From sequence record ON568341.1: a DNA stretch of 64,000 bases, one strand, 5' to 3'. Below the pieces are notes generated by a model, which worked only from the letters and a program-made list of their open reading frames with translations, did no database searches and had not been told where the DNA came from. Below, piece by piece: positions 1 through 64,000 of this stretch; the first letter of the stretch is position 1; every line of letters starts with the position of its first letter. The translations under genes and the position numbers were made by a program.

Positions 1-50
1 TGATTCATATTAGTTCCATAAATATTAGTATAAATTTATACCTATTATTT

Positions 51-1043
51 ATGGAAGGAAAAACTATGGCTCATCACGGCGTGTTTATGTACCCTTATAA
101 TCAGGAAGTATCATTGGGCAATTTTAATATGCCATTTAGTAATGAAAAACTAACTATCTATCGAGGGGCAAATAATAATTTATCTTTTACTGTTCACAAC
201 GCTGATGGAAAATATACTTTATTGAAAGATAATGAATATCTTACATTTATGATTTTTGATGCACGAAATAATACTAAACTATTTGATGTTGTATTGGAAA
301 AGCAAGAACCAAGTTGGTTATCAGAAAGTGGTCAAGCTCGTCAAACATTGGGAAATAAAAAGAAAGTATACTATGGATGTATTGTTCCAGCAGGAGTTAT
401 TCAAGATACCAGTCCTGGTTCTAAATATAGATGGAGCATTACTAAAGTAACTATGGATGGTTCACTTATAGAACCAACACAATATCTATACACTGGAATG
501 AACTTTGAGGCATCAGCGGAGCTAATAATTTCAGACCAAGCAGCCCCAGTATTTGTTCCTAGTACTGAAATATCTACAGACAAAAATTCAGCCTGGACAT
601 CAATAAAGCGTTTATATAATGAACCAATTGGTAATGGTATGATAGGTGAGTATGATATACTCGCATCAACTCCACTTCCAGCACAAATGCAGTATGGGTT
701 GGTTGATGGGCTAAGTAGCATTGCAATCTATTTTGATAAATTCATTGGAAGAATACAGTTACAAGGATGTTTGTGTAATAATGTACCTAATGATAATGAA
801 AATTATAAATGGTTTATAATCAAATTAGATGGAAAGGATTATATTGAAAATGGGATTGATATTGATGGATTTCCAAAAGAACTTGATGGTATTCAAGCAT
901 TTAATTTCAAAGGAAATTATATGTGGTTGCGAATCGTAGTAGCAATTCATCCTAAAAATGTTCCAGTACCATACGACTATGCTGCTGTGCGAAAAGTGTA
1001 TGATCCTTTATTAACTGTACCTAAAATTTTGATTCGCAGGTGA
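51..1043 (+). CDS. probable virion structural protein
   Basis: 330-aa ORF, preceded by a late-promoter-like ATAAATA (18-24). No catalytic motif recognised. Confidence 0.4.
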   Translation: MEGKTMAHHGVFMYPYNQEVSLGNFNMPFSNEKLTIYRGANNNLSFTVHNADGKYTLLKDNEYLTFMIFDARNNTKLFDVVLEKQEPSWLSESGQARQTLGNKKKVYYGCIVPAGVIQDTSPGSKYRWSITKVTMDGSLIEPTQYLYTGMNFEASAELIISDQAAPVFVPSTEISTDKNSAWTSIKRLYNEPIGNGMIGEYDILASTPLPAQMQYGLVDGLSSIAIYFDKFIGRIQLQGCLCNNVPNDNENYKWFIIKLDGKDYIENGIDIDGFPKELDGIQAFNFKGNYMWLRIVVAIHPKNVPVPYDYAAVRKVYDPLLTVPKILIRR

Positions 1044-1069
1044 GACAAAATTAGAAGGTGTGCTATAAT
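1041..1069 (+). promoter_or_regulatory. promoter TGAGAC-N17-TATAAT with extended -10 (TGn)
   Basis: tgagac aaaattagaaggtgtgc tataat, directly upstream of primase. Confidence 0.65.
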
Positions 1070-1098
1070 CATTTGTAAGAAAAGACAAGGATTAACTT

Positions 1099-2154
1099 AT
1101 GAACGCTGTACAAAACATAATGGCACAAATAATGAATGATCCAGTACCTTCAATTGGTACATGGTCACATCACAATTGTCCCGCTTGTGTGTTCAGAGGA
1201 CATTCAAGGCCGGATACAAAGCACCGTGGTAATCATATGTTCAATGCAGATGGTTCCGTATCATATAACTGCTTTAACTGTAGTTTAAAAACGGGTTGGC
1301 AGCCTGGAAAATATATGAGCAAAGATATGGAGTCTTTGCTCATTTCTTTTGGTGCACAAGATAAAGAAATAGAATTAGTTAAGTTTTATATTAAAGAAAT
1401 GGTTGATAGTGGAGATTACGCTACACAAGAAACGGTTGTATCAAAATTATATGATAGAATAACTGTGCGTGATTTACCATCAAATGCTAAAACATTTTGG
1501 GAATGGGCTTCGTTACCAGAAGACAAAATTCCCCGAGAATTTTTGAGTGTTTTGCATAACGTCAATGAAAGAAACCCATACTTATTAGATTTAGAATTAT
1601 ATTGGTCACCCAATAAAGAACATAAAATGTATGATAGATTTATTATTCCTTATTTCATGAATGGGAAAATCATTGGATACACAGCAAGACACAAATTAAA
1701 AGATCCCGGAAGTACATACAGGTTTATAAATCAAGTAAGTACAAATATACTATATAATTATGATTTATTAAAAGATGATAGAATAAAAACAATTTTAGTA
1801 TGTGAAGGGCCGTTGGATGCTGCATTGATGGGTGGAGTATCTGCAAATAACTTTAAACTATCCAATGTACAAATTGATGTATTAAAAGATGCACAACAAA
1901 AAGGTAAAAAAGTAGTTATTGTTCCAGACCGAGACAAAGATGGGTTAATAACAATAGAACAAGCACTTGAAAATGGATTCAGTGTGTCGTTCCCAGACTT
2001 TGGTGCAGTTAGAGAAGGGAGTACTATACGTCACATCAAAGATTTCGAAGAAGCGTGTTCACGTTTTGGAAGGTTATTTTGCTTGCAATTAATACACGAT
2101 AGTATAGTAGATGAGCCATTTTATATAAAAGCTCAAACAGAAAAATGGATGTAA
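1099..2154 (+). CDS. DNA primase (Zn ribbon + Toprim)
   Basis: N-terminal CPAC...CFNC zinc motif, Toprim CEGPLDA and PDRDKDG, adjacent to the helicase. Confidence 0.85.
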   Translation: MNAVQNIMAQIMNDPVPSIGTWSHHNCPACVFRGHSRPDTKHRGNHMFNADGSVSYNCFNCSLKTGWQPGKYMSKDMESLLISFGAQDKEIELVKFYIKEMVDSGDYATQETVVSKLYDRITVRDLPSNAKTFWEWASLPEDKIPREFLSVLHNVNERNPYLLDLELYWSPNKEHKMYDRFIIPYFMNGKIIGYTARHKLKDPGSTYRFINQVSTNILYNYDLLKDDRIKTILVCEGPLDAALMGGVSANNFKLSNVQIDVLKDAQQKGKKVVIVPDRDKDGLITIEQALENGFSVSFPDFGAVREGSTIRHIKDFEEACSRFGRLFCLQLIHDSIVDEPFYIKAQTEKWM

Positions 2155-2176
2155 TACATATAATGAGGGAACATAG

Positions 2177-3697
2177 ATGATTCAAAGCACAATGGATGTG
2201 AAACAATATGGGATTAATGCACAACAATACTTATTATCTCAGATTTTCAGTAATCCTGATTTATATGTACGTTGTAAAAATATCCTTAAACCTGAATATT
2301 TTGATAAAACATTTCATGAAAGTATTAAGTACGTTCATGATTATGCAGCAAAATATAGTTCATCACCAACTTTAAAAGATATTGAAGTTAAAGGTGGTTA
2401 TCAATACGACCAATATGAAGTTCAAGAATTACATAAACAATCAGTACTGGATACATGTGGTGAATTTTGCCGACACAAAGCATTAGCATTAGCTGTGGAA
2501 AAGGGAATGGAACTTGTCCATCAGAAAAAATATGGTGGGATAGAAGAACTAATTCGTGAAGCAATGCTGGTAACTGTACAGAATGAGTTAGGTTTGGACA
2601 TTTTTGAAAATCCAGAAGATACTATTCGTTCACTAAGTTCAATGCAAGGGTCATTTAAGAGTGGATGGGAAACACTTGATTACAAACTTTTCGGTGGCTT
2701 TGGGCGTAGAGAGTTAGAGATTTTTGCGGCTGCATCAGGTGGTGGTAAATCAGTAGTATTGCAAAATTTAGCAGTTAACTTTGCTAAAGCTGGAATGAAT
2801 GGTGCATACATCTCTCTAGAACTAGCTGAAGAGTTAGTTGCGGTTCGTATTTATGGTATGATGACTGAATCGAAACTCAGTAACGTAAAAAATGAAGCTG
2901 AAAAGATTGGATTTGCTGTTAAAGTTGAAGGTAAAAACAGTGGTATGTTGCGTATTAAACGCTTACCTGAATCTGTGACAACAACGGACGATATCGAAAG
3001 TTATCTACGTGAATTACAAATTAAGATGGAAATCAAACTTGATTATGTATGTGTGGACTATTTGGACCTATTAACTTCTAATCGTCTTGGACCAAATGAT
3101 AAATCCAATACATTTACTAAAGATAAATTTGTATCAGAAGAATTACGTGCTCTTGCATCAAAAATGGATTTGACTGTATTCACGGCATCTCAGTTTAACC
3201 GTAGTGGCATGGACGAAGATAAGAAAAGTCAAAGTCAGATTGCTGGTGGTATTTCAAAAATTTATACTGCGGATAACGTAATTTATATTGAAGCAAAAAA
3301 AGACACTGGGGAATTATGGTTTGATTTTCAAAAAACACGTAACAGTAGTGCAGTAGGTTCTCGCTTACGTATGTCCTATGATATTGACTCATTGCGAGTT
3401 CTTGATCACGCAATTACAGTACAACAAATGGAAACAGAAGGTAACGGATTCCGTCACAGTGGTGTTTCTAAGATTGGTGGAGGAAATATGGCATTACCTC
3501 CTAGTACAATGCAAACATTGCGTCATACGCTTTCTGGTACATCAAATTCATTATCTACACAACCAAACAAACAAGTATTACTAAATACTGAGAGTGCTCC
3601 TAACACAACAACACAAAATGAATTACAGCCCCCGCAGCCACATGCAGGTTCTGAACGTGTTCATGCAATGAAGCAATGGTTAAATCAAAGGAAATGA
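2177..3697 (+). CDS. replicative DNA helicase, DnaB/T4 gp41-like
   Basis: Walker A AASGGGKS, SLEL, Walker B VDYLDLL, TASQFNR; low-complexity C-terminal tail. Confidence 0.92.
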   Translation: MIQSTMDVKQYGINAQQYLLSQIFSNPDLYVRCKNILKPEYFDKTFHESIKYVHDYAAKYSSSPTLKDIEVKGGYQYDQYEVQELHKQSVLDTCGEFCRHKALALAVEKGMELVHQKKYGGIEELIREAMLVTVQNELGLDIFENPEDTIRSLSSMQGSFKSGWETLDYKLFGGFGRRELEIFAAASGGGKSVVLQNLAVNFAKAGMNGAYISLELAEELVAVRIYGMMTESKLSNVKNEAEKIGFAVKVEGKNSGMLRIKRLPESVTTTDDIESYLRELQIKMEIKLDYVCVDYLDLLTSNRLGPNDKSNTFTKDKFVSEELRALASKMDLTVFTASQFNRSGMDEDKKSQSQIAGGISKIYTADNVIYIEAKKDTGELWFDFQKTRNSSAVGSRLRMSYDIDSLRVLDHAITVQQMETEGNGFRHSGVSKIGGGNMALPPSTMQTLRHTLSGTSNSLSTQPNKQVLLNTESAPNTTTQNELQPPQPHAGSERVHAMKQWLNQRK

Positions 3698-3700
3698 TAA

Positions 3701-3973
3701 ATGTCTAGTAAATCCAATAAAAAGAATCTACTTGATAGTATAGTTGACTATACCCCAGAGAAAGATACGTTACAGAGTTTTAGTAATCGTGCAGACCATG
3801 CAATAAACTCTGTGATTCATTTGTTGGAGAGCATTGAAGATGAATTTAACCAAACTGATGCTGAAGATTTGAAAAAGCGTTTATTTCTAAGTATAAAAAA
3901 CCGAGATTATAAAAAGTTTCAAAAAGGGTTAGAGAATATAGCACTTGATGAAAAACGTAATAAGGGTCATTAA
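3701..3973 (+). CDS. hypothetical protein
   Basis: 90-aa ORF abutting the helicase. Confidence 0.7.
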   Translation: MSSKSNKKNLLDSIVDYTPEKDTLQSFSNRADHAINSVIHLLESIEDEFNQTDAEDLKKRLFLSIKNRDYKKFQKGLENIALDEKRNKGH

Positions 3974-3974
3974 T

Positions 3975-4139
3975 ATGAAGAAAAAGAATATTAAAGAGAA
4001 TGCATCCACAGCATCTACTTCGGCAGGTGCAATTGCATCTGTCAGCACTGGTTTACATTATCCATTACATCGTAGATTGCCTCCAACTAACTTCTTTGGG
4101 TATAAAGTAGTAGAGATAAAAGATAAGGATAAAGAATGA
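3975..4139 (+). CDS. small hypothetical protein (possible internal head protein)
   Basis: ATG 3975 chosen over track start 3945 (follows the previous stop). MKKKNIKENASTASTSAGAIA. Confidence 0.5.
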   Translation: MKKKNIKENASTASTSAGAIASVSTGLHYPLHRRLPPTNFFGYKVVEIKDKDKE

Positions 4140-4528
4140 AACCCTATACTTTCTACACGATACATACTGTAGTAGATATTGGTGACGGTAAAACCCCAAC
4201 AATCATAGATTCAAAATTCACTGGTGCTATGAACTTGTCTAGATTGTTGGAAGCAATTATGGTATATGATTATCCTATGATGGTAAGTGTTGTTAAAAAT
4301 GAAGTTGATTTATATAAAGATAATAATTCATCTTTTTATAATATACCAATTACATGGGGTAAATGTACAATAAGCACATTTAAATTCGCTATACCAATGG
4401 ATGTTGAACTTCGATTACATGGTATTCCATTAGTTCTACCAACTGAACTAAATGGAAAACGAATAACTAAATTTATCACATCTGGTGATGATATCAACAT
4501 TAGCATCAGTAAACAGACCTTTTCTTAA
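4136..4528 (+). CDS. hypothetical protein
   Basis: 130-aa ORF, ATGA overlap with the previous gene. Confidence 0.7.
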   Translation: MKPYTFYTIHTVVDIGDGKTPTIIDSKFTGAMNLSRLLEAIMVYDYPMMVSVVKNEVDLYKDNNSSFYNIPITWGKCTISTFKFAIPMDVELRLHGIPLVLPTELNGKRITKFITSGDDINISISKQTFS

Positions 4529-4585
4529 TTGTGATAAATATCATAAAGCAAGACAGAGGTCTTTTTTATTTTTTATGGAGAAAAT

Positions 4586-5530
4586 ATGGATATAAACCAA
4601 ACAGCAACAGAACTTCAAAAGTTCGCAGACGCACATAATTTGAATGTTGATGTTTCTGTCATTCTTGATAATATGGATGCAGGTGATTTCATTACTTTAA
4701 ATTCTGCGATTGATAATTCCGATAATCGTGAAATATTTCAAATTTTGCAAAAATATAAAGCACAGATGAGTGAGTGTTATGAATATTTCAGTACTAATAA
4801 TTTGAATAAACATATCAATGAAAGTACTGAGCTACATAGCATTGTTGATGCAATGACTCTAAAGCAACTGGAAGAGACATACACTAAAAAATATACTTAT
4901 TCTGATACATCGAAGCTAACTACCCAAGAATTAAAAGCGATTGTATTTGAAGATTTTCAAAATCAAGCAACTCAAATGCAATCTAAGCAAATTGCTAAAA
5001 TGAATGTTTCACAAGGACAACAGCAAGTTAATCCACAAACTCAAGCGAAAATAAAACAGGCTGAGTTACAAAGGAACGCTAATAATATGAAAGTTAGTGT
5101 TCCGGGAACACAAAGCGGTACTGATTCAGTAGAACCTGTTGTTGGTGTAGATCCAGGTCAAACACCAGAGCAAACATTGGTAATTACTAAAAGCGGTACT
5201 AAACCAAATGAGTTAAATGTTTTCCCATTGAATGATGTTAATCCTATCGATAACCAAAATAATCCAATACGTGAGGAAAAATCCCCACAAGAAATTAACA
5301 GTGAACTAATGGGAGATGCAAGCTTAGAGCCTGATAGTAATCCTGATTCACCATCACCATTATCATATCATGCACCTGGTATGGGTGAAATGATTCATGC
5401 TATTTCTGATATTGAAAAGGAAGATGATATTTATGGTGATGAAAGTGTAATGGCAAATCAGTCGCAATCTGATAATGATGATATGGTAGATCAAATTATT
5501 GATTATTGTCATCGTATGCGAGGTCGCTAA
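4586..5530 (+). CDS. hypothetical protein, acidic, likely virion/head-associated
   Basis: 314 aa, GGAG RBS, upstream ATAAATA. Confidence 0.6.
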   Translation: MDINQTATELQKFADAHNLNVDVSVILDNMDAGDFITLNSAIDNSDNREIFQILQKYKAQMSECYEYFSTNNLNKHINESTELHSIVDAMTLKQLEETYTKKYTYSDTSKLTTQELKAIVFEDFQNQATQMQSKQIAKMNVSQGQQQVNPQTQAKIKQAELQRNANNMKVSVPGTQSGTDSVEPVVGVDPGQTPEQTLVITKSGTKPNELNVFPLNDVNPIDNQNNPIREEKSPQEINSELMGDASLEPDSNPDSPSPLSYHAPGMGEMIHAISDIEKEDDIYGDESVMANQSQSDNDDMVDQIIDYCHRMRGR

Positions 5531-5748
5531 TGAGAACAGTACTGAATGTGTATGGTCATAATACGATGGTTTCCAATGAAGAATACAAACTATTACAAAA
5601 GATAAAAGCACGTGATACTGTTCCAGTTGAAAAGGTTAATGAATATTATCAAGAACTTGCTGATAAAATGGTATCACGCGGTGTTCTAAATAAAATAGAA
5701 AATGGTGATGGTACTGAATCATATCAAACAGTTAGGAGTAGTAAATGA
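5530..5748 (+). CDS. hypothetical protein
   Basis: ATG 5530 overlapping the previous TAA (track start 5506 less likely). Confidence 0.6.
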   Translation: MRTVLNVYGHNTMVSNEEYKLLQKIKARDTVPVEKVNEYYQELADKMVSRGVLNKIENGDGTESYQTVRSSK

Positions 5749-6422
5749 ATTACGAATATGATCAACAATCAGTCAATCAGATGGCTGATTTGTTAAGTGG
5801 TCTTAATGATATTGAAGCTGGTGAGACACACAATGCGGCAGGTGTACCATATAAAGCTAGTGGTGATATTGGTGCAATGACCGCTATTTTAACTTCATTA
5901 AATGAAGCGGGTATGGACTATGGTACTGAACCCGAACCTACACATCCGAACGTAGTGCCATATAACGCACCATTTAACGAACACATGAATGGACAACCAT
6001 ATGTTCAGCCTATGGTACATCGTTCACCTCCTAAACCGAAAACCAACTGGAGTTTAGTTGAAGAAAAGGTACAAGGTACGAAATCTACTAAAGTTTATAG
6101 CATTAAGTGTAACCATAGTTCACAAATTATCATGAATAATATTATGATGTATGAAGCAGCACTTACTTTAGTTAACCTTCTTAACGAAGGGAGAATGTTG
6201 ACAGATGCTAAAATTCTTGGTATAATTAGTTCGGGTTTGCAATATACAAATGTTATAAGCGAAGCATTAAAAGCAGCCCATAAACGCCAACGTGTACTTA
6301 ATGAATCAAAGTATGATGAAGCAAAAGATTTAGATATAATCATTGCAGAAAAGAAAGCAGAAGCTTATAAATTAAAAGAGCGTGTGTTAAACTTTCTTAA
6401 AAATGAAGGGTATATCACTTGA
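5745..6422 (+). CDS. hypothetical protein
   Basis: 225 aa, AGGAG RBS. Confidence 0.7.
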   Translation: MNYEYDQQSVNQMADLLSGLNDIEAGETHNAAGVPYKASGDIGAMTAILTSLNEAGMDYGTEPEPTHPNVVPYNAPFNEHMNGQPYVQPMVHRSPPKPKTNWSLVEEKVQGTKSTKVYSIKCNHSSQIIMNNIMMYEAALTLVNLLNEGRMLTDAKILGIISSGLQYTNVISEALKAAHKRQRVLNESKYDEAKDLDIIIAEKKAEAYKLKERVLNFLKNEGYIT

Positions 6423-8170
6423 TTATAGATGAATTGAAGAAATTCTTAAAAAGCAAAAACAAAAAAACATGGGTTAAGTTGGTAAACAATAATGAAGTAT
6501 ATTTTAAATATGTTCGTGAATTGTTCCCAACTAAACCCATGAATGAAGCATTATATCTTATAATGAACGATATGGTATGTGCACCATCTGCCCCATGTGG
6601 TTCTGAATGTAAATTTATTAATGGTTCATATGATAAGTATTGTTCTAAACCAACAAAACCAAACAAAAATCGTGATAATGGTTTTTGTGTAGTATGTAAT
6701 GAACATTGGAAGAACACCAAACTCAAAACTACTAAACAAAAATGCATTGATACTTATGGAGTCGAATACCATTGGCAAAGAAATGATGTAAAGGACAAAA
6801 TAAAAAGTACTAATATGAAACGATATGGTGTTGAACACAATTCACATATCGAACATGTTCTTGAAAAACGAAAGGAAACTTTCATTAAAAGATATGGTGT
6901 TGAATCACCTTTGGCATCTGTTGAAATTCGTGATAAGATAAAAGCAACAAACATTGAAAAATATGGTGTTGAAAATTATGGAAGTACTGATGAATGTATA
7001 GAAAAACGAAATAAAACAATGATGGATTTGTATGGTGTTAATAATGCACAACATGTAACGAAATTTTTAAATGAATCAAAGGTTACGAAAGCTAAAATTA
7101 GGTATGATAAAATTTTATCTATTATTAACCCTTCATATAAAGAACTTTTTGAATATGATGACTTAATTGATTCTACTAATGAAAGTAAACTTCCGTATTA
7201 TTGTGAAATACACAAAGGGTTGTTTTATAGTAATTATAAATATGGTATAGTTTGTAGTGTTTGTAATCCACCCGTGTATAGTTCCATACAAAATGAAATA
7301 AAGAATTTTGTGTCAACATTGACTGAATGTGACATTATTATGAATGATCGAAGTAATGGGTATGAATATGATATATACATCCCTGAACTTCAGATAGCAA
7401 TAGAAGTTAATGGTATGTATTGGCACAAAAGTGATATGGTTGATAAGTATTATCATAGGGCAAAAACAATAAATTCAATCGAACGTGGTATTAGATTGAT
7501 ACATATATTTGAAGATGAATGGTACAGTAAACAGAAAATTATTAAAAATAGATTAATGAACGTTTTTCAATGTTCTAGTAAGATTTATGCCAGAAAATGT
7601 ATTGTTAAAAAAATCAATACAAATATTTGTTATGATTTCCTAAACACTAATCATATACAAGGATATACTAGAACTGGAATAAACTATGGTTTGTTTTATA
7701 AACAAGAACTGGTTGCAGTAATGACGTTCAGTAAAAGTCGATATGATAAAAAATTTGAATATGAGCTAATACGATACTGCTCACGTGGAACTGTTGTTGG
7801 TGGTGCTGGTAAATTATTGTCTGCATTTGAGCGTGATTACAAACCATTGTCGTTGATGAGCTACGCAGACTTGAATTGGGGTTCTGGACAGTTATACATA
7901 TCTCTTAACTTTGAAAATTTAGGATATACAGAACCAAAATATTTTTATTATGATCCAAAAACAAAACAGCGTTTTTCTAGACAAAAATTTAGAAAACATA
8001 AATTGATTGAAATGGGATACAACTCATCTAAAACCGAAGAAGAGATATGCTTGGGTGAAATTGGATTGTATAAAATATACGATTCTGGCAATTGTAAATT
8101 TGCTAAATATTATTACAACATAAACATTACAGGAGATATTGAAAAATGTCCAAATCGTACAAAAAACTAA
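6419..8170 (+). mobile_element. free-standing homing-endonuclease-like gene (Hef-like/Vsr-type PD-(D/E)XK domain, YGVE repeats, C-terminal GNAT-like domain)
   Basis: Five ~23-aa xxYGVE/YGVN repeats, YEYDIYIPELQIAIEVNGMYWH, RLIHIFEDEW, VVGGAGKLL...SYADLNW. Overlaps both neighbours. Confidence 0.7.
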
Positions 8171-8780
8171 TGGAAACTGCTTCTCGTGCTGAAGCAATGA
8201 AATTCATTAAATTGAATGAATCTAATATTGAAAAGGCAGAAATTGTCCTTTCAGTTAAAGGTGAAATTGTTGATAAATTACAACGTCAATCAGAGGTTTT
8301 AATAACATGGGTGTTGACGTATTAGGCCCACTACTAGATCGTATTAAAGCAGAACAAGGTCTAGATGCTGCTCAAAATTTTAGTGATAATGTTCGTCATC
8401 TACTACAACATGCTGTAGCCACTTTGATGGATGTAAAAGATAAAATCAGTACAGAAACACTTAAATTAACTGGTGATATTACCGATGGTCCTGATGTTTC
8501 TGATATTGGCAGTGAAGACGTTGATATTGATATTGCCGCCGACACACCAACTTTTGATATGGATGCTGATGCAGATTTTGATGATGATATTATTTCTGAA
8601 CCAGTTCCAACTGAGCGTGAAATGAAAGAATCAGTAAAACCACGTAAAGTTGGAGTAAAAATGGAAAGTATTCGTGGTACTGTAGGTACTAAATACTTTA
8701 GTTCAAAAGATGAAATGAAAACTTGGCTCTCTGAGAATGAAAAGAAAGTCAAACGTGTTCTAGGATATGTTAAAAAATAA
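8146..8780 (+). CDS. probable head/scaffold-type protein, broken by a -1 frame change near 8296-8306
   Basis: ATG 8146 with AGGAG RBS gives a 59-aa ORF ending TAG 8325. The -1 frame continues as track ORF 8307..8780, joining as ...QRQSEVLNNMGVDVLGP... Confidence 0.6.
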
Positions 8781-8796
8781 TTAAGGACAAATCTAC

Positions 8797-9132
8797 ATGA
8801 GATTTAGTGATCTTACTGAAGAGGCTCCTGGTAAGGATATACGCAATATGATTACTACTATTGCGTTGTCTTTGATGTCAACGGGCCGAGAAGATGTAAA
8901 TGTTCAATCTTTGATTTCTGAAATCAAAAAGAGAACTAATATTGATGTTCCATACAATGTAATGATGGATATTTTGAATTCCCTTCCTTTTGTACAGGAT
9001 GCCAATTCTGATGTTGTAACTTTTGTTGGAAATTCAGCAGACGGTTCAGGTGAATTAGAACAAGATTCTGAAGATCAAGTTGAAGATTGGGCAACAAAAG
9101 CTGCGGTGTCAGCAAATAAACAAAAAAACTGA
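8797..9132 (+). CDS. hypothetical protein (possible internal head protein)
   Basis: AAGGA RBS; N-terminus MRFSDLTEE. Confidence 0.65.
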   Translation: MRFSDLTEEAPGKDIRNMITTIALSLMSTGREDVNVQSLISEIKKRTNIDVPYNVMMDILNSLPFVQDANSDVVTFVGNSADGSGELEQDSEDQVEDWATKAAVSANKQKN

Positions 9133-9158
9133 GACAAATAGAAATATAATGCTATAAT
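9130..9158 (+). promoter_or_regulatory. promoter TGAGAC-N17-TATAAT with extended -10
   Basis: tgagac aaatagaaatataatgc tataat. Confidence 0.65.
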
Positions 9159-9171
9159 TAGGAGTACACGG

Positions 9172-9891
9172 ATGTACACACCACCAATTGTTAGCAGATA
9201 TACATATGTTGGTTATAATAGAATTGAAGGCGGCCCAGATGGTCGCCTTTATTCAACTCCAACGGGTAATCTGCCGTCAGTAACAACAATTCTAAGTGCT
9301 ACCTCAAATGATGAGGGATTAAAGAAGTGGAGAGAATTTGTTGGTGAAGAAAAGGCTAATGAAATTACATTAGAAGCATGTACTGTTGGTACTTTTATGC
9401 ATGAGAACTTAGAATTTAGACTAGAAGGTAAACCAGATCATGAAGGTGGGATGCCAATACGAGTTCTTGCACGTAGAATGGCTGATAAGATTCAGCAAGA
9501 GGCGTGGCCTAGAATTAATGAAGTGTGGGGACAGGAAGTCCCATTATACTATGAAGGGTTATGGGCTGGAACTACAGACCTAGTGGGCGTTCATGATGGA
9601 ATCCCCACTATTATGGATTATAAAAATTCCCGTAAGGTTAAAAAGTGGTCACAAATTGAAAATTATCGTATGCAGATTGCAGCGTATGCATTAGCACATA
9701 ATCAAATGTTTGGGACGAATATTGATCGTGGTGTGATTTTCATCTGTGTAAGAAAAGATCCTAATAATCTACAATATCAAGAGTTTGTTATTGAAGGACA
9801 AGACTTCAAGGATGCTGTTAATATGTGGATTGAGCGTGTAGAGCAATACTATATTTTGCGTGGAGAAATTGAATCAAATGGAGCAGCATAA
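9172..9891 (+). CDS. PD-(D/E)XK exonuclease (lambda-exo/MGME1-like)
   Basis: LPSVTTIL, GTFMHENLE, GTTDLVG...MDYKNS, QIAAYALA. Confidence 0.85.
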   Translation: MYTPPIVSRYTYVGYNRIEGGPDGRLYSTPTGNLPSVTTILSATSNDEGLKKWREFVGEEKANEITLEACTVGTFMHENLEFRLEGKPDHEGGMPIRVLARRMADKIQQEAWPRINEVWGQEVPLYYEGLWAGTTDLVGVHDGIPTIMDYKNSRKVKKWSQIENYRMQIAAYALAHNQMFGTNIDRGVIFICVRKDPNNLQYQEFVIEGQDFKDAVNMWIERVEQYYILRGEIESNGAA

Positions 9892-10432
9892 AAAAATGAA
9901 ACAAGATCTATATACAATTCGTGCTTTGGAAAGTAAAGGGTATGATTTGGAAGAAGTCATTAAACTGAGTGAACAGGAAATTGATAATCTTGATTTATCA
10001 CATAAACTTATTCTAAATATCAAAGATTATAAACAGCGTGGTGCAAAACCCGTAGAAGAAATTAAAGAACAAATTGCCCAAGATATTAGTATCGATGAAG
10101 TATCTCGTAATGTACCACCAGAAGTAATTCAAGAGTATGCTGTTAATAGTGATGAGCAGATGAAAGTTTCTGACGAAGTTGAAACTATTGCAGAAGAACT
10201 TACTCCTGAAGTAGAAGAAGATGAAATTGTCATTGAGCGTGTAGTTTCTTCTAAAGAAGATTTGGACATTATCAAAGAAGCACTACAAACAAAAGAACTT
10301 AAAAGTGTATCCAGTTATGTAAAACATCTAAAATCTCTAGTTCCAGAGCAAATTCTATCTTCTGTTGATAGTTCAGTGGTATCTCAACTTATTAATGAGC
10401 GTATTACTGAAGTTAAAGAAAAAGCTAAATAA
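9878..10432 (+). CDS. hypothetical acidic helical protein
   Basis: ATG 9878 downstream of GGAG (track start 9860). Confidence 0.65.
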   Translation: MEQHKKMKQDLYTIRALESKGYDLEEVIKLSEQEIDNLDLSHKLILNIKDYKQRGAKPVEEIKEQIAQDISIDEVSRNVPPEVIQEYAVNSDEQMKVSDEVETIAEELTPEVEEDEIVIERVVSSKEDLDIIKEALQTKELKSVSSYVKHLKSLVPEQILSSVDSSVVSQLINERITEVKEKAK

Positions 10433-10460
10433 TCCTATAATACTATAGGAGATAGTTTTT

Positions 10461-11042
10461 ATGGCACAACAACAAATTGCGTTACAACAAGTAAGAACTG
10501 GTAAACAACGAGATTTACCAGATGCATTAGAAAAAGGTCAGATAGGGTTCAGTACTGATGTGGGTCGTGTTTTCATCGGACTTCCATCATCATCTGACCC
10601 TGCCAGTTTAGTTGCTGGTAGAACGTGGTCAACTGACCCGAATTCGGGTAAAGAAAACGTAGAAATAATTACAGAATTTTCGCCGTGGCGAACGGTTTCT
10701 AAAATAATCAATAGACCGTTTAAAGTCGATCTTCCACAAAATCAAGAAAAAATTGAAGTTATTCTTGAAAGTGAAAGTCGAGTGTTTATTGATTATATTG
10801 CATATAATGATTCTGAAGAAGTATTGGAATCTGGAACAGTGCAAATTGTAGCTATTGGAAGCAAAGCAATGTTTGCACAGTCTAATAATACAAATCGAAA
10901 TGATGCAATTATCTCTATTTCATTTGAAGATCCTGCATATGATTCCACAACTGGAAATATGCAATTTAACATAGTAAATTCGGATTATTTAAATTCAGGA
11001 TATCATATAGAATTTGTATATCGTGGGTGGGACAAACCTTAA
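10461..11042 (+). CDS. probable virion structural protein
   Basis: N-terminal LEKGQIGFSTDVGRVFIG resembles the motif of tail/tropism-type structural proteins; AGGAG RBS. Confidence 0.5.
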   Translation: MAQQQIALQQVRTGKQRDLPDALEKGQIGFSTDVGRVFIGLPSSSDPASLVAGRTWSTDPNSGKENVEIITEFSPWRTVSKIINRPFKVDLPQNQEKIEVILESESRVFIDYIAYNDSEEVLESGTVQIVAIGSKAMFAQSNNTNRNDAIISISFEDPAYDSTTGNMQFNIVNSDYLNSGYHIEFVYRGWDKP

Positions 11043-11062
11043 AAGGCGGTCCCGCCTTTTTC
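11041..11062 (+). terminator. intrinsic terminator
   Basis: aaaaggcgg-t-cccgcctttttt hairpin with U tract. Confidence 0.75.
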
Positions 11063-11107
11063 TTCCACTAAAAAAAGAAATTTACATCAAAAAAACAAGG
11101 ATGACAC

Positions 11108-13426
11108 ATGATTAACGTAACCAAGCGTAATGGAATGAAAGAACCGTTATCATTGGATAAGATCCATCAGATTTTATTTTTCGCTGCTGAAGGTCTAAGT
11201 GGTGTTTCAGTTTCTGAAATTGAAATTCGTGCACAACTTCAGTTTTATGAGGGTATTGAAACCAGTACTATTCATGATATTCTGATTAAAGCAGCCGCAG
11301 AACTTATTTCAGAAGATACACCAAATTATCAATATGTTGCTGGTAGGCTATTAAATTATAGTATTCGTAAGCAAGTGTATGGACAGTATGACCCGATTAA
11401 ATATGCTGCTCATCTTCAAGAAATGGTTGATATCAAAATATATGATCCTGAAATTCTTGAAAAATATACTCTTCAAGAAATAGAAGAGCTTGGGCGTTAC
11501 ATCAAACATAAACGTGACGATAAATTTACTTATGTTGCAATGCGACAATGGGAAGGAAAATACCTTTACAAAAACCGCGTTACTAAGAAAATTTACGAAA
11601 CTCCACAAATGGCATATATGACTATTGCAGCAATCATCTTTATGGAATATGATCGTTCCGTTCGTATGTCATATGTTAAAAAGTTTTATGATGCAGTAAG
11701 TAACTTTGACATTAGTCTTCCTACACCTATTATGGCTGGTCTACGTACAAACACCCGCCAGTTTAGCTCTTGTGTAGTGCTAAATGTTGGTGACAGCTTG
11801 GATAGTATTGGTTCATCTAATCACGCCATTCTACGTTATATTTCACGTAAAGCTGGCCTTGGTATTAATATGGGCCGCATTCGTGCCCTGGACTCCGAGA
11901 TTCGTTCAGGTGATGCAGTACATACTGGATTGATTCCGTTCATTGCAGCTACTGCTAAAACTGTTAAAAGCTGTTCACAAGGTGGTGTTCGTGGTGGAGC
12001 AGCAACTGTTCACTTTCCATTATGGCATTTGGAATTTGATAACTTGGTAGTTCTTAAAAACAACAAAGGTACTGAGTTTAACCGTGTACGTCAACTGGAC
12101 TATTGTTTCCAAGTAAACAAAACTTTGTATCAACGTTTGGTTGATGGAAAGAATATCACGTTCTTTAGTCCTAATGAAGTTCCTGGGTTATATGAAGCAT
12201 TCTGCTCCAATCAAAAAGAATTTGAAAAACTATATAAAAAATACGAATCTGACCAAAGTATCCGTAAAAAATCCGTACCTGCCGTTGAAGTATTCAGTAC
12301 TTTAATGACGGAACGTGCAGAAACTGGTCGTATATATATTCAAAATATTGACCATGCAAACACTCATTCAACATTTATTGAATCAATTGCACCTATCGAA
12401 CAATCCAACTTGTGTCAAGAAATCGCACTACCATCTGTTCCATTTGATGACATTAATACTGGTGAAGGTTTGATTAGTTTATGTACCTTGAGTGCAATCA
12501 ACTGGGGCAACTTTGACCGTCCAGAAGAGATGGAAACTGCATGTGATCTTTCTGTTCGTGCTCTTGATTCATTATTGGACTACCAAGACTACCCAGTAAT
12601 TCATGCAGACAGAGCAACCAAAATGTATCGTCCACTAGGTGTTGGTATTATTAACTTTGCATACTTCCTTGCTAAACGTGGTTTACGTTATGATGAAGCA
12701 GCATTGGAAACCGTTAACGAGTGGGCTGAAGCATGGTCTTACTATCTAATTAAATCTTCTGTACAGCTTGCTAAAGAGAAAGGTAAATGTGAAGGATTTG
12801 ATAATCTAAAATATGCCAAAGGTATCCTTCCAATTGATACTTATAAGTCTGACATTGATGAATTAGTAACTAAAGAACTAAAACAAGATTGGGAATCTTT
12901 ACGTGCAGATATTAAAGAATATGGTATTCGTAACGCAACAACAATGGCATTAATGCCAGCAGAAACAAGTGCACAAATTAGTAACAGTACTAACGGTATT
13001 GAAAAGCCACGTTCTCTTGTAACTAAGAAACTATCTAAGGATGGTATTCTTAAACAAGTAGTTCCAGAAATTAATAAGTTGAAAAACAAATATGATTTAC
13101 TATGGGATCAGAAAGATAACATTGGTTATCTACAAATTTGTGGTGTTCTACAAAAATACATTGACCAAAGTATCAGTGTTAATACCAGTTATAACCCAGC
13201 ACACTTCCCTGATGGGAAGTTACCAATGTCAACTCTCCTAACTGAGCTTATGTATGCATATAAGGTTGGTTTGAAAAATCTTTATTATCATAATACAAAT
13301 GATGGTTCAGATGAAGTAGACGTTGAGAAAGTACTGAAAGAAGCAGCAAAGCCAGAATCAGGACAGTTTGTCTTACCTACATTACCAGACTTAGATGAAG
13401 GTGATTGTGATAGCTGTAAAATCTAA
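11108..13426 (+). CDS. nrdA: ribonucleoside-diphosphate reductase class Ia, alpha subunit
   Basis: ATP cone (VTKRNG), QFSSCV, QGGVRGG, QSNLCQE, LCTLSAIN, MPAETS, LKNLYY, C-terminal CDSC. Confidence 0.97.
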   Translation: MINVTKRNGMKEPLSLDKIHQILFFAAEGLSGVSVSEIEIRAQLQFYEGIETSTIHDILIKAAAELISEDTPNYQYVAGRLLNYSIRKQVYGQYDPIKYAAHLQEMVDIKIYDPEILEKYTLQEIEELGRYIKHKRDDKFTYVAMRQWEGKYLYKNRVTKKIYETPQMAYMTIAAIIFMEYDRSVRMSYVKKFYDAVSNFDISLPTPIMAGLRTNTRQFSSCVVLNVGDSLDSIGSSNHAILRYISRKAGLGINMGRIRALDSEIRSGDAVHTGLIPFIAATAKTVKSCSQGGVRGGAATVHFPLWHLEFDNLVVLKNNKGTEFNRVRQLDYCFQVNKTLYQRLVDGKNITFFSPNEVPGLYEAFCSNQKEFEKLYKKYESDQSIRKKSVPAVEVFSTLMTERAETGRIYIQNIDHANTHSTFIESIAPIEQSNLCQEIALPSVPFDDINTGEGLISLCTLSAINWGNFDRPEEMETACDLSVRALDSLLDYQDYPVIHADRATKMYRPLGVGIINFAYFLAKRGLRYDEAALETVNEWAEAWSYYLIKSSVQLAKEKGKCEGFDNLKYAKGILPIDTYKSDIDELVTKELKQDWESLRADIKEYGIRNATTMALMPAETSAQISNSTNGIEKPRSLVTKKLSKDGILKQVVPEINKLKNKYDLLWDQKDNIGYLQICGVLQKYIDQSISVNTSYNPAHFPDGKLPMSTLLTELMYAYKVGLKNLYYHNTNDGSDEVDVEKVLKEAAKPESGQFVLPTLPDLDEGDCDSCKI

Positions 13427-13432
13427 ATAAAG

Positions 13433-13457
13433 ATCCCGCCACGGCGGGATTGTTTTT
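13433..13457 (+). terminator. intrinsic terminator after nrdA
   Basis: atcccgcc-ac-ggcgggat followed by tgttttt. Confidence 0.75.
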
Positions 13458-13471
13458 AACGGGGTGATATA

Positions 13472-14245
13472 ATGAAAGTAGATTATTTTAAACCAATTAG
13501 TATTGGTTTCATTGAGGAATTTTGGGATGATTTGGACATGGATATGATTGTCCGTCATCAAAAGCTTCCAGACGATTTCATTAAGAAGCATTTTGATAAA
13601 ATGAACCCTAACATGTTGGTTCGTTATCAAACCATGTCGATTGATTTCATAAAAGAAAAATGGGAATGGTTTGATAAGAACATTTTGGCAACATATGTTG
13701 TCATGCCACTAGAACTCATTAAAGAGAAGTGGTATGATTTTAAAGATAACTTTCTTGGAACAGTTGCAAAATACCAAAAAATGTCATTGGATTTTATCCA
13801 AGAAAAATGGGATGACTTTGTAGAGTTTAAAAATGGCGTAATGTCAGAAATCTCACGTTACCAAAAACTAACTTTGGATTTCATACAAGAGAAGTGGGAA
13901 TATATAGATAAGAATTATATTTCTTATTATCAAACTTTAACTGTTGATTTCATCAAAGACAACTTGGAAGAACTTAATGTTGCTGCGGTATCTGCATTCC
14001 AAATTATTTCTGATGATGTTCGAAATCTTATGGGATTGGATGCACCAGCAGCAACCATTACAGGAAACCAAATATTAGCTCTAGACCCGTGTCCAGAGGG
14101 TATGGCACGATATAACGCCCATACCCCTGATAACACAACGGTACTGACATGGAATGAATTATTACAAAAACACTTGGGTACACAGGAAGGAATTCGTGAT
14201 ATCCATTGGCTGTCTTATAAACTAGGACATAACATCAATACATAA
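13472..14245 (+). CDS. tandem-repeat protein (Q[KT]LxxDFIxEKW repeats)
   Basis: About 7 imperfect 22-29 aa repeats; GGGGTG RBS. Confidence 0.75.
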   Translation: MKVDYFKPISIGFIEEFWDDLDMDMIVRHQKLPDDFIKKHFDKMNPNMLVRYQTMSIDFIKEKWEWFDKNILATYVVMPLELIKEKWYDFKDNFLGTVAKYQKMSLDFIQEKWDDFVEFKNGVMSEISRYQKLTLDFIQEKWEYIDKNYISYYQTLTVDFIKDNLEELNVAAVSAFQIISDDVRNLMGLDAPAATITGNQILALDPCPEGMARYNAHTPDNTTVLTWNELLQKHLGTQEGIRDIHWLSYKLGHNINT

Positions 14246-14264
14246 TATATAAGGAAATATATAA

Positions 14265-15389
14265 ATGTCCGTTTTTAAAATTAACGAAAAATCACACTTA
14301 GAAAAAAATATGTTTTTTGATGAAAGTGTTGACATTCAACGATTTGAAAGTGTAAAATATTCAGCACTAGAGAAACTAACTGAACAACAAAAAAGTTTCT
14401 TCTGGACCCCAGGAGAAGTTGATGTATCTAAAGATAAAATTGATTTTGCCAACCTTAATGATTCAGAGAAGCACATTTTTACCTCTAACTTGAAGCGTCA
14501 AATTCTTCTTGATTCTGTACAAGGTCGTGGCCCAAACTTAATGTTACTACCATATGCATCTCTACCGGAACTAGAGAACTTTATTGAGACATGGGCATTC
14601 TTTGAAGGTGCGATTCATAGTAAATCATACACTCATATTATTCGTAACATTTATCCTAATCCATCTGAAGTGTTTGATACTATGTTGGACATTCCAGAAA
14701 TCACCGATTGTGCGGCTGATGTATCTAAGTATTATGATGAACTAGATGAGCTAGGTACATGGTATAAAGTTCTGGGTAAAGGAACTCACAATGTCAATGG
14801 TAAAACTATTGTCGTTGATATGTACGAACTTAAAAAGAAAATGTGGTTGTGTCTGAATAGTATTAACATTCTTGAAGGTGTGCGTTTTTACGCAAGTTTT
14901 GCCTGTTCGTGGGCTTACGCTGAAAATAAACTTATGGAAGGTAATGCTAAAATTATTCGTCTAATTTGTCGTGATGAAAATTTACACTTAGCGGCAACAC
15001 AAATGATTCTCCGACTACTCAAGAAAGAAGATCTAGACTTTGCAAAAATCGCAGAAGAGTGCTATGATGAAGTACTGGAAATGTTTATGTCTGCAATTCG
15101 TCAAGAAGAAGCTTGGGCAGACTTCCTTTTTAAAGATGGTTCAATCATTGGTCTGAATGCAGAAATCCTAAAACAATATGTTCGCTGGATTGGTTCTAAA
15201 CGTATGTCGGCACTAGGAATTAAATGTCCATATACTGTATCTAAGAGCAACCCACTACCTTGGACTGAGCATTGGGTTAGTGGTGGTTCAGTACAAGTTG
15301 CACCACAAGAAACGGAAATAAGTTCTTACATCATTGGTGGTATTGTGAATGATATCCAAGGAGATACATTTACACCATTCAAACTATAA
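14265..15389 (+). CDS. nrdB: ribonucleoside-diphosphate reductase class Ia, beta subunit
   Basis: FFWTPGEVD, LLDSVQGR, HSKSY (radical Tyr), LEGVRFY, RDENLH, QETEISSY. Confidence 0.96.
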   Translation: MSVFKINEKSHLEKNMFFDESVDIQRFESVKYSALEKLTEQQKSFFWTPGEVDVSKDKIDFANLNDSEKHIFTSNLKRQILLDSVQGRGPNLMLLPYASLPELENFIETWAFFEGAIHSKSYTHIIRNIYPNPSEVFDTMLDIPEITDCAADVSKYYDELDELGTWYKVLGKGTHNVNGKTIVVDMYELKKKMWLCLNSINILEGVRFYASFACSWAYAENKLMEGNAKIIRLICRDENLHLAATQMILRLLKKEDLDFAKIAEECYDEVLEMFMSAIRQEEAWADFLFKDGSIIGLNAEILKQYVRWIGSKRMSALGIKCPYTVSKSNPLPWTEHWVSGGSVQVAPQETEISSYIIGGIVNDIQGDTFTPFKL

Positions 15390-15400
15390 ATTCAAACTAT

Positions 15401-15424
15401 AAAGGGATTCATAGAATCCCTTTT
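15401..15424 (+). terminator. intrinsic terminator after nrdB
   Basis: aaagggattc-ata-gaatcccttttt. Confidence 0.75.
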
Positions 15425-15440
15425 CTTATGGGTATAATAT

Positions 15441-17043
<1,603 letters not shown>

Positions 17044-17044
17044 T

Positions 17045-17075
17045 AAAAAAAGGAGCAACATTTTGTTGCTCCTTT
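17045..17075. terminator. bidirectional terminator between convergent genes
   Basis: aaaggagcaaca-ttt-tgttgctccttt, with an A tract on the left and a T run on the right. Confidence 0.8.
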
Positions 17076-17078
17076 AGC

Positions 17079-18481
<1,403 letters not shown>

Positions 18482-18566
18482 TGTTAATCTCCAATCGTAT
18501 TGTTATTTTTATAAAGTATTTACCCATTTTTATGTTTTATATAGTTTATATGGAGAAAGAAGTAAT

Positions 18567-19869
<1,303 letters not shown>

Positions 19870-19896
19870 CTTGAAATGTAGAAATCAGTCGAGGGA

Positions 19897-21240
19897 ATGA
19901 TGAGTAAAATTAAGCTTACGGATAAGCAACAAGAAATCTTTGATGATTTTATAGATCGTGTTTACAACTATGCAGGTAAGACAATTTCAGTTTTATCTGC
20001 ACCAGCAGGAACTGGAAAAACATTCACTACCGCTGAGATTGTAAAAGCATTATGTAAAAACTATAATATTGCAGTAACTTCACCTACACATAAAGCCAAT
20101 GCGGTTATTCGCAATATGCTAATTAACAATGCTGGTCTTACTAAGGAAGACGCACAAGTTAGTACTATACATTCTTTTTTAGGATTGAAATTAGTATATG
20201 AAAAGAATCGTCAAGTACTAAAACATGACCCACAGAGTAAAGTCAGCAACACGAACGTTGATATTCTTATTGTTGATGAGTGTAGTATGATTTCAGATGA
20301 ACTATTTCAGCATATACAGGACCAATTGTGGCGTGTCCGTCGAGCAGTTTTATTCATTGGTGATCGTTGTCAGTTACCACCAGTTGAGTCGGAAGGTACG
20401 ATGGGGGAGACTAAATTGTCCCCTACATTTGATGTGCCTGTTCAGTATGAATTAACTGAGGTTTTACGCCAAGCATTGGATAATCCTATTCTGGCAATTG
20501 CAACTGCAATTCGTGAGTGTATTGGGACTAGTAAAAATCCATTTGATATTATGCACCAAACCCATGGGTTGAGCACTATTACACCTATAGATGATGAAGA
20601 TTTATTTCTAAATGTTTATCGTGAATTTATAATGGAAAATAAGGGGTCATCTAAAAAAATATTTGATTTTGTAAATGAAAATAAAATTCTAGCATACACA
20701 AATTATAGAGTTAATTTGGCTAATATTTACATTAGAAGTCAATTATTTGAAGTTCCAGATGAATTTACTAAAGGTGAACCAATTGTTTTTGAAAGTATAA
20801 CTGAGAATAGCCCTTATGTAGTACAACAAATAATTCAATGTCCTGAAGTAAAACGTGAAAGTTTTATGGGTATTGATTGTTGGCAATTCCGTTTACCAAA
20901 TGGTAGTTATATTTTGGGTGTAGGACCAGAGACAAGAATTGCGATGGACGAAAAACTTGATAAACTTGTTAAGGATATTGAGAAAAAAGAAATAAACCCA
21001 TTGACAAAGAAACCATATATGTGGCAGGATTATTATGTTATAAAGAATAAATTACATATCATTAATTATCCGTATGCAACAACTGTTCATAAATCGCAAG
21101 GAAGTACTTTTGACAACATTTGGTTTGACACTGATTTTATTGAACGCATAGGAACTAATGATACGAAGTGTAGAATTTTATACACAGCAATGACCCGTCC
21201 TAGATATAGTGTTATTCTGAGACAGAACGCCCGATTCTAA
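19897..21240 (+). CDS. dda: SF1B 5'-3' helicase, Dda/RecD-like
   Basis: APAGTGKT, SPTHKA, TIHSFL, VDECSM, GDRCQLPPV, YATTVHKSQGSTF, LYTAMTR. Confidence 0.9.
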   Translation: MMSKIKLTDKQQEIFDDFIDRVYNYAGKTISVLSAPAGTGKTFTTAEIVKALCKNYNIAVTSPTHKANAVIRNMLINNAGLTKEDAQVSTIHSFLGLKLVYEKNRQVLKHDPQSKVSNTNVDILIVDECSMISDELFQHIQDQLWRVRRAVLFIGDRCQLPPVESEGTMGETKLSPTFDVPVQYELTEVLRQALDNPILAIATAIRECIGTSKNPFDIMHQTHGLSTITPIDDEDLFLNVYREFIMENKGSSKKIFDFVNENKILAYTNYRVNLANIYIRSQLFEVPDEFTKGEPIVFESITENSPYVVQQIIQCPEVKRESFMGIDCWQFRLPNGSYILGVGPETRIAMDEKLDKLVKDIEKKEINPLTKKPYMWQDYYVIKNKLHIINYPYATTVHKSQGSTFDNIWFDTDFIERIGTNDTKCRILYTAMTRPRYSVILRQNARF

Positions 21241-21323
21241 CATACTAAATAATATACTTAAATATTTTTGATTTTTAATCATAAATAATCAAAAGTGTTT
21301 TGTATTATGGAGAAGAATATACA

Positions 21324-21890
21324 ATGAACAATTTACTACATGTATTTAAAATTGAAGTTGCAGGAACGAATCTAGATAATATCCCATATTATATGTATGG
21401 TGATTATGATTCATCTTCTACAACTACTGCCCCAACCGATAAGCAAACTACTGATAAATCAGTTGCACTTTTGCGTTATCTACAACTTTCACGCTTGTTA
21501 TCAACATATTCAGTACCAGTTTATAGTAATGTTGAGTTTTCTACACAAGGAACTGCCAAAACTATCCCATCTGATGCAACTATTACAGTAGGGTATATTA
21601 GTTATCAACCGTTTCTTAGCACCCTGAGTGATGTAGAACTAGCTAAATTAACAACTGAAGATATGAAAACAGAGAAAGCTGCTGAAATTATTCAAAATCT
21701 AATTAATGATTCATTGAAAGGTAACGGCAAAACGGCTATTGTTAATGAAGAAGTCACTGTACAAAAAACTATCAAACGAAACAAAAATGCACTAAGCACT
21801 GATGAAGTTGAATTCATTGAGTATGAGAATGTGTTCCTTGATGTTCCCTCCATTGAGGATGCATCAGTAGTATCTTACGTTAAATTATAA
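21324..21890 (+). CDS. hypothetical protein (late, possibly structural)
   Basis: GGAG RBS before ATG 21324; CTAAATA/ATAAATA upstream. Confidence 0.6.
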   Translation: MNNLLHVFKIEVAGTNLDNIPYYMYGDYDSSSTTTAPTDKQTTDKSVALLRYLQLSRLLSTYSVPVYSNVEFSTQGTAKTIPSDATITVGYISYQPFLSTLSDVELAKLTTEDMKTEKAAEIIQNLINDSLKGNGKTAIVNEEVTVQKTIKRNKNALSTDEVEFIEYENVFLDVPSIEDASVVSYVKL

Positions 21891-21913
21891 TTTTATAATA
21901 TGGAGTTCTTGAC

Positions 21914-22108
21914 ATGGCAGACAAAACATTTTATGATCGTATTATTGAAGACAAGGGAGTTTTTGATAAGGTAGTTTATGACTTGGAACTTATGATCAAA
22001 GACGCACCAAATCCACGAGTACGAACACAAGCAGAATTTGCAAAAACTTATCTTGTTCAAGTTCAAGCAATCTGTGAAGCAATTAAACAACACAATGATA
22101 GAACTTGA
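21914..22108 (+). CDS. hypothetical protein
   Basis: GGAG RBS, 64 aa. Confidence 0.65.
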   Translation: MADKTFYDRIIEDKGVFDKVVYDLELMIKDAPNPRVRTQAEFAKTYLVQVQAICEAIKQHNDRT

Positions 22109-22133
22109 CAGAACCAACGTTCTATCCTATAAT
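22105..22133 (+). promoter_or_regulatory. consensus sigma70 (early) promoter
   Basis: TTGACA-17-TATAAT, exact. Confidence 0.85.
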
Positions 22134-22177
22134 TACTATTGAACAAAACATTAAAATCATATTGGAGCTTTTATTAC

Positions 22178-23240
<1,063 letters not shown>

Positions 23241-23250
23241 AATATAGATT

Positions 23251-25416
<2,166 letters not shown>

Positions 25417-25417
<1 letters not shown>

Positions 25418-26208
25418 TGCCAAGCAAAAGTAAAAAACAGGCTAAATTCTTTGCTATAGCAGCACATGATCCAGAATTTGCAAAGAAAGCAGGAATTTCA
25501 CAAAGTACGGCTAAAGAATGGAATGCTGCTGATGAAAAGAAAGGGTATCTCAAAAAAAGTTCTGAACTTCCAGATAAAGTAAAAGAATCAAGTATGCGTA
25601 GTTTAGTAGATATTGTACAAGATGCTGAATTGGCTGATACAGACAACAGAACTTGTGATATAATGGATGCTTGTGATGAAGACAAAGATACATTGGAAGA
25701 AATGCCACAACGTTTTGATAGTTTCCAAGGCCAAGACCGAGACGAGTTTGTTGACAAAACGGCTGAAATGACGGGTAAACATAACATGGTTAAGTTCTCT
25801 GACCACAAAGACTATGATGTGTATATGAACAAAAACGGAACTGGATTTATTGCTTACGATAAGTCTGGTAAACAGCTTGCTATTGTTAGTGGGCATTTTT
25901 CAAATGATGCGGTGCTTGGTGTTCAAAATGTATTTGAAATTTCTGCTACTGCTTCTAAAACTGGAACTAAAGGTATAATTTATACTATCTTCATGGATAT
26001 GGTATCACGTGGTATGAAAGTTCTGAGTGATAATCTTCATACTGATGATGCAATTAAATTTTGGACACGTTTAATTGGTTCCCACCAAGTTTATATTGTT
26101 GGTGGTGGTGAAGTACTTGCAAAGGCGAGTCCAGATAAGGTTCATAAGTACTGGAGTGATGATGAATCAAGTCCAAGTGCGGAACTACAACTTATGTTAG
26201 TAAAATAA
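25417..26208 (+). CDS. probable internal head protein with GNAT-like C-terminal domain
   Basis: MPSKSKKQAKFFAIAAHDPEFAKKAGI...; C-terminal KGIIYTIF...VLSDNLHTDDAIKFWTRL. Confidence 0.45.
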
Positions 26209-26210
26209 TA

Positions 26211-26243
26211 AAAATATCGGGGCTAGATGTCCCGATATTTTTT
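26211..26243 (+). terminator. intrinsic terminator
   Basis: aaaatatcggg...cccgatatttt plus T tract. Confidence 0.8.
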
Positions 26244-26272
26244 TGAGACAGAAATAACATTGGTGATACAAT
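26244..26272 (+). promoter_or_regulatory. promoter TGAGAC-N17-TACAAT with extended -10
   Basis: tgagac agaaataacattggtga tacaat, upstream of topoisomerase. Confidence 0.6.
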
Positions 26273-26306
26273 GTTGTATGACAAAGAGACATGATAAGGA
26301 ATTCAA

Positions 26307-28271
26307 ATGGCTAAGAAAGAAAGTGCTGTTCTACAGGAACATGATGTTCAACGACTCAACGATTATCAACATGCTCGTTTGCGTACAGAGATGTACCTTG
26401 GTTCTCGTTCTGTGCATGAAAGTCAAGTATTGATTTTTGGCGAATCTGGATATGAGGTCAAGAACGTAGAATGGGTTCCTGCAATTCTTACTGCTACACG
26501 TGAAATTATTGATAACAGCTTAGATGAATTTAAAAAAGCGGGAACTAAAGAACCCGTTTTGAAAGTGGACTTCAATGAAGAAGAGCTATCATTTGAAATT
26601 AGTGATAATGGTCGTGGTATCCCAATCGATTATGTTCCAGAATATCAGAAAAACTTATGTACTATGGTAATGACCGAAACCAAAACTGGTCGTAACTTTG
26701 ATGATTCAAAACGCGATGAAACCATTGGTCAAAATGGATTGGGTGGTTCAGTTGCGATGATTGTTAGTTCTAAAGCAGAATTGGAAATTCATCGTCAAGG
26801 TCGTCCATATAAAACACAAAGTAGCAATGATGGTTATGATGGCTTTTATAAGTTCAATCAGAAATTTGAGGAAGGGACAATCATGTTCCCTGAACTTTAT
26901 GTGCATGAACCTACTATTAGAAAGGTACAAACCGATAAAACTGGAACAACAATTCGTTTCACATTGAGTAAAGAAGTTTTTCCAAATAGAAAACTACCTA
27001 CTGAATTACTTTATAGTATTCTTAAAGAAATGGCTGCTGCTAACCCAACTTATAAAATATTTTTAAATGGTAAACGTATTTCTATTAAAGGAAACACTGA
27101 AAAAGCATTATTCAATTCACCTAAATTGATGCAGTTAAATGTTAAAGATGAATCTTTCAATTTTAACAGTACTTTTTATATTGTTCCTAATGCTGTATCT
27201 GGTATGAACACCAACTTTCATATGCATGGGTTGGTTAATAACGCACCTGCATTTGATGGTGGTACACATCTTGACACATTTAAAAAATTCTTTTCTTTAG
27301 GTGTAGGAGCAGCATTAGAGAAAGAATCCAAGAAACGTAGAATGAAACCAAACCGTTCTGATATTGAAGAAGGATTGTTGATTTATAACGTCACAACGAT
27401 GAAAGCACCTTCGTTCAATTCACAGATTAAATCTAAACTAACAAATGAAAATGTAATTCGTCCTATTCAACAAGCAATGAGTTCTGAGTGGTTTGATGAA
27501 TTGGTTAAGAAAAATAAAGAGTGGGTTGATGAAATTTTTGAACGCTGTGCTGCCCGTACTAATAAGAAAGATGCTGAAGAAGATCGCCGATTAGCTAAAA
27601 AGCTTCTAAAAGGAAAGGTTGCAAAATTACTTGATAGTACTGGTACTGATCGTTCACAGTGTATTTTATTGATTGCAGAAGGGGACTCAGCAATTTCGAA
27701 CATGGCAAGTGCTCGTATACCAAGTATTCATGGGATTCTACCATTGCGTGGTAAGATTATGAACGTTAGTGGTTCTGAAAAGACCAAAGAATTAATGGAT
27801 TCAATGGCATTGCATGACATAATGGCTAGTATCAATTTAGTACCAGGTGTTAAAGCGGAACGAGCAGACCTGAACTATGGTAAGCTTTATATTTGTGCAG
27901 ATGAAGATGAAGATGGTAAGAATATTGGTGCATTAGTATGTAACTTCCTTTTCAAATTCTGGCCTGAATTGTTCCAAGATCCAGAAAATCCATTTGTGTA
28001 TATATTCAAAACACCATTTATCATTCTAGAGAAAGGTAAGGAAACAAAATACTACTATGGTCATGACGTACATGAATACAATCCTGACGATTGGAAAGGT
28101 TGGAAAGCAACTCGTGCAAAAGGGCTTGGTACGCTAGAAAAATCAAACTTCCGCGACGCATTCACACATAGTGTTGCAGTAGCAATCACAGATGATGGGC
28201 GACTTGGTGAAACTCTTGATTTGATTTTCAACAAAAAACGTGCAGATGACCGCAAGAACTGGATGGAATAA
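26307..28271 (+). CDS. type II DNA topoisomerase large subunit (GHKL ATPase + Toprim; T4 gp39+60/GyrB-like)
   Basis: EIIDNSLDE, DNGRGIP, GQNGLGG, AEGDSA, PLRGKIMNV, DEDEDGKNI, KGLGT. Confidence 0.95.
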   Translation: MAKKESAVLQEHDVQRLNDYQHARLRTEMYLGSRSVHESQVLIFGESGYEVKNVEWVPAILTATREIIDNSLDEFKKAGTKEPVLKVDFNEEELSFEISDNGRGIPIDYVPEYQKNLCTMVMTETKTGRNFDDSKRDETIGQNGLGGSVAMIVSSKAELEIHRQGRPYKTQSSNDGYDGFYKFNQKFEEGTIMFPELYVHEPTIRKVQTDKTGTTIRFTLSKEVFPNRKLPTELLYSILKEMAAANPTYKIFLNGKRISIKGNTEKALFNSPKLMQLNVKDESFNFNSTFYIVPNAVSGMNTNFHMHGLVNNAPAFDGGTHLDTFKKFFSLGVGAALEKESKKRRMKPNRSDIEEGLLIYNVTTMKAPSFNSQIKSKLTNENVIRPIQQAMSSEWFDELVKKNKEWVDEIFERCAARTNKKDAEEDRRLAKKLLKGKVAKLLDSTGTDRSQCILLIAEGDSAISNMASARIPSIHGILPLRGKIMNVSGSEKTKELMDSMALHDIMASINLVPGVKAERADLNYGKLYICADEDEDGKNIGALVCNFLFKFWPELFQDPENPFVYIFKTPFIILEKGKETKYYYGHDVHEYNPDDWKGWKATRAKGLGTLEKSNFRDAFTHSVAVAITDDGRLGETLDLIFNKKRADDRKNWME

Positions 28272-28282
28272 TATAGGCTAAT

Positions 28283-28305
28283 GGGGAACATGGTGTTCCC
28301 CTTTT
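28283..28305 (+). terminator. hairpin/terminator between topoisomerase subunits
   Basis: ggggaaca-tgg-tgttcccc tttt. Confidence 0.65.
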
Positions 28306-28321
28306 ATAAAGAGACAATGGA

Positions 28322-29734
28322 ATGGCTAAAAGTAAAAAAACAGAAAATCATAACATCGATAACCAAACGCTAACTCTACTAGATTATAACAGTTCTGATT
28401 ATGTGAATACCACATCATTAGAGTATTCAATGTATACACTAGACCGTGCAATTCCTGGTATTGACGGTCTAAAGAGTTCACAACGAAAAGCAATTTTCAC
28501 ATTATCTAAAATCAGTGGTGAAATTAAAACAGTATCATGTGCTGGTAAAATGATCAGTGATGGTATCTATCTTCATGGGGATATATCTGCATCAGGAACA
28601 CTTCAGAACTTGGCATCACCAGTAGCCAATAATTATCCACTAATAGGTAAACGTGGTGGATTTGGAACACAAGTAAACAGCACACCAGCTTCTGCTCGTT
28701 ATACGTATGTAAAGAAGAATAAGAGTACTGAAATGCTCGTTTTACGTGATGTAGATATTATTCCAATGAAAGAAAACTATGATGGGACAACATACGAGCC
28801 TGTTCACTTCTTACCTATTATTCCATTATCATTATTTGGCAATGATAGTATGTCAGTTGGGTATAAAAGTACAATTCTACCACATAAAATTGAAGATATT
28901 ATTGATAATTGTATTCGTGCTATTGATAAAAAACCACTAAAAGAAATGACACCATACTATGTGTCATGTGGTGCAAGTGATGTAGTAACAAAACTTGATG
29001 AAAATAAGTACGAGTTTTATGGTAAAGCACAAGTTATTGATGCCAGTACTGTTAAGGTGACAGGTTTACCACCAAATTATAGTATTGAGAAGTTCATTGA
29101 GAAGCTCATTAAAATGAGCGATGATGGGGAGATACGTGACTATGATAATAACAGTACTGATGTAATTGATATTACCATTAAATTACCACGTGGAACATCA
29201 GCCAAATGGACAGAGAAAGATGTTATTGATTATTTTGGAATTAACAAAAAGATCACACAACATTTAACTGTTCTTGGTGAAAATGGTAAAGTGAAAGTTT
29301 ACGATACAACAATGGATTTGATTAAAGACTTCGTGAATTTCCGTTTCAAATATTACATCAAGCGTTATGAAAAGAAACTTGATGATTGTGCTGCTGAAGT
29401 TCGTTATAAAATTCTAATTAAAGAATGTTTCGATAATGATATGATTGCTAAGGTAAAAGGATTTGCCAACCGTGCTGAAATGGTTGAATTTGTTAAATCG
29501 TTAAATGCCGAAATTGAAGCAACAGAAGATAATATTCAAAGTATTGTAAACTTCCCTTCATATCGTTGGACACAAGATAATTATCAATCAGTTCTACAAG
29601 ATATTCAGGATAATCTTGATTTGATGGATAAGTACAATGAACTGCTATCTAATCATGACCTCATTTGGGACATTTACAAATCTGAACTCAAAGAACTAAA
29701 AAAGACTGACTTTACTCCTAAATCAGACAATTGA
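28322..29734 (+). CDS. type II DNA topoisomerase breakage-reunion subunit (T4 gp52/GyrA-like)
   Basis: RAIPGIDGLKSSQRK, YLHGD, active-site PASARY. Confidence 0.93.
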   Translation: MAKSKKTENHNIDNQTLTLLDYNSSDYVNTTSLEYSMYTLDRAIPGIDGLKSSQRKAIFTLSKISGEIKTVSCAGKMISDGIYLHGDISASGTLQNLASPVANNYPLIGKRGGFGTQVNSTPASARYTYVKKNKSTEMLVLRDVDIIPMKENYDGTTYEPVHFLPIIPLSLFGNDSMSVGYKSTILPHKIEDIIDNCIRAIDKKPLKEMTPYYVSCGASDVVTKLDENKYEFYGKAQVIDASTVKVTGLPPNYSIEKFIEKLIKMSDDGEIRDYDNNSTDVIDITIKLPRGTSAKWTEKDVIDYFGINKKITQHLTVLGENGKVKVYDTTMDLIKDFVNFRFKYYIKRYEKKLDDCAAEVRYKILIKECFDNDMIAKVKGFANRAEMVEFVKSLNAEIEATEDNIQSIVNFPSYRWTQDNYQSVLQDIQDNLDLMDKYNELLSNHDLIWDIYKSELKELKKTDFTPKSDN

Positions 29735-29774
29735 TATATTAATGGAAGACCTTACTGGTCTTCCTTGTCCTTTA

Positions 29775-29782
29775 TATAAATA
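29775..29782 (+). promoter_or_regulatory. T4-type late promoter TATAAATA
   Basis: Exact T4 late consensus, after a hairpin (29744-64) and before a large structural-type gene. Confidence 0.6.
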
Positions 29783-29820
29783 ATCTATAGATAATAGTAG
29801 CTTGGCTATGGAGAATTACA

Positions 29821-32214
29821 ATGACAACTTTTACCCCACGCTGGGACATAAAAGCCGATGCTCGATATATACAAGAAGGACAAGACATTCTTGTGCGTTT
29901 GAGTATCAATAAAAAAAGCACAACGGATGATAGATATGTATTAAATGAAGAAGAATACTTAGAGATGATTCTTAATATACAATGCTTGGATAGTTCAGGT
30001 ACTGTATTTGATCCAGAACCACATTATACTTTTTATGTTGGTAATGATGAAAATAGTTTTGTTCCGATTTCCGATGGGACCACTGGTAATACATTAGTAA
30101 ATGGTAAGCATAAGTGTAAAATTAGTAAAAAAGAATTTAACTTATCAGCAAACACTAACAGTGAAGATGTATATTTTATAAAAATCCACTGTAAAAATGA
30201 TGGAACCTATAACAATACAGAAGTTATTAATTTTTATTTACAAGCAGTAAATGTTATGTATTATGGTAATATCTCACCAAGTGGAGTATTAGGTTCAACC
30301 GATGTTGCAGTAACATACGATAGTCAGGAAGTTTGGGTTACGCCTGGTGTTGAAATTGGTGATGATAATAAGCTTTATTGTATTGGTGATGTTGAATATG
30401 GTTCAAACAGCACACTATTTGTACAAGGATTTGGTAGAAGGCGACCTTTTATATTAGGCACAGACATTACTGATGATATTACACCACGTGTCTTTTTTCC
30501 TGCTTATAGATTGCTTGATATGGATATATCAGAAGTTCCTCAGAAACATATAACAAAGGATTATGCTGTATTCAAGCCATCACAATCAACATGGCCTATT
30601 TCTGGTATAAACAAAGAAGTAAAAGTTAACATTCAAAATAAGAATGGAAGTCTCATTGATACAGGTATGATTTTTAACCCCAATGGACAATTACTTCAAA
30701 CATTTTTGTATGACTCTGATGCATGTGATGCATATTTTAAAGTTGAGATCGTTGATATATTAAGCACATATTTAGAGGAAAGTGAAAGGTTTGCAATCAA
30801 TCAACGATATAAAGCATATCAAATGTGGGTATGTCCTGAAGATATAGATACTATCTATTCTGTCTCAGACAAACCATTACCCAATCATTTATATCAATTA
30901 AAAGATAATGTTGTGTATCCATATGTAATTAGTGGTGAATATGACAAAGGCTCACTTAAACCTGTATATGATAGTAGTGATTGGATAGATTTGGGCTATT
31001 ATGACCCTTCTCTTGGTGAGAATATCATTGGTATGCAAAAAGTATTCAGGGTATTGGTTAACGCCGAAGAAGGAAATAACATAAACTTTACCACTGATAG
31101 TGACTTAGGAATAATTCATGTCGGTGAATATTTTGGTAATAGCACTTATCCTAAACTAGAAACTGATAGTACAAGTCAGGTTTCTTATATGTTAGATGGT
31201 GGTGATGATATCAGAAAATACGGAATTGACTTGACACCGGATGGGTATCTTATTGGAACCGCATATGCAAAAAGTATTGATTTTAGTCAAAATGATGATA
31301 TTAAACTATCATTTTACGTTAAAGTATTCAGTACTGAAGGTGGTGAAGCAAGGAAATTATTCAACCTTAAAATAGTGAGAGGATTTGGACAGAATTATTT
31401 GAGTGCACATGTATTGCCTTCTGTTGCATTTGAGCGAGAGTGGTTTAAATGTATTAGTACTTCATCATTCACAAACCAACTATTTTTCCGTCAATCTGAT
31501 AATAGATATGGTCTTCAAAAAGTACCGAAGATGTTATTAAAAGAAAACTTCCTAAGCCAAACTTATCCATATACAAATCTTTCTGATATTAAAAAAGTAT
31601 TACGAAAGAGTATAGTTAATTCAAATGGAACTACGATTCCTAATGGAAAATTTAAAATGGTTATGGGTAATTATAAATTATTATCAGTACTTGACAATCA
31701 AGGCAATTTGCAATATGATTTATTATACAGAGAAGTTTTGCCAGAAGGTTCATTAGTATCAGTATCAAAAAATCCTCGTCAGTATACACAAATAGATAAC
31801 GGACAACTTGGTGAATTGTTTGGCCTACGTCAAAACATATTTCAAGCTATTGGCGAAGATACTACCAACTTGGTCAAAGATCCAACAGATTTACAAAACC
31901 GTGGTCTATATGTTGATGCAATACCAAGTGTAAGTGAAGAAATGCTCGACACTGTTCCTAGGTTCATGAATCATCCATATATTGAAAATGGATTACAGAA
32001 AAAATTCATGCCTATAATTCCAGTTGCTTTTTGTCAACCGGGAAAAGGTGAAGCGTTTTTCAACACTTTACTCCAGAATAATGAACATGGTACAATGGTA
32101 GGTCTAGAATTTGAAATCACATCAGTTGAATTCGGATACTTTTCACATGAATCAGTTAATTATGTGCCTGATACATTTGTGATTACCCTACCAAACAATA
32201 ACATAGGAGGTTGA
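29821..32214 (+). CDS. large virion structural protein (baseplate-wedge-like)
   Basis: 797 aa, beta-rich, late promoter upstream; baseplate assignment is a recollection of similar jumbo-phage proteins only. Confidence 0.5.
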   Translation: MTTFTPRWDIKADARYIQEGQDILVRLSINKKSTTDDRYVLNEEEYLEMILNIQCLDSSGTVFDPEPHYTFYVGNDENSFVPISDGTTGNTLVNGKHKCKISKKEFNLSANTNSEDVYFIKIHCKNDGTYNNTEVINFYLQAVNVMYYGNISPSGVLGSTDVAVTYDSQEVWVTPGVEIGDDNKLYCIGDVEYGSNSTLFVQGFGRRRPFILGTDITDDITPRVFFPAYRLLDMDISEVPQKHITKDYAVFKPSQSTWPISGINKEVKVNIQNKNGSLIDTGMIFNPNGQLLQTFLYDSDACDAYFKVEIVDILSTYLEESERFAINQRYKAYQMWVCPEDIDTIYSVSDKPLPNHLYQLKDNVVYPYVISGEYDKGSLKPVYDSSDWIDLGYYDPSLGENIIGMQKVFRVLVNAEEGNNINFTTDSDLGIIHVGEYFGNSTYPKLETDSTSQVSYMLDGGDDIRKYGIDLTPDGYLIGTAYAKSIDFSQNDDIKLSFYVKVFSTEGGEARKLFNLKIVRGFGQNYLSAHVLPSVAFEREWFKCISTSSFTNQLFFRQSDNRYGLQKVPKMLLKENFLSQTYPYTNLSDIKKVLRKSIVNSNGTTIPNGKFKMVMGNYKLLSVLDNQGNLQYDLLYREVLPEGSLVSVSKNPRQYTQIDNGQLGELFGLRQNIFQAIGEDTTNLVKDPTDLQNRGLYVDAIPSVSEEMLDTVPRFMNHPYIENGLQKKFMPIIPVAFCQPGKGEAFFNTLLQNNEHGTMVGLEFEITSVEFGYFSHESVNYVPDTFVITLPNNNIGG

Positions 32215-32215
32215 T

Positions 32216-32527
32216 ATGTTTAATCCTTTCTTTGATCCGTCTGGGATGACCGAAAAGGAACTACAGTTGAAAATTAATGAACAGTCAATGCGTTTAACAT
32301 CAGCACGTGCTGCTGGGATGAGCAATATGATTATTGGTAATATGCAAACTGTGTTAAATCAATGTTATGCTGAACTAGAACTTCGTCAAGGACAAAAAGA
32401 GAAAAATGTTTACGATGATGAAGGTCCATGTATATTTGACATGGATTCCTATCTAACAGATAATGAAGAGGCCCAGAAGAAGAAAAATGAAAGTACAAGG
32501 AAACAGATTTATAAGTCCCAATGGTGA
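32216..32527 (+). CDS. hypothetical protein
   Basis: GGAGG RBS, 103 aa. Confidence 0.7.
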   Translation: MFNPFFDPSGMTEKELQLKINEQSMRLTSARAAGMSNMIIGNMQTVLNQCYAELELRQGQKEKNVYDDEGPCIFDMDSYLTDNEEAQKKKNESTRKQIYKSQW

Positions 32528-33005
32528 TGTGAAATGTAATCTCAATGCAGTTGTTTATGCAATCAATTGTGGTGTAGATATCCAGTACTTACAATTACAG
32601 GAAATTGATGAACCTGAAAGGTTAAAATTTAATGATAACTGTAAAAAATTTGGCTTAGAACAACGTATGCTGGATTATACGATAGAACATGATAAAAATC
32701 ATGAACTTTGGCGTTATGATCCAGTGTATGATAATATAAATCTTCGTGATTATTTTTTAGAAAAATGTACTTCAGATGAAGCACGAAAACGTGTTGAATA
32801 TGAACTTGATTTATATGAATATTATAATATGACAAAGCTATTGAGGTGTATGATATGGCTAGTCGATTATATGGAAGAAAATAAGATCTTTTGGGGTCTT
32901 GGGCGTGGAAGCTCTGTTGCATCGTATTGTTTGTTTTTGATTGGTCTACATATGGTAGATTCATTGAAATATGAACTTGATGTTAATGAATTTTTGAAAT
33001 GGTAG
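32487..33005 (+). CDS. stand-alone fragment of DNA polymerase III alpha (DnaE), without catalytic aspartates
   Basis: RVEYELDLY...WGLGRGSSVASYCLFLIGLHMVDSLKYELDVNEFL matches DnaE GPGRGSAAGSLVAYAL.ITDLDPL.FDLLFERFL. Confidence 0.75.
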   Translation: MKVQGNRFISPNGDVKCNLNAVVYAINCGVDIQYLQLQEIDEPERLKFNDNCKKFGLEQRMLDYTIEHDKNHELWRYDPVYDNINLRDYFLEKCTSDEARKRVEYELDLYEYYNMTKLLRCMIWLVDYMEENKIFWGLGRGSSVASYCLFLIGLHMVDSLKYELDVNEFLKW

Positions 33006-33071
33006 AAAAACATGTGATATAATGTTTGTTACAGAAGCATTATATCACACATACAATAAAAGGATTTTTAT

Positions 33072-33416
33072 ATGTCTAAACACACAACTTATCGTGGTAC
33101 AACTATTGATATGGATATGCTCAAGTACCAAAACCAATACCAAGTTGCATTAGGTAACGCAAACCTAAATGCACGCGGTGACAAAATTGGTTCCGGTGGT
33201 ACAATTGTTAAAACTCGTGAAGAGTTACTACAAGAAAAAGAACGAGAAATGCAAATTCCTGATTATATTCCTGAGCATCAACTTCATAGTACTGAGCATA
33301 GTACTGAAGATGTATGGGATGATGAAAGTTTTGAAGTTAAGCCTGAAGAACAAGAAGCTAAGGTTTCCGAAGAGAAGAAAGCACCACGTCGAGCTAGAAC
33401 CAAAGATCAGGAGTAA
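33072..33416 (+). CDS. hypothetical protein
   Basis: AAGGA RBS; extended -10 promoter TGATATAAT at 33015-23. Confidence 0.7.
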   Translation: MSKHTTYRGTTIDMDMLKYQNQYQVALGNANLNARGDKIGSGGTIVKTREELLQEKEREMQIPDYIPEHQLHSTEHSTEDVWDDESFEVKPEEQEAKVSEEKKAPRRARTKDQE

Positions 33417-33424
33417 TATATTAA

Positions 33425-33751
33425 ATGACTAAAAAAGTAATGACAGCATGTAAAGGTAAAGTTTTAGTAACTGAACTTGAACATGGTGAACGTAAAACAG
33501 CAGGTGGTATCGTTTTAACAAACGATGATGGTAAAATTCGAGGAATCCGCTCACGATGGGCGAGAGTTTATTCTGTTGGTGAGGACATTACTGATATTAA
33601 AGAAGGGCAATGGATTTTAATCGATCATGGACGATGGTCCAGAACGATTGAAGTTGATGGTATCAAATTGAACTTAGTTGATTACCCTGCTGCTGTTAGT
33701 TTAGTGTCAGATGAAGACCCTCGAACTAAAATGCTAACATTTGGACGTTAA
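33425..33751 (+). CDS. GroES-like co-chaperonin
   Basis: GKVLV...mobile loop KTAGGIVL...VYSVG...IKEGQWIL...IEVDG. Confidence 0.85.
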   Translation: MTKKVMTACKGKVLVTELEHGERKTAGGIVLTNDDGKIRGIRSRWARVYSVGEDITDIKEGQWILIDHGRWSRTIEVDGIKLNLVDYPAAVSLVSDEDPRTKMLTFGR

Positions 33752-33763
33752 TATAATATAATT

Positions 33764-33791
33764 AAAGCTCGGAATAATTTCTGGGCTTTTT
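33764..33791 (+). terminator. intrinsic terminator
   Basis: aaagctcgga...tctgggcttttt. Confidence 0.6.
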
Positions 33792-33794
33792 ATT

Positions 33795-34076
33795 TTGGAC
33801 ACTTTTATGATAACGGATGATGGAAAATTTAGTTTTAAAGATGTAACATTGATATCAAAAAACGGAAGATTCATGTTTGAAGATAGAAAAAATACCAAAT
33901 ATGTGTATGAAGTTTCCCATGATATGTTTAAGGTTTTATTAGTTGCTGCTGCCCAAGCTGAAAGTACTGGGATTAAAAATAAGGCAAATTCTTTTAATTT
34001 TTTATTTAATCAACTAGAAATGACAGAAGACCTTTTTACGGCTTTATTGTACAATTCAGCCGATTGGATTCTATAA
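33795..34076 (+). CDS. hypothetical protein (start uncertain)
   Basis: 93-aa ORF with no clear RBS. Confidence 0.45.
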   Translation: MDTFMITDDGKFSFKDVTLISKNGRFMFEDRKNTKYVYEVSHDMFKVLLVAAAQAESTGIKNKANSFNFLFNQLEMTEDLFTALLYNSADWIL

Positions 34077-34101
34077 ACACGTACACAGAAGGAAATATAA
34101 A

Positions 34102-35055
34102 ATGACCACACTATGGACTGAAAAATATCGCCCACAAACAATGGAAGATTATGTATCAAAGAACGATGCACTACGCCAGAAAATGGAAGAATGGATTAAA
34201 ACTGGTGATATTCCTCATATTGGTTTTTTTGGCCCAGCAGGAACTGGTAAAACATCTGCAATTAAAGTTCTTATTAATGGGTTAGTTCAAAATGGACACC
34301 TAGACCCAAGTGATGTAACGACTCTTAATATGTCAGATGAAGGTATTGATGCGGTACGTGATAAAATCGATGCAGCAGCTAAACTATCATGTTTTGGAAG
34401 ATATCGTATTTTTGTTCTTGAAGAAATGGAGCAGATGAACCATAAAGCACAAGGTAGTTTGAAACGTGTAATGGAGGATTATCATGAAAATGCTCGCTTT
34501 ATTTTAACAAGTAATGAGCCACATAAAATTCAAAAGCCTATCATTTCTCGTGTTCAAGTCATCACTATTGAAAAGCATGACATGGAACAGTTCATGACTA
34601 GAATTTACAATATCCTTCTCGCCGAAGGTGTTGACCTGAGTAGTGATGATAGTGTTGAGCAAGTCCAAAAGTACATCAATGCTTCATATCCTGATTTTCG
34701 TAAAACGTTAAACGTATTGCAAAGTTCTGTTGTTGATGGTAAGCTAGTAAAATTAGAGGATAGTATTGAAAATTCAGCGGGATACCGCACTGCAATCATT
34801 GATGCATTGAAGGCAGGTAATATTCGTCAAATGCGAGAACAGATTGTTCAATCTATTCCTGATGATGAAATGGATGCATTTTTCTCTTACTTATACCGAA
34901 ATGCTGAAATGTTCAGTACTGACGAAATCACGCTGATGAAGATTAAAGTTAAAATTCGTGATGCAGTTGTAAAGCAAGCTACAGTGTCAGATCGTGAAAT
35001 GAATCTCAGTGCTTTGTTGTGTGAGATTGACCTAATTTGTTCGGGGAACATGTAA
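34102..35055 (+). CDS. clamp loader AAA+ subunit (RFC small/T4 gp44-like)
   Basis: LWTEKYRPQ, GPAGTGKT, LNMSD, ILTSN, PIISRV, PDFRKTLNVLQ. Confidence 0.93.
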   Translation: MTTLWTEKYRPQTMEDYVSKNDALRQKMEEWIKTGDIPHIGFFGPAGTGKTSAIKVLINGLVQNGHLDPSDVTTLNMSDEGIDAVRDKIDAAAKLSCFGRYRIFVLEEMEQMNHKAQGSLKRVMEDYHENARFILTSNEPHKIQKPIISRVQVITIEKHDMEQFMTRIYNILLAEGVDLSSDDSVEQVQKYINASYPDFRKTLNVLQSSVVDGKLVKLEDSIENSAGYRTAIIDALKAGNIRQMREQIVQSIPDDEMDAFFSYLYRNAEMFSTDEITLMKIKVKIRDAVVKQATVSDREMNLSALLCEIDLICSGNM

Positions 35056-35684
35056 TGAAGCCACGTTGTATTGTCTTTGATTGTGACGAAGTTCTGTTGG
35101 ATCACATGGGTATGCTTTCTGAGTTTGTAAAACAAACTTATAATATCACACCATCAACAACATACCCATTGAAATATGATTTGTCAGATTGGTTAGGTGT
35201 ATCCCAGTCTGAAGTTAAAAAAATTCTTGAACATTTTAACCAACAATCATATTTGTTTGGATTGTTAAAGCCAGTTGAACCAAATACAGTTGATATTGTT
35301 CAAGAGTTGCGTGACCGTTTTTATAATGAAAAATTTGTAGTTCTAACTAAATGTGGCAAGAAAGGATATGGTGAAGTTTTGCGTAATGTAAATCTTATGC
35401 GTGAATTTGGTGAAAACTGCTTTGATGAGATTATCATTATTGAAATGAATGAATCAAAGAAACAAGCATTAGAAGAGTTACAAAAGAAGTATGATGTGAA
35501 ATTAATGATCGACGATTACATCAATAACATTGAAACTGCAATGGAACTTGGAATCCCTTCTGTTATGATGGGTTCTTCACATAATATTATGTATAAGAAT
35601 AATAGTACTGGATTTGAATATATAGATAACTGGACCGAACTTAGACTTAAAATTTATTCCGTTCTGGGTAAATATTACAAATAA
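35055..35684 (+). CDS. HAD-superfamily 5'(3')-deoxyribonucleotidase-like phosphatase
   Basis: Motif I DCDEVLLD, motif IV LMIDD. Confidence 0.8.
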   Translation: MKPRCIVFDCDEVLLDHMGMLSEFVKQTYNITPSTTYPLKYDLSDWLGVSQSEVKKILEHFNQQSYLFGLLKPVEPNTVDIVQELRDRFYNEKFVVLTKCGKKGYGEVLRNVNLMREFGENCFDEIIIIEMNESKKQALEELQKKYDVKLMIDDYINNIETAMELGIPSVMMGSSHNIMYKNNSTGFEYIDNWTELRLKIYSVLGKYYK

Positions 35685-35696
35685 AACTTTTAAATT

Positions 35697-35719
35697 GGGG
35701 TTTGTTTCAAACCCCTTTT
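35697..35719 (+). terminator. intrinsic terminator
   Basis: ggggtttg-ttt-caaacccc tttt. Confidence 0.7.
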
Positions 35720-35780
35720 GTTGTATTTTAAAAGTAGTAAATAGTATTATATGTGCTAGTTTTTAAGGATAATATAGAAT

Positions 35781-36344
35781 ATGGAAGATTTAGATTATAC
35801 AGATAATGCTATTCAGCAGTTGTATGATAATAGTGGTATGTTAGATATACTTCTTGCTGTTGAGAAATATTTCGATGATAATGATTTATATGCATATAAA
35901 GGTATCATCGAGGGAGAATTAGTTGAAGGTCCAATTGTAAGTAAATATTGGTGTACTGTTACATTTAAATACTATCGTGAAAATTTTCCAGATCCTACAG
36001 CATTCTCCATTTTGGAGAAACATGGTACTAAAGTATATGTCAAAGCTGATTATGAAATAACACCAATACAAGAACCAAATCGCCAAGCTGACATGAAAAG
36101 CGTAGCGACACAATCTGGTTCTGTGCGTATTCCAAAAAATGAAAGAATTCCAGTACTGTTGGTTAGAGTTCAAATTCCAAGAAACTTAATTAATCCAGAA
36201 AGTTTTGATGAATATAAACTTATGGCATCCGAATTTAATAGTAATCCTATGAATTCTCCCGAAAATACCGAAGAACCAGTCACTGGTGGTGATGTTGATT
36301 TGGATGTCGATGTAAATGATGATATGCAAGAAGGTGGAATGTAA
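35781..36344 (+). CDS. hypothetical protein (late)
   Basis: 187 aa, AAGGA RBS, GTAAATA upstream. Confidence 0.65.
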   Translation: MEDLDYTDNAIQQLYDNSGMLDILLAVEKYFDDNDLYAYKGIIEGELVEGPIVSKYWCTVTFKYYRENFPDPTAFSILEKHGTKVYVKADYEITPIQEPNRQADMKSVATQSGSVRIPKNERIPVLLVRVQIPRNLINPESFDEYKLMASEFNSNPMNSPENTEEPVTGGDVDLDVDVNDDMQEGGM

Positions 36345-37024
36345 TGAAAAAGAAATTAAATGAACAGGGATTACGCCCACAGGTTCTTAAAGACTTGATT
36401 CATCCTATTATTAGTGTTGATGAATATACTCCTAAAATTGAGGATAGTAATATTGTTATTATGTTCCAAGTTCTAAATAATTTTGATGCCGCATACGATT
36501 TATCTTCTTTTATTGAAAAATCACCAATTGATGCAATCGATACAGAAGCAGCAGAAACTCCTAATTTGGACGGTCGATATCAAGTTTATGTTGAAATGGA
36601 ACGCAATGCGGAGTTCCCTGAAAAACTATTACGTTTAATCAAAACCATTGAAAACATTTGTCCAGACCCTGGTTGGAAAATCCAACTATATGGTGTTAAT
36701 GATCCCATTGATGTTGATTTTGACGAAATACAGCAGAGAATTGATTTAGGTATTCCGAGTACAATTAGTGAGTTTCTTGACTATGCAGGAGTTTCTGCAA
36801 TTAAAGAAGGTAATATGTTGACACTAAAAACTGCATATGGTAAATTACATTATAGTTCTGGAAGTGGGTTTGTTTCGGAAACATATGTTAAAAAGTTATT
36901 AAAAAGTGATACACAATTGGATACATCACGTCTAAGTTCTATTTTAGGTGAAAGTTATACAGTTCTACGTAGTGGTGATCAATATGTGATTGGGAGAAAT
37001 GGGAAGTATTTGGTGTTGCGATGA
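36344..37024 (+). CDS. hypothetical protein (possible head-associated)
   Basis: 226 aa; N-terminus MKKKLNEQ. Confidence 0.65.
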   Translation: MKKKLNEQGLRPQVLKDLIHPIISVDEYTPKIEDSNIVIMFQVLNNFDAAYDLSSFIEKSPIDAIDTEAAETPNLDGRYQVYVEMERNAEFPEKLLRLIKTIENICPDPGWKIQLYGVNDPIDVDFDEIQQRIDLGIPSTISEFLDYAGVSAIKEGNMLTLKTAYGKLHYSSGSGFVSETYVKKLLKSDTQLDTSRLSSILGESYTVLRSGDQYVIGRNGKYLVLR

Positions 37025-37839
37025 GAATTTTAAATATGCTTAAATCTCTTCACGAAACAACGAAATTACATCATGATGAAAAATATCGTCGCAGTCTTAC
37101 AAAAGATTTAGCATGTCGAATGTATATGCGTAGATTCGAAATTTCTAGAATTGGCAAAGGGTGGGACGATGTAAATCGTGAAGATATTGATCCAGATGCA
37201 ATTTTTAAAGCATACATGGCTAGAAAAGTTTTCATAAATGAAAAAACTTTTTATATTGATAGTGATAGAGAATTAGAAAATAAATTTACAAAAGGTTTAT
37301 GGAAGATATGGTGTGTTGAAGTATTCGGTGAAGTATTACCTGAGCCACCTGTTCCAGAAACTTATAAAGATTTAAAAATTATTTTTGATAATGAACATAT
37401 ACATTCAAATTTTTCATTATATGATACTGTATCAGAAGCTGTATTTTATGGTGAGTTACATGGACATAACAAATACTTTAATAGTATGGTGAGTTTTGAT
37501 TTGTTTTGTCACTTACCTGGTGTATCAAGTTGGACTTGTGATCAATACAGAGCAAGTAAGTATGATAAGCGAAAATTCTCAGCACAAAGATTTATGCAAG
37601 TTGCTATGAGTATGTACAAGCTTGATTATCTAGGTTGTCCAGAGCCATATAAACATTTTTGGAAAGAAAGAGCACAAAAATGTTTAAACTATTGTATAAT
37701 TCGTTTAATGAACACATACATTCTTAAGTTTAGAAATGCAACTGTATACGACATGCCTGAACCACCAAAGAATGAAAAATATCCTCCAGTCAAAACATTT
37801 GTATGGTACAAGGATAAAAGTAACAAAAGGATGCACTAA
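37021..37839 (+). CDS. hypothetical protein
   Basis: 272 aa, ATGA overlap. Confidence 0.65.
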   Translation: MRILNMLKSLHETTKLHHDEKYRRSLTKDLACRMYMRRFEISRIGKGWDDVNREDIDPDAIFKAYMARKVFINEKTFYIDSDRELENKFTKGLWKIWCVEVFGEVLPEPPVPETYKDLKIIFDNEHIHSNFSLYDTVSEAVFYGELHGHNKYFNSMVSFDLFCHLPGVSSWTCDQYRASKYDKRKFSAQRFMQVAMSMYKLDYLGCPEPYKHFWKERAQKCLNYCIIRLMNTYILKFRNATVYDMPEPPKNEKYPPVKTFVWYKDKSNKRMH

Positions 37840-37866
37840 GGTGTGTCCTTTTTTTCTTTTTAGGTG

Positions 37867-37895
37867 TTGACATGTGTAGTGGAAGGATGTACAAT
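37867..37895 (+). promoter_or_regulatory. sigma70 early promoter
   Basis: TTGACA-17-TACAAT with TG extension. Confidence 0.75.
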
Positions 37896-37936
37896 AACTA
37901 TATCGAGTGCATTTTAATTGATTATGAGGTTTTATA

Positions 37937-39064
37937 ATGAAAGGTAAATATTTTTTCATTGAAAATGGGAAAGAAGTTGAGATTCAAGAATTTAACTATA
38001 ATTATGTACTGAATTCTTTATTGAAACAATATGACCGTTCATCAAACAAAAAATACATTTACAACGTGATAGTTCGTCGTACATATGACTCATTGGGTAA
38101 TCCGTCATTTGATGTAAAAACATTGGCATTGGATGAAATCTATTTTGATAATAAACGATTAAAAGTTCTTGATTTAATGAAGGATAAAATTCATTTTAGT
38201 AATGTTAAAATTGATCCGAACATGCCAGTACCGCCACTAGAGCGTGAATATCGTGAATGGAAAGAAGGTCGTTCTAAACCACGTTTAGATATGGTACAAA
38301 CATCACCAAATGTACCTGCACCTATTGTTCTTAAGAAAAAACCTATCAAACCAGACGATAGCAGAATTGCTGACATTGAAAAATGGGTTGAATTCCCTAG
38401 TAATATTGAAAAGAATTCAGTAAAAGTACTAGACTGGTTTGTAAACTTACCAGTTTGTGCACAAGAAATTGGAACTAAGATTCAACAAATTTCAGAACGT
38501 CAATTGGATCTTAATTCAGCATTACAACAGCATAGTGATTATATCCGAATGCTTATGAATAATCTTACAGTTGCTTTGGAGTCTTTGTTTCCATTGAAGC
38601 CAACTTTTACGCAAAAATTGTTTGGTAAAACTGATATCAAAGTACAGCCATCAGATTTACCAAAAGTAATGAAAGCACTAAATGATGCAGTTAAGTATGA
38701 CACTAATAAGTTTAGTGGTCTTAGTACTATGTTTTCAGAACTAAGAAACGAAGTTCATGTAATCAAAAATGAACTTGAATATGGAAAGTTGGGGTGTGAA
38801 TATGCACTACGTCGTGTGGATGATGCGTTTGAATATGAATTAACGTTAGAACGTATTATGAAAATGGGAATCACTACATCCATGACTGAAACGAGCATTA
38901 TTGCAACAAGTAAGCAATATCAAGTTGATATGAATCGTATGGTAGATATTCAAACGATTACTATCCCTTTGATTATCAATCGTTTACAATCACAGACAGG
39001 TAAAGCAGTAGATGAGGATACTGTAGAAATTATTCGTAATCTGGCATATGGTAACAAAGAGTAA
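37937..39064 (+). CDS. diverged TelA-like coiled-coil protein with extra N-terminal domain
   Basis: Helical C-terminal two-thirds, FTQKLFGK resembling the TelA GRIKKFF region; adjacent to TelA. Confidence 0.45.
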   Translation: MKGKYFFIENGKEVEIQEFNYNYVLNSLLKQYDRSSNKKYIYNVIVRRTYDSLGNPSFDVKTLALDEIYFDNKRLKVLDLMKDKIHFSNVKIDPNMPVPPLEREYREWKEGRSKPRLDMVQTSPNVPAPIVLKKKPIKPDDSRIADIEKWVEFPSNIEKNSVKVLDWFVNLPVCAQEIGTKIQQISERQLDLNSALQQHSDYIRMLMNNLTVALESLFPLKPTFTQKLFGKTDIKVQPSDLPKVMKALNDAVKYDTNKFSGLSTMFSELRNEVHVIKNELEYGKLGCEYALRRVDDAFEYELTLERIMKMGITTSMTETSIIATSKQYQVDMNRMVDIQTITIPLIINRLQSQTGKAVDEDTVEIIRNLAYGNKE

Positions 39065-39072
39065 AAAAATAC

Positions 39073-39101
39073 TTGACTAGCATCTGTGCTGCACGTATAA
39101 T
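39073..39101 (+). promoter_or_regulatory. sigma70 early promoter
   Basis: TTGACT-17-TATAAT. Confidence 0.8.
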
Positions 39102-39149
39102 GTTTATCACAAAGCAGCACATCATATTAAATTACACGAGGAATACTAA

Positions 39150-40286
39150 ATGTCCGAGAAAGAAATCAATCCAAAAAAAGCATCTACCGCAGCTAAAACT
39201 ACAAAACGTTCTACCAAAACTGCATCTAAAGGGCATACCATTGATGCAAGTGATATTTTTAACCAAACTACAAAATCACTCCCAGTACTGAAAGATGTTA
39301 AGGGTAATACTATGTCTCTAACAGTTCAAAACATCAACACTGTTGGTACAACTGCTGGTGCTGCTGTTGGACGATTAGCTGATGAAATCATGTCTAAAGT
39401 TAATGTAACTGATGACAATACAGAGTTTGGAAAATCAATCACAACAATTCTTACATTGACTCGTGCAGTTGATATTGACAGTCTTCAAGAAGATAAATCA
39501 ATTGTGGGGCGTATTAAGAAATTTTTTGTTAATGCTCAGCAGAAAGTTGGTGATCAGTACAAAAATAGCAAAGAGCAAATTGATGAAATCATGAAAACTC
39601 TTCAAACTGGTATTAATCGCCAGCACGGAGAGTGTGAATGGCTTGATAAAGCATATAATGAAAACAAAGAATATTTGTTTGAATTACGTGATACATTAGT
39701 TGGTTTAGAAGAAGTAACGAAATCGCAAGATGCATTGTTAGCAGAAATGCAAGCAGACAAAAATGTAGACTCTTTTGCTATTCAAGAGCAGAAGATGATT
39801 TGTGAAGCACTTTCTAAACAAGAAGATAAGATTCGTCGTCTTATTATGATGTGTGAACTAAGTGGCCCACGTCTGATGAGTATGAAAAAAGTAAACTTGA
39901 ACACTGTTTCTAAGTTTGAAGATTTAAAATCTGTTGTTATTCCAGCATGGAAGTCTCAATTGGCTGAACAGTTGATTTCCGAGCGTCAACGTAAGGATAA
40001 TGAACTGGGAAATCTAATTGATAATGAGACAAACCGTCTTTTAGAAACTAATTCTAAAATGGTTGCAGCAAATATGTTGGATGCAGCAAAGGCAAACAAC
40101 CGTGGTATTGTGGATATTAAAACTTTGCGTAATGTACATAAAACAATGATTGACAGCATTGAAGCAGTTATTGAAGAAGAGAAAAAAGGTAAATTGGAAC
40201 GTGAACGTGCTAAACAGGAAATTGCACAACTTTCCTATGAACTTGAAGACACCCTTCGTGAAATTGCCGAAAAAGCTAACAAGTAA
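39150..40286 (+). CDS. TelA/toxic anion resistance family protein
   Basis: LDKAYNEN, IPAWKSQL, IDNETNRLL, GIVDIKTL. Confidence 0.75.
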   Translation: MSEKEINPKKASTAAKTTKRSTKTASKGHTIDASDIFNQTTKSLPVLKDVKGNTMSLTVQNINTVGTTAGAAVGRLADEIMSKVNVTDDNTEFGKSITTILTLTRAVDIDSLQEDKSIVGRIKKFFVNAQQKVGDQYKNSKEQIDEIMKTLQTGINRQHGECEWLDKAYNENKEYLFELRDTLVGLEEVTKSQDALLAEMQADKNVDSFAIQEQKMICEALSKQEDKIRRLIMMCELSGPRLMSMKKVNLNTVSKFEDLKSVVIPAWKSQLAEQLISERQRKDNELGNLIDNETNRLLETNSKMVAANMLDAAKANNRGIVDIKTLRNVHKTMIDSIEAVIEEEKKGKLERERAKQEIAQLSYELEDTLREIAEKANK

Positions 40287-40289
40287 TAG

Positions 40290-40318
40290 TTGACATATGA
40301 GTGCGTTTTTCATATAAT
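40290..40318 (+). promoter_or_regulatory. sigma70 early promoter
   Basis: TTGACA-17-TATAAT, exact. Confidence 0.85.
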
Positions 40319-40367
40319 AATCTTATTGAAAACGCACTTTTTTAATGTACATATAAGGAACGGACAT

Positions 40368-41057
40368 ATGAAACGTCGTCATATTAGTGTTGATATTGAA
40401 GCTCTTGGGACTCCTGAACTTTCAGGTTATGATATTATTATTCCAAATTATGCCGCAGTTGTGGTTCCAAGTAAACCTGAAAATGACATTCATCAGTTCT
40501 TATATATTAAATTGCCATATCAGGATCAAGTTGCTGCTGGTTTAAAATCAGATGCAGGTGCAATGGATTTTTGGATGAATACATGTCAGAAAGAATACTC
40601 CAATGCATATGCTGAAGTTGCCAGTACTATGAAACTCAAAGCACCGGAACTGTATGGACCGAATGGTCAATCACGACGATTTTTCGCATACAGTAGTATT
40701 GTTGATTTCTGGAAAGAATTACGTTACAATGATTATGGCGAAGAAGTCCCTCATTCAGTCTGGGGTAACGGGTGTAATTTCGATTGTAGTATTTTACAAG
40801 CAAATCATTTAAAATTAATGAACACTGGAGAGTTGTGGAAGTATGATGCACCTGAAAATGCACGCACGTTGAAACGCTTACTAAATGAAGAAGCTCGTAT
40901 TGAAATGGATGAAATAGTTTCGGTACAATTAGCTAAATTTGTCACATATGCAAACAAGTGTGGGATTAATGGGTTGGAGTTGCACCACCCACTGTTTGAT
41001 GCAGCACGTGAAGCAATCCAGATTTCATTTTGTCTAAACAAGCTTAAAATGGATTAA
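40368..41057 (+). CDS. DEDDh 3'-5' exonuclease (DexA-like)
   Basis: SVDIEALG, WGNGCNFDCSIL, HHPLFDA; ATG 40368 after AAGGA. Confidence 0.85.
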   Translation: MKRRHISVDIEALGTPELSGYDIIIPNYAAVVVPSKPENDIHQFLYIKLPYQDQVAAGLKSDAGAMDFWMNTCQKEYSNAYAEVASTMKLKAPELYGPNGQSRRFFAYSSIVDFWKELRYNDYGEEVPHSVWGNGCNFDCSILQANHLKLMNTGELWKYDAPENARTLKRLLNEEARIEMDEIVSVQLAKFVTYANKCGINGLELHHPLFDAAREAIQISFCLNKLKMD

Positions 41058-41060
41058 TAC

Positions 41061-42155
41061 ATGAATTTCATTATTCTGTTAATACCTGCTCTAATCGTCG
41101 TATTCGTTATGAAATACATGTATGATAAGCACATCAGTACTAAAGAATTGATGATTCATATTGGTTGTTGTGTATTAGGTGCTGCTCTTGTACTTGGGAT
41201 TTCATATGCAATTAATTATAGCCAACTATATGATGTAGAGATTTTAAATGGACAAGTAACATCAAAATATAACCATAAAGAAATTTGTACACAATCAAGT
41301 TCATGTAAGCACTATACATGGCATGAGAAGTGTCACACACGATATGATAGCAAAGGTAAATCACATCGTGAGTGTGAATCATATAAAGTGTTTGATTACT
41401 CATATGAAGTTGATTGGTATGTGAAAAGTACAGTGGGTGTATTTGTGATTGAACGTGTAAACCGTCAAGGTACAATGACACCACCACGTTGGCAGCAAGT
41501 TATGATTGGTGACTATGCCGCAGCAGAGAGTTCATATATCAACTATCTATTTGCTGATAAGAACTCATTGTTTAGCCCAGAAGAAATACACAACATATAT
41601 GATGAAAAGTATCTTAGCACTATTCCAGAATACCCAAGTGTAGTTGATTATTACAAAACACATCATGTAATTAACACTACAAATTACAACGTTGATGGTT
41701 ACGATGAATATCTTCGTAATGTGCTAAAAACGATGGGTGCACGTAAACAGGTAAACATCCAAGTTCTGGTGTATAATTACAAAGATAGTGACTTTGTTGC
41801 TGCAACTCTTGCAAAGTGGCGTGGTGGCAAGAAGAATGATGTTATTATGTTCTTTGGTATTGATAATGATGGTAACGTTGTTAAATTCAACAGTACCTCA
41901 TTTGCACAAGGTATGAAGAATGAAGATTTACATGCAAAGATGCGTATTGATGCATTAAATGAAAAATTAACTCTTGACTTATTAACCAAAGAAGTGCATA
42001 ATATTGATACACAATTCGAGAGACTCTCTAATAAAGAGTTTGAGTACTTATCAGTAAAAATGGAACCTAGAAAAGATGTTCTTATTGGTGCTTCCATTGT
42101 ATTGTTGATTCTGTCTATTTTCATTGGCCTTTATATGAGGGATAACAAGTTATGA
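41061..42155 (+). CDS. membrane protein (2 N-terminal TM, extracytoplasmic domain, C-terminal TM)
   Basis: Hydrophobic segments at both ends. Confidence 0.65.
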   Translation: MNFIILLIPALIVVFVMKYMYDKHISTKELMIHIGCCVLGAALVLGISYAINYSQLYDVEILNGQVTSKYNHKEICTQSSSCKHYTWHEKCHTRYDSKGKSHRECESYKVFDYSYEVDWYVKSTVGVFVIERVNRQGTMTPPRWQQVMIGDYAAAESSYINYLFADKNSLFSPEEIHNIYDEKYLSTIPEYPSVVDYYKTHHVINTTNYNVDGYDEYLRNVLKTMGARKQVNIQVLVYNYKDSDFVAATLAKWRGGKKNDVIMFFGIDNDGNVVKFNSTSFAQGMKNEDLHAKMRIDALNEKLTLDLLTKEVHNIDTQFERLSNKEFEYLSVKMEPRKDVLIGASIVLLILSIFIGLYMRDNKL

Positions 42156-42706
42156 ATGGTAAAATTTATGCGTTGATTGGTATTGTCGTTATTGTATGTC
42201 TGGTGATGATTGGTGCTGTCAGTATGTATGTTGATACACATGACCGTGCAGTTGAATTCGAGGGTAACATTAAAAAGTACCATGACGCGTCTGAAAGCCA
42301 ACTAAGCACCTACACTCTTACCATTCAAGAAAAAGTACAAGTTTCTGATAAGTACAAAGATGCATTGAAAGAAACAATTGAATCATACTTTAAAGGACGT
42401 GATGGGGTTGATCAGAAATTTGTAATGTCACAGATCCAACAACAAGTTCCAAATCTCGATCCTAAGATTTATCAGGAACTAATGGCTACAATTGAATCAG
42501 GGAGAAATAAGTTCAACAATCTTCAGAAAATGAAAATTGATCAGTGTACTGATTATGCAAAGTTCCGTAAAGGTTTTTGGAATTCCAGAGTTCTTGATGA
42601 AAGTATTTTTCCAGGTAAAGAAATTGAACATCTATGTACTGTAGTTTCTGATGTACGTACTAAGAAAGCAATGGATACTGGTATTCAAGAAGTAATTAAA
42701 CTATAA
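42152..42706 (+). CDS. membrane-anchored helical protein, LemA-like
   Basis: Single N-terminal TM, then DRAVEFEGNI...helical bundle. Confidence 0.45.
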   Translation: MNGKIYALIGIVVIVCLVMIGAVSMYVDTHDRAVEFEGNIKKYHDASESQLSTYTLTIQEKVQVSDKYKDALKETIESYFKGRDGVDQKFVMSQIQQQVPNLDPKIYQELMATIESGRNKFNNLQKMKIDQCTDYAKFRKGFWNSRVLDESIFPGKEIEHLCTVVSDVRTKKAMDTGIQEVIKL

Positions 42707-42715
42707 TTAAATGTT

Positions 42716-42739
42716 GGGAGTACTTTGTACTCCCCTTTT
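42716..42739 (+). terminator. intrinsic terminator
   Basis: gggagtac-ttt-gtactccc ctttt. Confidence 0.75.
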
Positions 42740-42753
42740 CTATAGGATGTTCT

Positions 42754-43341
42754 ATGTTTTTAAAAAATACTTATGAATTAATTAAAATGATTCAGCACAT
42801 GACGACAGGTGGTTTGTTCCCCTATTACTCTGAGGATGAAACACATCGTTTAGAACTTAAATTAGATGAAACTGGACGTATTATATCATTAAGAACACCA
42901 GTCCCCAGTGTAGAAACAGTAATTACGCAATCAACTCAAAATTCAGGAACTGCTGTTAAAACACCACAAACATACAACCCTAATTACCCACAACCCCAAA
43001 TGTACACGATTAGTACTCCACCTATTAAACGAGTTGCTTGTATTGTTAATATAAAAGTATCTAAGGACTATCGTGACTTAATATCAGTTGAATGGGCAGA
43101 ACTAACATCATCATTAACAAACAATGGACTTGTAGTAACAAATGCCGGTATAATGCACAACAAAAAAGAAGGACAGCAGATAATGAGTGCGTTATATCTT
43201 AGTAATGGTTATGTTATTATCAATGGTAAATTGTATAGCGATGATGACTCCACTGCATTCACTGAAGATTTGGTTGGTGAAAAAGAATACAGCATTCTTG
43301 AAATTATGAATTTAAAAAAGGTGTATGAAAACCATGATTAG
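42754..43341 (+). CDS. hypothetical protein
   Basis: 195 aa, AGGA RBS. Confidence 0.65.
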   Translation: MFLKNTYELIKMIQHMTTGGLFPYYSEDETHRLELKLDETGRIISLRTPVPSVETVITQSTQNSGTAVKTPQTYNPNYPQPQMYTISTPPIKRVACIVNIKVSKDYRDLISVEWAELTSSLTNNGLVVTNAGIMHNKKEGQQIMSALYLSNGYVIINGKLYSDDDSTAFTEDLVGEKEYSILEIMNLKKVYENHD

Positions 43342-43906
43342 ATTTCATCAAGATGATTTGCCATTTATTCAAGAACTAGAAGAACAGGTAATAAGTATTA
43401 TGGATGAAATTAGTACTTGGGATATAACAGTTTTTCGAAAGGTATATGATAAAGTGGTGAATTTTAAAAATGTTAATATTGAAGTAAAACATAATAATTT
43501 TTACTTAACAAAACAATTCATTCTAACTCGTCCCGGAACAAAGCAAGTTAAGCGTAATTTGTCGTTTGGACACTTAGTTGGTGCAGAACAGGTGAATGAG
43601 GACTGGATTGATTCCATCTATTCGTACACAAAAGAACTTATACCTGATATTGAGAAAAGATACTATCTTAGTATCACATTAGATGAAAATGGAAATCTTA
43701 ATGCATATTCAATAAATTCGTCGTCAAATGTTCCATTACATTCAATGACGATTGGTGACAAAAAAATACTAATAAATTCTGAAACATGGTACAATCGAGA
43801 AAATTTCGCAGCAGAATCATTTCAGTACTCTGTATCGGAACCGAAGTCACCTTTTGATTTAGTGTTTGTAAATAATATTATTTTGCGTTTTGGTGTAGGA
43901 GTGTAA
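43325..43906 (+). CDS. hypothetical protein
   Basis: 193 aa, AAGGTG RBS. Confidence 0.65.
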   Translation: MKTMIRFHQDDLPFIQELEEQVISIMDEISTWDITVFRKVYDKVVNFKNVNIEVKHNNFYLTKQFILTRPGTKQVKRNLSFGHLVGAEQVNEDWIDSIYSYTKELIPDIEKRYYLSITLDENGNLNAYSINSSSNVPLHSMTIGDKKILINSETWYNRENFAAESFQYSVSEPKSPFDLVFVNNIILRFGVGV

Positions 43907-43910
43907 ATTT

Positions 43911-44264
43911 ATGCTAATTTGTTTAAGTGTTGTAGTGGTTTCATTACTTGTCTCATTCGTTGTTCTTAAAATTGTTGCTATTTGTAGAAGTAAGATTGAT
44001 TGTACTGAAACTAGTTCAGTACTTGACTTGATTCTTGATTATCCAAAAAGATGTGGGGTGATTGTATTAGTTGTTCTTATCATGAATACATATATTATCA
44101 GAGGACATTTATATAATATGTATGATTGTAGTATTCGTTCCATTTCACAAGGTGTTGACACAGACTATAGTTGGTATTATGAAAAATGTCGATTCAAAAA
44201 CCAACATGGTATTTGGGTTGATTTTGATAAACTACGCGGAACACCGACAGGGGAAGAAGAATAA
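43911..44264 (+). CDS. membrane protein (2 TM)
   Basis: Two hydrophobic segments; AGGAG RBS. Confidence 0.6.
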   Translation: MLICLSVVVVSLLVSFVVLKIVAICRSKIDCTETSSVLDLILDYPKRCGVIVLVVLIMNTYIIRGHLYNMYDCSIRSISQGVDTDYSWYYEKCRFKNQHGIWVDFDKLRGTPTGEEE

Positions 44265-44266
44265 TC

Positions 44267-44758
44267 ATGTTTGAATTTCCTGAAGAGTCATTCAATTTTA
44301 TTGACCCTACAGATGATGGATATCAACATATTAACATTTATAGTAAAGCTAAAACTAAGTTAGGTAGAGATCTATCTAACTTTTCTTCTCATAGCTTCAC
44401 TCTTGAACCATATGGATGGTTCCCATCGGTTGAAACATTTTATTTTTGGTTTTTGACTGGTCAAAAGCATGATGATCTTCGACGAGTATCTGGTCCAGCA
44501 GCGAAGGCGGCAGCGAACAAATATATGCATGATAGAATCGAAATGACCGATGAATGTATTTCTATTATACAAGATGCAATTTGTGCCAAGATAATTCAAA
44601 ATCCAGAGTTAGCTGAAAGATTAAGAAAAAGTTCTTTACCATTTTACCATTACTACGTATATGGTGGAAAAGTGGTTGATGTGTCCGACGAACATGACTG
44701 GTTTGTAAAAACATTTGAATATATAAGAACTGCATTAAAGGAAATCCATAATGGGTAA
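44267..44758 (+). CDS. NADAR/YbiA-like protein
   Basis: LSNFSSHSFTL...FPSVETFYFW...CAKIIQNPELAERL pattern. Confidence 0.5.
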   Translation: MFEFPEESFNFIDPTDDGYQHINIYSKAKTKLGRDLSNFSSHSFTLEPYGWFPSVETFYFWFLTGQKHDDLRRVSGPAAKAAANKYMHDRIEMTDECISIIQDAICAKIIQNPELAERLRKSSLPFYHYYVYGGKVVDVSDEHDWFVKTFEYIRTALKEIHNG

Positions 44759-45029
44759 ATGTTGGGTATGTTTAAAGATGTTCGAAGAGGAATATGAAAT
44801 AACATTAGATGTATTTCAACAGCAGTACATGGTGTGCAATGGAAAATACAAACTTGATACATATCCAACCCCCAAGTACATGGGAATATGTCCTGTGTGT
44901 GATGCAAATGGTGTGTCTAATAGTGAGATTTCATTCACTAACCAAGCTACAACCAACTGTGTAGCGGAGTATATAAGAAAGAATCGAGAGTATTTTATTT
45001 GGAGATTATATGAACGACAAAATCTTTGA
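44751..45029 (+). CDS. small Zn-ribbon protein
   Basis: CWVC and CPVC pairs; AAGGA RBS. Confidence 0.6.
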   Translation: MGKCWVCLKMFEEEYEITLDVFQQQYMVCNGKYKLDTYPTPKYMGICPVCDANGVSNSEISFTNQATTNCVAEYIRKNREYFIWRLYERQNL

Positions 45030-45240
45030 TACATATAACATCGATACTTTACTAACACCATCTGACAACAGTACTGTTAAAATGGACATGTACTGGATTG
45101 TAGTTGATAAAAAAGTGTTTAGACATAAAATTACTAAAGTTTGGCAATGTAATAAAAACAAATCTATTGTTGAAGGATTGGCACAATGCATTCCTAATGC
45201 AGAGGTATTATTTTTTCCATATGCATACACCAAGGAATAA
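45010..45240 (+). CDS. hypothetical protein
   Basis: GGAG RBS, 76 aa. Confidence 0.6.
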   Translation: MNDKIFDTYNIDTLLTPSDNSTVKMDMYWIVVDKKVFRHKITKVWQCNKNKSIVEGLAQCIPNAEVLFFPYAYTKE

Positions 45241-45241
45241 C

Positions 45242-45403
45242 ATGAAAAAAAGTTGGATTGTGTTGGTGATACCTGTTATAATGTTGTTATTGGCATTTTT
45301 CACTCCCTATAGTAATATATTAGCTCTTAATATAGTGGAGATGATTCTTCTTGTAATTCACTGTATCGTGTGTTATAATTATATAAAAGGTGATAAAGAA
45401 TGA
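45242..45403 (+). CDS. small membrane protein
   Basis: AAGGA RBS before ATG 45242; MKKSWIVLVIPVIMLL... (track start 45104 unlikely). Confidence 0.55.
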   Translation: MKKSWIVLVIPVIMLLLAFFTPYSNILALNIVEMILLVIHCIVCYNYIKGDKE

Positions 45404-45822
45404 AGTTTTTTAAAATTCGAATTGGTGTAAGTTCTGGGTTATCTCATTGGGTGTTTTATGATTTACCGGATAGCTATACGGTTGATGATGTAATTGACTT
45501 ATATACAGAAGACCAACAATGGATATTCGACACCGAAACGTATCAAATTGATTGTCAAGAGATTAATGAAGATGATTACAAGCACGGGAAACAAGCAATG
45601 AAGTATTTTGAAACGAATGTCAAAATGCTTTCAGAAAATATATTTCCTGTAAAAGAATGGGCGATTTTGCTTGCGAATCCAAAAAAACCTGTTAGAATTG
45701 GTTATCCAAATTTTCATATGGTGTATAGAATGAATGATAAACGTGAGCTTAATTATCAATACGATTATGATTCATCTAAGTTTGGGGTTCTTAAACAATT
45801 TTTAAAGGCTTATCCAGTATGA
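45400..45822 (+). CDS. hypothetical protein
   Basis: 140 aa, ATGA overlap. Confidence 0.65.
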   Translation: MKFFKIRIGVSSGLSHWVFYDLPDSYTVDDVIDLYTEDQQWIFDTETYQIDCQEINEDDYKHGKQAMKYFETNVKMLSENIFPVKEWAILLANPKKPVRIGYPNFHMVYRMNDKRELNYQYDYDSSKFGVLKQFLKAYPV

Positions 45823-46154
45823 GTGAAGATAGTAAAGAGTATATTTTACGTTGTTCTTGTGGCGATAAAATGGAGCATTGCGTTCACATTGCACAATTTG
45901 ACTTGACTGAGGAATATGGAGATGATAAACTTGGTCAATGTCTTATTAGTATGCGTTTAAATCCTTTTTTAAAATGGTATAAACGTGTATGGGTGGCAGT
46001 AAAGTACATTTTTGGCGTAAACGACTATCAATACGTAGAAGCAACAATTGATGTTGACATTCTAAAAGATGTTGTGATACAATTAGAAGATACTCGTTCT
46101 GATGAGGTTAAGAAAGAAGAAAGAGAAAAACGTACTGATGTGAAGGTTTTATGA
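45819..46154 (+). CDS. hypothetical protein
   Basis: 111 aa, ATGA overlap. Confidence 0.65.
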   Translation: MSEDSKEYILRCSCGDKMEHCVHIAQFDLTEEYGDDKLGQCLISMRLNPFLKWYKRVWVAVKYIFGVNDYQYVEATIDVDILKDVVIQLEDTRSDEVKKEEREKRTDVKVL

Positions 46155-46345
46155 GTACTGAACTTTATGAAAAAAAGTACTGTACAAATTGTTCAACTGA
46201 GTATACAATACAAGGTATGTTAATTTGTACAATATGTCAATCAAAGCAATCAGCCACGTTTATCGTTGATGATAGATTTGGCGATTTAAAACAGTTTAAA
46301 GCAAACCGCAATCTTCGTATTTTTAGCAATCTAAATAAGGAATAA
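46151..46345 (+). CDS. small Zn-ribbon protein
   Basis: CTNC and CTIC pairs. Confidence 0.6.
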   Translation: MSTELYEKKYCTNCSTEYTIQGMLICTICQSKQSATFIVDDRFGDLKQFKANRNLRIFSNLNKE

Positions 46346-46348
46346 TAT

Positions 46349-46777
46349 ATGAATATCGAACAAACTATCCGTAATCATTCTTTCTTCGCACCAGAAACTG
46401 GTCGTGTTATCGAGAATATCAAAATTGAAGAACTCATGATTAATGTTAAATACAAAGAACTAAATGATGAGATTAGTAGTACCATTTGTGCTCTACGTGC
46501 ACCATTCCGAGACGAAAAAGCCAAAAAACCAGCATATGTTCTTGCAATTGCACTAGGGTGTGTCGTTAAACTGGCAGTTGATGAAAATATTATCAACATC
46601 AAAGTCGCACCAAGTAATGACGAAGATAACATTGATTTGAACTTCGATGGTAATCTTGATGAAGATGTATTTTTCCAACAATCACTTGTTTATGATTTCC
46701 GCACAGTTACACATTCTCATATCAACTTCGTCAATGAAATGGTTGATATTGTGGCGAAATATGAAGAATCACTATAA
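46349..46777 (+). CDS. FQxS[TL]-motif family protein 1
   Basis: DEDVFFQQSLV near the C-terminus. Confidence 0.65.
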   Translation: MNIEQTIRNHSFFAPETGRVIENIKIEELMINVKYKELNDEISSTICALRAPFRDEKAKKPAYVLAIALGCVVKLAVDENIINIKVAPSNDEDNIDLNFDGNLDEDVFFQQSLVYDFRTVTHSHINFVNEMVDIVAKYEESL

Positions 46778-46785
46778 GTAAATAT

Positions 46786-46810
46786 AAAAGCCTCCATAAT
46801 GGAGGCTTTT
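46786..46810 (+). terminator. intrinsic terminator
   Basis: aaaagcctcca-taa-tggaggctttt. Confidence 0.8.
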
Positions 46811-46831
46811 CTCACATAAGGTAATGATAAT

Positions 46832-47383
46832 ATGATTGAACAAATTAAAATTCTCACAAAGCAAATTACCGATTTTCTTTCAGACAAAGATGGTTTTCAA
46901 ACAGAAGTAAAAATGCACGGTGTTAGTCTTGATGTTATTTCCCCTGATTCTAATGTGACAAATTATGATATGTATGAGTTATTCCTTTACACGTTAGCAG
47001 TACGTAAGTTAGGAAGTGATATTGAACTTAATATTAATACTAATAGCGAAGGAAATAAAATTTTTGCAATCAACACGAGTGCCAAATTTGATATTAATGC
47101 AGAAATTAAAAAAATCAATGAAAGTTTTGTTGGTTTTAAACATGATTCTATTCAAGGTGTTTTTGTAGGAAAACAAACATCCACAAGTCAATACCCATAC
47201 TGCATTATGACTTTATACAAAAATGGAGATTGGATGCGACAAGATTTAGTTTATGCTGAATTGTTGTATGCGTTTACACATGATCTTGTAATTGAATTGG
47301 ATGACAGTGCTTTTTGTTTTAAGAAAATCAGAAAATTAACCAATGATATACAAACACAACTTAAAGAATTAAATGATAAATAA
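46832..47383 (+). CDS. hypothetical protein
   Basis: 183 aa, AAGGT RBS. Confidence 0.65.
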   Translation: MIEQIKILTKQITDFLSDKDGFQTEVKMHGVSLDVISPDSNVTNYDMYELFLYTLAVRKLGSDIELNINTNSEGNKIFAINTSAKFDINAEIKKINESFVGFKHDSIQGVFVGKQTSTSQYPYCIMTLYKNGDWMRQDLVYAELLYAFTHDLVIELDDSAFCFKKIRKLTNDIQTQLKELNDK

Positions 47384-47503
47384 ATATACCAGAAATGGTT
47401 AACATATCATGTTACTTCCTCCCTTACATAATAATGATGCGTTGTTATATTTTTTCATTATATTATTATTTTCTTTTTATATTGTACAAAATTATATTAG
47501 TAC

Positions 47504-47528
47504 TGCCCCGTTCTTCGGGGCATTTTTT
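47504..47528 (+). terminator. intrinsic terminator
   Basis: tgccccg-ttctt-cggggca tttttt. Confidence 0.75.
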
Positions 47529-47549
47529 ATTATCTAAAATTGAGGATAT

Positions 47550-47945
47550 ATGAAAAATAACATCGGAACTTCAATAATTAACCCACTTTCTTATTACCTT
47601 GAAAAATTTAGAAGTACAAATGGCAAGAAATTTAATAATATATTTCAGTTCTCCCATAAAGAATATATTACTATTGATCATTTCTCTAAGAAACTAATGT
47701 ATGTAAATGATAATAATCATATTATTAAACTATCATTCGATATTGAATTAGACAAATTGACATTTACTGAATACATTAATAAAAAAACTTCATTTTTAAA
47801 CACATATAATAGAAAAGTATATAGGAACATTTCAATGTACCTAAATGACGAATATTACTTTCAACAATCTACAATTGAAGAGGTATTATTCAGCACTGAA
47901 GAATTAAAAGAATTATTTTATTGGCATGAGAAATTTATCTCTTGA
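47550..47945 (+). CDS. FQxS[TL]-motif family protein 2
   Basis: NDEYYFQQSTI. Confidence 0.65.
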   Translation: MKNNIGTSIINPLSYYLEKFRSTNGKKFNNIFQFSHKEYITIDHFSKKLMYVNDNNHIIKLSFDIELDKLTFTEYINKKTSFLNTYNRKVYRNISMYLNDEYYFQQSTIEEVLFSTEELKELFYWHEKFIS

Positions 47946-47970
47946 CATTGTGATGGTTTTCTTCTAAAAT
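47942..47970 (+). promoter_or_regulatory. sigma70 early promoter
   Basis: TTGACA-17-TAAAAT. Confidence 0.75.
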
Positions 47971-47997
47971 ACAAGATAATATGTTGAGGATTAGTTT

Positions 47998-48408
47998 ATG
48001 AGTTTAGATTTACACAATGAACTAAAATATTTTTTGGATTTGGATATATCAGAATTGAACCAACACATCAATCATATAACTAGTACTGTGTGGTGGTCCA
48101 ATGAGCATGATGACCCAATTATACAACTAAGTGATAAGTCATCAGTTATGCGATTTTATAAGATTAATCATAAAAATAACATCAAGATCACATATATACC
48201 ATATAAAAACATATTACTAGTTGAAACACTTAATCCAAGTTCTTTATTAAAAATCACCGATTTAGATACATTACAAACAAGTGAATCTTTATTCCAACGT
48301 TCATTAGTTGATGATCTTGGTGGTATTACTTTTGAAGATATATTACAATTGAAGAAGATGTATAGTGAATTGTTAGAGATTAAAAACACTTTAGTAATGG
48401 GATATTGA
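47998..48408 (+). CDS. FQxS[TL]-motif family protein 3
   Basis: TSESLFQRSLV. Confidence 0.65.
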   Translation: MSLDLHNELKYFLDLDISELNQHINHITSTVWWSNEHDDPIIQLSDKSSVMRFYKINHKNNIKITYIPYKNILLVETLNPSSLLKITDLDTLQTSESLFQRSLVDDLGGITFEDILQLKKMYSELLEIKNTLVMGY

Positions 48409-48409
48409 T

Positions 48410-48814
48410 ATGGTAAGTTTATTAGATATTGACAATACCAGTTTAGTGTTGGTGAAAAAAGGTTTAATCCCCAATTCTACAAAAATTGATTATGCTGTTA
48501 TTGAAACAAATATGGGAAATATTTGGTATGATTCCGAAAGGGATATTGTGATTAGCTGCGTAGACAGTGACCGTGCTGAGTGTTGTAGAGTCGGTCATGA
48601 CGGACAATTTGTTTTTGAATTTCGTTATTGGAAGGACGCAAAATTTCACCAAGAACTGGTTGCATTGTCAAACGAACTGTATACAGAAGAAACTTTCTTC
48701 ATGGAAAGTACTATTAATAATGTTGGCTCAGTAACGTATGAGCACTATAAAAAAGTATATACACTATCCAGAGAAGTTATGAAAATTATCAGAACTGCTG
48801 AAGGTAAAGAATAA
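48410..48814 (+). CDS. FQxS[TL]-motif family protein 4
   Basis: TEETFFMESTI. Confidence 0.65.
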   Translation: MVSLLDIDNTSLVLVKKGLIPNSTKIDYAVIETNMGNIWYDSERDIVISCVDSDRAECCRVGHDGQFVFEFRYWKDAKFHQELVALSNELYTEETFFMESTINNVGSVTYEHYKKVYTLSREVMKIIRTAEGKE

Positions 48815-48815
48815 C

Positions 48816-49187
48816 ATGACTACTATATATGATATTTTGGGTGTTCTGAGTAGAAATATAGATGATGATTTTGTTATTGTTCAAGATACTAGAAATACAT
48901 TTCAACTACCAATAGGTTCACCAGATAGGTTAATTTTTAATAGATACTCAAATGAACTAACTTACATCCATGATGGGATTGCAATTGTATCAGTTTCTAT
49001 AAACGACTATACAATACGATATGTATATGACTTCAACGATTATTGTACAAGAATCCACAGTATTGATATTTCCGAAGAGGAACTATTCCAATTGTCATTG
49101 ATTGAGAAAAATGTAATAGGAATTACAGAAATTGATATTGTTAAAAAAGCATTAGACTATACAAATATAAAAATTAATGGTGAGTGA
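48816..49187 (+). CDS. FQxS[TL]-motif family protein 5
   Basis: SEEELFQLSLI. Confidence 0.65.
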   Translation: MTTIYDILGVLSRNIDDDFVIVQDTRNTFQLPIGSPDRLIFNRYSNELTYIHDGIAIVSVSINDYTIRYVYDFNDYCTRIHSIDISEEELFQLSLIEKNVIGITEIDIVKKALDYTNIKINGE

Positions 49188-49189
49188 GG

Positions 49190-49636
49190 ATGAATGTTGA
49201 CGAAATAAAAAAACATTTTGAAATTGCATTATCTTGTAATTTTGATACCAAAAGTGTAGTATCACCTAAAGAGTATATACATATTAGCAGTTCTTATTCA
49301 CATTCATGTATAGTCCATATTGAAAAGACCTATGACCGTACTGAGTTATCGTTTTACAACCCACTTATTAGAACAACATCAGTTATGTTAATATACAATA
49401 CAATATCTGACATTATTGAAATTATTTCAACTTATACTGATGTGACTTGCACAACTATATATAATGCAAGTACATGCATAACAGAAGAAGGATATTTCCA
49501 GGAGTCACTTATTCAAAATTTTAATTATGATTATAAAGATTTAAGTTATATAGTCTTAAGTTTTGAAAAAATAAATGAAATGGTTTTGTCATTATTTGAC
49601 ATAATCGAACAAAATCCAAAGGTAATCAAATGCTAA
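49190..49636 (+). CDS. FQxS[TL]-motif family protein 6
   Basis: TEEGYFQESLI. Confidence 0.65.
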   Translation: MNVDEIKKHFEIALSCNFDTKSVVSPKEYIHISSSYSHSCIVHIEKTYDRTELSFYNPLIRTTSVMLIYNTISDIIEIISTYTDVTCTTIYNASTCITEEGYFQESLIQNFNYDYKDLSYIVLSFEKINEMVLSLFDIIEQNPKVIKC

Positions 49637-50070
49637 ATCCAAAAAAGTTTTTTGATTTATTAGGTATTACATCTATACCGGATTTAACAAGTGAAACAAA
49701 CGAATATCGTGATGTTGGAATTGTATCATTGGAATATGATACATTTGACTTTAAATGTTACATAACATATGATGTTGAAACCTATACTAAAAAATCATCA
49801 TACATTTTTGTGTTCATATATAATGATTATAGTGATAATAAACTGAATGATGTTCATATTGACACATTCGAAATATGTGGTAATATTATATCAGATGAAT
49901 CGTCATCTACATTTGATTTGGAGTTAAACAGTACTGAAGAGTCACTTTTTCAGTTGAGTACTATAAGTGACACTATATTAACACCAGATGACATTGAGAA
50001 ATTTAAAGAACATCTTGACGCAGTTCGTGAGATGTTCTATAATCATTATCCAGAAGTGGAGTTCAAATAA
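49630..50070 (+). CDS. FQxS[TL]-motif family protein 7
   Basis: TEESLFQLSTI. Confidence 0.65.
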   Translation: MLNPKKFFDLLGITSIPDLTSETNEYRDVGIVSLEYDTFDFKCYITYDVETYTKKSSYIFVFIYNDYSDNKLNDVHIDTFEICGNIISDESSSTFDLELNSTEESLFQLSTISDTILTPDDIEKFKEHLDAVREMFYNHYPEVEFK

Positions 50071-50084
50071 CTAAAGGTAATAAG

Positions 50085-50345
50085 ATGACTAAAGTAGTTC
50101 GTAAACGCCATATGATGAACATGGATGAATTTCGCACATTTGACAAATATCGTACTATGTTTCGTATGCTTTCACAGGGCCGCCCAATTGTCATTGTAAC
50201 AGAGAATTACATGTCACCTGAGATTATGTTTGGTAATTATGAAAAGGTCTTCATGCTGTACGTGAAGCGTGGATTACTTACAATCAAGACATTAGCTGAA
50301 GCAACTGATGAAGATATGGATGGTGATAATACCTTTACCATGTGA
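50085..50345 (+). CDS. hypothetical protein
   Basis: 86 aa, AAGGT RBS. Confidence 0.6.
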   Translation: MTKVVRKRHMMNMDEFRTFDKYRTMFRMLSQGRPIVIVTENYMSPEIMFGNYEKVFMLYVKRGLLTIKTLAEATDEDMDGDNTFTM

Positions 50346-50353
50346 GGAAATAT

Positions 50354-50431
50354 ATGTCTGAAAAACCAAAAGAACCTTTAGACCGTGATGATGATTTTTA
50401 TGACGAACGATATGGAGATGATAATGAGTGA
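50354..50431 (+). CDS. 25-aa acidic micro-ORF (not in track)
   Basis: GAGGA RBS; MSEKPKEPLDRDDDFYDERYGDDNE; fills the gap between neighbours. Confidence 0.45.
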   Translation: MSEKPKEPLDRDDDFYDERYGDDNE

Positions 50432-50675
50432 ACATAGTGCGGTGCTTAAAAAGATTTTAAAGGAAATTGATGGTGAGTTTAATGTCACAGAAGAAGAATA
50501 TCAGCATTGGAAGAAAGATTTCGAACAACTAACCGAGTATGATAAAGTGTTCAATATGATTGGTGTAATTAGCCAGTACTTACTCGGTGGAGGACGTGCA
50601 AGTGCTTCAATTCTGGCATCTGCAATCATCTGTACATCACGATGGTGTGATGAAAAAAGTTTGGAAGATTTCTAA
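50424..50675 (+). CDS. hypothetical protein
   Basis: GGAG RBS before ATG 50424. Confidence 0.6.
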   Translation: MSEHSAVLKKILKEIDGEFNVTEEEYQHWKKDFEQLTEYDKVFNMIGVISQYLLGGGRASASILASAIICTSRWCDEKSLEDF

Positions 50676-50727
50676 ATAAGATGCTATAATATATTATAGT
50701 ACCTTAACAATATAAAAAGGATTTTAT

Positions 50728-52608
50728 ATGAAACCTATCCGAGTACTATCTCTTTTTAATGGGATGAGTGTAGGATACATGGCATTAAAAGATGCTGGTA
50801 TCCCTGTTGAAAAATATTATTCATCCGAAATTGACAAATTTGCTATAGCTGAATCCCAAGCTAACTTCCCCGATATCATCCAATTGGGTGATGTAACTAG
50901 ATGGAAAGAATGGGATATCGAATGGGACAAGATAGATCTACTGATGGGTGGTTTTCCATGCTTCCCAGCAGGAACTATGATAATGACAAATAAAGGTCAT
51001 AAAGATATAAAAGATATAAAAATTGGTGATATGGTTCTTACACACACTGGACAGTACCAAAAAGTATTGAGTACTGGTGTTAAAAAGGCTCCCACTCGTA
51101 TTATTACAGGTCAAGGTCACCTTCCAATTGAATGTACCGATAATCATCCATTTTGGAGTAGGGAACGTCTAGCCAATAAATGGAATAATCAACGCCGAAG
51201 ATATGATTCTGTGTTTTCTGAACCGCAATGGGTAAATGCTATAGATCTTACTAAACAAAGTTATATTTGTAATGTTAAAAATATTACACATAATACAGTA
51301 AGTGATAAAGATGAAAAATATTGGTATTTTGTTGGTCGTTTTATGGGTGATGGATGTGCTAGTGTATCTAATAACAAATACAGTATTACTATTGTAGATT
51401 CATTAGATAAAGTTGATGAATTGAAAAAATGTTTTGATGATTTTGGATACAAATACACATTAGCTATTAAAGATAATCATGTAAGATGTGATATATATAG
51501 CAAAAAGCTTTATGATGAATTAATATGTATTGGGCATAAATCACAAAACAAATGTTTACCACCTGAAATATTCAATGAAACTATCAATAACAAAGAAGCA
51601 TTTATTAAAGGATACATGGATGCAGATGGTTGTGAGGATAAACACAATAAAAAATACAAATTTACCACCACAAGTTATAAAATAGTTCTTGGTATGCAAC
51701 AGTTAATCTTAGATACTTATCAACGTCATTGTACTATTAGTCAAACTGTTCCAAAAACAAAAAAATATATAAAAAATAAGTTGGTTAATCAGCTTCCGTA
51801 TTGGAATGTTCATTTTAGCTATAATAAAATTAAAAGAGATGATGTAATATATGATGAAATTTATATATGGAATCGTGGTGTAAAAAGTAATGTACCAACC
51901 GGAGAATGGAAAACCGTTTACAATATTGAAGTTGCAGTAGATAACACATATACGGCGAACAATATTGTAGTTCATAACTGCCAAGCGTGGTCAGTTGCAG
52001 GTAAACAGGGTGGAATAAATGATCCTCGTGGTATGTTATTCCATACAATGGTTGATATTTACCAGCACATAAAAAGTCTCAATCCAGACTTGAAAGTACT
52101 GTTCGAGAATGTTAAAATGAAAGAAGATTTCAAGCAATACATTAATAGTGTTCTTGAGATGACACCAGTACTGATAAATTCCCAGCATTATACGCCTCAC
52201 TTCAGGCAGAGATATTACTGGTACAGTACTGATAAACTTTTTATACCACCTGCATTATCAAATGCACCTAAACTTCAAGATATTATTGAAGATGGTTGGT
52301 ACACTGACAGAACCGCTTCGTACTGTATAGATGCTAACTATTTTAAGGGTGGGGATTGTAACCAGTACTTTAATAAATCAAGAAGACAAATTGTTTTCAA
52401 AGAACCTGATATCGATAGGGATTTCCTTCTTGAACATGGTAAGCGAAATGTGGACTATCGTCATTTAACAGTACAAGAGTGTTGCATGTTGCAAGGAATT
52501 GATGTAAACTACTTCAAAGTTAGTAGTTCAACACAAGCATACAAAATGCTTGGGAATGGATGGACTATGCCAGTTATATCACACTTACTACGAGATATAT
52601 TCTTTTGA
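50728..52608 (+). CDS. C5-cytosine DNA methyltransferase interrupted by an intein
   Basis: Motif I LSLFNGMS, IV GGFP|CQAWS, VI LFENV, VIII FRQRYYW, IX RHLTVQECCMLQG, X YKMLGNGW; spliced length 286 aa. Confidence 0.9.
   Translation: MKPIRVLSLFNGMSVGYMALKDAGIPVEKYYSSEIDKFAIAESQANFPDIIQLGDVTRWKEWDIEWDKIDLLMGGFPCFPAGTMIMTNKGHKDIKDIKIGDMVLTHTGQYQKVLSTGVKKAPTRIITGQGHLPIECTDNHPFWSRERLANKWNNQRRRYDSVFSEPQWVNAIDLTKQSYICNVKNITHNTVSDKDEKYWYFVGRFMGDGCASVSNNKYSITIVDSLDKVDELKKCFDDFGYKYTLAIKDNHVRCDIYSKKLYDELICIGHKSQNKCLPPEIFNETINNKEAFIKGYMDADGCEDKHNKKYKFTTTSYKIVLGMQQLILDTYQRHCTISQTVPKTKKYIKNKLVNQLPYWNVHFSYNKIKRDDVIYDEIYIWNRGVKSNVPTGEWKTVYNIEVAVDNTYTANNIVVHNCQAWSVAGKQGGINDPRGMLFHTMVDIYQHIKSLNPDLKVLFENVKMKEDFKQYINSVLEMTPVLINSQHYTPHFRQRYYWYSTDKLFIPPALSNAPKLQDIIEDGWYTDRTASYCIDANYFKGGDCNQYFNKSRRQIVFKEPDIDRDFLLEHGKRNVDYRHLTVQECCMLQGIDVNYFKVSSSTQAYKMLGNGWTMPVISHLLRDIFF
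50959..51978 (+). mobile_element. intein with LAGLIDADG homing endonuclease (340 aa)
   Basis: Starts CFPAGTMIMT, block B CTDNHPF, LAGLIDADG blocks VGRFMGDG and IKGYMDADG, ends VYNIEV...NNIVVHN before C. Confidence 0.93.
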
Positions 52609-53090
52609 ACATAAACAAACACCAAACTTATATAAAACGTGCAGAAAGTTTCAAACGGCTGGCTGTAAAATCTGAATTAGAATTTAATTTGTATTATCCT
52701 AATATTGGTGATGAGGTATTTTATTGCTCACATTCAAAGAATGGAACTTTACTTAAATCGGGTAAAGGAACTATTGTTGATATGACCGCAAATTTCAGAG
52801 GTAAACTTAATGTAATGTACAAAGTGCAAGATTCAAGTACTGAGTGTATCCATGAAGTGATGCATAACATACCTGCATATCCAAAAGATTTTGTTCAGCT
52901 AATATCTCGAAGGGAGAAACCTATGTTTTATTGTGGTTACGACAAATTAACCAAACAAATTATTCCTAATACTATGGGAAAATTTAAAAGTGATGTAAAA
53001 TCTGAACTAGAAAAGAAATTTGGTACATCATGGGAAACTGAAAACGAGTTTATCGAAATTCGTTTAATTGAAGTTACTATTCTTGATTAA
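52560..53090 (+). CDS. hypothetical protein (start uncertain, possibly TTG ~52605)
   Basis: Open frame overlapping the end of the MTase. Confidence 0.55.
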   Translation: MDYASYITLTTRYILLNINKHQTYIKRAESFKRLAVKSELEFNLYYPNIGDEVFYCSHSKNGTLLKSGKGTIVDMTANFRGKLNVMYKVQDSSTECIHEVMHNIPAYPKDFVQLISRREKPMFYCGYDKLTKQIIPNTMGKFKSDVKSELEKKFGTSWETENEFIEIRLIEVTILD

Positions 53091-53094
53091 TTAT

Positions 53095-53119
53095 AAATCC
53101 ACGCAATGCGTGGATTTTT
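53095..53119 (+). terminator. intrinsic terminator
   Basis: aaatccacgca-a-tgcgtggattttt. Confidence 0.75.
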
Positions 53120-53132
53120 CATAGGTGTATAT

Positions 53133-53648
53133 ATGTCAATTCCTTATGTTAAAATTATTAACAATATTCTTGATTCTTGGGAAGATGTCATTATTGGTAA
53201 AAAGAAGCCTTTACCCGTTCATGCACTATCTGGAAAACTTCAATTCAGAATGTCAAATAAAACTGAAACGTTTAATAATCATGATATTTGTATTACACTA
53301 AAAACACCTGATTGTATTGTAATTAAAAAAAATAAAGATGATGAATTGACATTATCTATTGGTCGTGATAAAATCATTTTAAATAATTTGTCTGAAGAAG
53401 AATTTTTTCAAATAAGTACTATTATCGACATGAAAGATTTTACATATGAATCGTTGATAGAACTCAATACACGTTTTATCGATATACAGGAACGATTGCG
53501 ACCCATTCTTCGTATCGAAGAAGAAGCTTGGATTGAAAGTATGAATAAGATGCAAGAAATGTTGAAAGAAACTATTAACAATATGGGTCAATCTATTTTG
53601 GACATTGGTAAAACTTTTAAACTCAACTTTTCAAAGGAACGTAAATGA
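53133..53648 (+). CDS. FQxS[TL]-motif family protein 8
   Basis: SEEEFFQISTI; AGGTG RBS before ATG 53133. Confidence 0.65.
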   Translation: MSIPYVKIINNILDSWEDVIIGKKKPLPVHALSGKLQFRMSNKTETFNNHDICITLKTPDCIVIKKNKDDELTLSIGRDKIILNNLSEEEFFQISTIIDMKDFTYESLIELNTRFIDIQERLRPILRIEEEAWIESMNKMQEMLKETINNMGQSILDIGKTFKLNFSKERK

Positions 53649-54097
53649 AAATCGATGAACTGATTTATATTTTAGGTAACTTGCATAAAATATTGTTACA
53701 TCGCAACGAGATGAATAAACTAGGATATAATATCTCTAATGTAAATGAAGCAACATTTAAATATAACTCAATCACTGGTGGAAATTATAATATTGTGTAT
53801 TGCTATGAAACGGACCCAGACTGTTACCAACTTACGTTATACTTTTCTCCAACAAACCCAGCCTTTGTTCACGACATATCATCAATATCACTTGACCCAG
53901 ATGGAGAAATGAGTATAGAATATAACTATGATTCTAAAAAAGAATGTTATGTTGAAGATATGAAAAATATGTTTAACGATGAATATGTGTTCCAGCTAAG
54001 TACTGTACATGATGTTGGCAGTACTAATGGACAATTTTGGAATACATGTTATTATCATATGATTGAAATTTGTAAATTACTAAAAGGCGATGATTAA
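53645..54097 (+). CDS. FQxS[TL]-motif family protein 9
   Basis: NDEYVFQLSTV. Confidence 0.65.
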   Translation: MKIDELIYILGNLHKILLHRNEMNKLGYNISNVNEATFKYNSITGGNYNIVYCYETDPDCYQLTLYFSPTNPAFVHDISSISLDPDGEMSIEYNYDSKKECYVEDMKNMFNDEYVFQLSTVHDVGSTNGQFWNTCYYHMIEICKLLKGDD

Positions 54098-54480
54098 TGA
54101 AATACAGCATTGAAGTACATTACACTACAGGTGACACTGAAACAGAAGATTCAGTTACCAATACATTGGATGTTCAATGGGAATCAAAGGATGAGGCAGT
54201 TGTAGCATTACAGTCTTTGAAAGAGCATTGGGTATTCTTTAAGAAACTCGATGATGCATATAGTAACGAACGTGCGACCATAATCGATGAAGCCAAACAT
54301 AAAGAATGGTTTGATCCAATGTCATGTGAATTCTCTTTCTTTGTAAAAAATGGAGATGAAAAAATTCCAGTACATACACCGTGGAACGGCTACTTTGAAA
54401 CTCTTCATAATGCACGAGTTATCGCTGTGGATAATCCTGAACAAATCGATTTCGATTCATTGGACTGGAAAAAACTATGA
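54097..54480 (+). CDS. hypothetical protein
   Basis: 127 aa, coupled to neighbours. Confidence 0.65.
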   Translation: MKYSIEVHYTTGDTETEDSVTNTLDVQWESKDEAVVALQSLKEHWVFFKKLDDAYSNERATIIDEAKHKEWFDPMSCEFSFFVKNGDEKIPVHTPWNGYFETLHNARVIAVDNPEQIDFDSLDWKKL

Positions 54481-54920
54481 CAGTACTGCACCAATTGAAG
54501 AAGGTTAAGCATCCAGTTGTATATGAGGACTGGAAACGTCAGAAGCTGATGGGTGACTTTTATTACCCAAAATCTAAAGTACTGGCAACGTCAAAAGCTA
54601 TATACTTGAAATATAAGGATGAAGATTGTTTGTGTATTCAAATGGGATTCCATCCTAAAGTTGGTTTGTTTACATCAAATCAAACATTTTATAAATTTAG
54701 AATTCAAAAAGATACATTTAGTATTCATATCGAAAAGCATGATGTACAAGATACAATTTATCGTGTGGAAAGTGAGCCTTTGAATCTTGTTGAGATTCCG
54801 TACAATAATTTAGAAGAAATGTACTTTCAGCAGTTGACAATACAAGAAGACTTTGGTATGATAGGACTTCAAGAGTTAGAGATGATTAAACAAATTCGTG
54901 ATGTCTACTTTAAGGAGTAA
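54477..54920 (+). CDS. FQxS[TL]-motif family protein 10
   Basis: LEEMYFQQLTI. Confidence 0.6.
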   Translation: MTVLHQLKKVKHPVVYEDWKRQKLMGDFYYPKSKVLATSKAIYLKYKDEDCLCIQMGFHPKVGLFTSNQTFYKFRIQKDTFSIHIEKHDVQDTIYRVESEPLNLVEIPYNNLEEMYFQQLTIQEDFGMIGLQELEMIKQIRDVYFKE

Positions 54921-54922
54921 CT

Positions 54923-55066
54923 ATGCCAGTACGTAACAGTACTTCACGCTTTACGCTTCAACAGAAAGCAGATCTTTTGAATATGGCAAACAAAGATTCT
55001 AATTTTCACTATCTAGTGCTCGGTGGGTCAGTAGAAAAGATTGACCTACGTGAGTGTATGAAATAA
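54923..55066 (+). CDS. 47-aa ORF (not in track)
   Basis: AAGGAG RBS; MPVRNSTSRFTLQQKADLLNM... Confidence 0.55.
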   Translation: MPVRNSTSRFTLQQKADLLNMANKDSNFHYLVLGGSVEKIDLRECMK

Positions 55067-55080
55067 CAAAAGGGGCTAAA

Positions 55081-55251
55081 ATGAGTCTACGTGAATCATG
55101 GGAACAATTTAAAGAAGAGATTGGTTATCGTGGTGTTAAGATTGAAAAAATCAATCGTTCTGAAAGCATCAAAGCCAGTTCTAATGGCACTACTTATGAT
55201 CGTTATGATGAAAAGTATGGTTTGCATTCTAACCCGAAGGATAGTGAATAA
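55081..55251 (+). CDS. hypothetical protein
   Basis: AGGGG RBS before ATG 55081. Confidence 0.55.
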   Translation: MSLRESWEQFKEEIGYRGVKIEKINRSESIKASSNGTTYDRYDEKYGLHSNPKDSE

Positions 55252-55394
55252 TGGTATACACTAACATTTTTACTGGTATTATGCGTAAATTTATTAATGG
55301 TACTGGATACGTATCCAATGACAACGGTAGTACATGGGTAAAAAATAATACGTCTGAATCTTTAGTAAAAAGTCTTCCGTATTATAAAGCTTGA
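55251..55394 (+). CDS. 47-aa ORF (not in track)
   Basis: ATG overlapping the previous TAA. Confidence 0.45.
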   Translation: MVYTNIFTGIMRKFINGTGYVSNDNGSTWVKNNTSESLVKSLPYYKA

Positions 55395-55419
55395 CACATG
55401 AAAATGGAGTATGTATAAT
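55391..55419 (+). promoter_or_regulatory. sigma70 early promoter
   Basis: TTGACA-17-TATAAT, exact. Confidence 0.85.
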
Positions 55420-55451
55420 ACTCCTATATTAATTAAACGAGGATATACGAA

Positions 55452-56024
55452 ATGGCGGGTGTTGATAAAATTTGCGAATTCAGTTCAGATTATGAAGGGT
55501 ACGAAATGTATAAGTCCAAGCGTAATCACATTCAAGTACTGTCAAAGTACCGAAAACATTTTAGAGGACACAAAGCAACCCTGTATATTTTTGAAAACGG
55601 ATTGAAAGAGGTATGGAAGTCGGGTGCGTTATCTGATGCAACGATGGAATGTGTAAATCCAAACCCAACTGAAGAGAACTGGAATAACCACGAATATTTC
55701 CGTGTTGCCACACGTACACCTTGGGGTAAAAAGGAATGCTTTGGTGTATTCTTTGATAACATTAATGAATACAAAGCTGCATTAAAACAATATCACCAGC
55801 GTTTACTAATGAATTATGATTACATTCTTCATGTACCAACTGTTCCTGGACAGGTTAATGGTATCTATACGAACAGTACGCATGATTTAACTGCGGTGAA
55901 ACGTCGTCTTAAACGTATGTTGGGTAGTGGTAATTTAACAATCAAGGTTATGCGTAATGAATCAATGTATAACTTTTTAAATATCCTACACTACACATTA
56001 AAGGATAATAATGGAAACGATTAA
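55452..56024 (+). CDS. hypothetical protein
   Basis: 190 aa, GAGGA RBS. Confidence 0.7.
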   Translation: MAGVDKICEFSSDYEGYEMYKSKRNHIQVLSKYRKHFRGHKATLYIFENGLKEVWKSGALSDATMECVNPNPTEENWNNHEYFRVATRTPWGKKECFGVFFDNINEYKAALKQYHQRLLMNYDYILHVPTVPGQVNGIYTNSTHDLTAVKRRLKRMLGSGNLTIKVMRNESMYNFLNILHYTLKDNNGND

Positions 56025-56208
56025 GTTTATTTTTGAGGTGTTTGTTGCATTCATCTTATGTATTGTATCTATTACTATTTCTTTAATCCCAGTCATCGTG
56101 TACCAAATTAATGGCGGCACTGATCCAACAGTTGATATGTTTCTTCGTTGCTTTGGATTTTGTATATGGTTAGCGATGTTTATGTTCTATATGCATCGTG
56201 AGGAATAA
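56011..56208 (+). CDS. small membrane protein (2 TM)
   Basis: Two hydrophobic segments. Confidence 0.6.
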   Translation: METIKFIFEVFVAFILCIVSITISLIPVIVYQINGGTDPTVDMFLRCFGFCIWLAMFMFYMHREE

Positions 56209-56210
56209 TT

Positions 56211-57041
56211 ATGTCATTGGAAAAAGTAATCATTTCTGAATTCCGAAAGTATATCATGGATTGTGATAGAGATGTGCAACGTAAATTCAATGAGTATCTT
56301 GACAAATATCCGTATTTGATGTTTAATCCGTTTGAAGTTGATAATGATTTATATCTTGGATTTTACATAGGATTTACTCACCGAATTCTACATAAAGATG
56401 AGATGAAACAATCTGAGATTTGGGTAGAAACTGACTCAGCCGAGTCTAATATTTTTTATCTTTATACATATTATGCCGAAATTGTTAGAGATATGACACC
56501 TGACGGTTGTCTATTTGTACAATCGTCTGATATTGAAAGAATATATGTAGAACCTGTATCTTTGGACATGGTTGCACAACTTCCAACTATCCAACAGTTA
56601 GGTGCGGAAGAATTAACTTATTCTGTATTTGAATATTTAAATAGAGATGATTTGACTCAAGAAATTGATAAAATGGTTTCTAAATATACTTCATCCCTTA
56701 TTTCGGATGGTAAACTCAGATTGGAATTAATTTTTGAAGATACGAGTATTAATCCAGTAAGAGGGGTTACAATTGGAAACGTTACCATACGTGTTGTTTA
56801 CGATAATGAAGTTCTAGGATATATCTCAAAACGTGGTCATGATTTATGTATAAATAGAACATTCGTTATTTCTCGTAAAAAATGGAATGATTTAATGCAG
56901 AAAATTGTTGACGGCAGTAAAATTCGTGATATAATATGTAATGATATGGTAATAATGAATCCCGATGTTGACTGTGATGTATATTTTCCAGTACCTGGGT
57001 TTACACGAGAAAACTTTAGTAAATTGAAGGATACGAAATGA
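56211..57041 (+). CDS. hypothetical protein
   Basis: 276 aa, GAGGA RBS. Confidence 0.7.
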   Translation: MSLEKVIISEFRKYIMDCDRDVQRKFNEYLDKYPYLMFNPFEVDNDLYLGFYIGFTHRILHKDEMKQSEIWVETDSAESNIFYLYTYYAEIVRDMTPDGCLFVQSSDIERIYVEPVSLDMVAQLPTIQQLGAEELTYSVFEYLNRDDLTQEIDKMVSKYTSSLISDGKLRLELIFEDTSINPVRGVTIGNVTIRVVYDNEVLGYISKRGHDLCINRTFVISRKKWNDLMQKIVDGSKIRDIICNDMVIMNPDVDCDVYFPVPGFTRENFSKLKDTK

Positions 57042-57328
57042 AAATTTTAGAAGTCTTGCTAGAAAAAGATGCATCTGGTACACTTTATGTTGGTAATGAG
57101 TTCAGTCCAGATCCAATTGATATGTTACAAAGAATCCAAACACTGACTCAAAATATCTCAGTTAAAAAACCGTTTCAGAAAGAATTGGAAATCTTTTGTG
57201 ATAAAGATATTGAACAGCATGATAATGTGATTTCAGATATTAAAAGTCTATTGACAAAAAATGGTTATGTAGAGTATAATCCTCCTATCGTAATCGTTAT
57301 TCCAGACTTCATGAAAGGAACAATCTAA
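57038..57328 (+). CDS. hypothetical protein
   Basis: 96 aa. Confidence 0.6.
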   Translation: MKILEVLLEKDASGTLYVGNEFSPDPIDMLQRIQTLTQNISVKKPFQKELEIFCDKDIEQHDNVISDIKSLLTKNGYVEYNPPIVIVIPDFMKGTI

Positions 57329-57597
57329 TGACTAAAGACGAAATGAAATCTCGCTTAAGAGAACTGAAGAAAGAGCGTAAACTAGTACGTTTAGACTGGG
57401 ATATCCTTAACAGGAAAGATGAGCAATCATATGCTAACTGGAGTTCTGAGAAAGTACGAAATGACCGTTCTAAAGAAGATGCAAAGCAATTCATGGCATT
57501 AACGAAGCGACTAACATCTTTGAACAGTGAAATTGCTGGCCTTCAGAAAGAGATCATTTCCATTCTTAAAGCGGAGATTGAATCACTCTATGAATAA
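57328..57597 (+). CDS. small coiled-coil protein
   Basis: 89 aa, AAGGA RBS. Confidence 0.65.
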   Translation: MTKDEMKSRLRELKKERKLVRLDWDILNRKDEQSYANWSSEKVRNDRSKEDAKQFMALTKRLTSLNSEIAGLQKEIISILKAEIESLYE

Positions 57598-57886
57598 CCA
57601 TGAAGTAATTCATTTTGATGATAAGATCTATGTACCAAATAGTGATAGTACTGAAACATATTACCTAATCAATAAGATTATGGCTGAAACAAATACTTGT
57701 TGTCACCAACAGCCGGGAAAATATGAATTCAGACAGACTGTTGGCTATTACCGATATGATATGTTAGAATCATTTATAATTGATAAGTCTAAAGTTATTG
57801 ACATTCTTGTACAGAATGGATATAATGAAGAACAGGTAAATGATACAGATTTACCAGTTTCACAAATTGTTCTTTCTAATAATTAA
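57590..57886 (+). CDS. hypothetical protein
   Basis: GGAG upstream of ATG 57590. Confidence 0.6.
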   Translation: MNNHEVIHFDDKIYVPNSDSTETYYLINKIMAETNTCCHQQPGKYEFRQTVGYYRYDMLESFIIDKSKVIDILVQNGYNEEQVNDTDLPVSQIVLSNN

Positions 57887-57889
57887 AGT

Positions 57890-57918
57890 TGGACAATAAA
57901 CATATATTGTGATATAAT
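57890..57918 (+). promoter_or_regulatory. sigma70 early promoter
   Basis: TGGACA-17-TATAAT with TG extension. Confidence 0.7.
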
Positions 57919-58001
57919 ATTTGTTATCGGCAGATGTTAAAATGCAAACCATTCCTCAATGATGAGGGTTTTTCATAAAAAAGAAATAAAAGGGTATTAA
58001 A

Positions 58002-58211
58002 ATGGCTAAAGAAACTAACGCACAAGTACTAGATATCACCGACTTCGACCGCACCGTGAACTACATTCAATTCCAGATTCATCAAGCAGAAGAAGCTCTA
58101 GCAGTCTTTCACGGTACTGGTGCAAGGCCAATCCGTTTTGCTCACTTGATTGCATGGAAGAAAAGTCTTCAAGAAGAACTATCTGAACTGCGTAAAGCAA
58201 ATCGTAAGTAA
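58002..58211 (+). CDS. small early protein in its own transcription unit
   Basis: 69 aa; own promoter upstream and terminator 58223-49. Confidence 0.7.
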   Translation: MAKETNAQVLDITDFDRTVNYIQFQIHQAEEALAVFHGTGARPIRFAHLIAWKKSLQEELSELRKANRK

Positions 58212-58276
58212 TTTATCTTACCGCCTCATCATTGTTGATGGGGCATTTTAATCATATAAAGTAAGAGGATTTATAA

Positions 58277-58783
58277 ATGAGTGTTGAATATTGGTTTTTG
58301 ATTGTGTGTATTGGGACACTGGCACTAATCACCATTGGTTTGACCTTCAATACTATGATCAGTGGGAGTAAGTACTTTAAAACATTTCAACTTTTAATGT
58401 CTGCAATGCCATATAGTGCTGATGCCGAAAAAACAATTACTCTAATTTTAGATAAGTTCGATGCAAATCTTTTGATTGCTAAAATTTCAGCGTGCGATAC
58501 AAATATTGTATTTTACTCACCAGATAATGACTTGGATAAAAAAGATACCCAATACTCAAACCAAGCAGTTGCTGAAATTTTTATTGGTTCAAAATATTAT
58601 GCCTATGGATATGTAAGAAAATATTATTCAGAAGCAAAAGCTGAGTTGACAAAAAAACGACCTTCTATTAAAACGTTAAAACGCATCATTGCGTTGGAAA
58701 AATCACTTCGCGGACAGACAAGCGTAAATGAACCACCATCAGTGATTAAATCCAAAAAAAGTAACGTAGTGGAGTTAGAGTAA
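58277..58783 (+). CDS. membrane-anchored hypothetical protein
   Basis: N-terminal TM; GAGGA RBS. Confidence 0.65.
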   Translation: MSVEYWFLIVCIGTLALITIGLTFNTMISGSKYFKTFQLLMSAMPYSADAEKTITLILDKFDANLLIAKISACDTNIVFYSPDNDLDKKDTQYSNQAVAEIFIGSKYYAYGYVRKYYSEAKAELTKKRPSIKTLKRIIALEKSLRGQTSVNEPPSVIKSKKSNVVELE

Positions 58784-59073
58784 TGGAACCAGAAAAATCA
58801 AAACAAATTCTTATTGATGTACAAGCTAAACTGTTAGATGTTATGGAAATCATCAATGAGTTACCATCGGGTTATAAGTACAAAGTTCGTGAAATGTTAT
58901 CATGTGCTGAAACTGTTGTTTCTATGTATAATGATATACAGCATGGTGTTATTCCTGATATTCTCAAAAATGACGTAAATATTGATACTGATGAAAAAGA
59001 AACAAATATAGAATCAGAAACAATCTCTAATAAAAAAGTTCTTGACATTAGTGGTATAAAAATTAATATCTAA
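58783..59073 (+). CDS. hypothetical protein
   Basis: 96 aa. Confidence 0.6.
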   Translation: MEPEKSKQILIDVQAKLLDVMEIINELPSGYKYKVREMLSCAETVVSMYNDIQHGVIPDILKNDVNIDTDEKETNIESETISNKKVLDISGIKINI

Positions 59074-59094
59074 TAACATCCAATAGGAGAAGTA

Positions 59095-59244
59095 ATGAGT
59101 AATCAAAAAATTGATTTAGTAGTAAAACTTCAAGAGATTCAATCACTAGCTAAAGAACTCGATGAAGCACGTGCATCAGTGGTCGATTCTTTGTGTGCAA
59201 CCATATTAGCTGTATTTTCAGATTATGATAAAAACACTGATTAA
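59095..59244 (+). CDS. 49-aa helical ORF (not in track)
   Basis: AGGAG RBS; MSNQKIDLVVKLQEIQSLAKELDE... Confidence 0.6.
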   Translation: MSNQKIDLVVKLQEIQSLAKELDEARASVVDSLCATILAVFSDYDKNTD

Positions 59245-59257
59245 CATTACTTTTTAT

Positions 59258-59286
59258 ATACCCAGTCAAGTACTGGGTATTTTTTT
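59258..59286 (+). terminator. intrinsic terminator
   Basis: atacccagt-caagt-actgggtat tttttt. Confidence 0.75.
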
Positions 59287-59297
59287 AAGGAAATAAA

Positions 59298-59691
59298 ATG
59301 ACTGAATCAGAACTACACGAAATGATAGATTTCATTTATGAAATGGTGCAAGATAAAAATAACATCAATACAATTGCATCAGGCCCAAGACAAATTGGTA
59401 ACCAAATAACATATTCTTTGTCCTTATGGTTACACCCGTGCTTAAAGGTTGATTGTTTGTATTTCCGTCCTGATATTGATGCATATTATTTTGTAAATCA
59501 TGATGCATTAATGAAACCACATAATCGTCCTGTTGATGGATAACTTTGTGACGCACCCATTTTACCTGGCTGATTCTGAAGAAGATGAGTTTCAAAAGAA
59601 CACAACGTTAAGCCCTAGCGAAATTTGCATCCCTTACACACTAAAAGATAAAATGATTTACATCACAGAAGTTATGAAAACATGCTGGTAA
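59298..59691 (+). pseudogene. FQxS[TL]-motif family protein 11, split by a +1 frame change near 59515-59543
   Basis: ORF 59298..59543 stops at TAA; the +1 frame carries the family motif DSEEDEFQKNTT and ends at 59691. Confidence 0.55.
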
Positions 59692-59738
59692 GTGCAATGA
59701 AACTCTGATATAATACTATGACTTACTAAGGAGAACAT

Positions 59739-60308
59739 ATGAACTTTATTAAATTCAACACATCTGAGTCAGAAGCATACTTTAATACAAATAATAAATT
59801 TAATATTATTCTTAAAGACGGAACGGTTGTTATCGGAGTATCATTGCTTTCATTTGATGGCGAAAAACTCAATACTGTTTATAAATTCACCAATCTTGAT
59901 GGTGATTACTGGGATACATCAGATGTATCTAAAATTTGCACACATTATGTATTTGAATCTATTGAAGTTGGTGATGGCTGGGCATTGACCTGTAATGGTA
60001 ATAAAGTATTTTCTGGTAACATATTTGGGGTAATTTCCAGTAAAGAAATCGTAGACCATCATCTTCATGTTCTCAATAATAACGCCAACACTTATACACC
60101 TGATAATATCAAAATTCACGATATTGTAACATATACTGATTATAATGGTTTCAGACATAAAGCAATCGTAACTGAAGTTAAAAAACCAAAAAATTATTTC
60201 GACCACGGTTTAATTGAAGTATATATGGTAGGTGGCGAAAAACAATACTTTGATCATTTCACTTATACTGGTTGGGATAGATTCCTAACCGTTATTGAGG
60301 AATACTAA
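59739..60308 (+). CDS. hypothetical protein
   Basis: 189 aa, AAGGAG RBS. Confidence 0.7.
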   Translation: MNFIKFNTSESEAYFNTNNKFNIILKDGTVVIGVSLLSFDGEKLNTVYKFTNLDGDYWDTSDVSKICTHYVFESIEVGDGWALTCNGNKVFSGNIFGVISSKEIVDHHLHVLNNNANTYTPDNIKIHDIVTYTDYNGFRHKAIVTEVKKPKNYFDHGLIEVYMVGGEKQYFDHFTYTGWDRFLTVIEEY

Positions 60309-60309
60309 C

Positions 60310-60798
60310 ATGCCGATTCGTGGTGTACCAGAACCATTAATGGAAGTTATTAAGCATGTTCGCATTGGAGATCGAGAAGTTAATCTTCGCCGTAATAACA
60401 TTTATTACTTTAAAACTTCAGAAATGAGTTCTGTACAGATTGTCATTGGTACATCTATTAAGATTACTCGTGTACTTGATGGTAGTACTGACTTCGTTGA
60501 ATATAATGTACTTACTAATAAAGTAACGCATATATATAAATGGAGTGGGTATAAAACTATTAAGTATGAATTTGACTTAGCTAGAACTGAAGAAGAACGA
60601 TTTATGCTGAGTACTATCAATCCAGCAAACTATCCCGATCTTGATGCATTTTTGCTAATTTTAAAATTGTATAATGAAGCAAATCAGAAAGCTAAAGAGT
60701 ATGATAGAATCATGTATGAACGCCGAAAAGAACGTGCACAAAAAAGTTATGATCTGTATGATAGCCCATACGTGAAATATACTAAGGGGTCGAAATGA
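60310..60798 (+). CDS. FQxS[TL]-motif family protein 12
   Basis: TEEERFMLSTI; GAGGA RBS before ATG 60310. Confidence 0.65.
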   Translation: MPIRGVPEPLMEVIKHVRIGDREVNLRRNNIYYFKTSEMSSVQIVIGTSIKITRVLDGSTDFVEYNVLTNKVTHIYKWSGYKTIKYEFDLARTEEERFMLSTINPANYPDLDAFLLILKLYNEANQKAKEYDRIMYERRKERAQKSYDLYDSPYVKYTKGSK

Positions 60799-61199
60799 AT
60801 AAAGAAGTTCAAATTATCATAACTCCACCTATACAAAGTCTGGATGTATCCATTAGTGATTTTTTGGAAAAATACTATGAATGGTTTAATGAAGATTCAG
60901 TAATTTATAACCATTCATTACCTGATGGTTTCGTTGAGCTTATTGAATTAAATGCCAAATCACTATACTTCTGTGTTGAATACAATGATTATATGACAGA
61001 TGAAGCATATCGTTTTCGTTGTACATTGTATCCTAACCATTTTTCCATTGGTTATAAAGACTATCAGTACTGCACCACTAACTACAGTGTAGAGGAAGAA
61101 TTTCAGTACAATTTACTTTATCCAGATTTAGATTATACTATTGCAGTACTGTTATCTAAAATTATGGATTTTTATAAAGGTAAATACAGTGCAGCCTAA
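60795..61199 (+). CDS. FQxS[TL]-motif family protein 13 (diverged)
   Basis: SVEEEFQYNLL. Confidence 0.55.
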   Translation: MNKEVQIIITPPIQSLDVSISDFLEKYYEWFNEDSVIYNHSLPDGFVELIELNAKSLYFCVEYNDYMTDEAYRFRCTLYPNHFSIGYKDYQYCTTNYSVEEEFQYNLLYPDLDYTIAVLLSKIMDFYKGKYSAA

Positions 61200-61370
61200 A
61201 ACATTTGACGAGTGGTATCAAATGCATTACAATATAAATGCAGGTGATGTATACTTCTTTAAGTTGGAGTTGTTTTTATTGTTAAATGATCCCGAATCGT
61301 ACTATAACAATATCATTCACTGTGATGATTTTAGTACATATTTTAGTATAGCCGTTATGGATATTAAGAG

Positions 61371-61374
<4 letters not shown>
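61189..61374 (+). CDS. small protein, possible diverged MTHxEW-family member
   Basis: GTG 61189; KTFDEWYQ. Confidence 0.45.
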
Positions 61375-61890
<516 letters not shown>

Positions 61891-61891
61891 A

Positions 61892-62071
61892 ATGACACAC
61901 AAAGAATGGATGTCCAAACAACATAAAGAACATGATTTCTTTGGGAATGGTATTCGTCAGGTACACTATGACATCTTAAGAGATGAAAATCTTTTCAGGT
62001 CATATGTTTTGGATACCAGAAAACCCTGGTTTATATGCGAACTGGCATTTAGAAAAACAATCAAACAATGA
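61892..62071 (+). CDS. MTHxEW mini-gene family member 2 (59 aa, not in track)
   Basis: MTHKEWMSKQHKEHDFFGNGIRQVHYDILRDENLFRSYVLDTRKPWFICELAFRKTIKQ. Confidence 0.7.
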   Translation: MTHKEWMSKQHKEHDFFGNGIRQVHYDILRDENLFRSYVLDTRKPWFICELAFRKTIKQ

Positions 62072-62165
62072 ATATAGAAAATTGCGTTAGTGTATCTAAA
62101 GCACTTGCATAAATGATTAATTCATTATATAATGATTATCATTGGTTCTAAATGAGGATAATATT

Positions 62166-62438
62166 ATGCATTTTGAAAAATTCAACACAAGTCGTGACAC
62201 ACGCATTGATGTTCTTTATGAAACACAAGACTCAATTAGTATTCGTACACGTAGTGGTGATGTATATCATGACTGCACTATTGGTTGGAAACAGGGAAGA
62301 ACACGTAGTGCAGAATTCGATAATTATCGCTTCTTCCAAGATGACACCACAATCTGGCCTGAAGATGTAGAAGATATTGCAATCGAAGATGAACATAAAG
62401 ATGAATTTATCAAATTTAATCCCCAAACCGAATCATAA
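62166..62438 (+). CDS. hypothetical protein
   Basis: GAGGA RBS before ATG 62166; promoter TTGCAT-17-TATAAT at 62106-34. Confidence 0.65.
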   Translation: MHFEKFNTSRDTRIDVLYETQDSISIRTRSGDVYHDCTIGWKQGRTRSAEFDNYRFFQDDTTIWPEDVEDIAIEDEHKDEFIKFNPQTES

Positions 62439-62452
62439 ATAATGGGACAGCA

Positions 62453-62571
<119 letters not shown>

Positions 62572-62575
62572 AATA

Positions 62576-62652
62576 CGGGGTATAGCACAATTGGATAGTG
62601 CAAGAGAATTCTAATCTCTAGGTTGGGGGTTCAAGTCCCTCTACCTCGGCCA
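62576..62652 (+). tRNA. tRNA-Arg(UCU)
   Basis: CGGGGTA/TACCTCG acceptor, AGAGA-ATTCTAA-TCTCT anticodon arm, TTCAAGT T loop, CCA. Confidence 0.92.
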
Positions 62653-62675
62653 ATTTTAATTAAAGGTTAAAAACC

Positions 62676-63015
<340 letters not shown>

Positions 63016-63023
63016 TTAAATAG

Positions 63024-63431
<408 letters not shown>

Positions 63432-63453
63432 ATTCAGTACCAAGGAGATTAAT

Positions 63454-63520
<67 letters not shown>

Positions 63521-63526
63521 GAATTC

Positions 63527-63870
63527 CACAATCAGACGTATATGGTGTAAGCTACGTCGATGCTATCCAGAACAAGATCTCTGGTACTCTAGGAAGTGGT
63601 GAATGTTAACCTAGACGGGTTTGATAATTGGACGATAGGCAATTATTACTTGACTAGCAGGTTGAAACTAGAGGTGACAGTCCTTCACCAAACTGGAAAA
63701 CCGGATGGACTTTTATTTAAAAGGGTAAGGCGTGGAAATATGTTTACAGTAGTTACTTTTAGTAGCCTGTACGCCCCACGTTAAGGTAGTCGAAAGGCAA
63801 GTTAAAACGGGTAGTTATAAAGCTGAATTAACAGCGGCGTTTAACAGCGTCACAAAATATACGCATGTTG
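63527..63870 (+). ncRNA. candidate structured ncRNA or long structured 5' leader (family not recognised)
   Basis: Follows a consensus promoter, has no RBS-supported ORF, is visibly GC-richer and contains at least 8 consecutive helices; ends approximate. Confidence 0.6.
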
Positions 63871-63886
63871 AATGAGAGGACTAGCC

Positions 63887-64000
63887 ATGATGTTTACTCA
63901 GGAACGATTAAACGAGATTGAGCAAGAACTCTTGAAGATTCAACATGAATTACAAGCCGTTGTTCGTCCTGTTAATTCAGATAATAACGTTTTATCAAAG
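63887..64000 (+). CDS. hypothetical protein, runs off the window end
   Basis: GAGAGGA RBS; MMFTQERLNEIEQELLKIQ... Confidence 0.6.
   Translation, partial: MMFTQERLNEIEQELLKIQHELQAVVRPVNSDNNVLSK

What the first reader, a model, noticed from the sequence alone, without database searches (positions are those of the whole stretch)
63527..63870. Candidate novel ~340-nt structured RNA with its own promoter, near the tRNA cluster
Seen: consecutive helices GACGTA/TACGTC (63535/63553), CCAGA/TCTGG (63567/63580), TCTAGG/CCTAGA (63588/63610), ATAATTG/CAATTAT (63625/63640) and GGTGA/TCACC (63673/63685). The loop AGTCC of the last can pair with GGACT (63707) as a pseudoknot. Further elements are CTGG-AAAA-CCGG, a nested GGCG..TACAG..GTTACT/AGTAGC..CTGTA-CGCC arm (63729-75), GTC-GAAA-GGC and GCTG/CAGC. 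The only overlapping ORF (62 aa) has no RBS. Known: large ncRNAs such as GOLLD and ROOL occur near phage tRNA clusters, but I cannot match this to those, tmRNA or RNase P. Inference: an unclassified ncRNA, ribozyme, decoy or regulatory leader for the 63887 gene.
Basis: partly seen in the sequence, partly recalled or inferred. Interest (0 to 1): 0.75.

Follow-up and report, generated by a model that had tools for sequence, protein, structure and literature searches.

The report
Two mobile phage tRNA-cluster RNAs
The stretch is a real non-coding transcription unit in a jumbo E. coli phage, made of two independent structured RNA genes. The first is a previously undescribed ~185-nt RNA with three pseudoknots that has moved between at least six unrelated phage groups, always inside their tRNA gene clusters; its function is unknown.

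Summary
The window is Escherichia phage UE-S1 (Asteriusvirus). The "340-nt RNA" is really two modules behind one strong sigma-70 promoter (63492-63520).

**Module A (63526-63712):**
- It recurs in Asteriusvirus, Alcyoneusvirus, Bragavirus, a T5-like Novosibvirus, Aeromonas T4-likes, a Stephanstirmvirinae phage and an uncultured contig.
- It always lies in a tRNA cluster on the tRNA strand, often directly against tRNA ends.
- On 18 homologues, 55 proposed pairs are 91% paired (25-42% in slid controls) and 32 show compensatory changes.
- I found two further pseudoknots: 5' tail with the P3 loop, and J4/5 with the P5 loop.
- Nothing matches it in Rfam 15, T4 RNA C/D or bacterial genomes.
- It is 85-95% identical between phage families whose tRNAs are only 56-72% identical, which implies recent horizontal transfer.

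**Module B (63722-63853):**
- In relatives it is a separate small-RNA gene with its own promoter and a terminator-like three-way junction.
- In UE-S1 its 3' end is cut off at 63853, so transcription runs into gene 63887.

Folding energy alone is not significant (z -0.4 to -1.7); the case rests on covariation. Function is unknown. My best guess is stable trans-acting RNAs matured with the tRNAs.

The parts
63492..63520 (+). Sigma-70 promoter: -35 TTGACT (63492-97), 17-nt spacer, extended -10 TGaTATAAT (63515-20). Predicted start about 63526-63528.
   Evidence: 11 of 12 consensus, TG present. The same promoter type drives module B directly in JNE01, K64-1, L013 and L014. The start site is inferred, not mapped.
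63526..63712 (+). Module A: a ~185-nt structured RNA with 7 hairpins and 3 pseudoknots. This is a new family.
   Evidence: Model R1 finds 18 homologues at 112-230 bits. No Rfam match.
63526..63529 (+). PK-III 5' strand: CCAC, pairing with GUGG at 63596-63599 in the P3 loop.
   Evidence: The pairs seen are CCAC:GUGG, GCAC:GUGC (Aeromonas), CCUC:GAGG (KP13-16) and CUAC:GUAG (L008). Each has a 2-9% chance in shuffled loops.
63531..63561 (+). P1 hairpin: AUC-(A)-GACGUA / UACGUC-GAU, with a loop holding a conserved G-R-Y-G.
   Evidence: helix 2: 7 of 9 pairs have compensatory changes. In Mm5 the bulge is absent and the helix is continuous.
63567..63584 (+). P2 hairpin: CCAGA/UCUGG. Its length varies between lineages.
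   Evidence: CCG..CGG in SdyM006 and Proteus phage 1; longer, with a UUCG loop, in L008.
63588..63615 (+). P3 hairpin: UCUAGG/CCUAGA. Its loop carries the PK-III 3' strand (63596-99).
   Evidence: helix 4: 100% paired, 5 of 6 pairs compensatory.
63616..63622 (+). Conserved single-stranded joiner CGGGNUU between P3 and P4.
   Evidence: Near-invariant in A2 and A4. Its role is unknown.
63623..63647 (+). P4 hairpin: GAUAAUUG/CAAUUAUU, with conserved loop GACGAUA.
   Evidence: helices 5-6: 6 of 7 pairs compensatory. The GACGAUA loop is kept in all lineages.
63648..63671 (+). PK-I, an H-type pseudoknot. S1 is ACUUG (63648-52) with CAGGU (63658-62). S2 (= P5) is CUAG (63654-57) with CUAG (63668-71). 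The A-rich third loop is 63663-67.
   Evidence: S1 is 98.9% paired (AU11/CG6; CG14/AU3/GC1). S2 is 100% paired (UA15/AU3; AU16/GC1/GU1).
63673..63710 (+). PK-II. P6 is GGUGA/UCACC (63673-77/63685-89). Its loop GUCC (63680-83) pairs with GGAC (63707-10). The small hairpin P7, CUGG/CCGG (63693-96/63701-04), lies in the connecting loop.
   Evidence: P6 is 100% paired. PK-II pairs are GC11/AU6 and UA12/CG5/UG1. P7 is weak and absent in the Aeromonas phages.
63722..63853 (+). Module B: a second structured RNA. In UE-S1 it is fused behind A without its own promoter and is cut off at its 3' end.
   Evidence: Model R2 hits at 144-165 bits in 7 loci and at 52 bits in Kuravirus XT18. Alignments A5 and A7; pair counts.
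63729..63782 (+). Module B 5' domain: a long irregular hairpin. GGCGUGG pairs with CCACGUU, around an AAAUAU internal loop, UACAG/CUGUA and GUUAC/GUAGC.
   Evidence: It is 83% identical in Kuravirus XT18, with GCUGUGG:CCUCAGC.
63789..63798 (+). GNRA hairpin GUC-GAAA-GGC.
   Evidence: GC/GU and CG/UG changes on one side only.
63810..63853 (+). Remnant of a three-way-junction element: the 5' strand of the closing helix, GGUAGU, then hairpins GCUG/CAGC and GGCGUU/AGCGUC. The 3' closing strand ACCAUCC and the U-run of relatives are missing.
   Evidence: UE-S1 is the only row that breaks the closing helix. Homology to all relatives ends at 63853.
63596..63784 (+). 62-aa GTG ORF. It is not a gene.
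   Evidence: No RBS. It spans the A/B boundary, which is a promoter or tRNA in relatives. One-base indels fall inside it in Pm5461, Mm5 and KP13-16.
63875..64000 (+). RBS (GAGAGG) and start (63887) of UES1_111, an 84-aa protein of unknown function. In UE-S1 it is probably read through from the A-B transcript.
   Evidence: No + strand terminator is predicted between 63527 and 64000.

Best explanation
Positions 63492-63853 form a non-coding transcription unit inside the tRNA gene region of jumbo phage UE-S1. A near-consensus sigma-70 promoter drives two structured RNA modules of independent origin.

**Module A** (~185 nt) folds into seven hairpins locked together by three pseudoknots: the 5' tail with the P3 loop, J4/5 with the P5 loop, and the P6 loop with the 3' tail. 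It is a self-contained cassette that has moved horizontally among large virulent phages of Enterobacterales and Aeromonas, always into tRNA clusters and in the tRNA orientation. Where it lies against tRNAs, the host's tRNA-processing enzymes would release it as a discrete RNA: RNase P at the downstream tRNA, and RNase E plus 3' trimming at the upstream one. In UE-S1 it starts at its own promoter.

**Module B** (~135 nt) is a separate small-RNA gene in relatives, with a promoter, a long hairpin, a GNRA hairpin and a three-way junction followed by a U-run. In UE-S1 a rearrangement at 63853 removed its terminator, so the A-B transcript runs into gene 63887.

**What is shown:** the anatomy, the covariation, the distribution, the modularity and the absence from known families.

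**What is inferred:** both RNAs are stable, trans-acting products made together with the phage tRNAs, like T4 RNA C and D. Module A's compact fold most likely binds a macromolecular partner, a host or phage protein or part of the translation or tRNA machinery, as a decoy or sponge in the phage-host conflict. It is unlikely to regulate a neighbouring gene.
For: Identity and context:
- The window is ON568341.1, and the unannotated gap lies among tRNAs.

Structure of module A:
- 18 homologues; 55 pairs, 91.2% paired against 25-42% when slid; 32 compensatory pairs; 0 of 500 shuffles reach this.
- The register-free test of PK-III gives four different complementary tetramers.
- G-U pairs (for example UG17, GU14, UG13) fit only the + strand, which is the tRNA strand.

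Context of module A in other phages:
- Between tRNA-Gly and tRNA-Asp in PM2 and SdyM006.
- Between tRNA-Leu and tRNA-Ser in T5-like Proteus phage 1 and in KP13-16.
- After tRNA-Pro in the Aeromonas phages.
- About 190 nt upstream of tRNA-Thr in L008.

Modularity:
- JNE01 has the promoter and B without A. K64-1, L013 and L014 have a promoter between A and B; L013 also has a tRNA-Arg there.

Horizontal transfer:
- A is 85-95% identical across families whose isoacceptor tRNAs are 56-72% identical.

Not a gene leader:
- Three different genes follow B.

Not a known family:
- Rfam; R1 and R2 give no match in T4 RNA C/D; none in 185,579 bacterial and archaeal species genomes.

Weak support for expression:
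- In wastewater metatranscriptome X15, contigs cover the tRNAs (50-69x) and 63432-63851 (6-12x) but not the coding stretch 62844-63431.
- RNA libraries hold 63527-63853 at about twice the share of the surrounding 1 kb.

Precedent:
- T4 RNA C and D come from the tRNA region and their role is unknown (PMC3014915).
- ROOL and GOLLD are phage RNAs near tRNA islands with unknown function (PMC12286853).
Against: - There is no direct evidence for a discrete, stable transcript. The RNA data are assembled metatranscriptome contigs whose ends are set by the repeated promoter, and DNA carry-over cannot be excluded.
- Folding energy is no better than shuffles.
- No partner, target or phenotype is known. 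The trans-acting decoy role is argued by exclusion and analogy only.
- Module A lacks the tRNA-like T-arm of T4 RNA C, so RNase P recognition of A itself is not implied.
- Some close relatives (JNE01, and G17, phAPEC6, Sharanji) lack A, so it is dispensable.
- Very high identity between families means much of the 18-sequence set is not independent. The effective number of sequences in the model is about 2.
Confidence: 0.6

Rival explanations
1. Module A is a self-cleaving or self-processing ribozyme that frees itself, or the neighbouring tRNAs, from the polycistronic tRNA transcript.
For: It has a compact multi-pseudoknot fold with invariant joiner nucleotides (CGGG, GACGAUA, UUGAC, GAGGU, GAUGG), as ribozyme cores do. 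Its 5' pseudoknot strand lies 3-7 nt from the 3' end of the upstream tRNA in several phages.
Against: No match to any ribozyme family in Rfam, even at E up to 10. The topology does not fit HDV-like, twister, pistol, hatchet or glmS ribozymes; that comparison is from my own knowledge and was not computed. Host RNase P and RNase E already suffice to process such junctions. In UE-S1, 121Q and L013 the module starts at a promoter, where no cleavage is needed.
Confidence: 0.08
2. Module A, and perhaps B, is a building block of an RNA-only multimer such as a cage or ring, like ROOL, GOLLD or the short manA RNA.
For: It shares their ecology: phage-borne, in tRNA islands, no protein partner known (PMC12286853). 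RNAs under 200 nt can form 60-mers (bioRxiv 10.64898/2026.07.01.735769). It has several conserved loops that are not explained by pairing within the molecule (L1, L4).
Against: No homology to those families. No conserved self-complementary loop: the CUAG palindrome of P5 becomes CUGG/CCAG in KP13-16, which fits pairing in cis. Nothing here tests oligomerisation.
Confidence: 0.1
3. The stretch is a cis-acting 5' leader, such as a riboswitch or attenuator, for the gene at 63887.
For: In UE-S1 no terminator lies between the promoter and the gene, so the gene is probably co-transcribed. Module B in relatives ends in a stem followed by a U-run about 25 nt before the next gene.
Against: The junction with gene 63887 exists only in UE-S1; homology breaks at 63853. 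Module B is followed by three unrelated genes in different phages. Module A is followed by tRNAs or promoters elsewhere. No alternative terminator/antiterminator pairing was seen.
Confidence: 0.04
4. The conservation acts on DNA, not RNA: a homing-endonuclease target, a recombination site or another protein-binding DNA element of the mobile tRNA region.
For: Very high nucleotide identity across phage families. Homing endonuclease genes lie nearby: segD-like in SdyM006, HNH in UE-S1 and an endonuclease in XT18. Rearrangement scars are present, including a half tRNA-Leu in KP13-16.
Against: 32 base pairs keep pairing through changes on both sides, and many G-U pairs would be A-C mismatches on the other strand. 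That is selection on a single-stranded + strand RNA. Homing explains how the cassette spreads, not why its pairing is kept.
Confidence: 0.03
5. The 62-aa ORF (63596-63784), or another small ORF, is the real product.
For: An ORF exists, and some GenBank records annotate short hypothetical proteins over the homologous stretch.
Against: It has a GTG start and no RBS. It crosses the A/B boundary, which is interrupted by a promoter or tRNA in relatives. Frameshifting indels occur in Pm5461, Mm5 and KP13-16. The substitution pattern follows base pairs, not codons.
Confidence: 0.01

Closest known systems
Phage T4 RNA C and RNA D (species 1 and 2 stable RNAs; genes rnaC, rnaD)
   Same: They are small (119-139 nt) non-coding RNAs encoded inside a phage tRNA cluster, on the tRNA strand and next to tRNA genes. 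They are released with the tRNAs, and their function is still unknown (PMC3014915; PMC12685909).
   Different: No sequence or structure homology: models R1 and R2 give no match on T4 rnaC/rnaD. T4 RNA C ends in a tRNA-like T-arm; module A has none and is built on three pseudoknots. A short local likeness between module B and rnaC (GGAAAUAU.UUU) did not survive the model search.
ROOL and GOLLD large ornate RNAs
   Same: They are phage or prophage RNAs often found near tRNA islands. They have many pseudoknots, no known protein partner and no known function (PMC12286853; PMC5737381).
   Different: They are 500-800+ nt and occur mainly in Firmicutes, rumen, lake and mycobacterial sequences. Module A is ~185 nt and occurs in virulent phages of Enterobacterales and Aeromonas. 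Neither Rfam model matches. Whether A forms multimers is untested.
Dicistrovirus intergenic-region IRES (a resemblance of form only; from my own knowledge)
   Same: An RNA of about 190 nt built from three pseudoknots. One of them is a 5-bp stem with a 7-nt loop whose loop pairs with a downstream strand.
   Different: It comes from a eukaryotic RNA virus, has no sequence relation, and acts in cis on translation. Module A's P6 loop lacks the U33/R37 signature of an anticodon loop. This is a lead for a ribosome-binding test, not a classification.
manA RNA motif (RF01745)
   Same: A short, pseudoknotted RNA associated with phages. It was recently shown to form RNA-only cages (bioRxiv 10.64898/2026.07.01.735769).
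   Different: It is found in cyanophages and Photobacterium, usually in 5' UTRs. There is no Rfam match here.

Membership tests
Any Rfam 15 family (4227 models, including tmRNA, RNase P, 6S, group I introns, ribozymes, riboswitches, ROOL, GOLLD, manA) | Covariance-model score at or above the family's gathering threshold | tested here: not met
   Searches (window; E up to 10 on 63300-64000; six homologous loci, E up to 0.1) find only tRNAs. Nothing matches over module A or B.
tRNA / tmRNA | Cloverleaf or tRNA-like domain detectable by ARAGORN | tested here: not met
   One search finds tRNAs only at 61577, 62482 and 62576. Searches find none over the homologues of module A or B.
T4 RNA C / RNA D | Located in a phage tRNA cluster, on the same strand as the tRNAs | tested here: met
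T4 RNA C / RNA D | Homology in sequence and structure to T4 rnaC or rnaD | tested here: not met
   R1 and R2 searches of T4 68500-74500 give no match on the rnaC/rnaD strand (with filters off).
T4 RNA C / RNA D | Accumulates as a discrete stable RNA after processing by the tRNA-maturation enzymes | not testable with these tools
   Only assembled metatranscriptome contigs were available. Northern blots or RACE are needed.
ROOL / GOLLD class | Large size (over 500 nt) and a match to the family model | tested here: not met
   Module A is ~185 nt and B ~135 nt. No Rfam match.
ROOL / GOLLD class | Homo-oligomeric RNA-only assembly | not testable with these tools
   This needs SEC or cryo-EM.
Riboswitch / cis-regulatory leader | Constant position upstream of one gene family, with an expression platform | tested here: not met
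   Module A is followed by tRNAs, promoters or module B. Module B is followed by three unrelated genes.
Group I intron | Interrupts a gene and has a P3-P9 core recognisable by the Rfam model | tested here: not met
   It is intergenic in every locus, with complete tRNAs on both sides in PM2 and SdyM006. No RF00028 match.
Protein-coding gene | An ORF conserved in frame among homologues | tested here: not met
   indels of 1, 5 and 6 nt, and the ORF crosses module boundaries.

The most novel reading that the evidence does not exclude
Module A is the founding member of a new class: a small, horizontally mobile, triple-pseudoknot phage RNA that travels with tRNA genes and acts directly on the host. 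For example, it could be a decoy for a tRNA- or translation-directed defence nuclease, or a ribosome- or tRNA-enzyme-binding mimic. That would make it an RNA-only counter-defence or takeover factor shared by T4-like, T5-like, phi92-like and jumbo phages.
Probability: 0.2. Interest if true: 0.85.

Novelty: new variant of a known kind. Interest (0 to 1): 0.62.

Why it matters
Phage tRNA clusters have been known for 50 years to encode extra stable RNAs (T4 RNA C and D) that nobody has explained. ROOL and GOLLD show that tRNA islands attract enigmatic structured RNAs.

Module A adds a compact and tractable example:
- Its secondary and tertiary pairing is unusually well defined.
- It sits in culturable E. 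coli, Klebsiella, Proteus and Aeromonas phages.
- There are natural with/without pairs, such as 121Q against JNE01.

Its recent spread across at least six phage lineages, while the neighbouring tRNAs diverged, argues that it confers a portable benefit. That makes the old question of what these RNAs do directly testable by genetics. It also corrects spurious "hypothetical protein" annotations in several GenBank records.

Tried and rejected
- **Rfam.** Searches at gathering and permissive thresholds on the window and on homologues found only tRNAs.
- **Thermodynamic stability.** It is not significant on either strand or for either module, so it cannot be used as evidence.
- **Homology of module B to T4 rnaC.** This was suggested by a shared GGAAAUAU.UUU stretch. 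It is rejected: rnaC folds that stretch into a helix and model R2 does not hit T4.
- **Module A in T4, PA5oct ncRNA001, Sf14 or XT18.** No match, even with filters off.
- **Bacterial homologues.** Two pattern scans of 185,579 species genomes found none. The metagenome scan added only close relatives, the variant L013 and three chance hits, L015, L017 and L018.
- **Long-range pairing of the A 5' UUCCAC with GUGGAA in B.** Dropped, because A and B occur apart and CCAC has a covarying partner within A.
- **RNA-seq.** Only Logan contigs of metatranscriptomes were available. Contig ends coincide with the repeated promoter, so no transcript ends can be read.
- **Published catalogues.** Phage structured-RNA surveys (PMC10690425) and jumbo-phage papers (PMC7318152 and others) gave no description of this element in what I read. 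The 10,006-candidate supplement was not searched.
- **Neighbouring proteins.** No Pfam domain and only unknown-function PHROGs, so there is no candidate protein partner.
Full report
**What the window is.** The window is identical to Escherichia phage UE-S1 (ON568341.1, Asteriusvirus, 358 kb), and window coordinates equal record coordinates. The finding lies in an unannotated gap between UES1_110 (63071-63424) and UES1_111 (63887-64141). This gap sits inside the phage's tRNA region: tRNA-Gly, Ser and Arg lie upstream at 61577-62652, and tRNA-Ser, Met and Asn lie downstream at 66918-67256.

**Checking the observation.**
- A near-consensus sigma-70 promoter lies at 63492-63520: TTGACT, 17 nt, TATAAT, with a TG extension (11 of 12).
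- The only overlapping ORF of 30 aa or more is the 62-aa GTG ORF.
- Thermodynamics gives no support. MFE z-scores are -1.72 for 63527-63870, -1.15 for the opposite strand, -1.0 for module A alone, and -0.4 (UE-S1) or -1.75 (121Q) for module B.
- The minimum-energy fold is also not the fold that evolution conserves.

**The stretch is modular.** BLAST against 50,697 phage records shows the following.
- The whole unit, 63523-63853, occurs at 96-97% identity in about 30 Asteriusviruses and at about 80% in the Klebsiella Alcyoneusviruses (RaK2, K64-1).
- The first half alone (module A, about 63522-63708) occurs at 85-92% identity in the T4-like Bragaviruses PM2, Pm5461 and SdyM006, in the T4-like Morganella phage Mm5, and in the T5-like Novosibvirus Proteus phages 1, 2 and M4H10_20.
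- Module A occurs more distantly in Aeromonas T4-likes (phage 65, ZPAH1, AS-zj, CC2, P19), in the Stephanstirmvirinae phage KP13-16 and in a 120-kb IMG/VR contig (L008).
- The second half alone (module B) occurs in Asteriusvirus JNE01, where the same promoter abuts B directly, so A is a ~200-nt insertion or deletion between the -10 box and B.
- In K64-1 and metagenome contigs L014 and L013 a promoter lies between A and B. In L013 a tRNA-Arg lies there as well.
- In UE-S1 and 121Q the two modules are fused and presumably co-transcribed, but they are separate genes in evolutionary terms.

**Context of module A.** In every lineage it lies in a tRNA cluster, on the tRNA strand.
- Between tRNA-Gly and tRNA-Asp in PM2 and SdyM006, with gaps of 0-3 and 11-13 nt.
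- Between tRNA-Leu and tRNA-Ser in Proteus phage 1 and KP13-16.
- Directly after tRNA-Pro in AS-zj, P19 and ZPAH1.
- Directly before tRNA-Glu in Mm5.
- About 190 nt before tRNA-Thr in L008.
- Two pattern scans of one genome for each of 185,579 bacterial and archaeal species found no copy.

**Structure of module A.** I built a covariance model from 18 homologues and realigned them with it.
Of these, 29 have compensatory changes, and 0 of 500 shuffles reach that.
- A scan for further stacked, covarying column pairs revealed two more pseudoknots.
- PK-I: the joiner ACUUG (63648-52) pairs with CAGGU (63658-62), the first half of the P5 loop. This crosses P5 to give an H-type pseudoknot with a 1-nt first loop and an A-rich third loop. 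It is 98.9% paired, with AU/CG and CG/AU/GC exchanges. This explains why the P5 loop is conserved only as CAG....AAA.
- PK-III: the 5' tail CCAC (63526-29) pairs with GUGG (63596-99) in the P3 loop. A register-free check finds CCAC:GUGG, GCAC:GUGC, CCUC:GAGG and CUAC:GUAG in the four sequence types. Each has a 2-9% chance in shuffled loops.
- The full model has 55 pairs, 91.2% paired, with 32 compensatory.
- Many G-U pairs fit only the + strand.
- P7 (CUGG/CCGG) is weak and absent in Aeromonas phages.
- A possible competing pairing of the L1 and L6 loops is unresolved.
- Caveats: the alignment was fitted to a model that contained the nested helices but not the pseudoknots, and many rows are close relatives (effective sequence number about 2).

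**Module A is a mobile cassette.** It is 90.9% identical between UE-S1 and PM2, 94.6% to K64-1 and 84.9% to the T5-like Proteus phage 1. The isoacceptor tRNA-Gly, Arg and Ser genes of the same phages are only 56-72% identical. That pattern means recent horizontal transfer; purifying selection alone would not produce it. Homing endonuclease genes and rearrangement scars surround it. These include a segD-like gene in SdyM006, an HNH gene in UE-S1, and half of a Felix-O1-type tRNA-Leu right after A in KP13-16.

**Module B.** RNAalifold and pair counting on six sequences give three parts.
- A long irregular 5' hairpin (63729-82).
- A GNRA hairpin (63789-98).
- A three-way junction closed by GGGUGGU:ACCAUCC and followed by a U-run.
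- Overall it is 96.5% paired with 5 compensatory pairs.
- UE-S1 is the one sequence that lacks the 3' closing strand and the U-run. Its homology to all relatives stops at 63853.
- The relatives continue with three unrelated genes, so B is not a leader for a particular gene.
- In UE-S1 no + strand terminator is predicted before gene 63887.
- Model R2 finds a full-length B homologue in Kuravirus XT18 (52 bits), inside a 790-nt non-coding stretch.
- R2 also finds extra copies of the three-way-junction element alone, after tRNAs and before A, in K64-1 and L014, with compensatory changes.

**Comparison with known families.**
- No Rfam 15 family matches the window or six homologous loci over A or B.
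- ARAGORN finds no tRNA or tmRNA there.
- T4 RNA C and D are the closest in kind: stable RNAs of unknown function from the tRNA region (PMC3014915). Neither model matches them, even with filters off.
- ROOL and GOLLD share the association with phage tRNA islands and the unknown function (PMC12286853). They are several times larger and unrelated.
- Recent work shows that phage-associated RNAs under 200 nt can form RNA-only cages (bioRxiv 10.64898/2026.07.01.735769). This keeps an assembly role open.

**Expression.** Only assembled contigs of metatranscriptomes could be laid on the window.
- In run X15, coverage falls on the tRNAs (50-69x) and on 63432-63851 (6-12x), and is zero over the coding stretch 62844-63431.
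- RNA libraries hold 63527-63853 at roughly twice the share at which they hold the surrounding kilobase.
- This is suggestive of a stable RNA but is not proof. Contig ends coincide with the repeated promoter and say nothing about transcript ends.

**Mechanism.**
- Shown: a promoter-driven non-coding unit; two independently conserved RNA folds; module A as a triple-pseudoknot cassette that moves between phage tRNA clusters.
- Inferred: where A abuts tRNAs it is cut out by RNase P and by RNase E with 3' trimming. The AAUU directly after the upstream CCA resembles an RNase E site; this is from my own knowledge. A accumulates as a stable RNA and, with no constant neighbouring gene, acts in trans.
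- A compact fold with invariant single-stranded joiners suggests recognition by a macromolecule. Given the company it keeps, I favour a decoy or sponge acting on the translation or tRNA machinery, or on a host defence directed at it. I hold this only at moderate-to-low confidence.
- Rivals are listed with their tests: a ribozyme, an RNA-only assembly, a leader, a DNA-level element and a small protein.

**Verdict.** This is a genuine, previously undescribed family of structured phage RNA (module A), next to a second one (module B). Both belong to the long-standing unexplained category of tRNA-cluster RNAs.

Noticed in passing
L003 2440-2493 and ~4090-4142 (K64-1); L014 ~365-415 and 1753-1806; window 63810-63853 (truncated copy): A ~50-nt three-way-junction element recurs after tRNA genes and before module A. 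It consists of a closing helix, UUAUAAA, the hairpin CUGAAUURACAG, a second hairpin and then a U-rich run, and it shows compensatory changes. It looks like a reusable terminator or 3'-end module of these tRNA regions.
   Followed up: partly
L025 1014-1802 (Kuravirus vB-EcoP-XT18): A ~790-nt unannotated, hairpin-rich non-coding stretch holds a full-length module B homologue (1498-1628). It ends in a T-arm/ACCA-like sequence just upstream of an endonuclease gene. No Rfam family matches it.
   Followed up: partly
L019 1632-1679 (Klebsiella phage KP13-16): Module A is followed directly by the 3' half of a Felix-O1-type tRNA-Leu (92% to the Sf14 tRNA-Leu) with no 5' half. This is a recombination scar at the cassette boundary.
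   Followed up: partly
L019 1211-1321 and 656-731: A 111-nt match to the Rfam tRNA model may be a tRNA carrying an insert. A sub-threshold tmRNA-like match (31.6 bits against a gathering score of 47) also lies in the same tRNA cluster.
   Followed up: no
window 61371-61547, 61892-62071, 62676-62840, 62837-63001: Four paralogous small ORFs (54-59 aa) all start MTH(E/K/Q)EW(M/L) and are interleaved with the tRNA genes. 121Q and JNE01 carry three tandem 165-nt ORFs at the matching place (not compared).
   Followed up: no
window 63420-63490: A 71-nt segment carries a partial copy of the promoter, a strong RBS and a 9-codon ORF (MFKDERPDL). It is absent from a close relative's contig in RNA run X16, so it is an insertion/deletion difference just upstream of the real promoter.
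   Followed up: no
window 63853/63854 and beyond (UES1_111, UES1_112 at 64152-65849, minus strand): Homology to 121Q-type phages breaks exactly at 63853. UE-S1 continues with an 84-aa unknown gene and a 565-aa tail-fibre/hydrolase-like gene on the opposite strand, inserted within the tRNA region.
   Followed up: partly
GenBank records of 121Q (gp129, 74693-74776), slurp01, JP4, the SD-series Salmonella phages and others: Short 'hypothetical protein' CDSs are annotated over the module A/B homologues. They are probably spurious calls on non-coding RNA.
   Followed up: partly
window 63544-63546 with 63680-63682 (alignment A4 columns 26-28 with 189-191): The P1 loop (GGU, GGC or GAC) can pair with the P6 loop in 17 of 18 sequences, which would compete with pseudoknot PK-II. 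It could be an alternative conformation or a coincidence allowed by G-U pairing.
   Followed up: no
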